64,000 bases of DNA. Source: Acidobacteriota bacterium (GTDB lineage: Bacteria > Acidobacteriota > UBA6911 > RPQK01 > JAJDTT01). Below are positions 1-64,000 of the stretch, one piece after another; positions within the stretch are counted from its first letter, which is position 1, and each line of letters starts with the position of its first letter. Under the pieces are notes generated by a model. That model had not been told where the DNA came from. It saw only the letters and a list, made by a program, of their open reading frames with translations, and searched no databases. Location of the stretch: positions 3,872,001 through 3,936,000 of the forward strand of contig OZ253580.1 of the NCBI GenBank assembly GCA_965263035.1. Direction: 5' to 3'. A program made the translations under genes and the position numbers.

Positions 1-260
1 CATACCCGATCTTCGGCTGGACCGGGGATCCGGAAGAGATTTTCCTGAATCGGGAGCTGTCGGCGCAACTCTACGAGGCCATACAGTCCCTGCCTTTCGC
101 ATATCGGGCGCCGGTCGTGCTCCGGGATATCGACGGATATCCGATTCGGCAGATCGCTTCCCTGTTGGGCCTGAAGGAGGCCACCACCAAGACCAGGATT
201 CATCGAGCTCGCCTCTTCTTGCGGGAGAAGCTGGCTCGCTACCATGACGGGAGGACATGA
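1..260 (+). CDS. ECF RNA polymerase sigma-70 factor, 3' part (5' end outside window)
   Basis: Frame 3 translates to ...LYEAIQSLPFAYRAPVVLRDIDGYPIRQIASLLGLKEATTKTRIHRARLFLREKL..., a typical sigma region 4. Its stop overlaps the next start (ATGA). Confidence 0.9.
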   Translation, partial: YPIFGWTGDPEEIFLNRELSAQLYEAIQSLPFAYRAPVVLRDIDGYPIRQIASLLGLKEATTKTRIHRARLFLREKLARYHDGRT

Positions 261-571
261 AATTCAGAAATCGGCGCTCTGAACTGCTCACGTGCAAGGA
301 GTGCATCCACCTGCTTCTGGACTACGCCGACGGCTCCATGGTCCCCGAGGTCCGGCTTAAACTGGACGAACACCTGTCTGCCTGCCCCCCCTGTCAGCAC
401 TATCTCCGCAGTTACACTTCCTGTACGGAAATGGTCCAACAGCTACGAGACCAAGAGGCGCAAGTTCCCGCGGAACTCCAGGATCGACTCAAGTCGTTTC
501 TGAGGGAACAGGTGAACCTGCCGTGGCCGCAGCCACGCCGCCGCCGGGCAAAGTGGTCCAAGAGAATCTGA
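257..571 (+). CDS. zf-HC2 (ZAS) zinc-binding anti-sigma factor, soluble
   Basis: HLSACPPC (HxxxCxxC) motif preceded by TCKEC; translationally coupled to the ECF sigma; no TM segment. Confidence 0.85.
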   Translation: MKFRNRRSELLTCKECIHLLLDYADGSMVPEVRLKLDEHLSACPPCQHYLRSYTSCTEMVQQLRDQEAQVPAELQDRLKSFLREQVNLPWPQPRRRRAKWSKRI

Positions 572-588
572 TCTAAGAGGCGGCGAGT

Positions 589-1608
589 TCAGAAGGAGAG
601 GCTCTCCACCTCGCGGGCCAGCTTCGAGTCGACGTTGGCTCCGCTGGCAATGAGGCAGACGCTGTCCCAGGACCAGGGTTCGCCGGCTTTCGACTGCCGC
701 CGGAGCTTCAGGGCCGCGGCGAGGGCGGCGGCGCCGGCGCCCTCGGGCAAGGTCCCCGTGACCTCATGGAAGAGGCGCATGGATCGTTTCAGCTCGGTTT
801 CGGAGACCAGGACCATCCGGTCCACCACCTCCAGCATCAGTTCCACGGCTTCGGGGATGGCGACTCGGACCGCCATGCCGCCGGCGAAGGTTTCGGCTGT
901 GGCGGTGTCCGTCGGCCTGCCGTTGGCGAAGGACAAGGCCATGCAGGGTGCCTCTGCCGACTGGACCCCAATGATCTGAACCGCCGGGTTCGCCGCCTTC
1001 AGACTGCTGGCGAGCCCTCCGATCAGAGCGCCGTTTCCGACCGGTACGAAAACCGCCTCCAAGTCGGGCTGTTGGGTGGCCAGCTCCAGCCCTATCGTCG
1101 AAGTTCCCTCGACGATTCGGGCCGACTTCCCATCCTCGATGAAACGATGACCCGGTTCGAAATCTCGTGCCAGCAACAGCTCCTTGCCTTCGTCCAGGTC
1201 ACCTCCCAGCAGTTCCAGATCGGCTCCGAACTCCCGGATCAGCGCCAACTTGCTCTCATCCGCCCCTACGGGGGCCACCACGGTCAGCGCCATCCCGTAC
1301 TGCCGGCAGGCATAGGCCATGGCCGCGCCGTGGTTCCCGGTCGAAACCGTGAACAGTCTGGATATTCCAGGATCGGAAACCAGATCGGCCACCAGGTTCA
1401 GGGCCCCACGGATCTTGAAGGATCGGACCGGACTCTCGTACTCATGCTTGACGTAGACTTTGGTCCCCAGGAGCCGGGACAGGTCATCCTCCAGGGTCAA
1501 ACGAGTCGGCGGCACCCACCGGCGGACCTCTTCCAATGCGGCCAGCGATCGCTCCGGCGACGGTCTCAGCCCGGCCACTTCAGCACCACCTCCGCGTTGA
1601 GTGTTCAC
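589..1608 (-). CDS. PLP-dependent threonine/serine dehydratase family protein (no ACT domain)
   Basis: SFKIRGA PLP-lysine motif, STGNHG, PVGNGAL and EGAGAA motifs. Confidence 0.85.
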   Translation of the reverse strand: MNTQRGGGAEVAGLRPSPERSLAALEEVRRWVPPTRLTLEDDLSRLLGTKVYVKHEYESPVRSFKIRGALNLVADLVSDPGISRLFTVSTGNHGAAMAYACRQYGMALTVVAPVGADESKLALIREFGADLELLGGDLDEGKELLLARDFEPGHRFIEDGKSARIVEGTSTIGLELATQQPDLEAVFVPVGNGALIGGLASSLKAANPAVQIIGVQSAEAPCMALSFANGRPTDTATAETFAGGMAVRVAIPEAVELMLEVVDRMVLVSETELKRSMRLFHEVTGTLPEGAGAAALAAALKLRRQSKAGEPWSWDSVCLIASGANVDSKLAREVESLSF

Positions 1609-1858
1609 GTTGGTCTCGGCCGCGGTTCGCGGATCTGGCCAAATCGGTCAACGCCATCGAAACGAGGAAAAAATTCCGGTTCCAATCCATAGTCCCCTCC
1701 AGTTGCGAAGAGATCGAAGTCATCACGATGCGCCACCATGAAGAAAACCACATGTTTCATCCTCGTTCCAGGGCGTGGCATTGGACAACCTTCGAAGCCG
1801 ATAGTCAAAATGGTAGGGAGTAGTCACCAAAATGTTCCTGAAAGTGAGGAGGTGGGCG

Positions 1859-2512
1859 ATGAGACATCTTATCGGGATCGGCTTGACCGGGATTTTTCTT
1901 TCGGCGCTCCTGTTCGGTCCTGGCGCCTGGGCACAGTTGGCGAGCGACGACTCGGCCACGGGAGGCGTGGACTCGGCCACGGCGACGCTGGCTGGCGGAT
2001 GTTTCTGGTGCGTCGAGGCGGACCTGGAAAAGGTAGACGGCGTCAAGGAGGTGATCTCCGGCTACGCCGGCGGGGCTGAGGTGAATCCGACCTACAAGCA
2101 GGTCTCCGCCGGCAGGACCGGCCACGTCGAGGCGGTGCAGGCCATCTACGATCCCGCGCGCGTGACGTTCAGCCGGTTGCTGGAGGTGTTCTGGAAACAT
2201 GTCGATCCCACCGACGCCGGCGGCCAGTTCGTGGACCGGGGACCCCACTACCGGACGGTCATCTTCTACCAGGACCAGTTGCAACGGAAGCTGGCCGAGG
2301 AATCGAAGAAGCGACTGGAGGAATCCGGCGTGTTCGACGGGCCCATCGTGACCGAGATCCGGGAACTCAATCGATTCTACCGGGCCGAGGAGTATCATCA
2401 GGACTACTACAAGAAGAACTCCTTTCGTTACCGCTACTATCGTTGGAACTCGGGGCGGGATCAGTTCCTGGAACGGGTCTGGAAGGGACACCAGGCAAAA
2501 CTGTCCGAGTAG
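1859..2512 (+). CDS. msrA: Peptide-methionine (S)-S-oxide reductase MsrA, exported
   Basis: GGCFWC, TGHVE and AEEYHQDY motifs; N-terminal signal peptide; AGGAGG RBS upstream of ATG 1859. Confidence 0.93.
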   Translation: MRHLIGIGLTGIFLSALLFGPGAWAQLASDDSATGGVDSATATLAGGCFWCVEADLEKVDGVKEVISGYAGGAEVNPTYKQVSAGRTGHVEAVQAIYDPARVTFSRLLEVFWKHVDPTDAGGQFVDRGPHYRTVIFYQDQLQRKLAEESKKRLEESGVFDGPIVTEIRELNRFYRAEEYHQDYYKKNSFRYRYYRWNSGRDQFLERVWKGHQAKLSE

Positions 2513-2538
2513 GCGGATCGCCATTCTCCTTCCCTGAG

Positions 2539-3720
2539 ATGCGGTTCATCGACGGCATTCCGGTGTGGGGCGATCCCCAGGAGAACGCCGTTCTTCAGAT
2601 GAAGAATTGCGCCGGGGAGGCGGAGAGTTGCGCCCTGATGGCGGACCACCATCTGGGTTATGCCGTTCCCATCGGCGGAGTCGTCGCTTACCAGGGCCGC
2701 GTCAGCCCTTCGGGCGTCGGGTTCGACATCGCCTGCGGCAACAAGGCGGTCCGTCTCGACTGCGATCACGGGGACATCCGGAAGAACATCCCATCCATCA
2801 TGGATGAGATCTGGAAGTCCCTCTCCTTCGGTGTGGGCCGGGTCAACCGGAAGCCCGTCGACCACGACCTCTTCTACGACGATCCGGCCTGGAAGATTCC
2901 GGTGGCGGAGCGCCTGAAACCGGTCGCCAGAAAACAACTGGGCACCATCGGCAGCGGCAACCACTATGTCGACCTCTTCTCGGACGAGCAGGAGCGGATC
3001 TGGGCCGGAGTGCACTTCGGGTCCCGCGGTTTGGGCCACAAGCTGGCCACTTACTTCATCAAGGCCGGGGGCGGCAGGAACGGGATGCACGTGGACCCGG
3101 TGCTGCTGGACGTGGAGACCGAACTGGGGGCCGAATACGTGGCGTGCATGAAGCTGGCGGGCCGCTATGCCTACGCGGGACGGGATTGGGTCTGCGAAAC
3201 GGTCGCTGCCATTCTGGGAGCGGAGGTCCTGGAAGAAGTCCACAATCACCACAATTTCGCCTGGGAAGAAGAGCATGACGGCCGCCGGTTGTGGGTGGTG
3301 CGAAAGGGCGCCACGCCCGCCTTTCCCGGACAGAAAGGGTTCGTCGGGGGTTCCATGGGCGACCGCTCCGTGATCCTGGAAGGAGTCGACTCGAAAGAGA
3401 GCAAGAAAGCCCTCTATTCCACCGTCCACGGCGCCGGCCGGGTCATGTCCCGGACCCGTGCCGCCGGCAAGACCCGATTCAGGAAGGGGAAGCGGGTCCG
3501 CATCTCGGCGGGCGAAATCAGCCGGGACATGATGTTGGCTTGGATCCGCGGCATGGGAGTGGAGCTCCGCGGGGCCGGCCCCGACGAATCTCCCCACTGT
3601 TACAAACGGCTGCCCAATGTCCTGGAAGCGCACCGGGGCACCATCAGGATCCTGCACACGCTCGACCCCATCGGCGTGGCCATGGCCGCCGCGGGCGAGT
3701 TCGACCCCTACCGGGATTGA
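2539..3720 (+). CDS. rtcB: RtcB family RNA 3'-phosphate/5'-OH ligase
   Basis: GFDIACGN, GSGNHY, HFGSRG, HNHHN, RKGAT, HGAGRVMSR and DESPHCYK motifs. Confidence 0.93.
   Translation: MRFIDGIPVWGDPQENAVLQMKNCAGEAESCALMADHHLGYAVPIGGVVAYQGRVSPSGVGFDIACGNKAVRLDCDHGDIRKNIPSIMDEIWKSLSFGVGRVNRKPVDHDLFYDDPAWKIPVAERLKPVARKQLGTIGSGNHYVDLFSDEQERIWAGVHFGSRGLGHKLATYFIKAGGGRNGMHVDPVLLDVETELGAEYVACMKLAGRYAYAGRDWVCETVAAILGAEVLEEVHNHHNFAWEEEHDGRRLWVVRKGATPAFPGQKGFVGGSMGDRSVILEGVDSKESKKALYSTVHGAGRVMSRTRAAGKTRFRKGKRVRISAGEISRDMMLAWIRGMGVELRGAGPDESPHCYKRLPNVLEAHRGTIRILHTLDPIGVAMAAAGEFDPYRD
3562..3720 (+). repeat. Left copy of a 159-bp direct repeat (rtcB 3' end); putative attL
   Basis: Matches 15945-16103 with 11 mismatches by manual codon-wise comparison. 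Confidence 0.9.
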
Positions 3721-3869
3721 ATCGGCGGCTTCATCCGGGACGCCGTCTGCCGGACGTTCCGGTGGAACTCTCCCACCTTGTATTCTTCAGGCCGGGCCGC
3801 CATCGCCTACGCCCCATCCTGATCCGACGAGTTTCGAGACCGGCGTCGGACGACGTGTTACATTTGGGC

Positions 3870-4340
3870 ATGAAACACAGCGAGTTCATGAGCGTCATGT
3901 GGCGGGTGGCGGATCTGGTGCGGGACACCTTCAAGCGCGGTAATTACCTGAACGTCATCCTGGAGCTCACGGTTGTACTCCGTCGGCTCGAATGCGTGCT
4001 GGCTCGCACCAAGCCGAAGGTGTTGGCCGTCCACGCCAAGTACCGGGGCAGGATTGAGAACCTCCGGAGGCAGCTTCGGCGGGACTTGGTGTTCGGGTTC
4101 TACATCACGTCGCGCTACAACTTCGCGAAGCTCCTCGCCGACGCCCCCGAGATCGCTCAGAACCTGCGCCACTACATCGTCGGGTTCGGCGTTAACATGC
4201 GGGAGATGCCGGAGGAGTTCGACTTCGACGACACGGTCTTGAAGTTCGACGAGGCGGGTCTTCCGTTCCAAGTGGTGGAGTGGTTCGGCATTTCGAAGGT
4301 CTTGCCCCCTCCACTCCCGATCTCCAAGCCCACTTACTGA
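3870..4340 (+). pseudogene. hsdM: Truncated, degenerate N-terminal domain of a different type I R-M HsdM
   Basis: MKHSEFMSVMWRVADLVRDTFKRGNYLNVIL...LRRLECVLARTK...FYITSRYNF...NLRHYIVGF resembles HsdM_N; it ends before any methyltransferase motif. Confidence 0.75.
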
Positions 4341-4728
4341 TCCAGCCATGCCCCTCCGAAAATCCCACCTCTACTCCTCGCTCTGGCAGAGTTGCGACCA
4401 ACTGCGCGGCGGCATGGACGCGTCCCAGTACAAGGACTACGTCCTCACGCTGCTGTTCATGAAGTACGTCTCGGACAAGTACGCGGGGAAAGACGATCCC
4501 TATGCCGACATCAACGTGCCGCCCGGGGGAAGCTTCGCCGACATGGTGGCGCTGAAGGGAACCAAGGATATCGGCGATGGGATCAACGTAGCCATCCGCA
4601 AACTCGCTGACGCCAACGGCTATCTGCTTAAGGGCGTGATCGATCAGACCGACTTCCTCGACGAGAGCAAGCTCGGCAAGGGCAAGGAGATGCAGGAGCG
4701 CCTATCGAAGCTCGTGGGGATCTTCTAG

Positions 4729-6799
4729 CCCGAGTTTACCGTATTGGAGATCAGGATAAAGATAAGTTGTTTTTTTGCAAAGAGATAGGGCAGGTGTCCC
4801 GTATGACCTACGGAGCCGCATCAAGGGGTCGGATGGCGTGTTTTTCGAGTCCCAGGACTTCGTACATCGTGCGCTGTTCGTCCGTCATCTGCGAGAGCGT
4901 CGTCCGGAGTTCGGGCTCGCCGCCCTCCTCCCGCGCTGGATACAGCACGTCGACTTCGCGGATCCCGCTGAGCGCGTCCAGCAGCGCGGGGATCGAATCC
5001 TGCACGCCGTGGCGGCTCAGTTCCCGCTGCAGCAGGCCGCACAGCAGCAGCGCCAGCACGCAGCAGAACACATGCACCGCGATCTTCTGGTCCGTCCAGT
5101 GGTATTGTGGCCGGATGGCGATGCAGTTGCTGTCCTTGAGCTGCCGGAAGGCGCTCTCGACATGATGTTGCGCGCGGTAGCCGCGCACCAGCTCGGCGTC
5201 GCTCCAGCCCGCCTGGTCGGTGAACAGCAGGGTCTTGCCCAGTAACGTGCGCTGAAGCTGCTCCCAGGCGCGCCGCTGGAAGCGATAATTCACCTTCGGC
5301 AAGCCGTCCACCTCACGCACCTGAACGGCGAACAGGTCCCGCATGTGCCGGGCCCGCAGCCAGCCGTCGACCTTCTTGCGCGTGCCGGCCAGGCTCGGCT
5401 TGCGTCCCCCCCGGATCTTGCCCTCGCGCCAGCGCCGCAACTGCCACTGCAGGGCGCGCAGGTGCTGGCGCCGCTTAGCGATCTCGCGCAGCAGCGTCCG
5501 ACATTGGGCGTCGAACAGCGCTTGGTTCCAAGTCACCAGCACCGTGCGCTGGACGCCGAACACTTTGGACTCGGTGCGGTAGGAGCGCACGCCGGCCAGC
5601 CCGTCGGCCTCCAGCGAGCGCATCTGGTCCGCAGGCACGGCCAGCAGGTGCGGATGCTGGGTGGGGACCAGCGAGCCGATGAAGTGGAACGGGCTGCGCT
5701 CGACCCAGTCCAAGTTCGGGCGCGAGTTGTTGCCCTTGTCGAAGACCAGGGTGACCGTCTCGGTCCCGGCGGCGATCTCCCGGTAGCGCCGGGCCAAGTC
5801 GGCGGCGAGGCTTTGGAACGTTGGCGCGTCGGGGCGGTTGCCGGGATAGGTGCGATGCAGCAGGGGCAGGCGGAAGTCGGCCGTGACCAGCAGGGCCACG
5901 CCGATGATGCGCAACGACCTGCGGCCCTCCTTGCTGTGACCGCGCTGAGCCAGTTGGGAGCGCTGGTTGAAGGAATTGATGTAGGTAAAGAAGTGGGTGG
6001 CGTCAAACAGCACTTGGCCCAGGTCGAGGCGGAACTCGCGGGTCATGGCGGCAACGATGTCGCGTTCAATGGCGGGTAGGGCGGGGACGGGGACGCGGTG
6101 CATATGGTCCCAGAAGCGCTGGCTGGTGAGCTGGTTGGAGCGCAGGGGGAGCAGGCGGCGCAGGGCGGTGGAGTCGAACCAACGGGCGAGGCTGGCCTTG
6201 GAGCCGGGGGCGAGGCAGCGGTTGAGGACGGCGGCGAGCAAGTAGGTGCCGACGGAGGGACCGGAGCCGCGCTTCGGGAGATGGCGGTCGATGTGCTCGA
6301 CCAACTGCAAGCGGCGGGCGAGGGTAAGCAGGGCGGCCGAGGCCCCGAATTCGCGCACGACCGCCTCGAGCGGCTGGGCGGGGGCGGGGGCGGCGCGGAG
6401 CTTCTCGATGATCTTGTCGGCGCGACCGAGATAGGTCTGGGAGACGATCTTGGGTTTGCCGTCGACGCGCTTGCAGACGCGGGCGTAGTAGTAGGGGCGG
6501 CCCCGGATGATCTTCTTGACGAGGCTGGCCATATATTTAGGTCATACAATAGCGTATGGATCCGACCGATGTCAAGCGAGTTATCCGTAAAAACTTCATT
6601 TATAGATGGAATAATAGTTCTGGAGAAGACCTGACAAATCCCACCATATATTAGGCCATACAAAAATCAATGGGACGAGAGCAAGGGCCTCGGCCGGGCT
6701 GGGTGATAAACCCTTCCTTATCAATAACTTGAATCTGAATCGTCGGTCTGCCCACGCGCTAGGGCAATGCTATGCTGGTGCGAACACGGTAAAGTCGAG
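4729..6799 (-). mobile_element. IS1634-family insertion sequence, 2071 bp, CTAG target duplication
   Basis: Imperfect terminal IRs CCCGAGTTTACCGTATT / AACACGGTAAAGTCGAG; CTAG at 4725-4728 and 6800-6803. Confidence 0.88.
4808..6532 (-). CDS. IS1634-family DDE transposase
   Basis: 574 aa; LFDATHFFTY, GHSKEGR, VFDKGNNS, YRAQHHVESAFRQLK and RPQYHWTDQKI motifs. Confidence 0.88.
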   Translation of the reverse strand: MASLVKKIIRGRPYYYARVCKRVDGKPKIVSQTYLGRADKIIEKLRAAPAPAQPLEAVVREFGASAALLTLARRLQLVEHIDRHLPKRGSGPSVGTYLLAAVLNRCLAPGSKASLARWFDSTALRRLLPLRSNQLTSQRFWDHMHRVPVPALPAIERDIVAAMTREFRLDLGQVLFDATHFFTYINSFNQRSQLAQRGHSKEGRRSLRIIGVALLVTADFRLPLLHRTYPGNRPDAPTFQSLAADLARRYREIAAGTETVTLVFDKGNNSRPNLDWVERSPFHFIGSLVPTQHPHLLAVPADQMRSLEADGLAGVRSYRTESKVFGVQRTVLVTWNQALFDAQCRTLLREIAKRRQHLRALQWQLRRWREGKIRGGRKPSLAGTRKKVDGWLRARHMRDLFAVQVREVDGLPKVNYRFQRRAWEQLQRTLLGKTLLFTDQAGWSDAELVRGYRAQHHVESAFRQLKDSNCIAIRPQYHWTDQKIAVHVFCCVLALLLCGLLQRELSRHGVQDSIPALLDALSGIREVDVLYPAREEGGEPELRTTLSQMTDEQRTMYEVLGLEKHAIRPLDAAP

Positions 6800-8839
6800 C
6801 TAGGGGCTCGATTTTCGCGCCAACCGTGCCCACGGCGACGACCTCCTTGGCGACGCGTATGAGTATCTCATGCGGCACTTCGCGACCCAGTCGGGCAAGA
6901 GCAAGGGACAGTTCTACACCCCGGCTGAAGTCTCCCGCATCATGGCCCAGGTGATCGGGATCGGCCCGGACACCAAGCGGCGCCACACCGTGTACGATCC
7001 GACCTGCGGCTCCGGGTCGCTCCTCATCAAGGCGGCCGACGAGGCGTCGAACGGGCTGACCATCTACGGGCAGGAGATGGACGTCGCGACGTGGATGATG
7101 GCGCGCATTAACATGATCCTTCACGGACGCGTGGCCGCCGAGATCAAACGCGACAACACCCTCGCGGCCCCCCAATTTACGGACGGCCCGGAACGGCTCA
7201 CGCGGTTCGACTTCGCCGTCGCCAATCCCCCGTTCTCAATGAAGGCCTGGTCGAACGGCCTCGATCCGGCCCATGACGAATTCCGCCGCTTCGAGTACGG
7301 CGTCCCTCCGGCCAAGAACGGAGACTATGCCTTCCTGCTGCACCTCATCGCGTCGCTCAACAGCACCGGCAAGGGTGCAATCATCATGCCGCACGGGATC
7401 CTCTTCCGGGGCAACCGCGAGGCCGGCATCCGCCGCAATCTCGTCCAGCGCGGCCTGATCAAGGGAATCATCGGGCTGCCCGCCAACCTCTTCTACGGTA
7501 CCGGAATCCCGGCGTGCATCGTGGTGATCGACAAGGAGAGTGCGGTGGGGCGCCGCGGCATCTTCATGATCGACGCCAGCAAGGCCTTCCGGAAGGACGG
7601 AGCCAGGAACCGGCTTCGGGAACGCGACATTCACCGGATCGTGGATGTCTTCAACGGACAGAAGGAGACACTCGGATACGCGCGTATGGTGCCGCTGGCC
7701 GAGATCGCCAGCGAAGTCAACGACTACAACCTCAACATCCCCCGCTACATCGACTCCAGCGAACCCGAGGAGCTGCACGACCTGAGCGCGCACCTGCACG
7801 GTGGGATCCCGAACCGGGATATCTACGCCCTTGGCGCCTACTGGAAGGTGTTCCCGGCGTTGCGGCATCGGCTCTTCTCGCCGAACGGCCGGGAGGGGTA
7901 CAGCGACGCGCAGGTTCAAGCGGACGAGGTGAGATCAGTCGTCCTCGAACACGAGGAGTTCAAGGTATATGGGGACCGGGTGAGCCGGGTGTTTGATGGC
8001 TGGAGGCAGGAGCATGCGCCGCGCCTTCGGGCGCTTGCGGAAGGCGATTCCCCCAAGGCGCTGATCCGCGACCTATCGGAGGACCTGCTGAGCCGCTTCG
8101 CCGGTCTCCCGCTTCTCGACCGCTACGATGTCTACCAGTGCCTGATGGACTACTGGGACGAGGTCATACAGGACGACGTGTACTTGGTGGTGACGGGGGA
8201 GTGGGCGGACGCCGCGCGGCCTCGTGTGCTGGTGCCGGTTCGGGGCAAGGGTGCCGCGGTGCCGCCCGACCTGAAGGTGAACCGCAAGAAGTACAGGATG
8301 GATCTAGTCCCTCCAGGGCTGGTCGTCGCCCGGCACTTTGCAACGGAGCAGGCCGTCGCCCGGGAGCTGGAGGAGTTTATCGAAGAACATGGCAGTGAAG
8401 ACGGGCTGCTGGACGGCGCGACGACCGATGCTGGGAAGGTGACGCAAGCCGCGGTGAAGAAGCGGCTGAAGGAGGTGGTCGACGATCCTGAAGATCACGA
8501 GGAGCGTGACGCGTTGGAAGTGTGTCTTGAGTTGATCAAGGCGCACGGCGCCTCAAAGAAGGCCGTGAAGGCGGCGCAGACGAATCTGGATGAGAAGGTG
8601 CTCACGCGCTACACGACGCTGACCGCGGTGGAGATCGCCGAGCTCGTGGTTGACGACAAGTGGATAGCGAGCGTCGAGGGCGCGATCGGACGGGAGGTGG
8701 AACGCCTGACGGGTGGGCTGGTGGATCGGGTCAGGGTGCTGGAAAGGCGGTACGCGAAGCCGCTGCCTGAGCTTGCGCGTCAAGTTGGGGAGTTCGGTGC
8801 GAAGGTCGAGGGCCACCTGGAGCGGATGGGATTGTCGGT

Positions 8840-9154
8840 ATGAGCCGGCTATTCGATTTTGAGCGGCTGGTGGAGCTGTGTCATGAGCGCCTCCTCTCCA
8901 AAGTCTCAGTACGGACGATTTCCGCAAATCTGTTGCGGATTTCCAGCAACCGGTCGATTCCGCAGACGGTGTCTGCGGAATCCCGTGAGGCGTCAGAGAT
9001 TCGACAGACGATGCCCGTCGAAACTCTTTCGCCAAGCCCGATGAGTGAGGCACCCAGTCTACTGAAGTTGAGCGAGCAGTTTCTCAAGGAAGGAACGTGT
9101 TCAAACCGCGAGGGTCCGCCAGGAGATCGGAAGAGGCGAGAGGGACACCCATGA
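8840..9154 (+). pseudogene. Possible remnant of a YhcG/DUF1016-type gene
   Basis: Coupled to the hsdM stop. MSRLFDFERLVELCH and the IPQTVSAES/IRQTMPVE segments resemble the variable linker of YhcG-like proteins; no nuclease domain. Confidence 0.35.
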
Positions 9155-10431
9155 ATGTGGGGCAGGCGGTCAGAGATGCCCATGCACCGGAGGGTGCAGG
9201 CAACCCGCCGGATGTCCCGGCGGGGTACAAGCACACTGATGTGGGGGTGATTCCAGAGGATTGGGAGGTGGACAGAATCGATCAACATACGTTCATCAAG
9301 ACTGGCTCAAGGAATACGCAAGACAAGCGAGAGGGTGGAGAGTATCCGTTCTTTGTGCGATCTCAGGAAGTCGAGCGCATCGGCACCTATTCGTACGATG
9401 GCGAAGCCGTGCTGACGGCGGGTGATGGAGTCGGAACCGGAAAGGTGTTCCACTACGTCCGTGGCCGGTTTGACGTCTATCAACGGGTCTATCGGATTTC
9501 CGATTTTTCGGATTGGCTCGATGGGCTCTACTTCTTTTTCCAGTTCAGTGAGAGGTTTTACCGCCGCATCATGTCCATGACAGCGAAGTCTTCCGTCGAT
9601 TCCGTTCGGATGGAGATGATCGCGGGTATGAGGATTCCACTGCCGCCACCCTCCGAACAGCGCGCCATCGCCGCCGTCCTATCCGATGTTGACGAGCTGA
9701 TCGGATCGTTGGAAGCGCTGATCGCCAAGAAGCGGGCCACCAAGAAGGCCGCGATGCAGCAACTTCTGACGGGCAGGACGCGACTCCCGGGATTCAGCGG
9801 GAAATATGAGGCGCGACGGATCAACGAACTCGCTGACGTGGATCCCGAGAATCTACCCAGCGATACAGACCCAGGTTTCTTCTTCAACTACATTTCGCTG
9901 GATCACGTCGATGGTGGTCGACTAATTGGCTATTCAAGGGAGTCATTCGCGACCGCCCCGTCGCGCGCACGACGGGTACTGCGGGCCAGTGATGTACTTA
10001 TGTCAACAGTCCGGCCAGGTTTGCAGGGACACCTGATATTTGTCGACCAAGTGCCCAACGCCGTTTGCTCGACTGGGTTTGCAGTCCTTCGTTCAAAGCG
10101 AGACCGATGCGACCCTCGGTTCTTGTTTGCCCATTTGTTTGGCGATGTAGTGAGCGCTCAAGTGCAGAAGCTCCTTGCTGGCTCGAACTACCCCGCGGTC
10201 AACAGCGGTGATGTTGGCAGGCTTAGGGTCCCCTGTCCTCCTACTCTCCCCGAACAACGAGCCATCGCCACCGTCCTCTTCGACATGGACGCCGAGATCG
10301 TCGCGCTGGAGCGCCGACTCGACAAGACCCGCGCGATCAAGCAGGGGATGATGCAGCAGTTACTCACCGGTTCCATGAGGCTGCCCATCCCCGACGCCAA
10401 TACGGAAGACGACGACGCCCATGACGCCTGA
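9151..10431 (+). CDS. hsdS: Type I R-M specificity subunit HsdS
   Basis: GYKHTDVGVIPEDW start; two TRDs, each followed by PxxxEQRAIA...D...LE..I.K...KxxMMQQLLTG conserved helices. Confidence 0.93.
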   Translation: MNVGQAVRDAHAPEGAGNPPDVPAGYKHTDVGVIPEDWEVDRIDQHTFIKTGSRNTQDKREGGEYPFFVRSQEVERIGTYSYDGEAVLTAGDGVGTGKVFHYVRGRFDVYQRVYRISDFSDWLDGLYFFFQFSERFYRRIMSMTAKSSVDSVRMEMIAGMRIPLPPPSEQRAIAAVLSDVDELIGSLEALIAKKRATKKAAMQQLLTGRTRLPGFSGKYEARRINELADVDPENLPSDTDPGFFFNYISLDHVDGGRLIGYSRESFATAPSRARRVLRASDVLMSTVRPGLQGHLIFVDQVPNAVCSTGFAVLRSKRDRCDPRFLFAHLFGDVVSAQVQKLLAGSNYPAVNSGDVGRLRVPCPPTLPEQRAIATVLFDMDAEIVALERRLDKTRAIKQGMMQQLLTGSMRLPIPDANTEDDDAHDA

Positions 10432-11956
10432 GTCCCAGAACGTCGAGTGGAAGTCGTCCTGGCGGGACGAGTACCTGAAGTGGATCTGCGGTTTCGCCAA
10501 CGCCCAGGGCGGCGTCCTCGAGATCGGCCGGAACGACTGCGGCGAGGTCGTTGGGATCAGCGACGTTCTGCGCCTGCTCGAGGAGATTCCCAACAAGGCG
10601 CAGTCTCTCCTCGGCATCGTTGTCGATGTCGACCTGAAATCGGAGCACGGACGCGAGTACCTGCAGATCGCCGTCAAGCCCCATCCCAACCCGATCAGCT
10701 ATCGGGGCAAGTTCCACTATCGGTCCGGGAGTACAAGCCAGGTTCTTCGGGGCGCCTCGCTCACGCGCTTCCTGCTGGAACGGCAAGGGCGGACATGGGA
10801 CGACGGGGCGATGCCGGGGGTCCGCATGCGCGACTTGGACGGACACACGCTGGATGACTTCCGGGAACGCGCTTCCGTCAGCGGCCGCCTGAACCAGAAC
10901 ATTCTCCGCGCATCGGACTCCGAGGTCATCGAGAAGTTGCGCCTTCGCGAGGGCCGGCACCTGAAGCGCGCTGCCGTCCTGCTCTTCCACCCGGAGCCGG
11001 GCACCTTCTTTCGGGAAGCCTATCTCAAGATCGGGTACTTTCGCGGCGCCGACATCATCTACCAGGATGCGGTCGAAGGCGACCTCTTCTCCCAGGTCGA
11101 GCGTGCCATGGACCTGCTCTACTCCAAGTACTCGCGCGCTCTGATTTCGTACGATGGCGTTTACCGGGTCGAGACTCACCCCGTGCCCTACGAGGCCATG
11201 CGCGAAGCGGTCACAAACGCGGTCATCCATCGCGACTACGCAGTCCCCGTACCCATTCAGATCCGTGTCTATGACGACCGTGTGGCCATCTGGAATGCGG
11301 GGCGGCTCCCGAGGGGGTGGTCGCTGGAGAACCTGACCGGGGAGCACGCGTCACGGCCGTACAACCCGGCGATCGCGGACGCTTTCTTTCGCGCAGGCCT
11401 GATCGAAGCCTGGGGTCGCGGGATCCACCGGATCAGGCAGGCCTGTGAGGAAGCGGGTAACCCGGTGCCCCGTTGGCGGATCGAGCCCGGCGACGGTCTG
11501 TGGGTCGAATTCCCGTTTTCTGCCGCGTACCTGGCCGCAGACGCCCGGTTGCGCCGAGCGGAGGAACAGCCAGAAAACCGCCAGAAAACCACCAGAAAAG
11601 ACGGTCAACCGCCAGAAAAAGGCCAGAAAACCGCCGGAGAAGACCGGGAAGAGGCGTCCAGGGAGCCTGAAGACCACCAGAAACGAGCAGGATCAGCCAG
11701 AAAACCGCCAGAAAACCAGTCCCTCTACGACCGTATCCTCGCGCTTCTCCGTCGGCAGCCATCCGTCAGCCGCCGCGAAATGGCCGCCACGCTCGGCACC
11801 ACCACGTCCACCGTCCGGTACCGGCTGGACAAGTTGCGAGCGGCCGGGAAGATAGAGCGGGTCGGCCCCGACAAGGGCGGGTACTGGAAGGTGCTGGGCG
11901 GGTCCGGCACCGATCGCGATCCTTCTCCCGAACCCGGCTCCGGGAGCGCCCGATGA
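10421..11956 (+). CDS. Schlafen/AlbA_2 domain + HATPase_c_4 (RecG-C-like) + C-terminal winged HTH protein
   Basis: ESQNVEWKSSW, ICGFANAQGG, REAVTNAVIHRDY, NPAIADAF..AGLIEAWGRG, and a C-terminal wHTH ending ERVGPDKGGYW. Confidence 0.85.
   Translation: MTPESQNVEWKSSWRDEYLKWICGFANAQGGVLEIGRNDCGEVVGISDVLRLLEEIPNKAQSLLGIVVDVDLKSEHGREYLQIAVKPHPNPISYRGKFHYRSGSTSQVLRGASLTRFLLERQGRTWDDGAMPGVRMRDLDGHTLDDFRERASVSGRLNQNILRASDSEVIEKLRLREGRHLKRAAVLLFHPEPGTFFREAYLKIGYFRGADIIYQDAVEGDLFSQVERAMDLLYSKYSRALISYDGVYRVETHPVPYEAMREAVTNAVIHRDYAVPVPIQIRVYDDRVAIWNAGRLPRGWSLENLTGEHASRPYNPAIADAFFRAGLIEAWGRGIHRIRQACEEAGNPVPRWRIEPGDGLWVEFPFSAAYLAADARLRRAEEQPENRQKTTRKDGQPPEKGQKTAGEDREEASREPEDHQKRAGSARKPPENQSLYDRILALLRRQPSVSRREMAATLGTTTSTVRYRLDKLRAAGKIERVGPDKGGYWKVLGGSGTDRDPSPEPGSGSAR
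11570..11718 (+). repeat. Clusters of 11-bp-period CCAGAAAACC(G/A) repeats in the linker before the HTH
   Basis: Units begin at 11570, 11581, 11592, 11612, 11623, 11697 and 11708. Confidence 0.8.
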
Positions 11957-14900
11957 CTCCCGTCGGCGAGATCGAGGCTCGTACTCAACGCCGGGTCATT
12001 GACCACTTCCAGAACCACCTCGGCTACAAGTACCTGGGCAACTGGCACGACCGCCAGAATCGGAACATCGAAGCCGACTATCTCAGGAGATTTCTCGCGG
12101 ACCAGGGTCACGACCCCGCCATCATTTCCAAAGCGCTGGACAAACTGGACAAGGCCGCCGCTCTCGGCGGGGGCCGAACGCTCTACGGCGCCAACCGCGA
12201 CGTCTACGGTCTGCTCCGCTATGGTGCGAGAGTCCGTCCCGGACTCGGCGAACAGACGGTCACCGTCAACCTGATCGACTGGAAGGACCCGGCCGCCAAT
12301 GACTTCGCCATCGCCGAAGAAGTCACGGTGGAGGGCAACAACACCAAGCGGCCCGACATCGTGGTCTACGTCAACGGGATCGCTGTCGGGATGCTCGAAC
12401 TCAAGCGCTCGACCGTCTCGGTGGCGGAGGGGATCCGCCAGAATCTGGTCAACCAGAAGAGGGAATTCATCCGGCCGTTCTTCACCACCGTACAGCTCGT
12501 CATGGCGGGTAACGACACCGAAGGACTGCGCTACGGCGTGATCGGGACACCGGAGAAGCACTGGCTCCAGTGGAAGGAAGCCGGTACTGCTGCCCCCGAC
12601 ACCCCCACCTCCGCCCTCCTTCGCGAACTCGGCCACCTCTGCGTCCCCAATCGTCTGCTCGAACTCATCCACGATTTCGTGGTCTTCGACGCGGGCGTCA
12701 AGAAGATCTGCCGTCACAATCAGTACTTCGGCGTGAAGGCGGCCCGGGAGTACGTCCGCCGCCGCGAAGGCGGGATCATTTGGCACACTCAGGGCAGCGG
12801 GAAGAGCCTCACGATGGTGTGGCTGGCGAAGTGGATCCGTGAGCTCAAGGGAATTGATGGCCGCGTGCTCATCGTCACCGACCGCACCGAGCTCGACGAG
12901 CAGATCGAGATGGTGTTCAAGGGTGTGGACGAGGACATCTATCGCACGAGCAGCGGGGCCGATCTGGCCCAGGTCCTGCAGGGCGCCGACAAATCGCTGA
13001 TCTGTTCGCTCGTCCACAAGTTCGGCAGCTCCAAGGACGGAAACGTCGACCGCTACGTGGACGACCTCCGGGCCCACATGTCACGCGGTTTCCGGGCCGG
13101 GGGCGAGATCTTCGTCTTCGTGGACGAGTGTCACCGCACCCAGTCCGGCAAGCTGCACAAGGCCATGAAGGCGATCCTCCCCGGCGCCACGCTGATCGGC
13201 TTCACTGGAACGCCGCTCCTGAAGTCCGACAAGCAGCGTAGCATCGAGACTTTCGGCCCATACATCCACACCTACAAGTACGACGAGGCGGTAGGTGACA
13301 AGGTGGTTCTGGACCTGCGCTACGAGGCGCGCGACATCGACCAGAACATCACCTCGGAGGCGAAGATCGACCAGTGGTTCGACATCAAGACGAAGGGGCT
13401 CAGCGACCTGGCCCGCGCGCAGCTAAGGCAGAAGTGGGGCACCATGCGCAAGGTCACGAGCTCGCTCGACCGCATCCGAAAGATCGTGGACGACATCCTG
13501 ATCGACATGGAGACCCGGGACCGCCTGCAGAGCGGCCGAGGAAACGCCATGCTCGTATCCGACAGTGTCTACGCAGCCTGCCGCTTCTTCGAGGCGTTCA
13601 ATGGGACCGGGCTGAAGGGCAAGTGCGCCATCGTCACCTCCTACAGCCCGACGACACGGGACATCACGGGAGAGGAGACGGGCGAGGGCCTCACCGAGCG
13701 GTTGCTCAAGTACGATGTCTATCGAAATATGCTCGCGGACTATTTCGGCGAGCCCGCAGACAAGGCGATGCACAAGGCCGAGCAGTTCGAGCAGGAGGTC
13801 AAGAGGCGCTTCGTGAACGAGCCGGGGCAGATGAAGCTCCTGATCGTCGTGGACAAGCTGCTGACCGGCTTCGATGCGCCTCCGGCGACCTATCTCTACA
13901 TCGACAAGAAGATGCAGGATCACGGTCTCTTCCAGGCGATCTGCCGCGTCAACCGCCTGGACAGCGAGGACAAGGAGTACGGCTACATCATCGACTACAA
14001 GGACCTCTTCCGCTCGCTGGAGGGCGCGATCCAGGACTACACCGGCGAAGCGTTCGAGGGTTATGACCGGGAGGACGTGGAAGGCTTGTTGAAGGACCGC
14101 CTTGAACGGGGACGGGAGCGGTTGGAGGAAACCCGCGAGGCGGTGAAGGCGCTGTGCGAACCGGTCGAGCCGTCTCGCGACACGGAAGCGTACCTGCGCT
14201 ACTTCTGTCACGGCGGAACGGGTGACACGGCCCGGCAGCTTGCCGCCAACGAACGGAAGCGCCTCATGCTGTACAGGATGGTGGCGGCTTTCCTGCGCGC
14301 CTACGCCAACTTGGCCAACGAGATGATCGAGGCGGGTTACACGGAGGCCGAGCGACTCGAAATCAGGCACGAGGTGAGCCACTACGAAAAGGTTCGCCAG
14401 GAGGTCAAACTGGCCAGCGGCGACTACGTCGATCTCAAGATGTTCGAGCCCGCCATGCGGCACCTCCTCGACAACTACATCCGGGCCGACGACAGCAAGG
14501 TTCTTTCCGCGTTCAACGATTTGACGCTCGTAGACCTGCTCATCAAGGACGGGGAGAGCGCCGTCGATTCGCTTCCCGAAGGGATCCGGCGCAGCCACCG
14601 CGCCGTTGCCGAGACGATCGAGAACAACGTCCGCCGCCTGATCGTCGACGAGATGGCCGTGAATCCCAAGTATTACGAAAAGATGTCGGCGGTGCTCGAT
14701 GCGCTGATCAAACAGCGCAGGGAGGAAGCGATCGAGTACGAGGCGTACCTCAAGAAGGTCATCGAGCTCGCCGAAAAGGTGAGGGGCGGCGAAGCCGGTG
14801 GTTCACATCCGGCGAGCATCAACAACGGGGGACTGCGCGCAATTTACGACAATCTACCGGCCGAATTGCCGGCAGATCGCGTGGCCGAGCCGGGCGCGAG

Positions 14901-15105
14901 GTGGGAGCCGGATACCGGGACCGATCCCCGCGAAGTCGCGGCGCTGGCTGTCGATCGCGCAATCCAACAGGCCCGGATGGCCGATTGGCGTGGCCACCCC
15001 ATCAAGGAGAAGCGGATCGGCAGGGCGATCCGTGACGCACTCGGGCCCTTCAAGGCTTACACGAACACGATCTGCGGAATTGTGAAGGCCCGCAGTGAGT
15101 ACTGA
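11953..15105 (+). CDS. hsdR: Type I R-M restriction subunit HsdR
   Basis: PDIVVYVNG...ELK nuclease motif, WHTQGSGKS Walker A, DECHR, FTGTP, LLTGFD and QAICRVNR. Confidence 0.95.
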   Translation: MTPVGEIEARTQRRVIDHFQNHLGYKYLGNWHDRQNRNIEADYLRRFLADQGHDPAIISKALDKLDKAAALGGGRTLYGANRDVYGLLRYGARVRPGLGEQTVTVNLIDWKDPAANDFAIAEEVTVEGNNTKRPDIVVYVNGIAVGMLELKRSTVSVAEGIRQNLVNQKREFIRPFFTTVQLVMAGNDTEGLRYGVIGTPEKHWLQWKEAGTAAPDTPTSALLRELGHLCVPNRLLELIHDFVVFDAGVKKICRHNQYFGVKAAREYVRRREGGIIWHTQGSGKSLTMVWLAKWIRELKGIDGRVLIVTDRTELDEQIEMVFKGVDEDIYRTSSGADLAQVLQGADKSLICSLVHKFGSSKDGNVDRYVDDLRAHMSRGFRAGGEIFVFVDECHRTQSGKLHKAMKAILPGATLIGFTGTPLLKSDKQRSIETFGPYIHTYKYDEAVGDKVVLDLRYEARDIDQNITSEAKIDQWFDIKTKGLSDLARAQLRQKWGTMRKVTSSLDRIRKIVDDILIDMETRDRLQSGRGNAMLVSDSVYAACRFFEAFNGTGLKGKCAIVTSYSPTTRDITGEETGEGLTERLLKYDVYRNMLADYFGEPADKAMHKAEQFEQEVKRRFVNEPGQMKLLIVVDKLLTGFDAPPATYLYIDKKMQDHGLFQAICRVNRLDSEDKEYGYIIDYKDLFRSLEGAIQDYTGEAFEGYDREDVEGLLKDRLERGRERLEETREAVKALCEPVEPSRDTEAYLRYFCHGGTGDTARQLAANERKRLMLYRMVAAFLRAYANLANEMIEAGYTEAERLEIRHEVSHYEKVRQEVKLASGDYVDLKMFEPAMRHLLDNYIRADDSKVLSAFNDLTLVDLLIKDGESAVDSLPEGIRRSHRAVAETIENNVRRLIVDEMAVNPKYYEKMSAVLDALIKQRREEAIEYEAYLKKVIELAEKVRGGEAGGSHPASINNGGLRAIYDNLPAELPADRVAEPGARWEPDTGTDPREVAALAVDRAIQQARMADWRGHPIKEKRIGRAIRDALGPFKAYTNTICGIVKARSEY

Positions 15106-15838
15106 CAGGTACCACATGGATGTCAGCGGCATTCCCGTGGCAGTCATCCGCAAGGACATCAAGAACCTCCACCTGAGCGTCTATCCCCCCGAGGGCGAAG
15201 TACGCGTCTCGGCTCCGCTGCGCCTCGACGACGAAGCGATACGGCTGGCGGTGGTTTCGCGCCTGGGATGGATTCGGCGCAAACGTGCCGAGTTCGAGCA
15301 GCAAGACCGCCAATCCCGGCGCGACTTCGTGTCCGGTGAGAGTCACTACTTCGAGGGACGACGCTATCGTCTGGATGTGGTTGAATCGAGAGGCCCGGTC
15401 GGTATTCGCCTGCGCAACAATGCCTGGATGGAGATGCGCGTGCGCCCCGCCACCGGCCGCGACGCCCGCGAGGCCCTGCTCTACCGATGGTACCGGGCTC
15501 AGCTACGACAGCGCATCCCCGAGATGGTCGCCAAGTGGGAATCCCGGATCGGCGTGGATGTGGCCGACTGGCGCATCCGCCGCATGAAGACACGCTGGGG
15601 AAGCTGCAATGCCGGGGCTTGCCGCATCTGGCTCAACTCCGAGCTGGCCAAGAAGCCCCTGCCCTGCCTCGAATACGTCGTCGTCCACGAGATGGCCCAC
15701 CTCGCCGAACCGAGCCACAACGAGCGTTTCCGGGAGATCCTGGACCGCGTAATGCCGAGTTGGCGCCTGCGCGCCGAAGAGTTGAATCGCACTCATCTTG
15801 CCGACGAAGTCTGGGGGGAATTGCTGCCTGTCAGGTAA
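15095..15838 (+). CDS. YgjP/DUF45 (M48/SprT-like) metallopeptidase/hydrolase associated with type I R-M
   Basis: MKTRWGSCN and YVVVHEMAHL (HExxH) motifs; directly downstream of hsdR. Confidence 0.88.
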   Translation: MSTDRYHMDVSGIPVAVIRKDIKNLHLSVYPPEGEVRVSAPLRLDDEAIRLAVVSRLGWIRRKRAEFEQQDRQSRRDFVSGESHYFEGRRYRLDVVESRGPVGIRLRNNAWMEMRVRPATGRDAREALLYRWYRAQLRQRIPEMVAKWESRIGVDVADWRIRRMKTRWGSCNAGACRIWLNSELAKKPLPCLEYVVVHEMAHLAEPSHNERFREILDRVMPSWRLRAEELNRTHLADEVWGELLPVR

Positions 15839-15944
15839 CTCCGGGGCGAGCTGGATTCATCGTTCGGGGACAATAGGGGGAAAGGGATAACTCGCGACGG
15901 TTTGGAAAACTCCTCCCTCTAAGCGGGTACTCCGGGAGCACGTC

Positions 15945-16103
15945 GAGCTCCGCGGGGCCGGAACCGACGAATCTCCCCACTGTTACAAACGGCTGCCTGA
16001 AGTTCTGGAAGCGCATCGGGGCACCATCAGGATCCTGCACACGCTCGACCCCATCGGCGTGGCCATGGCCGGCGCGGACGAGTTCGATCCCTTCCGGGAT
16101 TGA
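15945..16103 (+). repeat. Right copy of the rtcB 3' end (displaced gene fragment); putative attR
   Basis: Encodes ELRGAGTDESPHCYKRLPEVLEAHRGTIRILHTLDPIGVAMAGADEFDPFRD* with no 5' part. Confidence 0.9.
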
Positions 16104-16381
16104 AGCGCCGGCGCCGATCGAGACGCCGCTTGCCGGGTCGTTAGTGTGTAACAGTCCGTGGTGAAAGTCTCGCGAGCACCGAGACCGTTCCTGCGCCCGC
16201 CGGACAAGGCGCGATTCGGGAGCATACCGGGAGTATGTGAGAGATTACAACGCAGTCCGCCGGGATGCAGGGACGGTCGAATGCCGCGACGACTTTTGCC
16301 ACGGGCTGGTAACTCTCTCCCTTGTATTCTTGCAGCCGGGGCGGTAGTAAACTGGGCGGAGACCCGGGAAGGGGGTGTGCG

Positions 16382-17584
16382 ATGAGACGACTGCTGCTAT
16401 GGGTTGTGAGTGTGGCATGGTTGCTGGAACCGATCCACGCGGCCGGCTGGGAGCGTGTCCAGGTCAAGATCGGCGAGACGGTCAATATCGTTCCCCAAGG
16501 CACGCGGCTGGCCCGGGGCATGCTGGGAATCATACGACATCCCGACGGGTCCATCTTCGTGAACACCCAGACCGGGGGTCTGGCCCGAAGCCGGGACCAA
16601 GGGAAGACCTGGAGCCTGATCCCAGCAGAGAAGGCCTTTGCCCTGGGTGTCAGCCGCGACGGACGGCTCTGGTTGGCGGACGGCGTCAAGGACGCCTCCC
16701 AGTTGGAGGTGCGCCACTCCTCCGACTCGGGCGAGACTTGGACCACGACGGCGCTCGACGTCTCCGATCTCTCCCCGGAATCGAGCCGGCGGCCTTACAA
16801 CTGGACCGGCGACGACTACAACACATTCATCGAGCGGCCCGACGGGACCCTCATGTTCTCGGCCGGTCTGCGGCGACTCCCCTGGTTTTACGAGGATCCG
16901 TCCCTGATGGAGGATGGACTGGTCTCGCCCGACGCCGACGTGGGCGGCCTCTTCCTGTTCCGGAGCCGCGATGGCGGCAAGAGTTGGGGCGAACCGAGCC
17001 TGGTGCATGAGTTTGCCTCCGAGGTGGGCTATGCCGTCGATCCCGCAGACTCGGACCGCATCCTGGCCATGACCCGGATCCAGAGGCCTCTACTGGCGGG
17101 CGAGGATAGGTCGGAGACGCTGAAGAAGACGGGCGCCCCGGCCAGCACCGAGTCCAACATGCCCTCCATCTACAAGAACGGCCTGCTATTGGAATCGCGC
17201 GACGGCGGCCGCACCTTCGCCGAGGTTCCGGGAGGGCTCACCGGATTCTACGAGATTCGCGGGACCATCCTCTGGACGGCGGACAACCGGGTGGTGGTGA
17301 CCCATCAGGGGGCCCACCCGGGTGGAGGCCCGGACGGAACCCTGCTGGCCAGAATCAGTCTCGACGGCGGCCGGCGCTGGCTCGACGGCACGGCAACCGG
17401 GACAACGGCTATGAGCCAATCCCGAAAATTCGTGCTGGTCCCCAGGCCCCCCGGACATTCCTTCACGGCACCCAGCGTGCAGATCTCCGAAAATCGCTTT
17501 CTGAGCGTCTATTTTCACGGAAACCTGAGCCGGAACATCGCCATGGTCAGTGGTGTTTTCTGGCGTTTGGAGCACCTTCCGTGA
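16382..17584 (+). CDS. Secreted BNR/Asp-box (sialidase-like) beta-propeller protein
   Basis: Signal peptide; five SxDxGxxW/F Asp-boxes. Confidence 0.8.
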   Translation: MRRLLLWVVSVAWLLEPIHAAGWERVQVKIGETVNIVPQGTRLARGMLGIIRHPDGSIFVNTQTGGLARSRDQGKTWSLIPAEKAFALGVSRDGRLWLADGVKDASQLEVRHSSDSGETWTTTALDVSDLSPESSRRPYNWTGDDYNTFIERPDGTLMFSAGLRRLPWFYEDPSLMEDGLVSPDADVGGLFLFRSRDGGKSWGEPSLVHEFASEVGYAVDPADSDRILAMTRIQRPLLAGEDRSETLKKTGAPASTESNMPSIYKNGLLLESRDGGRTFAEVPGGLTGFYEIRGTILWTADNRVVVTHQGAHPGGGPDGTLLARISLDGGRRWLDGTATGTTAMSQSRKFVLVPRPPGHSFTAPSVQISENRFLSVYFHGNLSRNIAMVSGVFWRLEHLP

Positions 17585-17623
17585 AAAAGCTCGGAGACGC
17601 GGCTCGGGCGACATAGGGGAGGC

Positions 17624-19510
17624 ATGGAGCGAGTCGCCATTGCGATTGTGGGCTGCGGGAACTTCGGCTCCAGCATGGCCCGCCTGATCCAGGAGTTGGA
17701 GCCCTTCCGGATCACCGGCTGCTACGATTCCGACCGGGCCGGCGTCGACGCCTTGGCTGCCGGCCTGGAGACTTCCGCCTACGATTCATTCTCCGACTGT
17801 CTCGGCGACCCCAAGGTTGACGCGGTCTTCCTGGCGACGCCCAACCACCTGCACTGCCCCCAGGCGTTGGAGGCGGCCCGGGCGGGCAAGCACATCTTCT
17901 GCGAGAAACCCATGGCGCTCGACGTCCAGGAGTGCCACCGGATGATGGAAGCGGCGACGGCGGACGGCGTGAAGCTCATGGTCGGCCACAAGCGGCGGCT
18001 GCGTCCCCAATACGCCAAGATGGCCCAAGTGGTTCGGAACGGCCGGCTCGGGCGCGTGATGGCGGTCAACATCAATGGTTTCTACCACCGGGATTGGTGG
18101 AGCTGGTGGCTGCGGCGAGAACTGGGCGGAGGGCTGCTTCACGCCTCCGGCGTCCACGACGTCGATTTTCTGCGGCATATCTGTGGCGAAGCAGGAAACG
18201 TGTTCGCCAGGAGTCCCGTGAAGACGGATCACCGCAGTGACTTCGAAGACGAGATCTCGGTGTTGATCCACTTCGAATCGGGCGCGGTGGCCACGCTTCA
18301 GGTCAGCCCCTTTTCCCCGATTCGGACCTTTCGCCAAGCCTTCGGCGTGCATATCGTGCTGGAGCAGGGCGGGATCCTCTACGACCCCAACGATTGCAGT
18401 GTGTCGATCCGGAGCCGGGACGGCTGGGAGGAACGGCATCGGTTCGACAACGAGGCCGGCTTCCGAAGCGCCTACGTCGAAGAGTTGACCAGCTTTGCCG
18501 ACTGGATACTCAGAGACCGGGAGCCGGTGCTCACCGGTTGGGACGGCCTGCGCTGCGTGGAGATCATGGAGGCCGGCTATCTCTCGGCTCGGACCGGACG
18601 GCAGGTCGAGCTGCCGCTGCCGCGGCGGAACGCTCCCGCCGTCATCCGGGGCCCCCTCTCCCGGAGGCGTAACCTGGAGGAGCCGACCCTTTTTGCCCGG
18701 GGTCTCTCCATGCCCGAGGGACCGGCCTTCGACGCCGGCGGAAACCTCTTCGTGGCCAACTGCCGCGCCGACCACGTGTCCAGGATCTCCCCGGCCGGCC
18801 GGGTATCCCGCTTCCTGGCCACGGGCGGAAAGCCCCAGGGCGTGGTGGTGAATCCGGACGGGAGCCTCCTCATATCGGACCACAAGTTGCGCAAGATTCT
18901 GCGGGCCGAACCCGATGGATCGCTGGAAGATTTCTGCACCCACTACATCGATGGGCGCCGGCTTCGGGGACCCAACGAAATCCTTCTCGGTCCCGGCGGG
19001 CAGGTCTACTTCACCGATCCGGGAACGGCGTGGCGTGGCCGTCGTACCGGAGCCGTCTCACGGGTCACGGAGCAGGGTTTCGCGGAAATTCTTGCGGACG
19101 GTCTGGAGTTTACCAACGGTTTGGATTTCCATCCCTGCGGCAAGGCGATCTACGTCGTGGAGACCACGAGCGGTAAGATCCTGCGCGCGCCGCTGGATGA
19201 GTCGGGGGCCTTGGCCGGACCTCTCGAGGAGTTCGTTCGTTTCCCGGGCCGGGTCGGTCCCGACGGGATCCGATTCGCCGCCGATGGCGACCTCTACGTC
19301 ACTCTCTTCGGCCGGGGCCAGATCGCCGTGGTATCCCCCGGCGCCGAGGTGATCGATCGAATCCGGCTTCCCGGTCTGTATCCCACCAACGCGGTCTTCC
19401 GGGACGGTAATCTATTGGTGTGCGAAGGGGCCACGGGCGCCATCTGGAGTCTGGCTCTGGGTGTTGAGGGGCTTCCGAGCTACTCGGAGAGGATTTGGAA
19501 CGGAGTGTGA
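17624..19510 (+). CDS. Gfo/Idh/MocA oxidoreductase fused to an SMP-30/gluconolactonase domain
   Basis: N-terminal GCGNFG, CEKPMA and GVHDVD; C-terminal PEGP, GPNE, TNGL and GPDG lactonase motifs; continuous ORF. Confidence 0.88.
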   Translation: MERVAIAIVGCGNFGSSMARLIQELEPFRITGCYDSDRAGVDALAAGLETSAYDSFSDCLGDPKVDAVFLATPNHLHCPQALEAARAGKHIFCEKPMALDVQECHRMMEAATADGVKLMVGHKRRLRPQYAKMAQVVRNGRLGRVMAVNINGFYHRDWWSWWLRRELGGGLLHASGVHDVDFLRHICGEAGNVFARSPVKTDHRSDFEDEISVLIHFESGAVATLQVSPFSPIRTFRQAFGVHIVLEQGGILYDPNDCSVSIRSRDGWEERHRFDNEAGFRSAYVEELTSFADWILRDREPVLTGWDGLRCVEIMEAGYLSARTGRQVELPLPRRNAPAVIRGPLSRRRNLEEPTLFARGLSMPEGPAFDAGGNLFVANCRADHVSRISPAGRVSRFLATGGKPQGVVVNPDGSLLISDHKLRKILRAEPDGSLEDFCTHYIDGRRLRGPNEILLGPGGQVYFTDPGTAWRGRRTGAVSRVTEQGFAEILADGLEFTNGLDFHPCGKAIYVVETTSGKILRAPLDESGALAGPLEEFVRFPGRVGPDGIRFAADGDLYVTLFGRGQIAVVSPGAEVIDRIRLPGLYPTNAVFRDGNLLVCEGATGAIWSLALGVEGLPSYSERIWNGV

Positions 19511-19537
19511 CGGACCACTATCAGGAGGAGAGAAACC

Positions 19538-20554
19538 ATGCCGAAACATCGTCTCGTCTGGCTGACCATCGTCGACCAGGACCCGTCCCCCTTGGAAGCT
19601 CAACTCTCGGGCCTGGACTATGAATTGGAAGTCGTTCGCTCGCCGGACCCGGAACAAACGGTTCAGGCGGTTTGCGGCGGCGACGTGGTTGTCACGGTCG
19701 GCGTGCCGCTTCGGACGGAGGTGCTGGATCAGGCCAAGAGGCTTCAGGCGATTCTCAGCCAGGGACACGGCTTCGATCACATCGACATCGACGACGCCAC
19801 CCGGCAGGGAATCATGGTGGTCAACACGCCCGGCTTCTGCACCGAAGAGGTCTCCAATCATGCCCTGGCCCTGCTGTTGGCCTGCACGCGCCAGATCGTC
19901 AGTCTGGACCGCCGGGTGAGGAACGGAGAGTGGACGCCGAATCTCTGGGGCAGAATAGACCCCATTCCTCCCCTCGTCGGACAGGTTCTGGGTCTGGTGA
20001 GTTTCGGCGGCATCGCCCGGCTCTTTGCCCACAAGGCCCAGGCTCTGGGTCTGAAGGTCATCGCCTACGACCCGTACATTCCCCCCTGGATCGCGCAGGA
20101 GTACCGGATCGAGCTGGTCCCGGACCTGAACGAATTGGCACGCCGCTCCGACTTCGTATCCACTCACGTGCCCAGCGACGCCAGCACCCGGGGCATGCTC
20201 GGCGAAGCCTTCTTCCGGGCCATGAAGCCAAGTGCGTTTTTCGTCAACACGGGCCGGGGGCGGACCGTCGACGAGTCGGCCCTGATTTCGGCGCTCCGGG
20301 AAGGACAGATCGCCGGCGCGGGTCTGGACGTTTTCGAGGTGGAACCGCTCTCCTCGGAGAGCCCGCTTATGGAGATGGAGAACGTAGTCCTGACCCCTCA
20401 CTCGGCCGGGCTTTCCGAAGCGATTTGGAATCGAGGGGCCACGATCATGGGGCAGGAAGCGGCCCGCATCTTCAGGGGGGAGTGGCCCATGTCCCTGGTC
20501 AATCCCAAGGTGCGGGATCGGTTGGCTCCCCGCCGGCCGGCCACCAACAGTTGA
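19538..20554 (+). CDS. D-isomer-specific 2-hydroxyacid dehydrogenase (CtBP-like)
   Basis: GFDHID, FVNTGRG, GAGLDVFEVEP and TPHSAG motifs. Confidence 0.88.
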   Translation: MPKHRLVWLTIVDQDPSPLEAQLSGLDYELEVVRSPDPEQTVQAVCGGDVVVTVGVPLRTEVLDQAKRLQAILSQGHGFDHIDIDDATRQGIMVVNTPGFCTEEVSNHALALLLACTRQIVSLDRRVRNGEWTPNLWGRIDPIPPLVGQVLGLVSFGGIARLFAHKAQALGLKVIAYDPYIPPWIAQEYRIELVPDLNELARRSDFVSTHVPSDASTRGMLGEAFFRAMKPSAFFVNTGRGRTVDESALISALREGQIAGAGLDVFEVEPLSSESPLMEMENVVLTPHSAGLSEAIWNRGATIMGQEAARIFRGEWPMSLVNPKVRDRLAPRRPATNS

Positions 20555-20575
20555 TTTGAAGGGACCGGACCCCCG

Positions 20576-21346
20576 TCAGCGCCGGCGCGGGGCCAGCACG
20601 AATTCGTCCAGGTCGATCTTGCCTTGGGGCGGGTCGTTGGGGTCGATTCCGCAGAGGAGCATTCCCCAGTCCACGTGAGTCCCGGCCAGGATCGGATCCA
20701 GCGTGCCCTTGCCGGAAGCCATGCTCTGGGAGACGCGGATCCGGCGGGCCAGTCCGCCGTTGGTGTGGCCCATGAAGCTCCATCGGCTTTCGTCGTTGGG
20801 CGGCTTGAAACGGACCTCCTGCCACCCGCCATCCAGCAGAATCCGGTCCCAGGGGAGGGAAGTCAGGGCCCAGTTCCGGTTGGAATCGCCCTCGTGGCCG
20901 GGTCCCTGAATCCAGAAAAAGAGACGCGAGCCCTTGAGATCCAGATCGCGCCCCCGGAGGTAGAAGGACACCTCGGCGTCTCGCAGGTCGGCTCCCGCGA
21001 GCCCGGCGTCGTTGGAATAGGCCACGAAGATCAGGTAAAGCCAGTAGAACTCCCCATGGTTGTCGTCGAAGTACCAGGGAGGTTCCGTATAGGCGAACCC
21101 TCCCGAATGTCCGCCTTTGGCGCTCCACTTCAGAGGGACTCCTTCTCCCCAGAATCCCAGGATGTTCCGGTGCCATCCGGGAGGGTCGGTCCGGTTCTTT
21201 CCGGTGAGCCACTTTCCCGGGCCCGAGTCGAAGCTCTCCCGGTAGACGGTCTGAGCTTCCAGACAGGGGATCGACAGCAGAATTCCGGCAAGGACGAAGA
21301 GTCGTCCCACGGGACCGGCGAGTCTCGGTTCAGTTCCTTTCCACAT
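20576..21346 (-). CDS. Hypothetical secreted Trp-rich protein (possibly carbohydrate-binding)
   Basis: Signal peptide ending LEA-Q; overlaps the ferredoxin stop, consistent with an operon. Confidence 0.6.
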   Translation of the reverse strand: MWKGTEPRLAGPVGRLFVLAGILLSIPCLEAQTVYRESFDSGPGKWLTGKNRTDPPGWHRNILGFWGEGVPLKWSAKGGHSGGFAYTEPPWYFDDNHGEFYWLYLIFVAYSNDAGLAGADLRDAEVSFYLRGRDLDLKGSRLFFWIQGPGHEGDSNRNWALTSLPWDRILLDGGWQEVRFKPPNDESRWSFMGHTNGGLARRIRVSQSMASGKGTLDPILAGTHVDWGMLLCGIDPNDPPQGKIDLDEFVLAPRRR

Positions 21347-21692
21347 ACTCCACCGGCTGGGGATGGATCTCGTCGGCCGGCCTGCGACCTGCGTCGCGCC
21401 GTCCGCTTCCTTCCAGCCGACTGATGATCCGCACCGACATCCCGTGGTCACAACGGATCTGGCAGCTCAATCGGACCCCGGTCGCTCGGCGCCGTTCCAG
21501 GACCTCCTTCTCCGCGGCCGTCATTTGCTCGGGTTCGCCCTCGACGAACTCCACCCGGCAGGTGGTGCAGCGGGCGTTCCCGCCGCAGGCGTGCAGCTGA
21601 TCGATGCCGGCCTCGTCGGTGAGAGCCAGAACCAGCCGCTTGCCGGTATCCACGTCGAAATCTCCTACACCCTCCACAGTCAGCTTGGGCAT
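21330..21692 (-). CDS. 2Fe-2S ferredoxin
   Basis: CGGNARCTTC ... RLSCQ. Confidence 0.9.
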   Translation of the reverse strand: MPKLTVEGVGDFDVDTGKRLVLALTDEAGIDQLHACGGNARCTTCRVEFVEGEPEQMTAAEKEVLERRRATGVRLSCQIRCDHGMSVRIISRLEGSGRRDAGRRPADEIHPQPVEYVERN

Positions 21693-21694
21693 GC

Positions 21695-22486
21695 CTACTC
21701 CTCTTTTCTCGTTTCCGGCCGTCGATCGAAGTCTTGCCGGTATTGCAGGTCGTCTCCGAGCGGAACCGCCCGGAACTCGTGTTGGATGGTCCGGTCCAGC
21801 ACCGGGTCGTTGAGGCCCACCAGGAAGCTGTCGCCGACGCCCAGAGCCGTTTCCGGGGGAAGGTCAAGCCGTTTGACCGTCTCATCCACCGAATCCAGGA
21901 AGGAACCGCAACCGCAGTACAGGACCATGGGATCGGCCAGCGATCGAACCTGGTTCAGGTTCAGCAGGTACTCCAGGTCCACCAGCTCGGAGATCTTGCT
22001 GTCCTGCAATGGCACCGTATGCTCTCCCACCACCACGTGGCTGAAGATGCGCAGTTCATCCCAATGGGGCCGGACCTCCTCGTAAGGCCAAGCGGCTCGC
22101 GCCAACGGGTGAGGACACATCTGTTTGGGTTTGTCCGGAAAGAGGGGATCCAATTCCCGATCACACTGGTCGCTGCCGACGGATATGAGGATCTCCCGGC
22201 CGTCTCGGATGGCCACGACCTCGGCCTCTCCACCCGTCATGGAGCCCTGGGCCTCGAAGTCGGGGCTCTGGGTCAGCAGATAGCGTCCCAGGTGGAAGAC
22301 GGAGGGATTCGTGAGCGTCGCCATGGTGAATCGTCCGTCGCGCTCGAGTTGCTCGTCCATCTGCTTCCGCGTCTCCTCCACGTCCCGGGAGCAGAAGCGG
22401 GCGCCGGAAACCGACCCCACCGGGAGGGAGCGCTGCTCGATACCGGACCGCCCCTGCACCGTCATCTCAATGTAGGTGATCTGCAT
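21695..22486 (-). CDS. DUF2848 / FAH-fold-like protein
   Basis: GEAE, VGSDQCDRELD, KQMCP and the AWPY..V..HWD pattern. Confidence 0.6.
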   Translation of the reverse strand: MQITYIEMTVQGRSGIEQRSLPVGSVSGARFCSRDVEETRKQMDEQLERDGRFTMATLTNPSVFHLGRYLLTQSPDFEAQGSMTGGEAEVVAIRDGREILISVGSDQCDRELDPLFPDKPKQMCPHPLARAAWPYEEVRPHWDELRIFSHVVVGEHTVPLQDSKISELVDLEYLLNLNQVRSLADPMVLYCGCGSFLDSVDETVKRLDLPPETALGVGDSFLVGLNDPVLDRTIQHEFRAVPLGDDLQYRQDFDRRPETRKEE

Positions 22487-22837
22487 CCGCGTAGGATACT
22501 CGGATTTTCCCATCCTTGCGATAGTGTCGAGCCGGTCGAAACAGGACCTGCCCCTGCCTCTTGACGTGCTTCGGATCCGACAGAAAATGGTGAGCTATCG
22601 GGCTGCAATACGCTGGACGCATCCAATTTATCGTGCTATTCCTGGAAAAATGTATGGTGGCGAATTGGACTTGAATCCTCGGGTGGCCGATCGTGGTCAC
22701 TTGGTGCTGCGAACGTCCTACGAAAGATCGCGTCGTGTGTCCGACTCTTATCCAAGCGCTTATTTCCCCAATTACCTATGGACCATGAATTACCGCTTGG
22801 CCGTCCCCAGGCGCGGCGGGGCCGGAGGACCGTCACC

Positions 22838-23815
22838 ATGGCAAGGCATCAACTGTCTTATCTGTTGATCATTCCGATCCTGGTAGTCGCCGGACAGGGT
22901 TTCGCTCCGGCTCAGACCTCGGCTTGCGCCGATCACTCGATTTCCGCCGGAGCCGTGCGGACACCGGAGGAGGTGGAGGCGTTCGTCAAGTGCGCCTACG
23001 AGTTTGTCCAGGAAGTGGGCTTCGAAGAGGCTCGAAGGGCCTTTCACGAAGACGAGCGGTGGAGAAAGGGCGCCTCCTATATTTTCGTCTCGGAAGATAC
23101 GCCGGTGAGTGAAGAGACTCGCAGCTTCGTCTTCCCGCCTGACCCCTCAAGGGAAGGACAGGCGTTCGCAAGACTGCTGAACGATGCCTTCGGCAACAAC
23201 TACTACCAGGAACGAAATCGTATCCTGAGCCTTGTCGATGAGGGCTGGATCTACTATGCATTCACGAACCCGTCGACCGGCGTGGAAGAGCCCAAGGCCT
23301 CCTACGTCAAGAGCATCGACTGGGACGGGATCCCGGCCGCCATCGGCTCCGGAATCTACCGCCGGGACCTCCCGGGGACATGCCGCCGGGAAGAGGTCAA
23401 CGCCACGGTGCTCGGCATGGATCCGTCCAACCAGAGGCTGCAGGAATTCGTCCGCTGCGCCGCCATGGAGCTGGAGTCGATGGGGTACTTCGCCTCCATC
23501 GGCCTGTCCTCGGATCCTCGTTGGAGACAGGACTCGGTCTCCGTGTTCGGCGTGGACGGGAACGGCAACACGCTGTTCAGCGGGGACCCGTACCGCTGGG
23601 GTGGCTGGACCTTGGGCGGGCAGGATACCGAGTTGACCTCCCTGGCCGACCGGGACGACCTGAGCGTGGCCCAGGCCTTCGGTGAAACCTTCCTCTACTA
23701 CATGGCCCGGAATCCCGCCACCGGGATGCAGCAGCGGAAGGTCGTCTTCGTCAAGCGGGTGGTCACCTACGGCCTGCCGATCCTCATCGGCTCCGGCTAC
23801 TATCTGGACGAGTAA
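22838..23815 (+). CDS. Stand-alone secreted double Cache-domain protein, paralogue 1
   Basis: Signal peptide; RW...YIFV, DAFG, GWIYY.FTNP.TG.EEPK.SYVK and IGSGIY sCache_2-like motifs, present twice; GGAGGA RBS. Confidence 0.8.
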   Translation: MARHQLSYLLIIPILVVAGQGFAPAQTSACADHSISAGAVRTPEEVEAFVKCAYEFVQEVGFEEARRAFHEDERWRKGASYIFVSEDTPVSEETRSFVFPPDPSREGQAFARLLNDAFGNNYYQERNRILSLVDEGWIYYAFTNPSTGVEEPKASYVKSIDWDGIPAAIGSGIYRRDLPGTCRREEVNATVLGMDPSNQRLQEFVRCAAMELESMGYFASIGLSSDPRWRQDSVSVFGVDGNGNTLFSGDPYRWGGWTLGGQDTELTSLADRDDLSVAQAFGETFLYYMARNPATGMQQRKVVFVKRVVTYGLPILIGSGYYLDE

Positions 23816-23856
23816 GAGAGACTCTCAAGGGCCGATTTCGGATCTGGAGGAACGTC

Positions 23857-24837
23857 ATGACTATGAATCGCAGACTGTCCGGTTGCCTGTTTCCCCTGAC
23901 CCTGATGCTCGCTGCACCTCAGGTTTTCGCCACCGATCCCGCTGCGTCGTGCGCGGAGAAATCCGTCGTCGCCAGCGCCGTGCGCACACGCGACGACGTT
24001 CGCGCCTTCGTTCAATGCGCCTACGAATACGCCATTGAGATGGGGTTGGAAGAAGCTCGCAGGGCGTTCAACGAAGATGAACGTTGGAAGAGCGGTCCCC
24101 TCTACGTCTTCATTTCCGAATCGACGCCGGAGAGCGATCAAGCCCACCACTTCGTTTTTCCGCCCGAGCCCGAGCGGGAGGGTACCTCACGCGGCCTCCT
24201 GATCGACGTCTTCGGCAACGACTACTACAAGGAGCAGCACCGCATCACGAGCGGCTTCGGGGAAGGTTGGCTCTACTATTCGTTCACGAATCCGGCGACC
24301 GGCAGGGACGAGCCGAAGGCGACCTACATCAAGAGCATCGACTGGAACGGGACCCCGGCCGGAATCGGCGCGGGGATCTACCAGCGGGACATCCCCGGCT
24401 CCTGCAACCGCGAAGAGGTCAACGCCGCGGAACTCTCTGCGGATCCTTCCAAGCGGAAGTTGCAGGAATTCGTCCGCTGTGCCGCCATGGAGCTGGAGTC
24501 GATGGGATATTTCGCCTCCATCAGCTTGTCGTCGGACCTGCGGTGGAGAAACGACTCGGTCTACGTGTTCGGCGTGGACGGACACGGCAACACGCTCTTC
24601 AGCGGGGATCCCTACCGCTGGGGCGGCTGGACGTTGGGCGGAGCCGATTCCGAGCTGACGTCGCTCAGCGACCGCGATGACCTCAGCGTGGCCGACGCCT
24701 TCGGTGAAACCTTTCTCTACTACATGTCGCGAAACCCTGCCACGGGGATGCAGCAGAGAAAGGTGGTTTTCGTCAAGCGGGTGGTCACTTACGGGCTGCC
24801 GATCCTGATCGGCTCCGGTTACTACCTGGACGAATGA
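23857..24837 (+). CDS. Stand-alone secreted double Cache-domain protein, paralogue 2
   Basis: Same architecture; near-identical C-terminal domain. Confidence 0.8.
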   Translation: MTMNRRLSGCLFPLTLMLAAPQVFATDPAASCAEKSVVASAVRTRDDVRAFVQCAYEYAIEMGLEEARRAFNEDERWKSGPLYVFISESTPESDQAHHFVFPPEPEREGTSRGLLIDVFGNDYYKEQHRITSGFGEGWLYYSFTNPATGRDEPKATYIKSIDWNGTPAGIGAGIYQRDIPGSCNREEVNAAELSADPSKRKLQEFVRCAAMELESMGYFASISLSSDLRWRNDSVYVFGVDGHGNTLFSGDPYRWGGWTLGGADSELTSLSDRDDLSVADAFGETFLYYMSRNPATGMQQRKVVFVKRVVTYGLPILIGSGYYLDE

Positions 24838-24879
24838 CAGGGCAGCGTTAGTTCCGTTGCAGGTCGGGAAGACCTCAGT

Positions 24880-25704
24880 GTGATGCGGCGTTCATTGGTT
24901 TGTCTTCTGATCCCCTTGGGCCTCGTGGCCGTGGTGCCGCACGCATTCGCCACCGCTGATGATCTCTCGTGCGCGGACAAGTCCGTCGCCGTCGGGACGC
25001 CCGGAAACGAGCGACTGGCCGTCTTCCCACCAGCCCCCGTAAGGGAAGAACTTCAATTGGGACCGCTGGTCGACGCCTTCGGCAACGAATTCTTCCGTGA
25101 GGGAGCGCGCATCGTCGGCGGTTTCGGGGAGGGATGGCTCTACTACTCTTTCCCCAATCCGGTGACGGGACGGGATGAGCCGAAGGCGTCCTACATCAAG
25201 TCGATCGACTGGGATGGAACGGCCGCGGCCATCGGCGCGGGAGTCTACCTGAGCGACATTCCCGGAACCTGCGTGAGGGACGAGGTCAACGCAATGAGCC
25301 TGGCTGCCGAGCCCTCCGATGAGAGGTTGCAGGCATTCGTCCGATGCGCCGCCATGGAACTGGAAACGATGGGGTATTTCGGCTCCGTCGGGCTGACCTC
25401 GGACCCCCGCTGGAGACAGGACTCGATCTACCTGTTCGGCGTGGATGCCAACGGCAACACCTTGTTCAGCGGCGATCCGTACCGCAGGGGAGGTTGGGCT
25501 TCGAGGGGAGCCGATTCCGAGTTGACGTCGCTCAGCGATCGGGACGATTTGAGCGTTGCCGTAGCCTTCGGCGAAACTTTCCTCTACTACCGGACGCGAA
25601 ATCCCGCCACCGGAATGGAGCAGCGGAAGGTGGTCTTCGTCAAGCGGGTGGTGGTCTACGGGCTGCCGATTCTGATCGGCTCCGGCTATTTTCTGGAGGA
25701 GTGA
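24880..25704 (+). CDS. Double Cache-domain paralogue 3 with an in-frame internal deletion (~50 aa)
   Basis: Lacks the AFVQCAYE...RW...YVF block present in the other copies. Confidence 0.72.
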   Translation: MMRRSLVCLLIPLGLVAVVPHAFATADDLSCADKSVAVGTPGNERLAVFPPAPVREELQLGPLVDAFGNEFFREGARIVGGFGEGWLYYSFPNPVTGRDEPKASYIKSIDWDGTAAAIGAGVYLSDIPGTCVRDEVNAMSLAAEPSDERLQAFVRCAAMELETMGYFGSVGLTSDPRWRQDSIYLFGVDANGNTLFSGDPYRRGGWASRGADSELTSLSDRDDLSVAVAFGETFLYYRTRNPATGMEQRKVVFVKRVVVYGLPILIGSGYFLEE

Positions 25705-26065
25705 GACGACTTCCAGCTCCCGTCTGTCACCGCGTCACTGAGAACATGACGTTATCCTGCAGTGATTATCCGGCTTCACTGCCATGTCTGCCGGTGAGCG
25801 GACTTCCCGGGCGAGCACTCCCGTGTGACCTGTGCGTGATCGCCAGGGTGCTGGAATTCACAAAATAATCATGCTATTGCTTGAACTAAGCGGATGCCCG
25901 TACTCATGTCCAAGTGGCCGTCCATTGTTCCCCGATAACTGACGAGGCAGGCTTCATGCGTGCTCATGGAGCGCATTTCGTGTCCGATTCTCACCCTTCG
26001 CTGGTCCCGTGTTCCAACTGCCACCGCGCGAGTCGACTCTGCGGTGAGTCCAGAGGATTGTCGCG

Positions 26066-27046
26066 ATGAAAAGACATGGACTTTCGGGTTTCCTGATTCT
26101 CTCAACCCTAATTGTTGCCGTTCACAGTGTCAGCTTCGCTCAGACACGGACTTGCGACGAGAACTCCGTCGTCGCCGGCGCCATACGGACCCGCGCGGAC
26201 ATCCAGGCGTTCGTTCAATGCGCCTATGAGTATGTCCAGGAAATGGGCATCGAGGCGGCCCGAGCGGCCTTCCATGAGGAAGGGCGGTGGAGAAGTGGTG
26301 CGTACTACGTCTTCGTCGACGAAGTGACACCGGTACGGGACGCCGCTAAGGCGTTGGTCTATCCGCCCGACCTTTCGCGGGAAGGGACGCCTTGGGGGCT
26401 GTTCATCGACGCCTACGGCAACGACTACTTTCAGGAACTCCATCGGATCATGGGCATCGTCGACGAGGGATGGCTCTATTATTCCATCACCAACCCGGCG
26501 ACCGGCAACGACGATCCCAAGGCCTCCTACGTCAAGGCCATCGACTGGGACGGGACGCCGGCTGCCATCGGGGCCGGAATCTACCTCCGCGACCTTCCGG
26601 GCAGCTGCCAGCGGGACGAGGTGAATGCCATGGGGCTGGCCGCCGACCCCTCCAACCCGAGACTGCAGGAATTCGTCCGCTGCGCCGCCATGGAGTTGGA
26701 AGCGATGGGGTACTTCGCCTCCGTCAGCCTGTCGGCGGACCCGCGCTGGAGACGCGATTCGATCTATGTGTTCGGCGTGGACGGGAACGGCAACACGCTG
26801 TTCAGCGGGGACCCCTACCGCTGGGGCGGCTGGACGTTGGGCGGGGCCGATTCCGAGCTGATCTCGCTGAGCGATCGGGACGACTTGAGCGTCGCCCACG
26901 CCTTCGGTGAAACCTTTCTCTACTACATGTCGCGAAACCCCTCCACTGGAATGCAGCAGCGGAAGGTGGTTTTCGTCAAGAGGGTGGTCACCTATGGCCT
27001 GCCGATCCTGATCGGCTCCGGCTACTATCTCGATGACGAGGAATAG
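26066..27046 (+). CDS. Stand-alone secreted double Cache-domain protein, paralogue 4
   Basis: Same architecture. Confidence 0.8.
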   Translation: MKRHGLSGFLILSTLIVAVHSVSFAQTRTCDENSVVAGAIRTRADIQAFVQCAYEYVQEMGIEAARAAFHEEGRWRSGAYYVFVDEVTPVRDAAKALVYPPDLSREGTPWGLFIDAYGNDYFQELHRIMGIVDEGWLYYSITNPATGNDDPKASYVKAIDWDGTPAAIGAGIYLRDLPGSCQRDEVNAMGLAADPSNPRLQEFVRCAAMELEAMGYFASVSLSADPRWRRDSIYVFGVDGNGNTLFSGDPYRWGGWTLGGADSELISLSDRDDLSVAHAFGETFLYYMSRNPSTGMQQRKVVFVKRVVTYGLPILIGSGYYLDDEE

Positions 27047-27212
27047 TCTGCATCGCCATTGAGGCAAGGCTGGCTGCGGTTCCGTTCTGGAGCGGTTCCC
27101 GCTCCGTCTTGGACGTTTGGGCTACAACGGGCCGTTCCTGGTGAGCGGCATGCTTTCGTCTGACCAGCCGCCGGACGGTTCAACGTTTCGGCGAATATGG
27201 AGGATTGTCCAG

Positions 27213-28193
27213 ATGCGGAAACTTCGGCTCCCTTGTCTCCTGATTCTCTCGACCTCGATGGTCGTCGTCCATGGTTTCGGCGCCGGCGACGTCCGGACCT
27301 GCGCCGAGAACTCCGTCGTCGCCAGCGCCATTCGCACGCCGGAGGACGTTCAAGCTTTTGTCCAGTGTGCCTACGAGTTGGTCCAGGAAGTGGGAATCGA
27401 CGCGGCCCGGCGGGCCTTCCACGAAGAGGAGCGTTGGCAGAGCGGCCCCTACTACATCTTCGTCGACGAAATGACGCCGATCTCTGAAGAGAGTCGAGCA
27501 CTCGTCTTTCCTCCCGACTCTTCGAGGGAGGGGCAGCCATGGGGCCTGTTGATCGACTCATTCGGCAACGACCTCATTCGGGAGTTCCATCGTCTTGCGA
27601 CCACCTTCGGCGGGGGCTGGACCTACTATTCCTTCAGAAACCCGGCGACTGGATACGATGAGCCCAAGGCTTCCTATTTCAAGAGCATCGACTGGGACGG
27701 GATTCCCGCCGCGATCGGCGCCGGGATCTATCGCCGGGACAATCCCGGCACCTGCAGGAGAGAAGAGGTCAACGCCATGGGGTTGACCTCCGAACCGTCC
27801 ATCCAGAAGTTGACGGAATTCGTCCGCTGTGCCGCCATGGAACTGGAGTCGATGGGGTACTTCGCCTCCGTCAGCCTCTCGTCGGACCCGCGATGGCGAA
27901 GGGACTCGGTCTACGTCTTCGGCGTGGACGGGAACGGCAACACGCTGTTCAGCGGGGACCCGTACCGCTGGGGCGGCTGGACCTTGGGGGGAGCCGATTC
28001 CGAGTTGACCTCGCTGAGCGAACGGGACGACTTGAGTGTGGCCCACGCCTTCGGTGAAACCTTCCTCTACTACATGTCGCGAAACCCCTCCACCGGAATG
28101 CAGCAGCGGAAGGTGGTCTTCGTCAAGAGGGTGGTCACCTACGGCCTGCCGATCCTCATCGGCTCCGGGTACTACCTTGAGGATGAGGAGTAG
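27213..28193 (+). CDS. Stand-alone secreted double Cache-domain protein, paralogue 5
   Basis: Same architecture; GGAGGA RBS upstream of ATG 27213. Confidence 0.8.
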   Translation: MRKLRLPCLLILSTSMVVVHGFGAGDVRTCAENSVVASAIRTPEDVQAFVQCAYELVQEVGIDAARRAFHEEERWQSGPYYIFVDEMTPISEESRALVFPPDSSREGQPWGLLIDSFGNDLIREFHRLATTFGGGWTYYSFRNPATGYDEPKASYFKSIDWDGIPAAIGAGIYRRDNPGTCRREEVNAMGLTSEPSIQKLTEFVRCAAMELESMGYFASVSLSSDPRWRRDSVYVFGVDGNGNTLFSGDPYRWGGWTLGGADSELTSLSERDDLSVAHAFGETFLYYMSRNPSTGMQQRKVVFVKRVVTYGLPILIGSGYYLEDEE

Positions 28194-28243
28194 GGCGCTT
28201 CCTTATTGAGCCGGGACGGCGCTCCGATCCGGGGTTCCCCAAC

Positions 28244-29466
28244 TAGTACCCAATAACATGTAATTGTTCGTATACTATGGTGGGAGGCTGGAGGACTCGG
28301 AAGGAGGAGTTCTCATGGCACCACGCTATCGTGTCACGCTCACTGTGGAAGAGCGCTCAGAATTGAAGGCCTTGACCCGGGCCGCGACCAAGACCACCGG
28401 CAAGCGGTTCCTGTACGCGCGGGCTCTGTTGTTGTGCGACCGCGGGCCGGAAGGGCCGGGATGGACCGTGGCCCGGGTGGCCGAGGCGCTGGGCGTCTCG
28501 GCCCGCACGATCGAGCACTTGAAACGGCGGTTTGTGGAGCAGGGTTTGGAGTTCGCCTTGGAGCGCAAGCGGCGGGTGCGGCCGCCGCGGAAAGTGATCT
28601 TCGACGGCGCGTTCGAGGCTCGCCTGGTCGCCTTGGCCTGCTCCCCGGCCCCGCCAGGACGGAAGCGCTGGACCCTGCGCCTGCTGGCGGAGAAAGTAGT
28701 GGAACTGGGCTGGGTCGAGCGGGTGTCGGTGATGACGGTGCAGCGGACGCTAAAAAAAACCAACTGCAGCCTCATCGGAAGAAGTATTGGCGGATCCCGC
28801 CCCGGGGCAGCGCCGCATTCGTAGCCTGCATGGAGGACGTTTTAGAAGTCTATGCCCGTCCGTACGACCCCCGTCGTCCGGTGGTCTGCATGGACGAGAC
28901 CAACAAGCAGTTGATCGGAGAAGTGCGGGAGCCTTTGCCGGTCGCGCCCGGCCAGCCGGAGCGAGTCGAGCATGAGTATGTGCGCAACGGGGTCGCGCAG
29001 ATCTTCCTGGAGGTGGAGCCACTGACCGGCCGCTGCCATGTGGAGGCGGGCGAGCGGCGCACGCGACAGGATTGGGCCCGGTGGATCGAGGGCATGTTGG
29101 AGAGGCGATACCCGGAGGCCGAGCGGGTGGTCCTGGTCTTGGACAACCTGAACCCGCACGGAATCGAATCGCTGTACGCGACCTACGAGCCTCGACACGC
29201 TCGCCAACTGGCACAACGACTGGAAATCCACTACACGCCTAAGCACGGCAGTTGGCTCAACATTGCAGAAATCGAATTGAGCGCGCTGTGCGGACAATGC
29301 CTGGACCGCCGGATTCCAAGCCTGGCCGGGATGCAACGTGAGATCGGGGCTTGGGTTGCGGATCGGAACCAACGGCAAACCGAGATCGACTGGCAGTTCA
29401 AGACGGAGGATGCACGGATCAAGCTGAAGAGCCTGTATCCACAACTTTAAGTGTTACGGGGTACTA
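28244..29466 (+). mobile_element. IS630-family element, copy 1
   Basis: IRs TAGTACCCAATAACATGTAA / TTAAGTGTTACGGGGTACTA; TA within CTAG at both ends. Confidence 0.92.
28316..29450 (+). CDS. IS630 transposase, two ORFs joined by a -1 frameshift at CTAAAAAAAAC (~28750-28760)
   Basis: HTH ORF (RWTLRLLA) plus DDE ORF (CMDE, VLDNLN, WLNIAEIE). Confidence 0.9.
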
Positions 29467-29630
29467 GGAGCCTGCGCCGCAGAAATTGATCTACTGCGAA
29501 AGCGGTAGAATCGGTCCAGATTTCCTCGATTTCTCGGCGAATAGAACAACTATGCACCTCAAAATCGAGAAAATCTGGCCTCGATTCCCCACTTTCTCGC
29601 TACGATCATTTCTACCGCGCAGACTCCTGG
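29464..29630. mobile_element. 167-bp palindromic MITE-like element, copy 1
   Basis: Termini CTAGGAGCCTGCGC / GCGCAGACTCCTGG; about 70-bp imperfect inverted arms; near-identical reverse-complement copy at 43061-43227. Confidence 0.8.
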
Positions 29631-29654
29631 TTGCCGCTGACTTCCGGCCCGGAG

Positions 29655-31163
29655 TCAGGCCATGGCGCCTTTGGCCGTCTCCAACAGCTCAACCGCCTTG
29701 ATCGCGATGGCGTCTCCCGCGGGGTGGGCGAACGGCGGTCGACGGGTGTAGCGGTAGACGGCCGACATGTACTCCCCGTCCCCCACGTCCCGGCTGGTGC
29801 CGATGTAGCTGAGATAACCGTTGCTGTAGGCGGCGGGTATGGTCATGGCGAAGGGACTCTGCTTCCGGATCTGATTCCCGATGCCGGAAAACGCCTCGCA
29901 CGGAATGGCCACCACTGCCACGTCGCCCAGCGCGATGACTTGCAAGGGGACGGGCAAGGAATCGGGCAGCACGGTCCCTTTCTCCTGAACCTCCAGCGCC
30001 CAATCGGTCCATCTCAGCAGGGGCCGGGCCAGATTCCTCCGGTATTTCATCTTCATGGTCGAGGAGAAGTTGTAGCCCAGGACCCGGAGCGTGTCGGGAT
30101 CGCCTTCCTTGGTTCTTCTCTGGAAGTCCAATAGTTCCCGGCGCTGCCGGAGGAGTTCCTCGGGCGGAGGGAGCGGAGCATAGGGGACTTGGGCCGTCCC
30201 CCAGGCCAGGGCCAGTGCGGACTCGGAATTGGCCCGGGTTCCGGAGGAGGCTCGAATGAAAGTGTCTCCCAATCGTCGTCCAGCGGCCCGGGCCCTTTCG
30301 GGACCGTCGAACATTCCCTTGACGTTGATGTCTCCCGCACAACCCTGGAGGAAGAACCCCACGGGCCGCCGGGGGTGAAACGATTCCACCAGGTCCAGAA
30401 TGGACCAACCTGAAAAATCGGGGTTGATCACCGGTTCTTCCAGGTTGTAGGCCGCCACCGGGTGGCCCGTGAAATGTCCCATCAGGGCCAGCGGCGTGCC
30501 GTCGGGGCGATCGAAGCGAAGCAGCGAGGCCAGGGGATCGTTGGCGCCCTCGAAGTCGCCCAGCAGGATCCGGTCCTCTTCCCGCATGAAATAGGTGGAC
30601 CCGTCGGGACGGACCCCTTTGCGGTTGTAGGTGATGGACGGCTCCTCGGCGGTCGCCCAGGAGAGTTTGGCTGGCTCGAAGCCCGCCTCCAGGGAGCGGG
30701 CGGCCTCCCGGAGATTTCTGAAGAACCGCTTGCCGAAGCCCCGGACGTTTCTCCTCAGTCCGCCGAGGGTGACGATGGAGTGATTGTGGGTCGCGGAGGC
30801 GATGGTCTGCTCCTGGGGAATGCCCAGACCCTGGGCCAGAAAACGCCTCCCCTCGTGCCAGATGTTGTAATCGCTGTTGACCCAGCCCAGAGTCAGCTTC
30901 CCCTGCCGGAGGGCCAGGAGACGGGTCTCCATGGGACCCTCGATCTTGCGAACCACCGGATTGGCGCCCAGGGTCGGGGACGGGACACCTACAGGCGGGG
31001 TGCAGTCGAAGCGTAGCGCGGAGATCTCCAGCTCCCCACGGCCCACGACCACCTGATCGGCCGCCGGTTTCCCCCACGCACGCCGCGGGAAAGGCAGCAG
31101 GGAAGCTCCCAGACCCACCAGAAAGTGACGCCGGTTGGCGCCTCTTCTTATGACTCTTCTCAT
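29655..31163 (-). CDS. Tat-exported neutral/alkaline ceramidase-like hydrolase
   Basis: RRHFL Tat motif; ATHNHS, TYNR, GHP, QGCAGD and PCEAF motifs. Confidence 0.72.
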   Translation of the reverse strand: MRRVIRRGANRRHFLVGLGASLLPFPRRAWGKPAADQVVVGRGELEISALRFDCTPPVGVPSPTLGANPVVRKIEGPMETRLLALRQGKLTLGWVNSDYNIWHEGRRFLAQGLGIPQEQTIASATHNHSIVTLGGLRRNVRGFGKRFFRNLREAARSLEAGFEPAKLSWATAEEPSITYNRKGVRPDGSTYFMREEDRILLGDFEGANDPLASLLRFDRPDGTPLALMGHFTGHPVAAYNLEEPVINPDFSGWSILDLVESFHPRRPVGFFLQGCAGDINVKGMFDGPERARAAGRRLGDTFIRASSGTRANSESALALAWGTAQVPYAPLPPPEELLRQRRELLDFQRRTKEGDPDTLRVLGYNFSSTMKMKYRRNLARPLLRWTDWALEVQEKGTVLPDSLPVPLQVIALGDVAVVAIPCEAFSGIGNQIRKQSPFAMTIPAAYSNGYLSYIGTSRDVGDGEYMSAVYRYTRRPPFAHPAGDAIAIKAVELLETAKGAMA

Positions 31164-31221
31164 AGCCGGGTTATTCCGCTTCGGCACGGGATAACGGGAT
31201 CCTCGGCGGGAGCAGTCGCGC

Positions 31222-32004
31222 CTACCAAAGGGTGTAGCCTCCATCGATGACGATGCTGGCGCCCGTCACGTAGCGGGAAGCGTCGCAGGCCAGATAGACG
31301 GCCAAGGGGCCCAGATCCTCGGGTTGCCCGAAGCCGCCCATGGGAATGTGGGCCATGAAGGTCTTGATCACCTGGGGGTGTTCCTTGGACCAGCGGATGT
31401 TGGGCTCGGTCATGAAGCCCCCGGGACAGATGGCATTGACCGTGATGCCGTGGGGCGCCCAGTCGGCGGCTACGGCTCGAGTGAAGTGGATGACGGCCGC
31501 CTTGGACGTCTCGTAGTGGCGGCCGCCGATGTCGCGAGCCACGATCAGCCCGTTGATGGAGGCGTTGTTGATGATGCGTCCCCCCTGGCCGCGGCGCACC
31601 ATGGCCCCGCCGATGATCTTGGTGCACAGGAAGGTGCTGGTCAGATTCAGATCGATGAGGCGTCGCCATTGCTCCAGGGTCATCTCCGTGGTGGGGATGT
31701 TCTCGCGGCGTCCTCCCACGTTGTTGATGAGGATGTCGATGGGGCCGTGATCCCTGAGAGCCGTCTCGCAGGCCCGTTCGCAATCCTCCATGTCGCCGAT
31801 GTCGGCCTGGATCGGGAACGCCTCCCGTCCCAGGTTCCTCAGATCTCCTGCCGTCCGCTCCAGGGATGCGGCATCCCGCCCCACCAGAATCACGTCGGCG
31901 CCGGCCTCGGCGATGGCCAGGGCCATTTCGCGCCCCAACCCCCGGCTGCCGCCGGTGATGAACATCCTCTTTCCCGTCAGTCGAAACCGGTCAAATACGC
32001 TCAT
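31222..32004 (-). CDS. SDR family oxidoreductase (gluconate 5-dehydrogenase-like)
   Basis: TGGSRGLG, NNVG, YETSK and NAICPG motifs. Confidence 0.88.
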   Translation of the reverse strand: MSVFDRFRLTGKRMFITGGSRGLGREMALAIAEAGADVILVGRDAASLERTAGDLRNLGREAFPIQADIGDMEDCERACETALRDHGPIDILINNVGGRRENIPTTEMTLEQWRRLIDLNLTSTFLCTKIIGGAMVRRGQGGRIINNASINGLIVARDIGGRHYETSKAAVIHFTRAVAADWAPHGITVNAICPGGFMTEPNIRWSKEHPQVIKTFMAHIPMGGFGQPEDLGPLAVYLACDASRYVTGASIVIDGGYTLW

Positions 32005-32063
32005 GATTTTTCTTGGTTGCGAATTGCAGATTGCAGCTCGGGGCGCCCTCATTCGTCATATGA

Positions 32064-32158
32064 GGAGGGGCGATTTCCAGTCGCCCGTTCCACCGTTCCC
32101 CCGTACGCTCATTCCCCCCTGCCCCGTCCGGAGTTCGGCGGTTAGAAACCGCCGCTCC
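32064..32158. repeat. Inverted pair of GGAG-headed REP-like hairpins
   Basis: GGAG-GGGCGA-TTTCCAG-TCGCCC and CGGCGGTT-AGA-AACCGCCG-CTCC, both intergenic. Confidence 0.55.
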
Positions 32159-32164
32159 TGTCCT

Positions 32165-33196
32165 TTACTCTTCTCCGGAATGCGCATCCCGCCAGTCGAA
32201 CACCACGTTCATCATGGTCTTGTCCCGGTGATAGGCCATCTCGTAGGCCTCCTGCATGCGAGTGTAGTGCAGCCGGTGGGTCACGAGGCGTTTGGGTTCC
32301 AGCAGGCCGTCGGCCATCAGTGTGAAGAGATGAGCCCGGTGCCGCGTCTGTTGGGCGTCGCCGTCGGCTCCGGGGAAGAGGTCGGGATCCTTGCCGGAGA
32401 CGGCGATGAGTGAGATGCCTTTGATGTAGAAGAGCTGCATGGAGAGGGGGTTGAACTCCAGTTCCTCTTCTCCGCGGCCCAGGAGACTGACGATGGAGAC
32501 ACGGCCGCCGGGCCGGACGATCTCCACGGCGGTTCGGTAGGCGGGCCATGGGTTCGCCGTCAGAATGACCAGGTCGATGCCGCGGCCGGAGCTGAACTCG
32601 TCCAGCTTCGCAGCCAGATCCGGATCGTCGCTGCTGAAGAGCCCGTGGGCCCCCATGCGCTGGGCCATTTCCAGGCGCAGGTCGCTGTTGCCGATGGCGG
32701 CAGTGCGCGCCCCATAAAGGGGCCCGATGGCGACGGCGCCCAGGCCCAGCGTCCCCAGCCCGACCACGGCCACGGTTTCGCCCGGCCGGATAAGCGCCTT
32801 GTGATAGCAATGGGCGCTCAGGGAATAGAGATTCCCGAAGACAGCGTCCTCGGGGTGAACGCCGTCCGGGACCTTGACCAGGATGCCCCCGGCTGGAGTG
32901 CAGATGTATTCCGACTGGTGATGCATCTGGGACAGGGCGCGGTCTCCCACCTGAAATCCGGTGACGTTGGAGCCGACGCCCCGGATCTCGCCCAGGTTGC
33001 TGTCTCCTACCCAGCGGGGATAAACGGGGGCTCCGGGGACGTCCTCGGCCCCTTCGTAGTTGCCGCGGTCGGTCCCGATCTTGAACCCGGTCACGATGGT
33101 CCGGACCCAAACCTCGTCCGGCGCCAGATTCGAGGGATCGAGCTCGTGGTCTTCGATCCGGAGGTCCCGGGGGCCGTGCAGAATGGCGATCTTCAT
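32165..33196 (-). CDS. Medium-chain (zinc-type alcohol) dehydrogenase family protein
   Basis: GroES-like N-terminus; VVGLGTLG Rossmann motif; LVTHR C-terminus. Confidence 0.82.
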   Translation of the reverse strand: MKIAILHGPRDLRIEDHELDPSNLAPDEVWVRTIVTGFKIGTDRGNYEGAEDVPGAPVYPRWVGDSNLGEIRGVGSNVTGFQVGDRALSQMHHQSEYICTPAGGILVKVPDGVHPEDAVFGNLYSLSAHCYHKALIRPGETVAVVGLGTLGLGAVAIGPLYGARTAAIGNSDLRLEMAQRMGAHGLFSSDDPDLAAKLDEFSSGRGIDLVILTANPWPAYRTAVEIVRPGGRVSIVSLLGRGEEELEFNPLSMQLFYIKGISLIAVSGKDPDLFPGADGDAQQTRHRAHLFTLMADGLLEPKRLVTHRLHYTRMQEAYEMAYHRDKTMMNVVFDWRDAHSGEE

Positions 33197-33369
33197 CTGG
33201 CCTTGCTCCTGGTTGATGTATCAATCTCGGTGCGATTCGAGACTGCTAACGTTACCAGCCCATGCCGGCTTTTGCCACGGTCCGGCAGCGGGAGCGGAGG
33301 AGGCCGAATTCGACTTCCGACTATCGTGGAAAGGGGATCGGCACTATCCTGGGAGCAGGAGGCTGACCC

Positions 33370-33972
33370 ATGACGGCGAAGCAGATTCGACGCAGAGACG
33401 CCCTCAAGACCATGGCCGTGGGATCCTCCGGTCTGGCGCAGCTGGTGGCGTCGGCACCGGTCGCGGGAACCGTTCCCGAACTGGCCGCGGAAGCTGCTCA
33501 CGGCGCGGTCGAGACCTGGAAGCCCAGTTTTCTGACGCCCGACGAGGCGGAGCTGTTGGCCACGCTGGCCGAGCTCATCATTCCGGAGACCGACACCCCG
33601 GGCGCCAGAACCGCCCGGGTCCACGAGCACATCGATCTGGTCTTGAGTCACGAGACCGAGGAGGTCCGGCAGGGTTTTCGCGAGGGACTGGAAGAGGTCG
33701 ATCGCCTCAGCCTCATCCGGTACGAGAAGGCGTTCGTCCGGCTTTCCCCGCAGGATCAGGAGGCGCTCCTGGGCCGGCTTGCGAATTCGGAACCGGATCA
33801 CCCTGAGAGAGCCGTGGGCCATGGCTTCTTCCGGGACCTGCGCCGGAGAACCGTGTTTGCCTACTACACCTCCCGGGAGGGGATCCACCAGGAATTGGAG
33901 TACCAGGGGAAGCAGGTGTTGGCGGAATGGGAGGGCTGCCCCCATCCCGGCCATCACGGGGACGAGGGGTAG
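33370..33972 (+). CDS. Gluconate 2-dehydrogenase subunit 3 family protein (Tat)
   Basis: RRDALK Tat motif; ELIIPETDTPGA and AYYTSREG motifs. Confidence 0.88.
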   Translation: MTAKQIRRRDALKTMAVGSSGLAQLVASAPVAGTVPELAAEAAHGAVETWKPSFLTPDEAELLATLAELIIPETDTPGARTARVHEHIDLVLSHETEEVRQGFREGLEEVDRLSLIRYEKAFVRLSPQDQEALLGRLANSEPDHPERAVGHGFFRDLRRRTVFAYYTSREGIHQELEYQGKQVLAEWEGCPHPGHHGDEG

Positions 33973-33996
33973 CCCGTCCGCTCGCGAGGTTTGGCA

Positions 33997-35682
33997 ATGG
34001 CACTGCGCGAATACGATGTCCTGGTCGTGGGCAGTGGAGCCGCCGGAGGGATGGCGGCCAAGGTCCTGACCGAGCACGGGTTGGAGGTGCTGGTGCTGGA
34101 GGCCGGCCCCCCCATCAAGAACACCGACTTCCTGACCCATTCCATGCCCTACGATTTCCCTTTTCGGGGACGGGGCAATCCCCAAGTCATCCGGAAGGAC
34201 GGCTGGCTGGCGGCGAGGGAGCAGACTCCGTTCTCAGGCTACTACACCAAGGACAGCGAGCATCCCTATACGAATGCGCCTACGAGTGCTTCGCAAAAGC
34301 CCTACAAGTGGACGGGCCGTTCCCGGATTCTGGGGGGACGGACCCTGCACTGGGGCCGCCAGTCCTTCCGTCTGGGCGAGTTCGACTTCAAGGCGGCGAG
34401 CATCGACGGCTACGGGGTGGACTGGCCCTTCACCTACGCCGACCTGGCGCCCTATTACGACAAGGTCGAGGACTACGTGGGAATCCAGGGGTTCAAGGAG
34501 GGCCTTCCCCAGATTCCCGACGGCCGCTTCCTGCCCCCCTTCGCCTACAACTGCTTCGAACATCTGATCCGGAAGGCAGCGGCGCGAAAGGGCTGGCGCC
34601 TGACAGCCCTCAGGACCGCCCAATTGAGCCGTTATCACCGGGGACGGCCGCCGTGTCACTACTGCGGAAGCTGCGGCTCCGGATGCGACGTGGGAGCCTT
34701 CTTCTCCAGCATCGCCGTCACCCTCCCCGACGCCGCGAAGACGGGAAAGCTGACCCTGCTGACCGACGCCGTCGTCCGGGAGGTGGTGGTGGACAAGGAG
34801 GGCCGGGTCCGGGGCGTCTCCTATGTCGACCGGAAGAGCAAGGTGGAGAGGAAGGTTCACGCCAAAGTGGTGGTGCTGGCCGCCGGCACTCTGGAGTCGA
34901 CTCGCATCCTGCTGAATTCGGTCTCCCGTATCCACCCTCGGGGCATGGCCAACGGCAGCGGCGTCCTGGGCCACTACCTCACCGATCATTTCACCGCCGG
35001 CCAGGTGATCGGGGTCCTGCCCGATCTGGTGGGGTCGAAAATCCGCAACGACGACGGCAAGGCAAACGGATCCTACATTCCCCGGCACAGCAACCTGGGA
35101 AGCCGCCATCCCCGATTCATTCGCGGTTACGGGATCATGGTCAAGGGGGGCAGCAGTGTCTTCCCGGGCCATGCCGACCTGATCGGTGGGTTCGGCGCCG
35201 GCTACAAGAAAAGGATCAAGGAGTTGCACCCGGCGGTGGTCCGGGTCTACGCCCGGGGGGAGCCGCTCCAGATCTTCGACAGCTACGTGGAGATCGACAA
35301 GGACGTGGTGGACGCGTGGGGCATCCCGGTCCTGAAGTTCCACTACAAGAGGACCGACAACGACCATCAGATGCTGGAGGATGCCTTTCAGAATCTGCAG
35401 GAGCTCATGCATGAGGCCGGAGCGGAAATTCTCCGCGAGGACAAGTCACTGAGCGCCCCGGGGGAGATCATCCACGAGATGGGAACCACCCGGATGGGAG
35501 ACGATCCGCGAACCAGCGTCCTGAACCAGTTCTGCCAGGCCCACGAGATCTCGAACCTGTTCGTCATGGACGGCGGTTGCTGGCCCAGCTCCGCCTGCCA
35601 GAATCCCACCGAAACCATTCTGGCAGTCGCTTGGCGATCCAGCGATTATCTGGCCGAGCAGTTCCGGACGGGCGATATTTGA
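33997..35682 (+). CDS. GMC family flavoprotein oxidoreductase
   Basis: GSGAAG, LGGRTLHW, CHYCGSCGSGC, HEMGTTRMG and QNPTET motifs. Confidence 0.92.
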   Translation: MALREYDVLVVGSGAAGGMAAKVLTEHGLEVLVLEAGPPIKNTDFLTHSMPYDFPFRGRGNPQVIRKDGWLAAREQTPFSGYYTKDSEHPYTNAPTSASQKPYKWTGRSRILGGRTLHWGRQSFRLGEFDFKAASIDGYGVDWPFTYADLAPYYDKVEDYVGIQGFKEGLPQIPDGRFLPPFAYNCFEHLIRKAAARKGWRLTALRTAQLSRYHRGRPPCHYCGSCGSGCDVGAFFSSIAVTLPDAAKTGKLTLLTDAVVREVVVDKEGRVRGVSYVDRKSKVERKVHAKVVVLAAGTLESTRILLNSVSRIHPRGMANGSGVLGHYLTDHFTAGQVIGVLPDLVGSKIRNDDGKANGSYIPRHSNLGSRHPRFIRGYGIMVKGGSSVFPGHADLIGGFGAGYKKRIKELHPAVVRVYARGEPLQIFDSYVEIDKDVVDAWGIPVLKFHYKRTDNDHQMLEDAFQNLQELMHEAGAEILREDKSLSAPGEIIHEMGTTRMGDDPRTSVLNQFCQAHEISNLFVMDGGCWPSSACQNPTETILAVAWRSSDYLAEQFRTGDI

Positions 35683-35819
35683 GATCCGAGACGAATGCCG
35701 CCGCGAGTCCCGGCCGTCTGGCGGAGCGTCTTTGAGGCACCCAGTTTCAACGGGTTCATCGGAGCGTGCTGGTGAACACGAATCGGATTCACAAGCTGAG
35801 TGCACCGAGCAGCAGCCGC

Positions 35820-38304
35820 TCAACGCCGGAAGTGCCAGTTCACGGTGTCGCCGGGCTGGGGATAGTTGGACTCGGACGCCCTTCCGTCCTGGGAGAGGAT
35901 GAAGACTCGGATCTGCGAGTCTCCGGGCTCGGCGAAATCGACGAGGGAGAATTCGTACAGGTAGCCGCTGTTGTCGATCTCCGAGCTGCCGTACGTCTTG
36001 ACGACATCGCTCCGGTATCGGCCGGTGCGCCCCGCGTACAGGAATTCTCCGTCCCGAAACAACACGATGGCTCGAGGCAGGACGAGGTTCTCCACGTCGG
36101 CGCCCCAGCCGCCGAGGAAGATCCGGCTCCGGTCCGGACTCAGACGAGAGACGACCCATCCGGCGACCCCGCGGTCGCCGATGGGGACCTTCCTTCCCTC
36201 CGGCGTTACCAGAAGGGATTCCCCTCCGGCCGCATCCAGCCGGTAAGTCGCGGGAGCGGGGATTTCCACGGGCAAAAGGGCGACGGACGATCCGGTGCTG
36301 CTCGTTTCGTAGATTCGGATCCGGTTGCTTCCGTCCCGGAAGGAGGTCTCCGGAACCAGGGCCGAGAAGACGGTGTCTCCGTCCAGGTGGGAGGTTCGGG
36401 TCACGGCGCCGACGGTGCCGTTGACGCCGATGGCCAAGGTCCGGCCGATCCGGGAGCCCTGGCTGCCGACGACCCGGCCCGAGATTCGCGACAACAGGAA
36501 GGAGGAGTCGAGATCGACCTGCCGGAACAGGTGGCTGCCGTCGATCTCCACCGTCAGGTCCGATTTCCCTTGGACCAACGCGTCCGTTCGCTCGCCCACC
36601 AGTTCGGCGTGGGGTCCGATCCGATAGAGATCCTGCTCCGAGAGTTCACCGTTCGCGGCTGCGAAGAGTGCCAGCTTCCGGTCCAGGCTCTTCCAGCGTG
36701 CCTCCAGGCGGGGATCGAACGAGAACTTCTCGCCGTCATCGTTGTAGACGATCTTCTCGGATCGTTCCGGCGCCTCGGTGTCCAGGGCAGACTGGCCGTC
36801 CAGCGGCCACTCCGTCTCGATGCCCAGCATCTCCACCAGGGTCGGAAGGATGTCCATGTAGTTGGTGCCGGTCACTCGTCGGCGCGAGTCGCCGGGGCGA
36901 AAGCTGGCTCCGTGGTCGGCGGTCAGCACCAGGAGTGTGGAGTCGTAAAGATCCTCCTCACGGAGTCTCCGAACCAGTTCTCCGACCAGACGATCCAGGA
37001 ACGTCACCTGCAGGAGATGGCGCTGGTAGGACTGGGTCACCAGCCAGGGGTCCTCCAACCATTGGTTCACCTCCAGACCACGGCTGTTGGGCCCCATCAC
37101 TCCGGCCACGCCCGGCCGCTCCGAGAGGGTGTACAACTTGCCCGAGGGAAGATATTTCCAACTGGCGTGGGGAAGCATGGTGTGCAGGAAATAGAGGGCC
37201 GGGGATCCGTTGCCGCGAATGGAGTCGACGAAGTTCCGAAAACGGTCGGGCCGTCGGGACCAGTCGACGCGGAAGTCCCTCCAGGCGCGGCGAATCTGAC
37301 CCGGAGCGCCGGGGTTCAGGAATTGGTTCCAGGTCTGGGTCACCGGCGGAAGCCATCGCGACGCCCAGGCCGGCGGGAGCAGGAGGTGGAGATAGGCGAC
37401 GGACAGGTCCTCGGCCAGCAGCCGGACGCGGGGGCCGAAGGGTGCGGGGATTCTCCGAGGATTCAGCCCGGTGACCTGCTCCCGAATCCTCAAGTCGTGG
37501 GAACCGGAGAGGAGGGAGAAGAGGTTCTTGGGGTACTCGCGAAACAGGGGGAGGGGAAAAGGACGCTGCCGGGGGGGTGCCCGACAAGATCACGGGAATC
37601 GACAACAGGGTGCTCTCATTGTTGGTGGTCGCGTTCCGGAACCAGTAGGAGTTCTCCGCCAGCTCAGCCAGGTTGGGAAAGAGGTTCGAGTCGATCTCCC
37701 GGCGCCCGTTGAGCAGGGAGATGAGTGGGAACTCGTCGAAGATCACCATCACGACGGGCGCCCTGGCGCCGGATTCGATCCCCACTTCGGAGTCCGGTTC
37801 GGGAAGGATCAGCTTCCGGATCTCCGAATCCAGGAGGAAGAGGAGGGGGAACAGGACGGCCGCCGGGATCAGATAGGAGAGATAGGTCCTGATCACCGAG
37901 AGCCGGCAATACGCGAACACGAAGGCCGCCCCGGAGAGCAGGGAAAGGACCAGCGCCGCCGTCTCGGGCGCCGGTAGCTTCTTGAGTCCCTGGAGGACGA
38001 GTCCGGCGGTCAGGAGGCCCAACAGGCCCAGGTAGGTCCCGGTGCCCAACTGCGGATGGACTCTGGCCAGACTCCGGACCACCAAAGCCGCCGCTCCCGG
38101 CAACAGGAGGGACAGCGCCAGAGTCAGCAGGAGAATGTCCACCCGCTCGCTCTGGTGGGCCGGCAGAAACTCGGGATGCCGGGTCAGGAGGTCGTAGATG
38201 GGCTGCGCCGTCGTGAACGCCGACAGGACCAGCAGGTGGATGAACCGGATTCGAATTCCGGCGGTTGGTTGGCTTCGGCTCGGATCGTTCATCTGTAGCG
38301 GCAC
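35820..38304 (-). pseudogene. Membrane-anchored sulfatase/LTA-synthase-like hydrolase, frameshifted near 37545-37580
   Basis: TM N-terminus and FDEFP in one frame; HTMLPH, DRLVG and TADHG in another; the shift lies in homopolymer runs (G7 at 37571-37577). Confidence 0.72.
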
Positions 38305-38476
38305 CCAGCGGGGCTCCTACGGCTTCTCACAGGGTGACGACATTCCAACAAAAGGGGAGGAAAGAGAAAAGTAGAGCAGAGAAGCATCCCGATTCGTTGT
38401 CGGGGCAACTTCTACTTCTTCATTTTCGCTTCCGGCGTGCTATGTTTTTTCCGTCCGGCCCGGGGCTTGGAGTTGA

Positions 38477-39352
38477 ATGGTTGGGGCCGGCTTGGCAAGT
38501 CCCATGGATCATCTGGTTCGTCCGCTTTCACCGGCCGCCGTCGTACTGGATCTGGGTGCGGGGCCCGGAAGTTTTTCCTATGCCGCGACCGAGGCTCGGG
38601 TCTTGGCTGTGGACGTGGATTTCCCGGACGCCGCGCAAGGTGCTTGGGCCCGGGTCCTGGGAGATTCGGGCGCGATTCCCCTCGGAGAGGAAACCGTAGA
38701 CGTGGTGGTCTGCAACCATACGCTGGAGCATTTTCCGGACTGCCGGCAAGCCATTCGTGAAATCGACCGCGTGCTCCGGCCGGGCGGTTCGCTGTGGGTG
38801 GCGGTGCCCGATGGGCGTTGCCTGGACGATCGGCTGTACCGCTTCCTCTTCCGGGGCGGGGGACACGTGAACCGCTTTTCTCTCGCCAGCCTGGTGGAGG
38901 CCATCGAGACCGGCACCCGATTGCGGACCCGCTCCTGCAAGAAGCTCTACACCGGGTTCGTCTATCTGAATCCGCCGGACCCCCAAAGGGTCCGTTATTT
39001 CCCCCGGCCGGCCCGGCTGCTGGTCCGGATTCCGCCCCGGCTGCTGAGAGCTCTGCTCTGCTGGTTGAACTATGCGGTTCGGGTATTGGATCGTCTTCTG
39101 CGGACCCGGTTGAGCCAGTACGGCTGGGGGCTGGTGGTCCGGCGGGAAGACAACTCCTCGGGGTCGGTGACGGATCTGGCCCGGCTACGAATGGAAGCCG
39201 GCGACGCCAACGTCTGCTTCGCCTGTGGAGCCGGGCATGTGGAGGCGACGCTCAAACCCTTCCGCGTCCTCTTCCGGACCTGTTACGAGTGTCCCAATTG
39301 CGGGACCCGGAATCTCGTGTCTCCTCTGAGCGAGTCCCAAGGATCGGTCTGA
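38477..39352 (+). CDS. Class I SAM-dependent methyltransferase with a C-terminal CxxC...CxxC zinc ribbon
   Basis: VLDLGAGPG, HTLEH, RVLRPGG; CFAC and CPNC. Confidence 0.82.
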   Translation: MVGAGLASPMDHLVRPLSPAAVVLDLGAGPGSFSYAATEARVLAVDVDFPDAAQGAWARVLGDSGAIPLGEETVDVVVCNHTLEHFPDCRQAIREIDRVLRPGGSLWVAVPDGRCLDDRLYRFLFRGGGHVNRFSLASLVEAIETGTRLRTRSCKKLYTGFVYLNPPDPQRVRYFPRPARLLVRIPPRLLRALLCWLNYAVRVLDRLLRTRLSQYGWGLVVRREDNSSGSVTDLARLRMEAGDANVCFACGAGHVEATLKPFRVLFRTCYECPNCGTRNLVSPLSESQGSV

Positions 39353-40963
39353 ATGGAGCCGTCTCCCGAATCGTCAGGCAAGAACAAGAACCGCTTCAAG
39401 GAGAAATTTCGGTACTATTCCGTCCGGATTCTTCTGGCCCTGGGGGTCGCGGCCCTCTGTCTGGCATTGGCCTCTCCTCTGGTGCTGAAAATTCTACGGC
39501 CGGCGTTGCTTCATTACCTGCTCGACAATCTCTCCGACGCCCGGCGGCTGGAGCTCTACGAGTCCCTGGCCGCCCGATCCGGCCAGTTCTACGACGCCGT
39601 GCCCGAACCCAAGGTGGGACGCCTGGGGAAGAGGGGGGTCGTGACCCGATATCGGGGCGCCGAGGTCAGGATCAACAACGCCGGGATGCGGAGTTCCTCC
39701 GACTACCGGGCCAAGCCGAAGGGGGTCTTTCGGATCGTCTGTCTCGGAGACTCCTACGTGTTCGGAACCGGCGGACCGGAGGAGGACCGGTTCTGCGATC
39801 AGGTCGGGGAGTTCTATCGCCACCGTGACCTCCGGGCCGGAGGCAAGGTCATCGAGACCTACGCCCTGGGCCTGGACAGTTGGACCCTGACCCAGGAGGC
39901 GTCCTATCTCTCCAGCCGGATCTCCGCCTACGATCCGGACATCATCCTGCAACTGAGCGTCTCCAACGACATTACGCCCTTGGCCGGCGTCAACGGCCTC
40001 GGCATGGCCACCTACGAGTTCAGTCCGGAAGCGAGGCAGTGGGGCTCCGGGCTGTTCTCGAATCAGGCGGCGCGATATTTCGGCGAGCGGAACTTCAGCG
40101 CCCTGGCCTGGAGCCTCTCGCCCCAGAGTCGCCAGGAGTGGACTCGCGCCTTCTCGGCCCTGGGCCGTCTGGTGGAGCTCCAACAGGGAAGGGGAGGCAG
40201 GATTCTGCTCTCGGTCCTGGACTACCCATTCTCCGGCCAGTTCTTCAGCGAGCTCTACACTTGGCATCTTCACCAGTCCAGGCTCCACGTCCCCTTTCTG
40301 GCGACTTCGTTCCTGCCTTCATTCGAGACGCAGTTGCCGCATGACGCACACCCCAACCAGCTGGGGAACGGCTATCTGGCCGCCCACTATATTCACGCCC
40401 TGAATCGGCTCGGATGGATTCCGGTTCCCGATTCGGATCTCCCGCACCTCCCGGAAGAGCTCACACTGGATCTCAATCCCGAACCCGATCCGGATCGCCT
40501 GAAGCGGGACCGGGAAGAATTCGTTTCCCGGCACCTGCGGACCGGTCTGGACTTCGGCCGGTTGAGCCGCGAGGAGACCCGGGCCTTCCTGGGGGGCATC
40601 TTTCCGGAACGAGGGGGGGAGAAGGCTCTTCAGGGTTATCCCTGGGCGTCCATCCGGAGCGGTTTCCTCATGAGCCGGCTGGAGGGGGGGCGCGAGCGCC
40701 AACTGGTGCTGGAGATCCGGATTCCGCCTCTGCCCGAGCTCTTTCCCTTCCGGCTGACGGTAATGGCGGAAGGCACGGAGATCGCCCGCCTTGACCTGGA
40801 TAAACCGGAACCTTCGGACCTTTACCGGTTGGAGGGGGACCTTCCCGCGTTGGATCGACGGGAGCTGGCCAGAGAGGTCGTCCTCATCACCTCGTCCTAC
40901 TTCGCCGGCATCGGCAACGCGAGAATGAAGTCGTTCCGCCTGGTTTCGGCGGAGCTGGAGTAG
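39353..40963 (+). CDS. Membrane-anchored SGNH/GDSL hydrolase
   Basis: N-terminal TM; LGDSYVFG, ND and DAHPN motifs. Confidence 0.8.
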   Translation: MEPSPESSGKNKNRFKEKFRYYSVRILLALGVAALCLALASPLVLKILRPALLHYLLDNLSDARRLELYESLAARSGQFYDAVPEPKVGRLGKRGVVTRYRGAEVRINNAGMRSSSDYRAKPKGVFRIVCLGDSYVFGTGGPEEDRFCDQVGEFYRHRDLRAGGKVIETYALGLDSWTLTQEASYLSSRISAYDPDIILQLSVSNDITPLAGVNGLGMATYEFSPEARQWGSGLFSNQAARYFGERNFSALAWSLSPQSRQEWTRAFSALGRLVELQQGRGGRILLSVLDYPFSGQFFSELYTWHLHQSRLHVPFLATSFLPSFETQLPHDAHPNQLGNGYLAAHYIHALNRLGWIPVPDSDLPHLPEELTLDLNPEPDPDRLKRDREEFVSRHLRTGLDFGRLSREETRAFLGGIFPERGGEKALQGYPWASIRSGFLMSRLEGGRERQLVLEIRIPPLPELFPFRLTVMAEGTEIARLDLDKPEPSDLYRLEGDLPALDRRELAREVVLITSSYFAGIGNARMKSFRLVSAELE

Positions 40964-40995
40964 GACCGGATCGCAATTCGGGACCGGGAGCCGCC

Positions 40996-41685
40996 TCAGC
41001 CGCCGGTTCGCCCGCCGCCGAGAGGCCGCCTGGGGAGACGGGGCACCGGCTTTTCGAAGTGAACGGCGTCCTGAAGCTGGATGGTCAGGGTGGAGCCCCG
41101 GGGCAGAACCACGTCCTCCCCCCGCTTGAAGAGCGCCATGAGCCCGCCGACGGCGGCGCCGATAGCGGCGCCCGCCGCGGCGCCGCGGCCCATTCTGCCC
41201 CGCATGGCGCCGGCGGTGACTCCGATGATGGTCCCGGTCACCGCTCCACCGGCAGCGCCTGCCAGGACCTCGCCTTTCGCGCCTCCCTGAGCCCGGATCG
41301 TGCCCTCCTCGCCGTCAAGATCCGTTGCGTAGCCTTCCGAGGAATGGACTCCGGCTCTCATGTAACGTGTGGTCCCGTCGGGGAGGATCACCGTATCGAA
41401 TTTCAGCGTCAGCTCCGCCTTGCCCTTGAGCCGTCCCGCCCGTTTGCTCTTGTCCACGTAGCCGATGATGTAGCTGCCCACGGGAATGACGATCCGGTCG
41501 TGGGCGGTGACGGGGACCTCGACCTGGCTGGAAAACTTGTCTCCGGAGCGAGCCGACTTGGTGTTCAAGCTCTGCTGGAGGCTGATGAAGATATCGGACT
41601 TTCCGGGAATGACGGTGTCGTCGATGCTCTGGCCGATGAGGGGAATCGTGCTCAGGAATCCGGCTGCGAGAAGGTGTTTGATCAT
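40996..41685 (-). CDS. Exported TrbI/VirB10-like beta protein with glycine zipper
   Basis: Signal peptide; GDKF, IPVGS..G, AGRLKGKAEL and LPRGS motifs; Gly/Ala-rich hairpin. Confidence 0.65.
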   Translation of the reverse strand: MIKHLLAAGFLSTIPLIGQSIDDTVIPGKSDIFISLQQSLNTKSARSGDKFSSQVEVPVTAHDRIVIPVGSYIIGYVDKSKRAGRLKGKAELTLKFDTVILPDGTTRYMRAGVHSSEGYATDLDGEEGTIRAQGGAKGEVLAGAAGGAVTGTIIGVTAGAMRGRMGRGAAAGAAIGAAVGGLMALFKRGEDVVLPRGSTLTIQLQDAVHFEKPVPRLPRRPLGGGRTGG

Positions 41686-41840
41686 GCGAGCATTTCCTCC
41701 GCCGGCTTGGGAGGGCCGGGACAACTGGACGGTTTCTCCGGACCCAAGCCGCATTGATCGAGTCTACAACAGATGTTCATCTACTTGGATTGAACTGGGA
41801 GATCAGGGGTTCAACCGGTTTTCGGAGGTCGGCACGGGAC

Positions 41841-43063
41841 TAGTACCCCGTAACACTTAAAGTTGTGGATACAGGCTCTTCAGCTTGATCCGTGCATCCT
41901 CCGTCTTGAACTGCCAGTCGATCTCGGTTTGCCGTTGGTTCCGATCCGCAACCCAAGCCCCGATCTCACGTTGCATCCCGGCCAGGCTTGGAATCCGGCG
42001 GTCCAGGCATTGTCCGCACAGCGCGCTCAATTCGATTTCTGCAATGTTGAGCCAACTGCCGTGCTTAGGCGTGTAGTGGATTTCCAGTCGTTGTGCCAGT
42101 TGGCGAGCGTGTCGAGGCTCGTAGGTCGCGTACAGCGATTCGATTCCGTGCGGGTTCAGGTTGTCCAAGACCAGGACCACCCGCTCGGCCTCCGGGTATC
42201 GCCTCTCCAACATGCCCTCGATCCACCGGGCCCAATCCTGTCGCGTGCGCCGCTCGGTCGCCTCCACATGGCAGCGGCCGGTCAGTGGCTCCACCTCCAG
42301 GAAGATCTGCGCGACCCCGTTGCGCACATACTCATGCTCGACTCGCTCCGGCTGGCCGGGCGCGACCGGCAAAGGCTCCCGCACTTCTCCGATCAACTGC
42401 TTGTTGGTCTCGTCCATGCAGACCACCGGACGACGGGGGTCGTACGGACGGGCATAGACTTCTAAAACGTCCTCCATGCAGGCTACGAATGCGGCGCTGC
42501 CCCGGGGCGGGATCCGCCAATACTTCTTCCGATGAGGCTGCAGTTGGTTTTTTTTAGCGTCCGCTGCACCGTCATCACCGACACCCGCTCGACCCAGCCC
42601 AGTTCCACTACTTTCTCCGCCAGCAGGCGCAGGGTCCAGCGCTTCCGTCCTGGCGGGGCCGGGGAGCAGGCCAAGGCGACCAGGCGAGCCTCGAACGCGC
42701 CGTCGAAGATCACTTTCCGCGGCGGCCGCACCCGCCGCTTGCGCTCCAAGGCGAACTCCAAACCCTGCTCCACAAACCGCCGTTTCAAGTGCTCGATCGT
42801 GCGGGCCGAGACGCCCAGCGCCTCGGCCACCCGGGCCACGGTCCATCCCGGCCCTTCCGGCCCGCGGTCGCACAACAACAGAGCCCGCGCGTACAGGAAC
42901 CGCTTGCCGGTGGTCTTGGTCGCGGCCCGGGTCAAGGCCTTCAATTCTGAGCGCTCTTCCACAGTGAGCGTGACACGATAGCGTGGTGCCATGAGAACTC
43001 CTCCTTCCGAGTCCTCCAGCCTCCCACCATAGTATACGAACAATTACATGTTATTGGGTACTA
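41841..43063 (-). mobile_element. IS630-family element, copy 2 (inverted relative to copy 1)
   Basis: Nearly identical to 28244-29466 (EAG vs EAT difference); CTAG at both ends. Confidence 0.92.
41857..42991 (-). CDS. IS630 transposase (programmed frameshift)
   Basis: Same two ORFs as copy 1. Confidence 0.9.
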
Positions 43064-43227
43064 GGAGTCTGCGCGGTAGAAATGATCGTAGCGAGAAAGT
43101 GGGGAATCGAGGCCAGATTTTCTCGATTTTGAGGTGCATAGTTGTGCTATTCGCCGAGAAATCGGGGAAATCTGGACCGATTTTACCGCTTTCGCAGTAG
43201 ATCAATTTCTGCGGCGCAGGCTCCTAG
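43061..43227. mobile_element. 167-bp palindromic MITE-like element, copy 2
   Basis: CTAG at both ends; reverse complement of 29464-29630 with few differences. Confidence 0.82.
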
Positions 43228-43338
43228 TGCGCCAATCGACCTGACCCGCATCCCGGCGTGGAATCTGCGGATGTTGTCTCCAACCCGGACCGGTATCTCG
43301 TTACGGGGCTCTGGACGCTCGCCGACTCGAAAGTAGGC

Positions 43339-43770
43339 CTATAAATCCGCGGCCATAGTAGATTTGGCATCCGACCGGCGCTCCAAGTAGCTCAACGCGG
43401 CGCGTAGGAGCAGTCCTGATCGCGTCTCCCCTTCACGGGCCGCAGCTTGATCCACGATTGCCAGAACGCGCGCCGGCACCGTGATGTTGACCCTCTTGGC
43501 CTTGCTCGACAGCTTGGATATATCGATGGCCACCACAGCCCAAATTCCGTCCTCATAGTCTTTGTTGGCTCGATGAGCTTCGAACGGTGTCTTCGCGGGA
43601 ATCGGTTCATCATCCAGCAGCAGTCCTTCGAGATGGCAAGCGATGGCCTCGCGAGCGGACTCGATGGCCTCCTCGAAAGTGTCTCCGGCAGAGAAGCAAC
43701 CCGGCAGATCCGGAACGCTCACTCCGTAGGCGCTCTCTTCGTCTTTGTGAATTACGATTGGAAACAGCAT
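43339..43770 (-). CDS. hicB: HicB antitoxin (RHH type)
   Basis: YGVSVPDLPGCFSAGDT, RVNITVP and TRSG motifs. Confidence 0.92.
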   Translation of the reverse strand: MLFPIVIHKDEESAYGVSVPDLPGCFSAGDTFEEAIESAREAIACHLEGLLLDDEPIPAKTPFEAHRANKDYEDGIWAVVAIDISKLSSKAKRVNITVPARVLAIVDQAAAREGETRSGLLLRAALSYLERRSDAKSTMAADL

Positions 43771-43964
43771 CAGCGTTCTCTCCATTTCCATTGAGCTTGT
43801 GGAAAAATGTTGCATAACGTGCCATTTGGAATGTGCTTGCTCGGATGCTTTACGGTGACACGTCCCGACTCTTCGGCGTGGGTAAACTGGTGGTGGCTCC
43901 CCCGGGTGTTCCGCAGCACCCAGCCATCCTGTTTCAACTTCCGAATGATATCCGCACTTTTCAC
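43770..43964 (-). CDS. hicA: HicA toxin (mRNA interferase)
   Basis: GTG start; LKQDGW...GSHHQF...GRVTV.HP...GTL; TGATG coupling to hicB. Confidence 0.9.
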   Translation of the reverse strand: MKSADIIRKLKQDGWVLRNTRGSHHQFTHAEESGRVTVKHPSKHIPNGTLCNIFPQAQWKWRER

Positions 43965-43983
43965 AATGTGTATAGTACACATT
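43965..43983 (-). promoter_or_regulatory. Palindromic operator overlapping a putative -10 box (TACTAT) of hicAB
   Basis: AATGTGTA-TAG-TACACATT inverted repeat immediately upstream of the hicA GTG. Confidence 0.65.
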
Positions 43984-44251
43984 TTCGGGTCCGTGCCAAC
44001 TGTACACACCAACACTGCTGTTCCCGATGTCGGATCAGCCTCAACCGCGCCTGCTTTCTCGTGAGAGGAGACGGTGAGCACAGACGGTTCAGGTGGGAGT
44101 AGGCTACCGAGTGGCAAGTAGAAAAGACCGTCGGTCTCTGCCGAAGTGTCGTTAGGAATGGATGGGATTATGAATCTCGGTTGGCGGAATCCGAATCGGA
44201 TTTCCGGATTTCCTGTTCACCCGGAAGGCCCGTCTTGAGCCTCAACCAATC

Positions 44252-44644
44252 TCACGATCCGGAAGGCTCGCCCCCATCCTCATCGCCGGACCCGAGGATC
44301 TCGTGGACGGCGGCGATTCCTTCCCAGGCCGCCGGGAATCCGGCGTAGGGCGCGATGTGGAGCAGAGTCTCCACGATCTCCTTCCGGGTGGCGCCGTTGC
44401 GGCGGGCCATACGGATGTTCAGCTCCAGGCCGCGCTGCCGCCCCAGGGCCGCCAGGGCCGCGATGGTGCAGAGGCTCTTGGTCCTGCGGTCGAGACCGGG
44501 CCGGGCCCAGACTTCTCCCGAGAGGAAGCCGATGACGTAAGCCTCGAAATCGGGTGAGATCTCCTGCCATGCCCGTTGCACCTGGCCGGCCTGATCCTCT
44601 CCCAACATCTCTTTGAGAATCCGGAGTCCTCGTTCCCTGTTCAT
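44252..44644 (-). CDS. Carboxymuconolactone decarboxylase family protein
   Basis: GEVWARPGLDRRTKSL and YAGFPAA motifs. Confidence 0.88.
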   Translation of the reverse strand: MNRERGLRILKEMLGEDQAGQVQRAWQEISPDFEAYVIGFLSGEVWARPGLDRRTKSLCTIAALAALGRQRGLELNIRMARRNGATRKEIVETLLHIAPYAGFPAAWEGIAAVHEILGSGDEDGGEPSGS

Positions 44645-44654
44645 GTGCGCTCCT

Positions 44655-45431
44655 TCATAGATTCAGGCCGCCGCAGACGTGAATGGCCTGGCCGGTGACG
44701 CTTCTGGAGGCGTCCGACGCCAGGAACAGGACCATGTCGGCGATATCCTCAGGCGGGATCATGCGCCTCAGGGCGATGTTGTCCGTGAACTCCGCCCTCA
44801 GTTCGGCGCCGGGCAGACCCGTGGCCACGTGCCGGTCCCGAAGGACCCGTTCGATCCTGTCTCCTTCCACGGGTCCGGGACAGATGGCGTTGGACCGGAC
44901 GTTGTAGGGTCCCAACTCGGCCGCAAGGGTCCGGCTCAGTCCGAGGACCGCCCACTTGGAGGCGGCGTAGGGCGCCCTCAGAGGAAAACCGATGCGTCCT
45001 GCCATGGAGGAGATGTGCACGATGGATCCGAACCGCCGGGCCATCATGTGGCGGTAGACGGCCTTGTCGCAGAGGAACGACCCTGTCAGGTTGACCGCGA
45101 ACACGTCTTCCCATTCTTCCAGGCTGACTTCCGAAATGGGCGCCGTGGGACCGGCGATTCCCGCGTTGTTCACCAGGACGTCGATGCGACCCCACCGCAC
45201 CAGGATCGTCTCCACCGCCGACTCGATCTCTCGTGGCTTCGTCAGGTCCAGGTCGATGGCCAGAGCCTCTCCTCCCTGGTCTTCGATTTCACGGGTGGTT
45301 TCGCGGACCCCGTCTATGCCAGTGACGGCGACCCGGTAGCCGCGATCCGACAAGGCGAGGCTGATCTTCCTGCCCAGGCCCACGCCGCCGCCGGTCACCA
45401 TGGCCGTGGGTTTCGAGTCGGCGTTGCTCAT
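44655..45431 (-). CDS. SDR family oxidoreductase
   Basis: TGGGVGLG, NNAGI and YAASK motifs. Confidence 0.88.
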   Translation of the reverse strand: MSNADSKPTAMVTGGGVGLGRKISLALSDRGYRVAVTGIDGVRETTREIEDQGGEALAIDLDLTKPREIESAVETILVRWGRIDVLVNNAGIAGPTAPISEVSLEEWEDVFAVNLTGSFLCDKAVYRHMMARRFGSIVHISSMAGRIGFPLRAPYAASKWAVLGLSRTLAAELGPYNVRSNAICPGPVEGDRIERVLRDRHVATGLPGAELRAEFTDNIALRRMIPPEDIADMVLFLASDASRSVTGQAIHVCGGLNL

Positions 45432-46309
45432 CAGTCGATGATCTTGTTGAGAGGGTATTCCACGATCCCCACCGCCCCGGCCGTCCGAACCCGGGGAACG
45501 ATGTCCCGCACCACCGCTTCGTCGATGATGGTGTTGATGGCGGTCCAACCATCATCGGACAGAGACGAGAGGGTGGGTTTCTGGAGCGCCGGCAGGATAT
45601 TCAGGACCGCTTCGAGACAATCCAGGGGAACGTTCATCATCATTCCCACCTTCCCCTCGGCGGCCATGGCTCCTCGAAGCATCAGCACGATGTTCTCGAT
45701 CTTCTGCCGCTTCCAGGGGTCTTCCCAGGCGGCCTGGTTGGCGATGAACCGCGGGGTGCTCACCAGGATCGTATCGACCACCCTGAGGTTGTTGGCGCGC
45801 AAGGAGGAACCGGTCTCCGTCACCTCCACGATGGCGTCGGCGAGCCGGGGAGGCTTCACCTCGGTGGCGCCCCAGGAGAACTCCACGTGCGCTTCCACGT
45901 TGTGGCGTTTCAGGTAGTCCCGGGTCAGATTGACTCCCTCGGTTGCGATGTGCTTTCCGGCCAGGTCGGCCGGTTCGCGAATGGGCGAATCCTCGGGTAC
46001 GGCCAAGACCCACCGCACCGGTTTCCGGCTCACCTTGGAGAAGACCAGCTCGGCGACTTCGACCACCTGGGCCCCGTTCTCCACGATCCAATCGTGTCCG
46101 GTCAGGCCGGCGTCCATGACTCCGTCCTGGACGTAGCGGGCCATCTCCTGGGCCCGGATCAGGATGCACTCGATCTCCGCGTCGTCGATGGACGGATAGT
46201 AGGACCGGGAGCGGAAACGGATCTGGTATCCGGCCTTGGCAAAGAGTTGGGCCGTCGCCTCCTGGAGACTGCCCGCGGGAATTCCCAACGTCAAGATTCG
46301 TTCGCTCAT
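45431..46309 (-). CDS. hisG: ATP phosphoribosyltransferase (long form)
   Basis: [28 protein letters not shown]; C-terminal regulatory domain. Confidence 0.95.
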
Positions 46310-46704
46310 TTGGATTTCCCGCTCCCGTAGACCTTGGATGGGTCGAAAACCGGCTCCGCCGAGACGGCCAGTGTCCCGTCTTCCACCTTCCGAAAAAAGC
46401 AACTCCTGTAGCCCTTGTGGCAGGCGGCGCCTCCCACCTGAGTGATCCGGAACAGAAGAGTGTCGGCGTCGCAGTCCACGTGAACCGATCGGATCTGCTG
46501 CACGTGTCCGCTCTCTTCTCCCTTGCGCCAGAGACGGTTGCGGCTCCGGGAGTAGTAGCAGACCCGGCCGGTGCGGAGCGACTCCGCCAGCGCCTCCGGA
46601 TTCATGTACGCCAGCATGAGGACGTCGCCCGTCTCGTCATCCTGAGCGATGACGGGGACGAGCCCTCCTTGCTTGTCGAAGTCGATCTGGTCCTGAATTG
46701 ACAC
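46306..46704 (-). CDS. hisI: Phosphoribosyl-AMP cyclohydrolase
   Basis: [20 protein letters not shown] and [10 protein letters not shown] motifs; exact start uncertain (46704 or 46710). Confidence 0.93.
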
Positions 46705-46706
46705 GC

Positions 46707-47747
46707 TCAACCTTCCTTTCCCACGGTGTCGAACATGGGTGCCAAGTCCCGGTGGTGATAGAAAAGCGCCGGCGTTCCGCCGGTGTGCACGAAGACGAGG
46801 TTGTGGCCCTTTAGCCAGCGGGCCCGCCGGACGTCCGCCAGGAGAGCCCCCATGGCTTTGCCCGTATAGACGGGATCCAGAATGATCCCCTCCCGCCGGG
46901 CCAACAGGGAAATGGCCTCCAGGCTTTCGGGGGTGGCGATGCCGTATCCGGCGCCGATGTAGTCGGGGCTCGCCTGAATGTCCTCCAGCGTCACGGCCGG
47001 CTCGAGTCCCAGCATTTCGGCCGCGCCGTTGGCCAGTCTCGCCATGTAGGAAGCGGTGTCGAAAGGCCACTCGATGGGCATGATCGCCTCCAGGGCCGCC
47101 TCCCATCCCAGCAGCTTCCGGCCCAGGAACATCCCCGCGCCGGTGGAGCCGCCGGAGGAGAAGTAGACGGCATCGGCTCTAACGCCCTGCTCGTCCAATT
47201 GTTCCCGAATCTCCAACAATGCCAGGGTGTAGCTCACCGCGGCCGCGGCCCGCGACGCCGGGTCGGCGATGGTGAAGACGTTTCGTCCTTCGCTCCTGAG
47301 GCTGTCGGCCTTCTCCTCGATCTTGTTCCAGAGGGGCGGCCCCATGGGTTCCGAGTTGAGTTCGATCCGGGCCCCGACCAGGTGATCCAGGAGGAAGTTT
47401 CCCTGGAATTCCATCTCGGCGTGATCCGTGGTCAGGACCAGGTGGCAATCCAGTCCCAGTTTGGCCGCGGCAGCGGCGGTCTGACGGCAGTTGTTGGACT
47501 GGATTCCGGCTCCCCAGACCAGGGTATCGGCGCCTTCCTCCAGGGCCCTCCCCAGGATGAACTCGTTGTGCCTGGCCTTGTTTCCGCCGAAGGCCAGCCC
47601 GGTGCAGTCGTCCCGCTTGATGAAGATCCGGGGACCACCCAGCGCCGAGCTCAGCCGGGGAAGCTCTTCGAGGGGCGTGGGCAGATGGGCCAGGGGGACC
47701 CGGGGAAGACGGTCGATCCTTGCTTGAAGTTCCTGGGGGCTGATCAT
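46707..47747 (-). CDS. D-cysteine desulfhydrase / ACC deaminase family PLP enzyme
   Basis: [26 protein letters not shown] and HTGG motifs. Confidence 0.88.
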
Positions 47748-47900
47748 CTCTTGGTCTTTGGATTGGAGTTTACAAGCTTCGATCAAACGATTGGTGGGGC
47801 GGGCAACGGAGCCCGCCACCGGACGCCAGTTTACCAGCCTCCGGTGAAACTCCGGCGCCGCATCGTCCGAATGCCCCGCGGCGGGCGCACGTCCGGACCG

Positions 47901-49490
47901 CTATTCGATTGCGGCCTCCTTGGCGTGGGTGTACAGCAACTTGCCCTTTTCGTCGTAGAAGGTGAAATCCATGCGAGCCTGCCCCTCGCCGGTCCGGTCG
48001 ATCTTCATGAGCAGGAAACCACCGGTGGGTTCCTCGTAGTGGTAGGGCTGTTTCACTTTTCCCTCGGGATCCGAGGATTTGGGATCGCCCGGAAAGTACC
48101 CGATGATCGCGTTGGCGTCGATCATCGAGCCGACGGAGAATTCCTGGAAGCCGGAGGGGTGGACCGCATGATACTGCCAGTGGCGATCCCCGCAGATGAT
48201 GACGAAGCGTTCGGGAGAGAACTGGTTGTCCGTCAACCAGCGGAAGAAATCGTTGCCTTCATATCGGAATCCACCTGGGTTGATGTGGTTGTCCCGCTTC
48301 GAGCCACTGCCGGGTCCCACCATGGCTGTCGCGGAGAGAAGGACCTTGAAGGTGGCGTCGCTCTCCAGCAGGGTTCGCTTGAGCCAATCCCTCTGTTCCT
48401 TCCCCCAGATCGACTTCCGGGGACCGTCGGGAAAATCGTTGGGGCTGCGGTAGTCACGTCCCTCCACGATCCAGATCTGGAGGTCCCGGTTCACTCTCCG
48501 CGTGGAGTAGGTCACCGTATCGGATGCTCGTGGATCGACGACCGGATACTGTTCCCGGAACATCCGGACCCCCAGTTCGTGGGAAGGAGCGGAGCCGGAA
48601 CCGGAGTGCTTCGAGTAGAGGTTCTCCTTGGGGTAGGCTCCGATCCTGTCCTGGGCATAGACGCGGGCCGGATTGACCGGATCGGAGTCGTTGAACCGGT
48701 AGTCGTGATCGTCTTTCAACCAGTAGGTGGCCACTCGGGCGAACAGATCCAGGAACCTTTGCTGCGAGTACTGCTCCTGGTGCTTCATCCGCAATTGGTG
48801 CTGGGTCTCCGCCCGTCCTCTCATCTGGTGGGCGCTTCCGGGGCCGTCGTAGTAGACGTTGTCTCCCAGACCCACGAAGTAATCGGGCTCCAAGGCCAGA
48901 ATGGAAGCCAGCGCCGGATAGCCCAGCGCCTTGTCCGGTCCGCTGTAGGGCGGTTGGGAGCCCCCCCCGGTGTAGTGGAATTTGCTGTAGTGCATGCAGG
49001 TGGCGAGGGCGAAGCTGTAGGAGACCTGCCCGGTTTCCCCGCCCAGGGTGGTGAATGCCGCCGCCGCCGATTTCTTGAACCGTGACTTGTCCGGTCCATA
49101 GACCAGGCGAAAGTGGTAGCGGGTCTCCGGCCGCAGCCCTTCCACCTTGACCTTCACGATGTAGTCGTTCTCCGGGAGGGCAGCGAGCCATTCAGTCCGG
49201 ATCGAGTTCTTGAAATCAGCCCCGGCCGCCACCTCGAAGCGGGCGATTCCCCCGATGCCCAGGACTCCCGACCAGCGGGGGTCGACGAGGCGATCCGTCG
49301 AGGTGAGACGGGACTGGAGTATCGCCGACGTGTCATCCACGGCTCCCGCCATCAGGCCGTGACCCAGCTCCATGGGAAAGGGATCCGCGGACTGGGAAAA
49401 GCCCGGGGTTCCCAGAGCCAGAAACAGGACCGGCGCGGGGATCCGGGACAGGCGGCCGATCCTTTCTCTAAGTTCCTGGAGACTGATCAT
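47901..49490 (-). CDS. Alkaline phosphatase D (PhoD) family protein, copy 1
   Basis: GDNVYYD, DDHD, GRDYRS and GDRHWQY motifs. Confidence 0.88.
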   Translation of the reverse strand: MISLQELRERIGRLSRIPAPVLFLALGTPGFSQSADPFPMELGHGLMAGAVDDTSAILQSRLTSTDRLVDPRWSGVLGIGGIARFEVAAGADFKNSIRTEWLAALPENDYIVKVKVEGLRPETRYHFRLVYGPDKSRFKKSAAAAFTTLGGETGQVSYSFALATCMHYSKFHYTGGGSQPPYSGPDKALGYPALASILALEPDYFVGLGDNVYYDGPGSAHQMRGRAETQHQLRMKHQEQYSQQRFLDLFARVATYWLKDDHDYRFNDSDPVNPARVYAQDRIGAYPKENLYSKHSGSGSAPSHELGVRMFREQYPVVDPRASDTVTYSTRRVNRDLQIWIVEGRDYRSPNDFPDGPRKSIWGKEQRDWLKRTLLESDATFKVLLSATAMVGPGSGSKRDNHINPGGFRYEGNDFFRWLTDNQFSPERFVIICGDRHWQYHAVHPSGFQEFSVGSMIDANAIIGYFPGDPKSSDPEGKVKQPYHYEEPTGGFLLMKIDRTGEGQARMDFTFYDEKGKLLYTHAKEAAIE

Positions 49491-49516
49491 TTTGGGAGTT
49501 GCCGGATTGGGGTCTG

Positions 49517-51104
49517 CTATTCGAGAGCGGCCTCCTTGGCATGGGTGTAAAGCACCTTGCCCTTCTCGTCGAAGAAGGCAAAATCCATTCGAGCCCGCCC
49601 CTCGCCGGTCTGGCCGATCTTCAGGAGCAGGAAACCGCCGGTGGGTTCTTGGTAGTGGTAGAGATGTTTCACTTTTCCCTCGGGATCCGATGAAGTGGCG
49701 TCGCCCGGAAAGTGCCCCAGAATCGCGTTGGCATCCACCAGCGCGCCGACGGAGAACTCCTGGAATCCGGACGGGTGGACGGCATGATACTGCCAGTGCC
49801 GGTCCCCGCAGACGATCATGAACCGGTCCGGAGAGAATTCTTTGGCCGTCAGCCAGCGGAAGAACTCGTCTCCTTCATGTTGGAATCCCCCCGGGTTGAC
49901 GTGGTTGTCGCGCTTGAAGGCGTAGTCGGGTCCCACCAGCGGGGTCGGGGAAAGGAGGACTTTGAAGGTGGCGTCGCTCTCCAGCAGGGTTCGTTTGAGC
50001 CACCCCTTCTGCTCCTTCCCCCAGATCGTCTTCCGGGGTCCGTCGGGAAAGTCGTTGGGGCTGCGGTAGTCGCGTCCCTCCACGATCCAGATCTGCAGAT
50101 TCCGGTTTCACTCTTCGCGTGGAGTAGGTCACCGTGTCTGAGGCCCGTGGATCGACGACGGGAAACTGTTCTCGGAACATCCGCACCCCCAGTTCATGGG
50201 AGGGAGCATGGCCGGAACCGGAGTGCTTCGGGTAGAGGTTCTCCTTGGGATAGGTTCCGGTATCCGACCCGTCATAGATTTGGATGCGGACCGGATTGAA
50301 CGGATCGGAGTCGTTGAACCGGTAGTCGTGATCGTCCTTCATCCAGTAGGTTCCCACTCGGGCGAACAGGTCCAGGAACCTCTGCTGCGAGAACTGCTCC
50401 TGGTGCTTCATCCGCAGTTGGTGCTGCGTCTCCGCCCGTCCTCTCATATCTTGGTCGGCTCCCGGGACGTCGTAATAGACGTTGTCTCCCAAACCCACGA
50501 AGAAGTCGGGCTCCAAGGCCAGGATGGATGCCAGCCCCGGGTAGCCGAGCTCCTTGTCCGGTCCACTGTAGGGTGGTTGGGAACCGTGCCCCGAGTAGTG
50601 GAAGAAGCTGTAGTTCATGCAGGTGGCGACCGCAAAGCTGTAGGAGACCTGACCCGTGCGTCCGCCCAAGGTGGTGAAAGAGGCCGACGGGGATTTCTTG
50701 AACCGTGACTTGTCCGGTCCGTAGACCAGGCGAAAGTGGTAGCGGGTCTCCGGCCGCAGCCCTTCCACCTTGATCTTCACGATGTAGTCGTTCTCCGGAA
50801 GGGCGGCCAGCCATGCGGTCCGGATCGAGTTCTTGAAATCGGCCCCGGCCGCCACCTCGAAGCGGGCAATGCCCCCGATTCCCAGGACGCCCGACCAGCG
50901 GGGGTCGACGAGGCGCTCGGTCGAGGTGAGGCGGGACTGGAGAATCGCCGTCGTGTCATCCACGGCGCCCACCATCAGGCCATGGCCCAGCTCCATGGGA
51001 AAGGGGTCCCCGGACTGGGCAAAGCTCCAGTTCCCCAGCGTCAGGAACAGAGCCACTGCGGAGATTCGGACCCAACCGGTCTGGCGGGTGATTCTGGTGG
51101 TCAT
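49517..51104 (-). pseudogene. PhoD family protein, copy 2, +1 frameshift near 50106
   Basis: GTGAAACCGGAATCTG versus GTGAACCGGGACCTC in copy 1 (one extra A); both halves otherwise intact. Confidence 0.8.
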
Positions 51105-51460
51105 GACCTCCTCCAAGTCCCGGCATCATAACCGATTTGGGGTGTCTGGGAGGGGCGACTTTCTTGTCGCCCACTGGATCGGGTCGGGCGCAGGGGATTG
51201 CGCCCCTGCACCCTCCCACACCACCGGACGTACCGTTTTCAGTATCCGGCGGTTGGAGTCACCCGAGGCTCTTTCGAGCCTCGTACAGGGCCTTTCTTTC
51301 CGGTTTCCGCCGCCGCTGAGACTTGATCTCCGCCCTTCCGGCTTGCCGGGCTCCACCCGTGGGCCTTCCATGCCGGGTCCGAGGGGCCTCCCCCCGCCCC
51401 GTTTTCGGAGGTATTTGCGATCCCGCTGACGAGTCCACCATAGGGCCCGTCCGACTCCTT

Positions 51461-53242
51461 TGGAGTTGACCCGCTTTCGTGGACACATCCAAAGTAGGGG
51501 AGTAAGGAGGGATCCACGATGGCAAGAAAGCAGAGACGGTATCCGCCGGAGTTCCGGCGGGAGATCGTAGGGCTGGTGCGCTCGGGGCGATCGCCGGAGG
51601 CACTGGCGCGGGAGTTCGAGCCCTCGGCTTCGGCGATCCGGAAGTGGGTCAAGCAGGCCGATCTGGACGAGGGGCACCGGAGCGACGGGTTGACGAAGTT
51701 CGAGCGCCAGGAGTTGCGTCAGGCGAGGCGGGAGATCAAGCGCCTGCGGATGGAGCGGGACATCCTAAAAAAAGCCGCGGCTTGGTTCGCCCGGGAGAGC
51801 GACTCGATCCCAGGAAAGGATTCGAGTTCGTAAAGGCGCACCGGGCCCAGTTTCCGATTCGGGTGATGTGCCGCGTGTTGGGTCTCTCCCCCAGTGGGTA
51901 CTACGCCTGGTTGAAACGTCTGCCCTCGAACCGGGCTCGCCAGGACCAGGCGCTTCGGGAAAAGATCGTGCAGATCTGGAACGAGAACCGGAGAGTTTAC
52001 GGTCGGCCTCGTCTGCATGCCGAACTGAGAGCTCGAGGGGAACGGACGAGCCCGAAGCGTGTGGGCCGATTGATGCGGGAAGCGGGAATTCAGGGGGTGA
52101 GCCGGAGGCACCGGAAGGCCGGGCTCACCCGGAGGGACCGGAAGGCGCGTCCCGCACCGGACCTGGTGAACCGGAACTTCGCGGCTGAGGGACCGGATCA
52201 GCTCTGGGTGGCGGACCTGACGTATGTTCGCACGCAGGCGGGCTGGTTGTATGTGGCCGTGGTCCTGGACGCCTGGAGCCGAATGGTCGTGGGCTGGGCA
52301 ATGGAGACCCATCTGCGGTCCGAACTGGTCGAGAATGCGCTCGCCATGGCGGTGATACGGCGACAGCCGAAGCAGGTGATCCACCACTCGGACCAGGGGG
52401 CACAATACACCTCGACGGCCTTCGGGAAGAGATGCCGGGAGGCCGGGGTGCGGCCGTCGATGGGCTCGGTGGGGGACGCTTACGACAACGCGATGTGCGA
52501 GAGCTTCTTCGCGACGCTGGAATGCGAGTTGCTGGACCGTCACCAGTTCCGGAATCCGAATCAGGCGAGGCGGACCGTCTTCGACTTCATTGAGGGATTC
52601 TACAACCGGCGCCGCCGACACTCGGCGCTGGGCTACGAGTCGCCGGTCCGCTACGAGCAGCAGGCAGCGTAGGACCCACGGCGTCGTCGAAACTCGATCC
52701 GGACGACGAGATCCTCGATTCGTGCTCTCGCCGAGTGCAGTGATGACCTGCTGGGGTCGTCTTTCCTGCCTCCAATGCCGGTCCTGCGGGCCGGGAGGCT
52801 CAGAAGGACTGACGCCGCCTCACGAACCGGTTCGTTTTCGCGCTGCTCGACCACGAAGCCAGCACCATCACCGTCGCACCAAGCGTCGCGCGCGACACGA
52901 TTGAAGAGGGCAGGGGGGCGCTGCCCCCCTGAGACCCCCGGATGCAAAGAGATACACACCACTCTTAAATCCCTGGAAAGAAAGCGCCGAGGCCCCCTCG
53001 TTACGCGGTATCCCATTGTGGAAAATCAGAGATTTCCCACAACGTGAGCCCTTTTGCTGACGCCTCCATCAGTCCCCCCACAGAAGAAAGAACGCTCTGT
53101 CAATGGTCAAAACCCTGACATTTTCTATGGCCATTGACATTCAGCGGGAGGAAGTCTTGCTCCCCAACGACAGAAGGAGTATTACAACCTAGACCAACGT
53201 AAACCGCACTAATAAACCGTCCACGAAAACGGGACACCTTCA
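51461..53242 (+). mobile_element. IS3-family element, 1782 bp, 3-bp CTT target duplication
   Basis: IRs TGGAGTTGACCCGCTTTCGTGGAC / GTCCACGAAAACGGGACACCTTCA; CTT on both flanks. Confidence 0.92.
51519..52672 (+). CDS. IS3 transposase OrfA/OrfB with -1 frameshift at A7G (51767-51774)
   Basis: OrfA HTH plus leucine zipper; OrfB WVADLTY, HSDQGAQY and DNAMCESFF. Confidence 0.93.
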
Positions 53243-53814
53243 CTTCGGTCCTTCGCTCCACCGGCATTATCCGGCTTCTTCGCTACTATGACCTCTGCTG
53301 ACTTCTCAAAGGCTCTCACCCTTGAGATCTCCCCGAGTAAGGTGCTGCATCTTTCCCCCCGGGCCGCCCGGCTCTACCTGGTACGTCTGGATGGGGTTCG
53401 GGTTTCGCTGTTGCTCGCCAGCTCACCGCCCGCACCCGGCCTCGCTGCCGGTTCGTGTTCCTGCGGTCGTGGGTTTGCCTTCCGCTTCCTTCAGCTTCAC
53501 CTCGCGGCTACGCCTTGCGGTTCGGCTAGGGTTGGTCCCATCACCTCCCTTGGGATCTTTCATCCCTTAGATACAGCCCATGTCGGGCGCACGAGCGGCG
53601 ACTTTCTTGTCGCCGATTGGGACAGGCGACTTTCTTGTCGCCTGCTCTTCCGTGTTGCTGTGCGAATCGGTGGTGGGAAAGTGTAGAGGTGGGACTCCGT
53701 CCCCCCTACCCCCCCCTGTTCGGCGACAAGAAAGTCGCCGCTCCAGAATTGCTATACTCGCTGGCCGAATCGATTCAAGACTCTGAACGCCGCCCGTCGA
53801 CGGAGGGCGAACGC

Positions 53815-54573
53815 ATGTTGGATCTGAAAAACAGGACCGCCCTGATGGTGGGGACGAAGCGGGTGGGCGCCGTGGTGGCCCGGCGTCTCGCTCAAGCGGG
53901 CGTTCGACTGGCGCTCAGCTACCGGGGTTCCAAGAGTGCGGCCCAGCAGCTCCAGGCGGAGTTGGCGCCGATGACCCGGACCTGCCTGGTCCAGGCCGAC
54001 GTGAGCCGGCCGGAGGACGTGGTCCGGCTGCTGCGAACGGTCCGTGAGGAACTCGGGGACCTCTCCTTTCTCGTCAACCTGGCGTCGGGATTTCCACGGG
54101 CTCCCTTGGAGTCGCTGGACGCGGCTGCTTGGGAAGCGGCGGAGCCGGCGGCCCGGTCCAACTATCTCCTGGCGGTCCACGCCTCCCGCAGCATGCGCCG
54201 AAACCCGGGACCGACCCGGGGCCACATGATTTTCTTCAGCGACTGGGCCGCCGGAGGGACTCCCTATCGGAACTATCTTCCCTACCTCACCGCCAAGGCG
54301 TCTATCGACTTCATGACCCGCGCCTTCGCCGTCGAATTGGCGCCCCACGGCATTCTGGTCAACGCTATCGCCCCCGGACCCACCATGCGTCCTCCGGAAA
54401 TCAGCCTCGAAGATTGGGAGCGAAACGTGATCTCCCGGACTCCCCTCCGCCGCGAATCCGCTGCCGGCGAGATCGCCGAGATGATCGTGACCCTCCTCAA
54501 GAGCGAGACCATCACGGGCGAGACCATCCGCATCGACGCCGGCCGCCACCTGGCGGGTCCGGGCGTGGCTTGA
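53815..54573 (+). CDS. SDR oxidoreductase, pteridine reductase/FolM-like
   Basis: GTKRVG, NLAS, YLTAK and NAIAPG motifs. Confidence 0.8.
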   Translation: MLDLKNRTALMVGTKRVGAVVARRLAQAGVRLALSYRGSKSAAQQLQAELAPMTRTCLVQADVSRPEDVVRLLRTVREELGDLSFLVNLASGFPRAPLESLDAAAWEAAEPAARSNYLLAVHASRSMRRNPGPTRGHMIFFSDWAAGGTPYRNYLPYLTAKASIDFMTRAFAVELAPHGILVNAIAPGPTMRPPEISLEDWERNVISRTPLRRESAAGEIAEMIVTLLKSETITGETIRIDAGRHLAGPGVA

Positions 54574-54644
54574 GCGCTCTCAACCGCGGTCGGGACGGAG
54601 CCGAAACTTGCAAGTTCCATGCCGGAAATGCAGTCTAGATATTG

Positions 54645-55652
54645 ATGTTACGGCCCATCGCACAGGCGTTTTCGCTGCTGATTCTTCTGTCGGGAGCCGT
54701 CTCGGCGGAGACCTCGCTGATCTGGTCCAGGGGGCCGGACCTGGCGCTTCCGAGAGGCGGTTACAGCGCCGCCGTCTACCAGGGGGGAATTCTCGTCGTT
54801 GGGGGGGTGTACTGGCGGGACGGCGTGAAACTGTGGACGGATCGGGTCGACTTCTACGACCCCAAGACCAAAAACTGGTCGCAGCGGCCGTCTCTCCCTG
54901 AGCCTCTGGGCTATGGGGGAATGGTCCGGATCGAAGACGAGCTCTACCTGTTGGGCGGAGGCAACGGTCCTCATCCTCAGCGCAAGGTCTTCAAACTGAC
55001 CGAAGAAGGCTGGTTGGGGGTCGCCGAAACTCCGGTGCCGCGCTTCTATGCTTCGGTGGTGTCGGTGGGTTCCACGATCTACCTGGTGGCGGGAGGCAGC
55101 AGCATGAGCGATCTGGACCGCTGTACCGACGAGATCTGGGCCCTGGACCTGACGACCGGCAACTGGCAGACGATGGCGCCCATTCCGGGACCGCCCCGAG
55201 TGATTCAGGCGGCCGCCGTCCTGGGCAACTCGATGTACGTCTTCGGTGGCTCCACCAAGAAACCGGGGCAGCCGATAGAGAATCTGGACGACGCCTACCG
55301 GCTCGACACCGAGACGGGGCAATGGACCCGGCTGGATCCGACTCCGGTGGCGGCCCGAGCCTGGTGGGCCGAACCGGTGGGCGAATTGATCTACCTCTCC
55401 GGCGGCTATGGCCATGCGTTCCAGGGAACCGTGTACGAATACGATCCTTCCGGAGACACCTACACCCTGCTTTCCAGCTTCGAGCCGGGCCTGGCGGATG
55501 CCGAGTTTCTGCACCTGGACGGAGCTCTCTACGGAATCTCCGGTGAAGACAAGGGCCGGTCCCGCTTCCCCGGGATGCTCATTGGCCGCTTTCCGAAAGA
55601 GCCGTCCGAGGAGGAGTCCGAGGAGGAGTCCGAGGAGGCATCCGACGAGTAG
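54645..55652 (+). CDS. Secreted Kelch-repeat protein
   Basis: Signal peptide; repeated Y..GG / YDP...W blades; acidic tail. Confidence 0.85.
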   Translation: MLRPIAQAFSLLILLSGAVSAETSLIWSRGPDLALPRGGYSAAVYQGGILVVGGVYWRDGVKLWTDRVDFYDPKTKNWSQRPSLPEPLGYGGMVRIEDELYLLGGGNGPHPQRKVFKLTEEGWLGVAETPVPRFYASVVSVGSTIYLVAGGSSMSDLDRCTDEIWALDLTTGNWQTMAPIPGPPRVIQAAAVLGNSMYVFGGSTKKPGQPIENLDDAYRLDTETGQWTRLDPTPVAARAWWAEPVGELIYLSGGYGHAFQGTVYEYDPSGDTYTLLSSFEPGLADAEFLHLDGALYGISGEDKGRSRFPGMLIGRFPKEPSEEESEEESEEASDE

Positions 55653-55703
55653 TCGAAGTACCACCTTTCCCGTGTCGAGCGCCCCATCCATTCCCGGTAG
55701 CCG

Positions 55704-58133
55704 ATGCGTCTGAAAAACGACGGAAAGAATGGAACCCGGCAGCAGGATTTCATTCAGTCGTTCCGCCTCCGGTACGCCGGTTTCTGTCTCGTGGTTCTGG
55801 CGTGGGCGGCCTGCTACTCGCCGTTGTTAAGTGGCCTGTGGGTGGTCCCCTATGATGCCCTGGCTCAGAATTTTCCCGCCGCGGCATTCTCCGCGACCGC
55901 GATTCAGCAAGGCGATTCGCCCTTCTGGAACCCATACCTGTTCAGCGGTCATCCCGCCCTGTCCGACCCCCAAATGTTCCTGTTCTCTCCCTTGCTGATG
56001 CCCTTGATGGTTCTGGGGAACCCTCATGACATCCACTGGTTCACCTTGGTCGTAGCGCTCCACGTACTTTTGGGCGGGCTTGGCTTCTACGTCTTGCTCC
56101 GGCGTGCGGACGTGGCGCTTTTCCCGGCGGTGCTGGGTGCCGTTGTCTTCATGTTTGGCGGGTACGCTCTGACGCGGTTGCAGCATACGACCATGATCTT
56201 GAGCTACGGATATTTTCCGTGGGCGCTGGTGCTATTGCGGCAGTTGTTGAGCTCTCCCCGTGTCGGAGTTGCGGTGGGTTGTGGCGTAGTCGCCGGGGGC
56301 ATGGCGATACACGGCAATCAGGTGGCGTACTTGCTTTCATTGGTTCTGGTCGGCGTCGCAGTGGCAGCGTTCTTCAAGGCGCCGGACAAGGTCGTATTTC
56401 TGCGCCGGAAGCTGCCCTGGCTGGCCGCCGGCGGGATCGTCGGATTCCTGGTACTGCTGCCTCAGCTCTACGGCATCTTTCTGTTCCTGGACGAGAGCAA
56501 CCGTCCCCATTTCGAGTACGCGTTCGCCGCCCGGCAATCCATGTGGCCTCATATTCCGGCAACGCTGCTGGTGCCCGACCTGTTCGGCGCTCTCGGCGAC
56601 AACTATGTCGGGCCCGATGACCGGACGGAGTCGTTGTTGTACGTCGGTGGCCTCGGTGTCTGGGTGCTGGCGTTCTGGGGCCTGTGGCACGGATATCTTT
56701 GGCGGCGCCGCAACCTGTTCTTCCTCGGAATCCTGTTTTTTTCGCTGCTGTACATGCTTGGCGACCTGACGCCGGCCTATCGTCTTTTCTACGAAGTCAT
56801 CCCCGGCGTCGCTCTCTTTCAGCGCCCACTGGACGGCGGTTTTCTGCTCAATATCGGCTTGGCGGGCCTGGTCGCCCTGGTGTTGGACGAAGTCTTGGGA
56901 AGAGATCCGGGGAAGCTTCCGACCCGCCGGATGCGAGTCGCAGGAAGAGTCTGCCTGGTGCTCCTGGGCACGGTATTCTCATTTGCCGTATGGAAGGGCG
57001 TGACTCTGCACCAGGATTGGCGGCCGGCGATCCAGGCCTTCGGTCCCGCCTCGGCTTGGATCTTCGCATCCGCGTTGGCTCTGTTTCTGCTACTGCGTTA
57101 CGAACGTCTGCGATGGCCGTTGTCCCTGGTCCTCACGGCCCTTCTGGTGGCCAACCTGGGATGGGTGAACCTGAACCGCAGGATCAATCTGGTCCGGACC
57201 AGCGACGTCAGCCATCCCGGTGGGTTGCCGAAGTTCCATCGGCAAATCCTGGAGTTCATTCGCGAAAACACGGCGGCCGGCGAGACTGGCGCTCCACCTC
57301 GCCGTGTCGATCTGATCTACGCTGGGGCACAACTTTCGAATTTGCCCAATCTCTATCCGTTTCACTCCATTTCGGGTGCCAATCCGCTTGTATCCGGCCG
57401 CTATCAGATGTTTGCCGGGAAACGAAACGTCTACTCCGGACCGCCCCTGTTCTCACCCATGATGCCCGGCTACTCATCGGGAGCATTGGATTGCCTGGAT
57501 GTGAAATTCGTGATCACGGCTCTGGACCTGGAGCAGTACGATTCCACTTACGATGCCGACGAATTGCCGTTGGTCACCCGCTTCGCGAACATCTCGGTCT
57601 ACGAAAACCCGGACGTGCTGCCGCGGGTGCGCCTTTTGAACCGGTTCCAGGTTGCCGGCAACAGGGAGCAAGCGGCGGAACTGCTGGCCAGTCCTTCTTT
57701 TTCTCATCACGGCAATGCCGTAGTCGAATTGCGGGAAGGGTGGACGCCCGAATTGGAAGAAGTATTCCGGGTGGGTGGAGCCGACCGTTTCGCCGCCGGC
57801 TCGAGTTTCGAGATTTCAACCGAACCGAGCGGCCGTGACCGAGTCCGGATCGTCCGTTACGAAAACGACCGGGTGGATGTAGTTGCCGAAAGCGACCATC
57901 CGCGCCTGCTCGTCCTGGCAGACGTGCTCACCGAAGGATGGAAGGCCTATCTGGGCGAAAAGGAACTGCCCATCCACTACGCCAACTATGCGTTTCGAGG
58001 AGTGTTTCTGCCTCCTGGACACAACCAGGTCAGCTTTCGCTTCCGGCCTTTCGACGCCGATGTCGCCCGCAACGTCCTGCGGAGGGTCTTCTCGGTCCGC
58101 GATGAAAATCCGGTGCCGATTCGATATCGGTAA
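55704..58133 (+). CDS. YfhO-family multi-pass membrane protein (GT-C-like)
   Basis: PFWNPYLFSGHP, many TM helices, C-terminal GWKAY...ANYAFRGV.LPPGH. Confidence 0.85.
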   Translation: MRLKNDGKNGTRQQDFIQSFRLRYAGFCLVVLAWAACYSPLLSGLWVVPYDALAQNFPAAAFSATAIQQGDSPFWNPYLFSGHPALSDPQMFLFSPLLMPLMVLGNPHDIHWFTLVVALHVLLGGLGFYVLLRRADVALFPAVLGAVVFMFGGYALTRLQHTTMILSYGYFPWALVLLRQLLSSPRVGVAVGCGVVAGGMAIHGNQVAYLLSLVLVGVAVAAFFKAPDKVVFLRRKLPWLAAGGIVGFLVLLPQLYGIFLFLDESNRPHFEYAFAARQSMWPHIPATLLVPDLFGALGDNYVGPDDRTESLLYVGGLGVWVLAFWGLWHGYLWRRRNLFFLGILFFSLLYMLGDLTPAYRLFYEVIPGVALFQRPLDGGFLLNIGLAGLVALVLDEVLGRDPGKLPTRRMRVAGRVCLVLLGTVFSFAVWKGVTLHQDWRPAIQAFGPASAWIFASALALFLLLRYERLRWPLSLVLTALLVANLGWVNLNRRINLVRTSDVSHPGGLPKFHRQILEFIRENTAAGETGAPPRRVDLIYAGAQLSNLPNLYPFHSISGANPLVSGRYQMFAGKRNVYSGPPLFSPMMPGYSSGALDCLDVKFVITALDLEQYDSTYDADELPLVTRFANISVYENPDVLPRVRLLNRFQVAGNREQAAELLASPSFSHHGNAVVELREGWTPELEEVFRVGGADRFAAGSSFEISTEPSGRDRVRIVRYENDRVDVVAESDHPRLLVLADVLTEGWKAYLGEKELPIHYANYAFRGVFLPPGHNQVSFRFRPFDADVARNVLRRVFSVRDENPVPIRYR

Positions 58134-58243
58134 CGCTGCTTCCGATGGCCGGGCTTATCGATCCAATTGGCAGCGCGCCGCTACGGTATGATCGGCAGCA
58201 ATCGATCCTTGTTCGCACACGCCGAGGACAGGAGAGACTTCCC

Positions 58244-59386
58244 ATGACAGGCTCGATCCGCACTGTCGTTGTTCTGGTCCTGTTGAGCGCCCCCGGTCTC
58301 GCCGGTCAGGGGAGCGAGATTCCCGGCTATCCACAGTCGGCGGACGTGGCGAACCCGGGCCGTTCCGGCGCGGGTGCGGTGTCTACATCCGATGGGGTCC
58401 AGTGCAAGGGCCAGCCTGAAGGCACGTCCTGCTGGATGGAGTTGGCCAACCAGCCGGGATGTTACGTCTGGAACAGCTACTTCCAGCCGGACGAGACCGT
58501 GACCTGGACCGCGGCGTGCGCCGAGGGTTTGGCTCAGGGCACAGGCATGCTCACGGAGGCTTGGGACGGAGGCAAGAAAGCAAAGGAAAAAACTGGGCGC
58601 CTTGTGAAAGGAAAGGCACAGGGGCGGTGGGCCTACCGCGACCAGGACGGGACCGTCGCGGAAGGCTCGTATGAGGCGGGGAAGCGTCACGGCCGTTGGA
58701 TCGAGAGCTTGGCGGACGGGACCGTCCAGGAAGGCTCGTATGAGGCGGGGAAACGCCAGGGCCGGTGGGTGTTGCACTTCGCTTCCGGGACCGTCATGGA
58801 GGGCCCGTTTGTGGGCGGGAACCAGCAGGGCCAGTGGGTCTTGCGTTTCGCTTCCGGGAATGTCTCGGAAGGCCCGTATGAGGCGGGGAAGCGTCACGGG
58901 CATTGGGTCGAACGCTTCGTTTCCGGGACCGTCCAGGAAGGCCCATATGAGGCAGGGGAACGCCGGGGCCGGTGGGTGTTGCGCTTCACTTCCGGGACCG
59001 TGGAGGAAGGCCCGTTTGCGGCGGGGAAGCGTCACGGTCATTGGGTCGAGCGCTACGCGGGCGGGGGTGTGCAGGAAGGCCCGTATGAGGCGGGGAAGCG
59101 TCACGGACGGTGGATCGAGCGCGACGGGGACGGGAATGTCTCGGAAGGCCCGTATGAGGTGGGGAAGGAGCAGGGCGGGTGGGTGTTGCGTCTGGCGGAC
59201 GGAACCGTGATGGAAGGCCCGTTTGTGGCGGGGAAGCGTCACGGACGGTGGATCGAGCGCGACAAGAACGGGTACGTCTCGGAAGGCGTGTATGTTGATT
59301 CACTGCGCCACGGATGGTGGTTTGTTCGCAATAAAGGGGTCGTGGTTGAGGAAGCGTACTTTGTGAAGGGGGAAGGCCAAAATTAG
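58244..59386 (+). CDS. Secreted MORN-like repeat protein, copy 1 (10 EG-initiated 23-aa repeats)
   Basis: Signal peptide, Cys-rich cap, EG(P/S)(Y/F)xxGxxxGxW repeats. Confidence 0.85.
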   Translation: MTGSIRTVVVLVLLSAPGLAGQGSEIPGYPQSADVANPGRSGAGAVSTSDGVQCKGQPEGTSCWMELANQPGCYVWNSYFQPDETVTWTAACAEGLAQGTGMLTEAWDGGKKAKEKTGRLVKGKAQGRWAYRDQDGTVAEGSYEAGKRHGRWIESLADGTVQEGSYEAGKRQGRWVLHFASGTVMEGPFVGGNQQGQWVLRFASGNVSEGPYEAGKRHGHWVERFVSGTVQEGPYEAGERRGRWVLRFTSGTVEEGPFAAGKRHGHWVERYAGGGVQEGPYEAGKRHGRWIERDGDGNVSEGPYEVGKEQGGWVLRLADGTVMEGPFVAGKRHGRWIERDKNGYVSEGVYVDSLRHGWWFVRNKGVVVEEAYFVKGEGQN

Positions 59387-59584
59387 GCTGTCCTCCCCAA
59401 TGAGAGCGCGAAATCAGCAGCGTCAACCTGGAAACACCCGGCGAAAGGAAGCTCCATCCGGCAGTATCCTACAGGGAGACGTTATCGGACCTTCGCCTAA
59501 AACGAATTCCATAGTCGGATTAACCCGCGGGGTATCCTCGCACCCTGGCGTTTCCCCCTGATTCCCCCACTGGCGGATGCTTCG

Positions 59585-59742
59585 TCAGTCGTCCTGTGCC
59601 TCTTGCCGGCGCCTTCGGACCTGCGCCACGATCACGCCGCTGAGCCCCAATACGCCGCCGATCAGTACGAAAGCTGGGGTGTCCGCGCCTTGCTCGCCGA
59701 GCGCAGCATTGAACGCGCCGCCGGCGAGCATGCCGATCAGCA
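59585..59742 (-). pseudogene. 5'-deleted copy of the small two-TM protein
   Basis: Matches the 3' part of 62027-62242; ~120 bp missing, including the start. Confidence 0.55.
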
Positions 59743-59814
59743 GCGTTGTCGAACGACAGGGGCCACCGCGTCCAATAGGTCCGCCGAGACAAGCTAGCAC
59801 CTGCCGGCCCGAAT

Positions 59815-60680
59815 TTACCGTCGTTTCACGTCGATGGTTCGGCCGTAGATCCGGCGCGAGGGGGAGGTATAGTACTCGTCCCGCTGGTCGTAGACCACGA
59901 AAAGCTTGCCGGGGCTGATCTCGGGAACCGTGGTGTAGGCCCCGGTGATGTCCATGGCGAGCCGGGTCACCTGGGTCCAGGAGTGCCCCTGGTCCAGGCT
60001 GAAGGCCACGAAGATCCCATCGTCCTTGAAGTCGGGCTTGTGTCCGAAACTGGCCACCAGGGTGCCGTCGTGCATCTCGGTCAGGTCCGGGTCGACGCCC
60101 ACGATGTCCCGCCACTTGCCCCAGCGGCTGTATTGCCAGCGGAGGGGCTGGGCCTGGCTCCAGGTGGCTCCTTCGTCGTCGGAATGGGCCTGGTAGATGG
60201 GGTTTTCCCTTCCGGTGCGCATCAGGCAGATGAGCCGCCCCTCGTGTCGGCCCTGGCTGAGGCGGACGATCACCGGCTCGTTGAATCCCTCCTGCCCCAT
60301 GGGTCCCGTGGCGATGGTGGAGACGTAGGACCAGTTCTTGCCCACGTCTTTGGAACGGAGCAGCAGAGCCCGGAACTGTTTCATGCTGGGCTTGTACTGG
60401 CTGGGGGTGTCGTCCTCCTTGAAGACGCCGTAGATGCCGGCCAGGAGGTCGCCGTTGGGCATCTCCAGAATGGTCCGGTGCCAGAGGATCCCGGTGGGGA
60501 CGGTGTCACCCCGGTCGTCGCCCAGATTCGGCTTGGCCCTGGGGACGTGGGCGATGAAGGGGGAGGGGGTCACCATCTGCCACTGGTCGTCCGAATGCCA
60601 GGCCAGGCCCTGGAAGCGGCCGTCGCCGATGTACCGGCTGTAGTAGTCGAAGATCAGGACTCTGCCCGAGCGCAACTGGA
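59815..60680 (-). pseudogene. 5'-truncated copy of the BNR/sialidase-like gene
   Basis: Cut at the duplication junction; lacks the signal peptide and first blades. Confidence 0.8.
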
Positions 60681-60775
60681 AGGTTTATCGATCCAACTCG
60701 TAGAGCGGCCCTACGATATGATAAAAAACGATTGATTTTTGCCCGCACACGCGGAGGAATCAGGAGAGACTTCCC

Positions 60776-61828
60776 ATGACAGTTCCGATACGTACGATCA
60801 TTGTCTCGCTCGTGTTGAGCGTCCCCGGTCTCGTCGGCCAGCTTCCCGCGGAGACCCCGGTGGGTCCGGGCCGTTCCGGCGAGGGTGCTGGATCCACGCC
60901 CGAGGGGGTCCACTGCAAAGGACAGCCCGAAGGCACGTCCTGCTGGATGGAGTTGATCAACCAGCCGGGATGTTACGTCTGGATCAGCCGCTTCCAGGCG
61001 GACGAGACCGTGACCTGGACCGAAGCGTGCGCCGAGGGGTTGGCTCAGGGCACAGGCACGCTGACGGAGGTCTGGGACGGGGGCAAAAAAAGAAAGGAAC
61101 AAACCGGGAGCATTGTGGCAGGAAAGGCACTGGGGCGATGGGTCTACCGTGACCATGATGGGGCCGTCTCGGAAGGCTCGTATAAGGAGGGGATGCGTCA
61201 CGGCCAATGGGTCGAGCGCTTGGCGGACGGGGGCGTGCAGGAAGGGCCGTATGAGGCGGGGAAACGGCAGGGCAAGTGGGTCCTGCGCTTCGCTTCCGGG
61301 ACCGTCATGGAGGGCTCGTTTGAGAAGGGGTACCAGCAGGGCTCGTGGGTGTTGCGTTTCGCTTCCGGGACCGTGATGGAAGGCCCGTTTGCGGCGGGGA
61401 AACGTCACGGCCAATGGGTTGAGCGCTTAGCTTCCGGGACCGTCCAGGAAGGGCCGTATGAGGCAGGACAACGCCAGGGACGGTGGGTGTTGCGTTTCGC
61501 TTCCGGGACCGTGATGGAAGGCCCGTTTGTGGCGGGGCAGCGTCAGGGTCATTGGGTCGAGCGCCACGCGGATGGGGACGTCTTGGAAGGCTCGTATGAG
61601 GCGGGGAAGGAGCAGGGCCATTGGGTGTTGCGTATGGCGGACGGGGGCGTGCATGAAGGCCCGTATGAGGCGGGGAAGCGCCAGGGTAATTGGGTCGAGC
61701 GCGACAAGGACGGGTACGTCTCGGAAGGCGTGTATGTTGATTCACTGCGTCACGGATGGTGGTTTGTTCGCAATAAAGGGATCGTGGTTGAGGAAGCGTA
61801 CTTTGTGAAGGGGGAAGGCCAAAATTAG
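60776..61828 (+). CDS. Secreted MORN-like repeat protein, copy 2 (9 EG-initiated repeats)
   Basis: Paralogue of 58244-59386 with one repeat fewer. Confidence 0.85.
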   Translation: MTVPIRTIIVSLVLSVPGLVGQLPAETPVGPGRSGEGAGSTPEGVHCKGQPEGTSCWMELINQPGCYVWISRFQADETVTWTEACAEGLAQGTGTLTEVWDGGKKRKEQTGSIVAGKALGRWVYRDHDGAVSEGSYKEGMRHGQWVERLADGGVQEGPYEAGKRQGKWVLRFASGTVMEGSFEKGYQQGSWVLRFASGTVMEGPFAAGKRHGQWVERLASGTVQEGPYEAGQRQGRWVLRFASGTVMEGPFVAGQRQGHWVERHADGDVLEGSYEAGKEQGHWVLRMADGGVHEGPYEAGKRQGNWVERDKDGYVSEGVYVDSLRHGWWFVRNKGIVVEEAYFVKGEGQN

Positions 61829-62026
61829 GCTGTCCTCCCCAATGGGAGCGCGAAATCAGCAGCGCCAACCTGGAAACACCCGGCGAAAGGAAGCTCCATC
61901 CGGCAGTATCCTACAGGGAGGCGTTATCGGGCCTTCGCCTAAAACGAATTCCATAGTCCGATTAACTCGCGGGGTATCCTCGCACCCTGGCGTTTCCCCC
62001 TGATTCCCCCACTGGCGGATGCTTCG

Positions 62027-62242
62027 TCAGTCGTCCTGTGTCTCTCGCCGGCGCCTTCGGCCCTGCGCCACGGTCACGCCGCCGAGCCCCAATACGCCGC
62101 CGATCAGTACGAAAGCTGGGGTGTCCGCGCCTTGCTCGCCGAGCGCAGCATTGAACGCGCCGCCGGCGAGCATGCCGATCAGCGTCGCGAGCAGAGCCCT
62201 CACGACGAGGCGCTTGCCCGTACGGAATCTTCCTTCGGTCAT
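62027..62242 (-). CDS. Small two-TM hypothetical protein
   Basis: 71 aa with two hydrophobic segments and a basic tail; duplicated. Confidence 0.5.
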   Translation of the reverse strand: MTEGRFRTGKRLVVRALLATLIGMLAGGAFNAALGEQGADTPAFVLIGGVLGLGGVTVAQGRRRRRETQDD

Positions 62243-62378
62243 TATTCAGTCTCCAGATGCTCACTTGCTCCTTCGAGCCCTCGCCGGCGGCCGCGGGCGT
62301 TCCACAGCGTTGTCGAACGGCAGGGGCCACCGCGTCCAATAGGTCCGTCGAGACAATCTAGCCTCTGCCGGCCCGAAT

Positions 62379-63600
62379 TTACCGTCGTTTCACGTCGATG
62401 GTTCGGCCGTGGATCCGGCGCGAGGGGGAGGTGTAGTACTCGTCCCGCTGGTCGTAGACCACGAAGAGCTTGCCGGGGCTGATCTCGCGAACCGTGGTGT
62501 AGGCCCCGGTGATGTCCATGGCGAGCCGGGTCACCTGGGTCCAGGAGTGCCCCTGGTCCAGGCTGAAGGCCACGAAGATCCCATCGTCCTTGAAGTCGGG
62601 CTTGTGTCCGAAGCTGGCCACCAGGGTGCCGTCGTGCATCTCGGTCAGGTCCGGGTCGACGCCCACGATGTCCCGCCACTTGCCCCAGCGGCTGTATTGC
62701 CAGCGGAGGGGCTGGGCCTGGCTCCAGGTGGCTCCTTCGTCGTCGGAATGGGCCTGGTAGATGGGGTTTTCCCTTCCGGTGCGCATCAGGCAGATGAGCC
62801 GCCCCTCGTGTCGGCCCTGGCTGAGGCGGACGATCACCGGCTCGTTGAATCCCTCCTGCCCCATGGGTCCCGTGGCGATGGTGGAGACGTAGGACCAGTT
62901 CTTGCCCACGTCTTTGGAACGGAGCAGCAGAGCCCGGAACTGTTTCATGCTGGGCTTGTATGGGGGTGTCGTCCTCCTTGAAGACGCCGTAGATGCCGGC
63001 CAGGAGGTCGCCGTTGGGCATCTCCAGAATGGTCCGGTGCCAGAGGATCCCGGTGGGGACGGTGTCACCCCGGTCGTCGCCCAGATTCGGCTTGGCCCTG
63101 GGGACGTGGGCGATGAAGGGGGAGGGGGTCACCATCTGCCACTGGTCGTCCGAATGCCAGACTTGGCCCTGGAAGCGGCCGTCTCCGATGTGCCGGCTGT
63201 AGTAGTCGAAGATCAGGATCCGGCCCGAGCGCAACTGGAGGGTGCATCCGGAGATGATGGGTCCGTCTCCCTGTTCCTCGGTGGGGGACCAGAGCTCCCA
63301 GGTCTTGCCGCCGTCGGTGGAGCGCACCGTCCGGGGAATGTCACGCGGGTAGTTGGGCCCGGTGTACGACTCGGGATTGGGCCGGAGGACGGTCCCCACC
63401 ACGATGAGGGTCCCCTCCCGGGTGGTGGTCATGTAGGGGAAGATGGCGTCCTCCATGACCACCGTCTGGGGACCGACGCGGATTTCCAGTGGTTTCTGTG
63501 CCGACTCGGCGGCACCGGCTGCGGGGGTCGGTTGGGCCAAGAGAGCCAGCCAGCACGCGATTGACGCGGTTCGAAGCCGCTCTGCCGTCATCACAATCAT
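62379..63600 (-). pseudogene. Secreted BNR/sialidase-like protein, frameshifted by a 5-bp deletion at ~62960
   Basis: Asp-boxes STDGGKTW, SKDVGKNW, SDDEGATW and SLDQGHSW; CTGGC is missing relative to the copy at 60397-60401. Confidence 0.8.
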
Positions 63601-63790
63601 GTTTTCCTCAAAGGTGAATCATAGGAATCGAAACCCGACGAAAAACGCACGAATTCTACTCGGATTCGATTGTGGGCTCCAACCGGGGAAGTCCGCGACG
63701 CCTATTAGTTCTTCGTAGGTGGAGAGGGTGGGCTGGTTCGACCGTGTGTCATTGTGCTGTCAAGGGCAGATACAGAAGTTGGGAGGTCTT

Positions 63791-63829
63791 CTACGACTCG
63801 ACGACACTCTCCGTGTCGCGGAGAATCAT
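63791..63829 (-). pseudogene. Possible vestige of a PIN/VapC toxin start
   Basis: ATGA-coupled to the antitoxin; MILRDT resembles MILLDT; stop after 12 residues. Confidence 0.4.
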
Positions 63830-64000
63830 TGGTTTGCGTCCCATGTACGGCCGGTTTGGGCTTCCCATTCCACATCCACTGGCGCGACGACGTCACCCTG
63901 TATCTCGAAACGTCCCTTGTCGATGCCGAAGAGACTCTTCGGCTTCTCGTGATAAGGCACGAGTCGAGAAACGGGAGATCCGTTCTTGGTGATGACGATC
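63826..64000 (-). CDS. Phd/YefM family antitoxin, 3' part (start outside window)
   Basis: Manual translation IVITKNGSPVSRLVPYHEKPKSLFGIDKGRFEIQGDVVAPVDVEWEA...; absent from the ORF track. Confidence 0.8.
   Translation of the reverse strand, partial: IVITKNGSPVSRLVPYHEKPKSLFGIDKGRFEIQGDVVAPVDVEWEAQTGRTWDANQ

Follow-up and report, generated by a model that had tools for sequence, protein, structure and literature searches.

The closest precedent for the intron described here is the ORF-less introns of Thermosynechococcus. In Thermosynechococcus elongatus, ORF-less TeI3 introns are mobilised by 'driver' IEPs of TeI4 introns, according to the sections of Mohr, Ghanem and Lambowitz (2010, PMC2882425) used here. 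As presented in those sections, TeI3 resembles our intron in its many ORF-less copies with one deletion breakpoint, which are more numerous than the ORF-containing relatives of the same genome, in EBS/IBS pairing that is good at every site, in its mostly intergenic location and in retargeting through EBS changes. However, TeI3 is of the IIB type, with an En domain in the IEP diagram and long sequence targets, whereas the present intron is of the IIC type, with an En-less IEP and a target of a hairpin plus 4+1 bases. Unlike the TeI3 sites of that account, the sites here are drawn from a REP-like repeat, and the ratio of ORF-less to full-length copies is 22 to 2. Trans-mobilisation was demonstrated by experiment for TeI3 (PMC2882425), whereas here we infer it from sequence.

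Terminator-homing and attC-homing group IIC introns have been summarised by Zimmerly and Semper (2015, PMC4424553). Within the part of the review used here, these introns share with ours a compact ribozyme, an endonuclease-less IEP, insertion 3' of a stem-loop, a short IBS1 plus IBS3 and a bias to one replication strand. In contrast to them, the stem-loops of the present intron are a sequence-defined, genus-specific repeat without a U-tract, and nearly all copies are ORF-less; the same part of the review calls ORF-less group II introns rare in bacteria. In Pseudomonas putida KT2440, IS elements and a group II intron are associated with REPs, including 2 of 9 copies of the intron (passages of Tobes and Pareja 2006, PMC1525189). 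REPs are landing sites for mobile elements in both organisms, but compared with those passages 17 of 24 copies here lie at an exact REP and 6 more at variants, the pairing rule is defined, and a second intron family sits in the REP loop. As far as the accounts used here extend, the repeat is also similar to Proteobacterial REP/BIME and REPIN-RAYT systems, being made of short GC-rich palindromes in more than 100 copies, mostly extragenic, regularly spaced and lineage-specific. Unlike the REPIN-RAYT systems of those accounts, no clear RAYT partner was found for it in the genome beyond two weak Y1_Tnp frames, and it consists of 18-nt units with a 28-nt period. Our literature search found neither a description of REP-homing IIC introns nor one of an ORF-less IIC family that has proliferated; earlier accounts may exist in Simon 2008, Dai and Zimmerly 2002, Robart 2007, Mohr 2018 and the supplements.

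How IIC introns read DNA stem-loops is still poorly understood. Robart 2007, Leon and Roy 2009 and Mohr 2018 are reportedly studies of terminator- or attC-homing IIC introns. The present genome provides 24 natural insertions behind differing stems, with a constant 4+1-base code, a clear replication-strand rule and about 75 sites still empty, which makes the recognition rules directly testable. In addition, one intron family of this genus has lost its ORF independently at least three times, its ORF-less copies exceed the autonomous ones by 22 to 2, and another ORF-less family is present, which makes the genus a bacterial model for the step from an autonomous retroelement to a population of protein-dependent introns served by a common factor. 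Retroelements are thereby added to the list of uses of REP repeats.

Results and discussion

Structure of the intron copy

The window is the 64,000-nt stretch of DNA analysed here, and all window positions follow its numbering; the intron lies on the minus strand. A first-pass annotation had proposed a group IIC intron at 51149-53744, and the minus strand indeed gave three Rfam matches to parts of a group II intron. The intron itself occupies 51178..53592, as judged by the Rfam matches and the sequence, and is thus contained in the proposed range, which also takes in flanking hairpins. Its 5' end is the G at 53592 (GTGCGCCCGAC..., GTGCG) and its 3' end the T at 51178 (...CCCGAT). The copy is 2415 nt long with an inserted IS, and exactly 630 nt, against the approximately 630 nt first estimated, when the IS and one copy of its duplication are removed. 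On the minus strand, the domain I core at 53344..53511 matches group-II-D1D4-3 (RF02001) over the full model 1-170 with 81.4 bits (E 1.1e-14), the domain II-III region at 53248..53341 matches group-II-D1D4-1 (RF01998) with 47.2 bits (E 2.2e-5), and domains V and VI at 51178..51254 match the full D5/D6 model Intron_gpII (RF00029) with 40.4 bits (E 1.7e-4), the gathering score being 40. An intact ORF-less copy (L003) and a full-length copy (L001) give the same three matches, and the Intron_gpII match is present in 23 of the 24 copies. The first 350 nt of the window copy are 100% identical to ten other copies in the genome.

Alignment of ORF-less with full-length copies places the rest of domain IV, in its ORF-less form, at 51255..51457 (minus strand). 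It contains the 5' segment of domain IV common with the full-length intron and a GAGGCTC-GAAA-GAGCCTC hairpin that replaces the ORF. In agreement with the first annotation, domain IV of this copy holds no RT. The IIC ribozyme is compact, with about 400-450 nt outside domain IV; domain IV accounts for about 190 of the 630 nt of the window copy. The Rfam models do not name the IIC class, and the assignment is based on the IEP, the compactness of the intron and the type of target. At the level of sequence, the feature is confirmed as a real group II intron of the IIC (class C) kind.

The IS lies at 51461..53242 on the plus strand, antisense to the intron, at the base of domain IV after intron nt 350 (HTH_Tnp_1 2.1e-10, rve 2.8e-25). 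It is 1782 bp long and belongs to the IS3 family, with TG..CA ends, a 3-bp duplication, and orfA (HTH_Tnp_1, 51519-51833) and orfB (rve, 51644-52672) in overlapping frames on the plus strand; its non-coding tail is about 570 nt. The target duplication is CTT, at 51458-51460 and 53243-53245. Nine full copies of the IS have the ends TGGAGTT...CCTTCA in common and carry 3-nt duplications, and no common target was found among their flanks. This IS3-family element is present in two of the 24 intron copies. After the IS hit, the window copy is probably no longer a competent donor.

Target site and the REP-like hairpin

The 5' exon of the window copy ends with GGCGAC-AAGAAA-GTCGCC-GCTC (53614..53593) and the 3' exon begins with CCAG, both as first annotated. 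IBS1 is GCTC, the final four nt of the 5' exon (53593..53596), and directly 5' of it the target hairpin GGCGAC-AAGAAA-GTCGCC (53597..53614), a member of a 170-copy family, stands where IBS2 would be. IBS3 is the C at 51177 that opens the 3' exon, all three on the minus strand. GCTC lies directly 5' of 24/24 copies and C directly 3' of 23, the remaining one having T. The insertion is exact, because the congener G010 carries an uninterrupted site at the orthologous locus (...GCCGCC-GCTC/CCAATG). The 3' exon holds a neighbour REP hairpin followed by CCTC (51154..51171, minus strand), 28 nt from the target hairpin when the intron is left out, and a third hairpin of the cluster, followed by TGTC, lies 28 nt upstream of the target (53625..53642, minus strand). 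A further REP hairpin followed by GCTCC, at 53722..53744 on the plus strand, is an unoccupied target whose orientation is the favoured (leading-strand) one, and it was classed with the 75 empty GCTCC sites. The window copy itself has the disfavoured orientation and lies 73 nt upstream of a minus-strand gene, within a divergent promoter region.

The proposed check on other copies was favourable: in each of the 24 copies a hairpin adjoins GCTC, 20 of them perfect with at least 6 bp and four with one mismatch. The stems vary by compensatory changes (GGCGAC, GGCGGC, GGGGGT, GGGGAC, GGCCATC). Perfect hairpins of at least 6 bp occur at only 267 of 26,037 empty GCTCC sites (1.0%) versus 20 of 24 occupied ones, and the association of hairpin and GCTC is far beyond chance. 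The target type of IIC introns is a stem-loop with the insertion point immediately 3' of it, recognised together with a short IBS1 (about 4 nt) and IBS3. Besides the 17 exact-pattern copies, the six variant hairpins comprise five with a similar A-rich loop and one mismatched repeat copy. Copy c436835 lies antisense inside a Zn-ADH gene, at an unrelated non-REP hairpin, and splits the gene. Its reading as a sense-strand genic intron was rejected, as the long frame across the joined exons is the antisense of the Zn-ADH gene. The landing sites are thus not in every case neutral, nor in every case REPs, which corrects the first annotation.

The repeat has the consensus GGCGRC-AAGAAA-GYCGCC. The genome contains 170 exact-pattern copies in 101 clusters, with 35 neighbour pairs spaced 28 nt apart, and arrays reach 4 units here and 10 in G010. 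A crude gene model places 140 of the 170 in intergenic DNA. The GCTCC-tailed subset makes up about 90 sites, about 75 of them empty. Seven of eight congeners, including the intron-free G010, G011 and G013, carry 15-202 copies, whereas none was found in six sister-genus genomes and the reversed control gave 0. Being present in intron-free congeners, the REP family is independent of the intron, and it is the dispersed repeat family that had been supposed, with a short palindrome, high copy number, mostly extragenic location, clustering and restriction to one lineage.

EBS1 and its pairing with the exon

EBS1 is 5'-GAGC-3' at 53413..53416 (minus strand; intron nt 177-180), assigned by its loop position in the Rfam alignment and by covariation. 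It is part of the 8-nt loop GCGAGCAA that caps a domain I hairpin, and it pairs with IBS1 GCUC. The covariation concerns a single base position in 10 aligned introns: position 180 is G in six introns that follow CCTC (G012, G014 and G008) and C in four that follow GCTC (the present genome, G000, and G009). It arose twice, once per sequence cluster, with GAGC in G000 versus GAGG in G014, and GAGC in G009 versus GAGG in G012 and G008. The GAGC first put forward as EBS1, at 53371..53374 (minus strand; intron nt 219-222), is present but invariant in 10/10 aligned introns whatever their IBS1, and was rejected. The idea that EBS1 tracks the dominant REP tail was also unsupported, as the CCTC-reading G014 still has 62 REP+GCTC sites.

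Replication-strand bias

The dnaA gene at 2.872 Mb coincides with the GC-skew minimum. The sense strand of the intron is the leading strand in 20 of 24 copies (p 0.0015), the orientation of three copies (37528, 88695 and 6060612) being uncertain near the poorly defined terminus, where the skew is flat from 5.5 to 6.2 Mb. Of the REP+GCTC sites with the exact pattern, introns occupy 14 of the 33 that are lead-oriented, versus 3 of the 59 that are lag-oriented (Fisher p 2e-5). Occupancy favours the strand that serves as lagging-strand template.

ORF-less copies and the RT-encoding parents

The 6.2-Mb genome contains 24 copies of this intron (family A), 22 ORF-less and two full-length. Nineteen ORF-less copies are intact (630-632 nt) and three are interrupted; the full-length copies measure 1848 nt. 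One deletion is common to all ORF-less copies, with the same junction in 19/19 intact copies and the three interrupted ones consistent with it. Five, at loci that are not linked, have the same sequence throughout their 630 nt, and ten differ by at most 4 nt. Near-identical ORF-less copies thus stand at different loci, and spread therefore followed ORF loss.

An RT-encoding parent with the same ends had been anticipated, and the two full-length copies fill this place. They are 99.7% identical to each other, with an open ORF and the YADD motif. Their IEP is intact, 409 aa long, identical in both copies and without an endonuclease domain; it matches RVT_1 (2.3e-38) and GIIM only, and TIGR04416 at 363 bits. 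The best solved relative is the GsI-IIC RT 6ar1 (E 1.6e-133, over 1-394 of 409 aa), and no further structural match was found beyond 1-394. RT plus maturase X with no endonuclease is the make-up of a class C IEP, here assigned by these matches. Two traits of non-autonomous ORF-less introns such as TeI3 are present: one breakpoint at all the different loci, and a relative in this genome whose IEP is intact. Domains I-III of the ORF-less copies in G000 are at least 98% identical to those of the resident full-length introns, whereas domain IV is only about 77% identical over about 90 nt. Therefore, the ORF-less lineage is not a simple derivative of the resident parent, and its putative IEP-binding site in domain IV may no longer fit the resident IEP.

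Several sequencing runs contain 83-84% of the words of the locus. Contigs from the runs X1-X3 and X15 of a search that gave metatranscriptomes were compared with 20 kb around one full-length copy. They cover the RT ORF with 0-3 differences, and nearly all of the 20 kb is covered, so that the RNA libraries may contain DNA. A loose end at locus position 9896 bears ORF-less domain IV sequence. At this one full-length locus no exon-exon joint was seen in the RNA-library contigs, which may hold DNA, and a single joint, from 2052 to 10336 (side 24), touches an intron border and is of the type that repeats produce. The RNA libraries have a much higher word depth over domain I than X15, which is not usable as an expression measure.

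Proposed mechanism and alternatives

With three corrections, which concern EBS1, the neutrality and REP nature of the sites and the U-tract trait, the overall interpretation of the first-pass annotation is supported. It is highly probable that the window feature is an IS-interrupted copy of a non-autonomous IIC intron that is served in trans and homes behind REP hairpins followed by GCTC/C. The 630-nt RNA has kept all six domains, domain IV being represented by its 5' part, and the short GAAA-capped hairpin takes the place of the RT/maturase ORF. Mobilisation would most likely occur in trans, with the 409-aa IEP supplied by the two full-length copies. The ribonucleoprotein would reverse-splice into single-stranded DNA directly 3' of a stem-loop, reading four bases by EBS1-IBS1 (GAGC with GCUC) and the base that follows as IBS3 (C). 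The genus-specific REP-like hairpin, with its GCTCC-tailed subset, is the main supply of sites. Okazaki fragments may prime cDNA synthesis, which would give the lagging-template preference. The window copy was later struck by the IS3-family element at the base of domain IV.

The hairpins might instead be working terminators, or stabilisers of mRNA 3' ends, that lack a U-tract, so that this would be an ordinary terminator-homing IIC intron and the repeat incidental. A crude ORF/GC3 gene model puts 12/24 copies behind a co-oriented upstream gene, among them the ORF-less ones at 4,022,903, 4,244,064, 4,669,978 and 4,838,477, and in 16/24 the gene downstream is convergent, often ending 1-50 nt from the site. 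Moreover, the absence of a U-tract, which had been singled out in the annotation, is true here but common for class C targets in GC-rich hosts and not special alone: at 22 of the 61 class C loci screened in other GC-rich bacteria where the 5' end could be found, the intron follows a GC-rich hairpin plus 3-4 nt without a T-run. However, the common stem and loop sequence, the 170 exact copies, the 28-nt spacing and the arrays are those of a propagated repeat and not of independent terminators, and the window copy and 11 others are not behind a co-oriented gene. We consider this reading unlikely; it shares ground with the preferred explanation and does not exclude it.

Spread at the DNA level, by REP/REPIN transposition (Y1, RAYT-like) or REP recombination in place of reverse splicing, could be suspected from the many copies flanked by REPs and from the two weak Y1_Tnp-like frames (39 and 36 bits), one of which has two REP hairpins on one side about 800 nt away, the other having no REP within 1.5 kb. 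Against it stand the base-exact GCTC-C junctions in 24/24 copies despite differing stems and 3' flanks, the copy at a non-REP hairpin within a gene, the covariation of EBS1 with the exon, the REP without intron at the G010 empty site and a strand bias in occupancy that fits RNA-based insertion. In addition, duplicated REP halves or transposase-type target duplications are absent at 24/24 copies, and DNA-level spread is scarcely credible. It is also very improbable that the ORF-less copies are immobile decay products of full-length introns inserted everywhere, with a deletion later copied by gene conversion. The copies do look mosaic, the window copy having the 5' part of the young subfamily and a 3' part resembling older copies, and ORF-less and full-length introns are near-identical in domains I-III but not in domain IV; such mosaic copies and the domain IV mismatch point to recombination or template switching between copies. 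However, gene conversion would need 22 events that left only two copies unconverted, and five unlinked copies share one sequence over their 630 nt. In G014 and G008 the ORF-less forms have other breakpoints, which shows that deletion derivatives arise and persist as such, and in the Thermosynechococcus experiments, in the sections of PMC2882425 used here, ORF-less copies with common breakpoints were mobile. 

ORF loss and a second intron family in the genus

Within family A, the ORF was lost at least three times in the genus, the forms of G014 and G008 having breakpoints of their own. Another ORF-less intron, family B, is of the Rfam D1D4-6 type, 642 nt long and present in 7 copies. Its insertion point is within the loop of the REP that family A uses, on the opposite strand. 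Three essentially identical copies are in this genome, two at 100% and the third with a slightly lower score. No cognate RT for family B was found in this genome, the best match to the IEP of the G009 parent being 35-37% identical; therefore family B was perhaps moved by a non-cognate IEP of another class. One REP family may thus be a shared safe harbour for two unrelated ORF-less lineages, with B possibly moved by such a cross-class 'driver' IEP, which we hold to be a tentative and rather unlikely proposal. Families A and B both use the strand that is the lagging-strand template.

Structure of the intron and its family

Three Rfam matches on the minus strand of the window bear out the first-pass annotation's claim of a group II intron: domain I (RF02001 at 53344-53511, 81 bits), domains II-III (RF01998 at 53248-53341, 47 bits) and, with 40.4 bits where the gathering score is 40, domains V/VI (RF00029 at 51178-51254). 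The minus-strand sequence gives a 5' end of GTGCGCCCGAC at 53592 and a 3' end of ...CCCGAT at 51178, between the same exon ends as read before (5' exon ...GGCGAC-AAGAAA-GTCGCC-GCTC, 3' exon CCAG...). An IS3-family element sits between the Rfam pieces, with orfA matching HTH_Tnp_1 and orfB the rve domain in a profile search. Comparison of nine full genomic copies places it at 51461-53242 (1782 bp, TG..CA ends, 3-nt duplication), and the intron is exactly 630 nt once the element and one duplication copy are taken out. The feature is real, and the earlier reading essentially right. The element carries about 570 nt of non-coding sequence 3' of orfB. Two of the nine interrupt members of this intron family, one at intron nt 350 and the other at about nt 265-275, and no common target sequence was found in the flanks of the nine copies in the source genome (G000).

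A blastn search of G000 (one contig, 6,198,070 bp, 62% GC, in which the window spans 3,872,001-3,936,000) revealed 24 copies of the family, called family A. Nineteen are intact and ORF-less (630-632 nt) and three are interrupted and ORF-less, two by the same IS at different positions and the third by a 4.7-kb insert replacing nt 121-264. This insert (5180577-5185272) has a weak Bac_DnaA-type (IstB-like) match at 5180883-5181170. The RT-encoding parent that had been sought is present as two full-length copies of 1848 nt each, which share 99.7% identity and keep the RT/maturase frame open. Read from ATG, the intron-encoded protein (IEP) has 409 residues, RVT_1 (2.3e-38) and GIIM domains and a YADD motif, and scores 363 bits against TIGR04416. 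Among solved structures its best match is the GsI-IIC RT (6ar1, E 1.6e-133), which aligns over residues 1-394 and therefore leaves no room for an endonuclease domain. We file family A as class C (IIC) on the IEP match together with the small size of the ribozyme and the kind of target, the Rfam models hit giving no class name. Its ribozyme may closely resemble that of the Oceanobacillus IIC intron. Two stray fragments of family A occur elsewhere, one of 35 codons from the C-terminal end of the IEP (1998661-1998765(-), 77% identical, with a single TGA) and the other a 51-nt stretch of the intron's 5' end (56917-56967(-)).

Loss of the ORF

Alignment to the full-length form showed that GAGGCTC-GAAA-GAGCCTC replaces the ORF from its start codon up to the last few codons in the ORF-less form, with the same junction in all ORF-less copies of G000. 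Five of these are identical across 630 nt and ten show at most 4 differences, at unlinked loci; the oldest differs by up to 33 nt. The simplest reading of these sequences is that the deletion happened once and that the ORF-less form then kept spreading, with a recent burst as part of that spread. The ORF-less copy in the relative G014 is a clean internal deletion of that genome's own full-length intron, the junction in G008 is another one, and G000 and G012 form a common third lineage; the ORF was therefore lost at least three times across the genus. Domain IV of the G000 ORF-less copies is only about 77% identical to that of the resident full-length intron over about 90 nt, compared with at least 98% for domains I-III, which suggests exchange between lineages, by recombination or template switching.

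Target recognition

GCTC lies directly 5' of the intron, abutting a hairpin, in all 24 copies. The hairpin is perfect with at least 6 bp in 20 copies and has one mismatch in four; such a hairpin occurs at 267 (1.0%) of the 26,037 empty GCTCC sites in G000. The first 3' exon base is C in 23 copies and T in one. Seventeen target hairpins are exact copies of the REP-like repeat (REP) GGCGRC-AAGAAA-GYCGCC, five combine a different stem with a similar A-rich loop, and another (2489581) is itself a REP with a mismatch. One copy, 436206-436835(-) (nt 1501-2130 of the extracted locus L117), follows an unrelated chance hairpin, GGCCATC...GATGGCC, with GCTC/C at 436,835. It lies antisense within a Zn-dependent alcohol dehydrogenase-family gene (ADH_N 5.4e-28, ADH_zinc_N 6.8e-19), parting 293 codons from the last 47. 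The varied stems and this non-REP hairpin indicate that structure plus 4+1 bases is recognized, not the REP sequence itself. Nor are the insertion sites always neutral, as the split gene shows.

For EBS1, domain I was aligned for ten introns from five genomes, leaving out three more G008 copies after CCTC whose contigs end before nt 180. At intron nt 177-180, the four introns after GCTC (two each in G000 and G009) carry GAGC and the six after CCTC (G012, four in G014, G008) carry GAGG, a covariation with the exon at a single base position. Both versions are present in each sequence cluster (GTGCG: G000 GAGC versus G014 GAGG; GTGTG: G009 GAGC versus G012 and G008 GAGG), so EBS1 has switched at least twice. 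In the window this GAGC is 53413-53416, which the Rfam alignment puts in the terminal loop (8 nt) of a hairpin of domain I; the GAGC proposed earlier, 53371-53374, does not vary among the ten introns.

The hairpins are a dispersed repeat family, as supposed. The exact pattern occurs 170 times in G000 (92 plus, 78 minus strand), grouped into 101 clusters, and 35 pairs of neighbours are 28 nt apart. In a crude gene model built on ORFs and GC3, with 3725 genes covering 77% of the genome, 140 of the 170 are intergenic. GCTC follows 92 (75 empty GCTCC sites, 17 occupied), CCTCC 32 and TGTCC 15. Seven of eight congeners have 15-202 copies each, including G010 (202), G013 (109) and G011 (61), in which no intron A match was found. 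The pattern was not found in six sister-genus genomes, and a reversed control pattern gave zero everywhere. At the window locus, G010 has the uninterrupted target base for base, REP-CATTGG/GAGC-REP-GATTGGGACA-REP; G013 is without that REP unit and has an intron of another family (family B) in the next REP. In G010, arrays of up to ten hairpins (C15:19534-19803) repeat at exactly 28 nt, and A/T stem variants mostly alternate with G/C ones. A second, small hairpin, GGGGAC-TCC-GTCCCC followed by a C-rich run, occurs at 53691-53705 and at 24 other places in G000, often about 20 nt ahead of a REP hairpin, which suggests a larger composite repeat unit.

Strand preference and locus context

Cumulative GC skew in G000 has its minimum at 2.875 Mb, with dnaA at 2,872,067, and a flat maximum near 5.8 Mb that places the terminus loosely. 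The sense strand is the leading strand in 20 of 24 family A copies (binomial p 0.0015), which means insertion into the lagging-strand template. Exact REP+GCTC sites are occupied at 14 of 33 in the leading orientation versus 3 of 59 in the lagging one (Fisher p 2e-5). The window copy is one of the four family A copies in the opposite orientation; 130 nt away, at 53722-53744, is an empty site that has the favoured one. The intron and its IS lie where two genes diverge: a gene for a secreted metallophosphatase-like protein (49875-51104(-)), whose start codon is 73 nt from the 3' splice site on the intron's strand, and an SDR-type gene from 53815 onward(+). The same spacer is only about 330 nt in G010.

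Comparison with known introns

An IEP scan for class C introns returned 80 loci, the best relative being 72% identical, in an Acidobacteriota MAG. Nineteen loci were dropped (too little upstream DNA or a partial match), and a simple pattern found a plausible intron 5' end at 22 of the 61 screened. Among these 22, introns of GC-rich hosts follow a GC-rich hairpin plus GCCA, GCTA, CCTA or CCTC, and those of Alicyclobacillus and Niallia follow T-rich tails. Thus the use of hairpins lacking a U-tract is usual for class C in GC-rich genomes. PMC4424553 gives terminators or attC sites as the insertion points of IIC introns, and describes bacterial ORF-less introns as rare and usually found beside related IEP-encoding introns. 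The closest precedent is Thermosynechococcus (PMC2882425), with 17 ORF-less copies sharing one breakpoint and mobilised in trans, but that is another intron class with sequence targets. A table in PMC1525189 has two of nine copies of a P. putida group II intron at REPs. The literature searched, in which coverage of key papers is incomplete, yielded no account of a proliferated family of ORF-less IIC introns, nor of IIC homing directed by REPs. For the G000 copies, splicing and mobility in trans are predicted.

Other introns in the genome

RF00029 has 35 matches in G000: 23 in family A, seven in family B, four in a third family and one singleton. The singleton (340877-340952(-), locus L121) is the best in the genome at 52 bits; Rfam gave no domain I-IV match within the 3.2-kb locus scanned, and neither of two genome-wide RT searches had a match nearby.

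Family B (extracted locus L119) measures 642 nt, has no ORF and scores 155-166 bits against RF02005 (group-II-D1D4-6). Its copies are 2436403-2437044, 6114886-6115527, 2482159-2482801 and 680748-681390 on the minus strand and 3066875-3067516, 3351629-3352271 and 3743283-3743925 on the plus strand. Six of the seven lie within the REP loop on the opposite strand (GGAGSGGCRRCT / intron / TTCTTGTCGCC or close 3'-exon variants), and all seven are lead-oriented. Two are 100% identical and a third scores 1154 versus 1159 bits. Full-length relatives occur in G009, G011 and G013; the G009 IEP matches 55-57-codon remnants inside the G000 copies and otherwise finds only 35-37% matches there, G000 having no cognate RT. 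In one REP cluster, at 3066875-3070027, three mobile elements are stacked: a family A copy with the IS3-family element inside it and, 110 nt upstream of that copy, a member of family B.

The third family (Rfam; locus L120) is at 5841468-5843436(+), 5536884-5538851(+), 983531-985500(-) and, interrupted, 5052870-5057068(+). It is about 1970 nt, matches D1D4-4 at 92 bits and encodes an RT that shares 36% identity with the IIC IEP. One of its copies stops about 160 nt short of the start of an Rfam LSU rRNA match.
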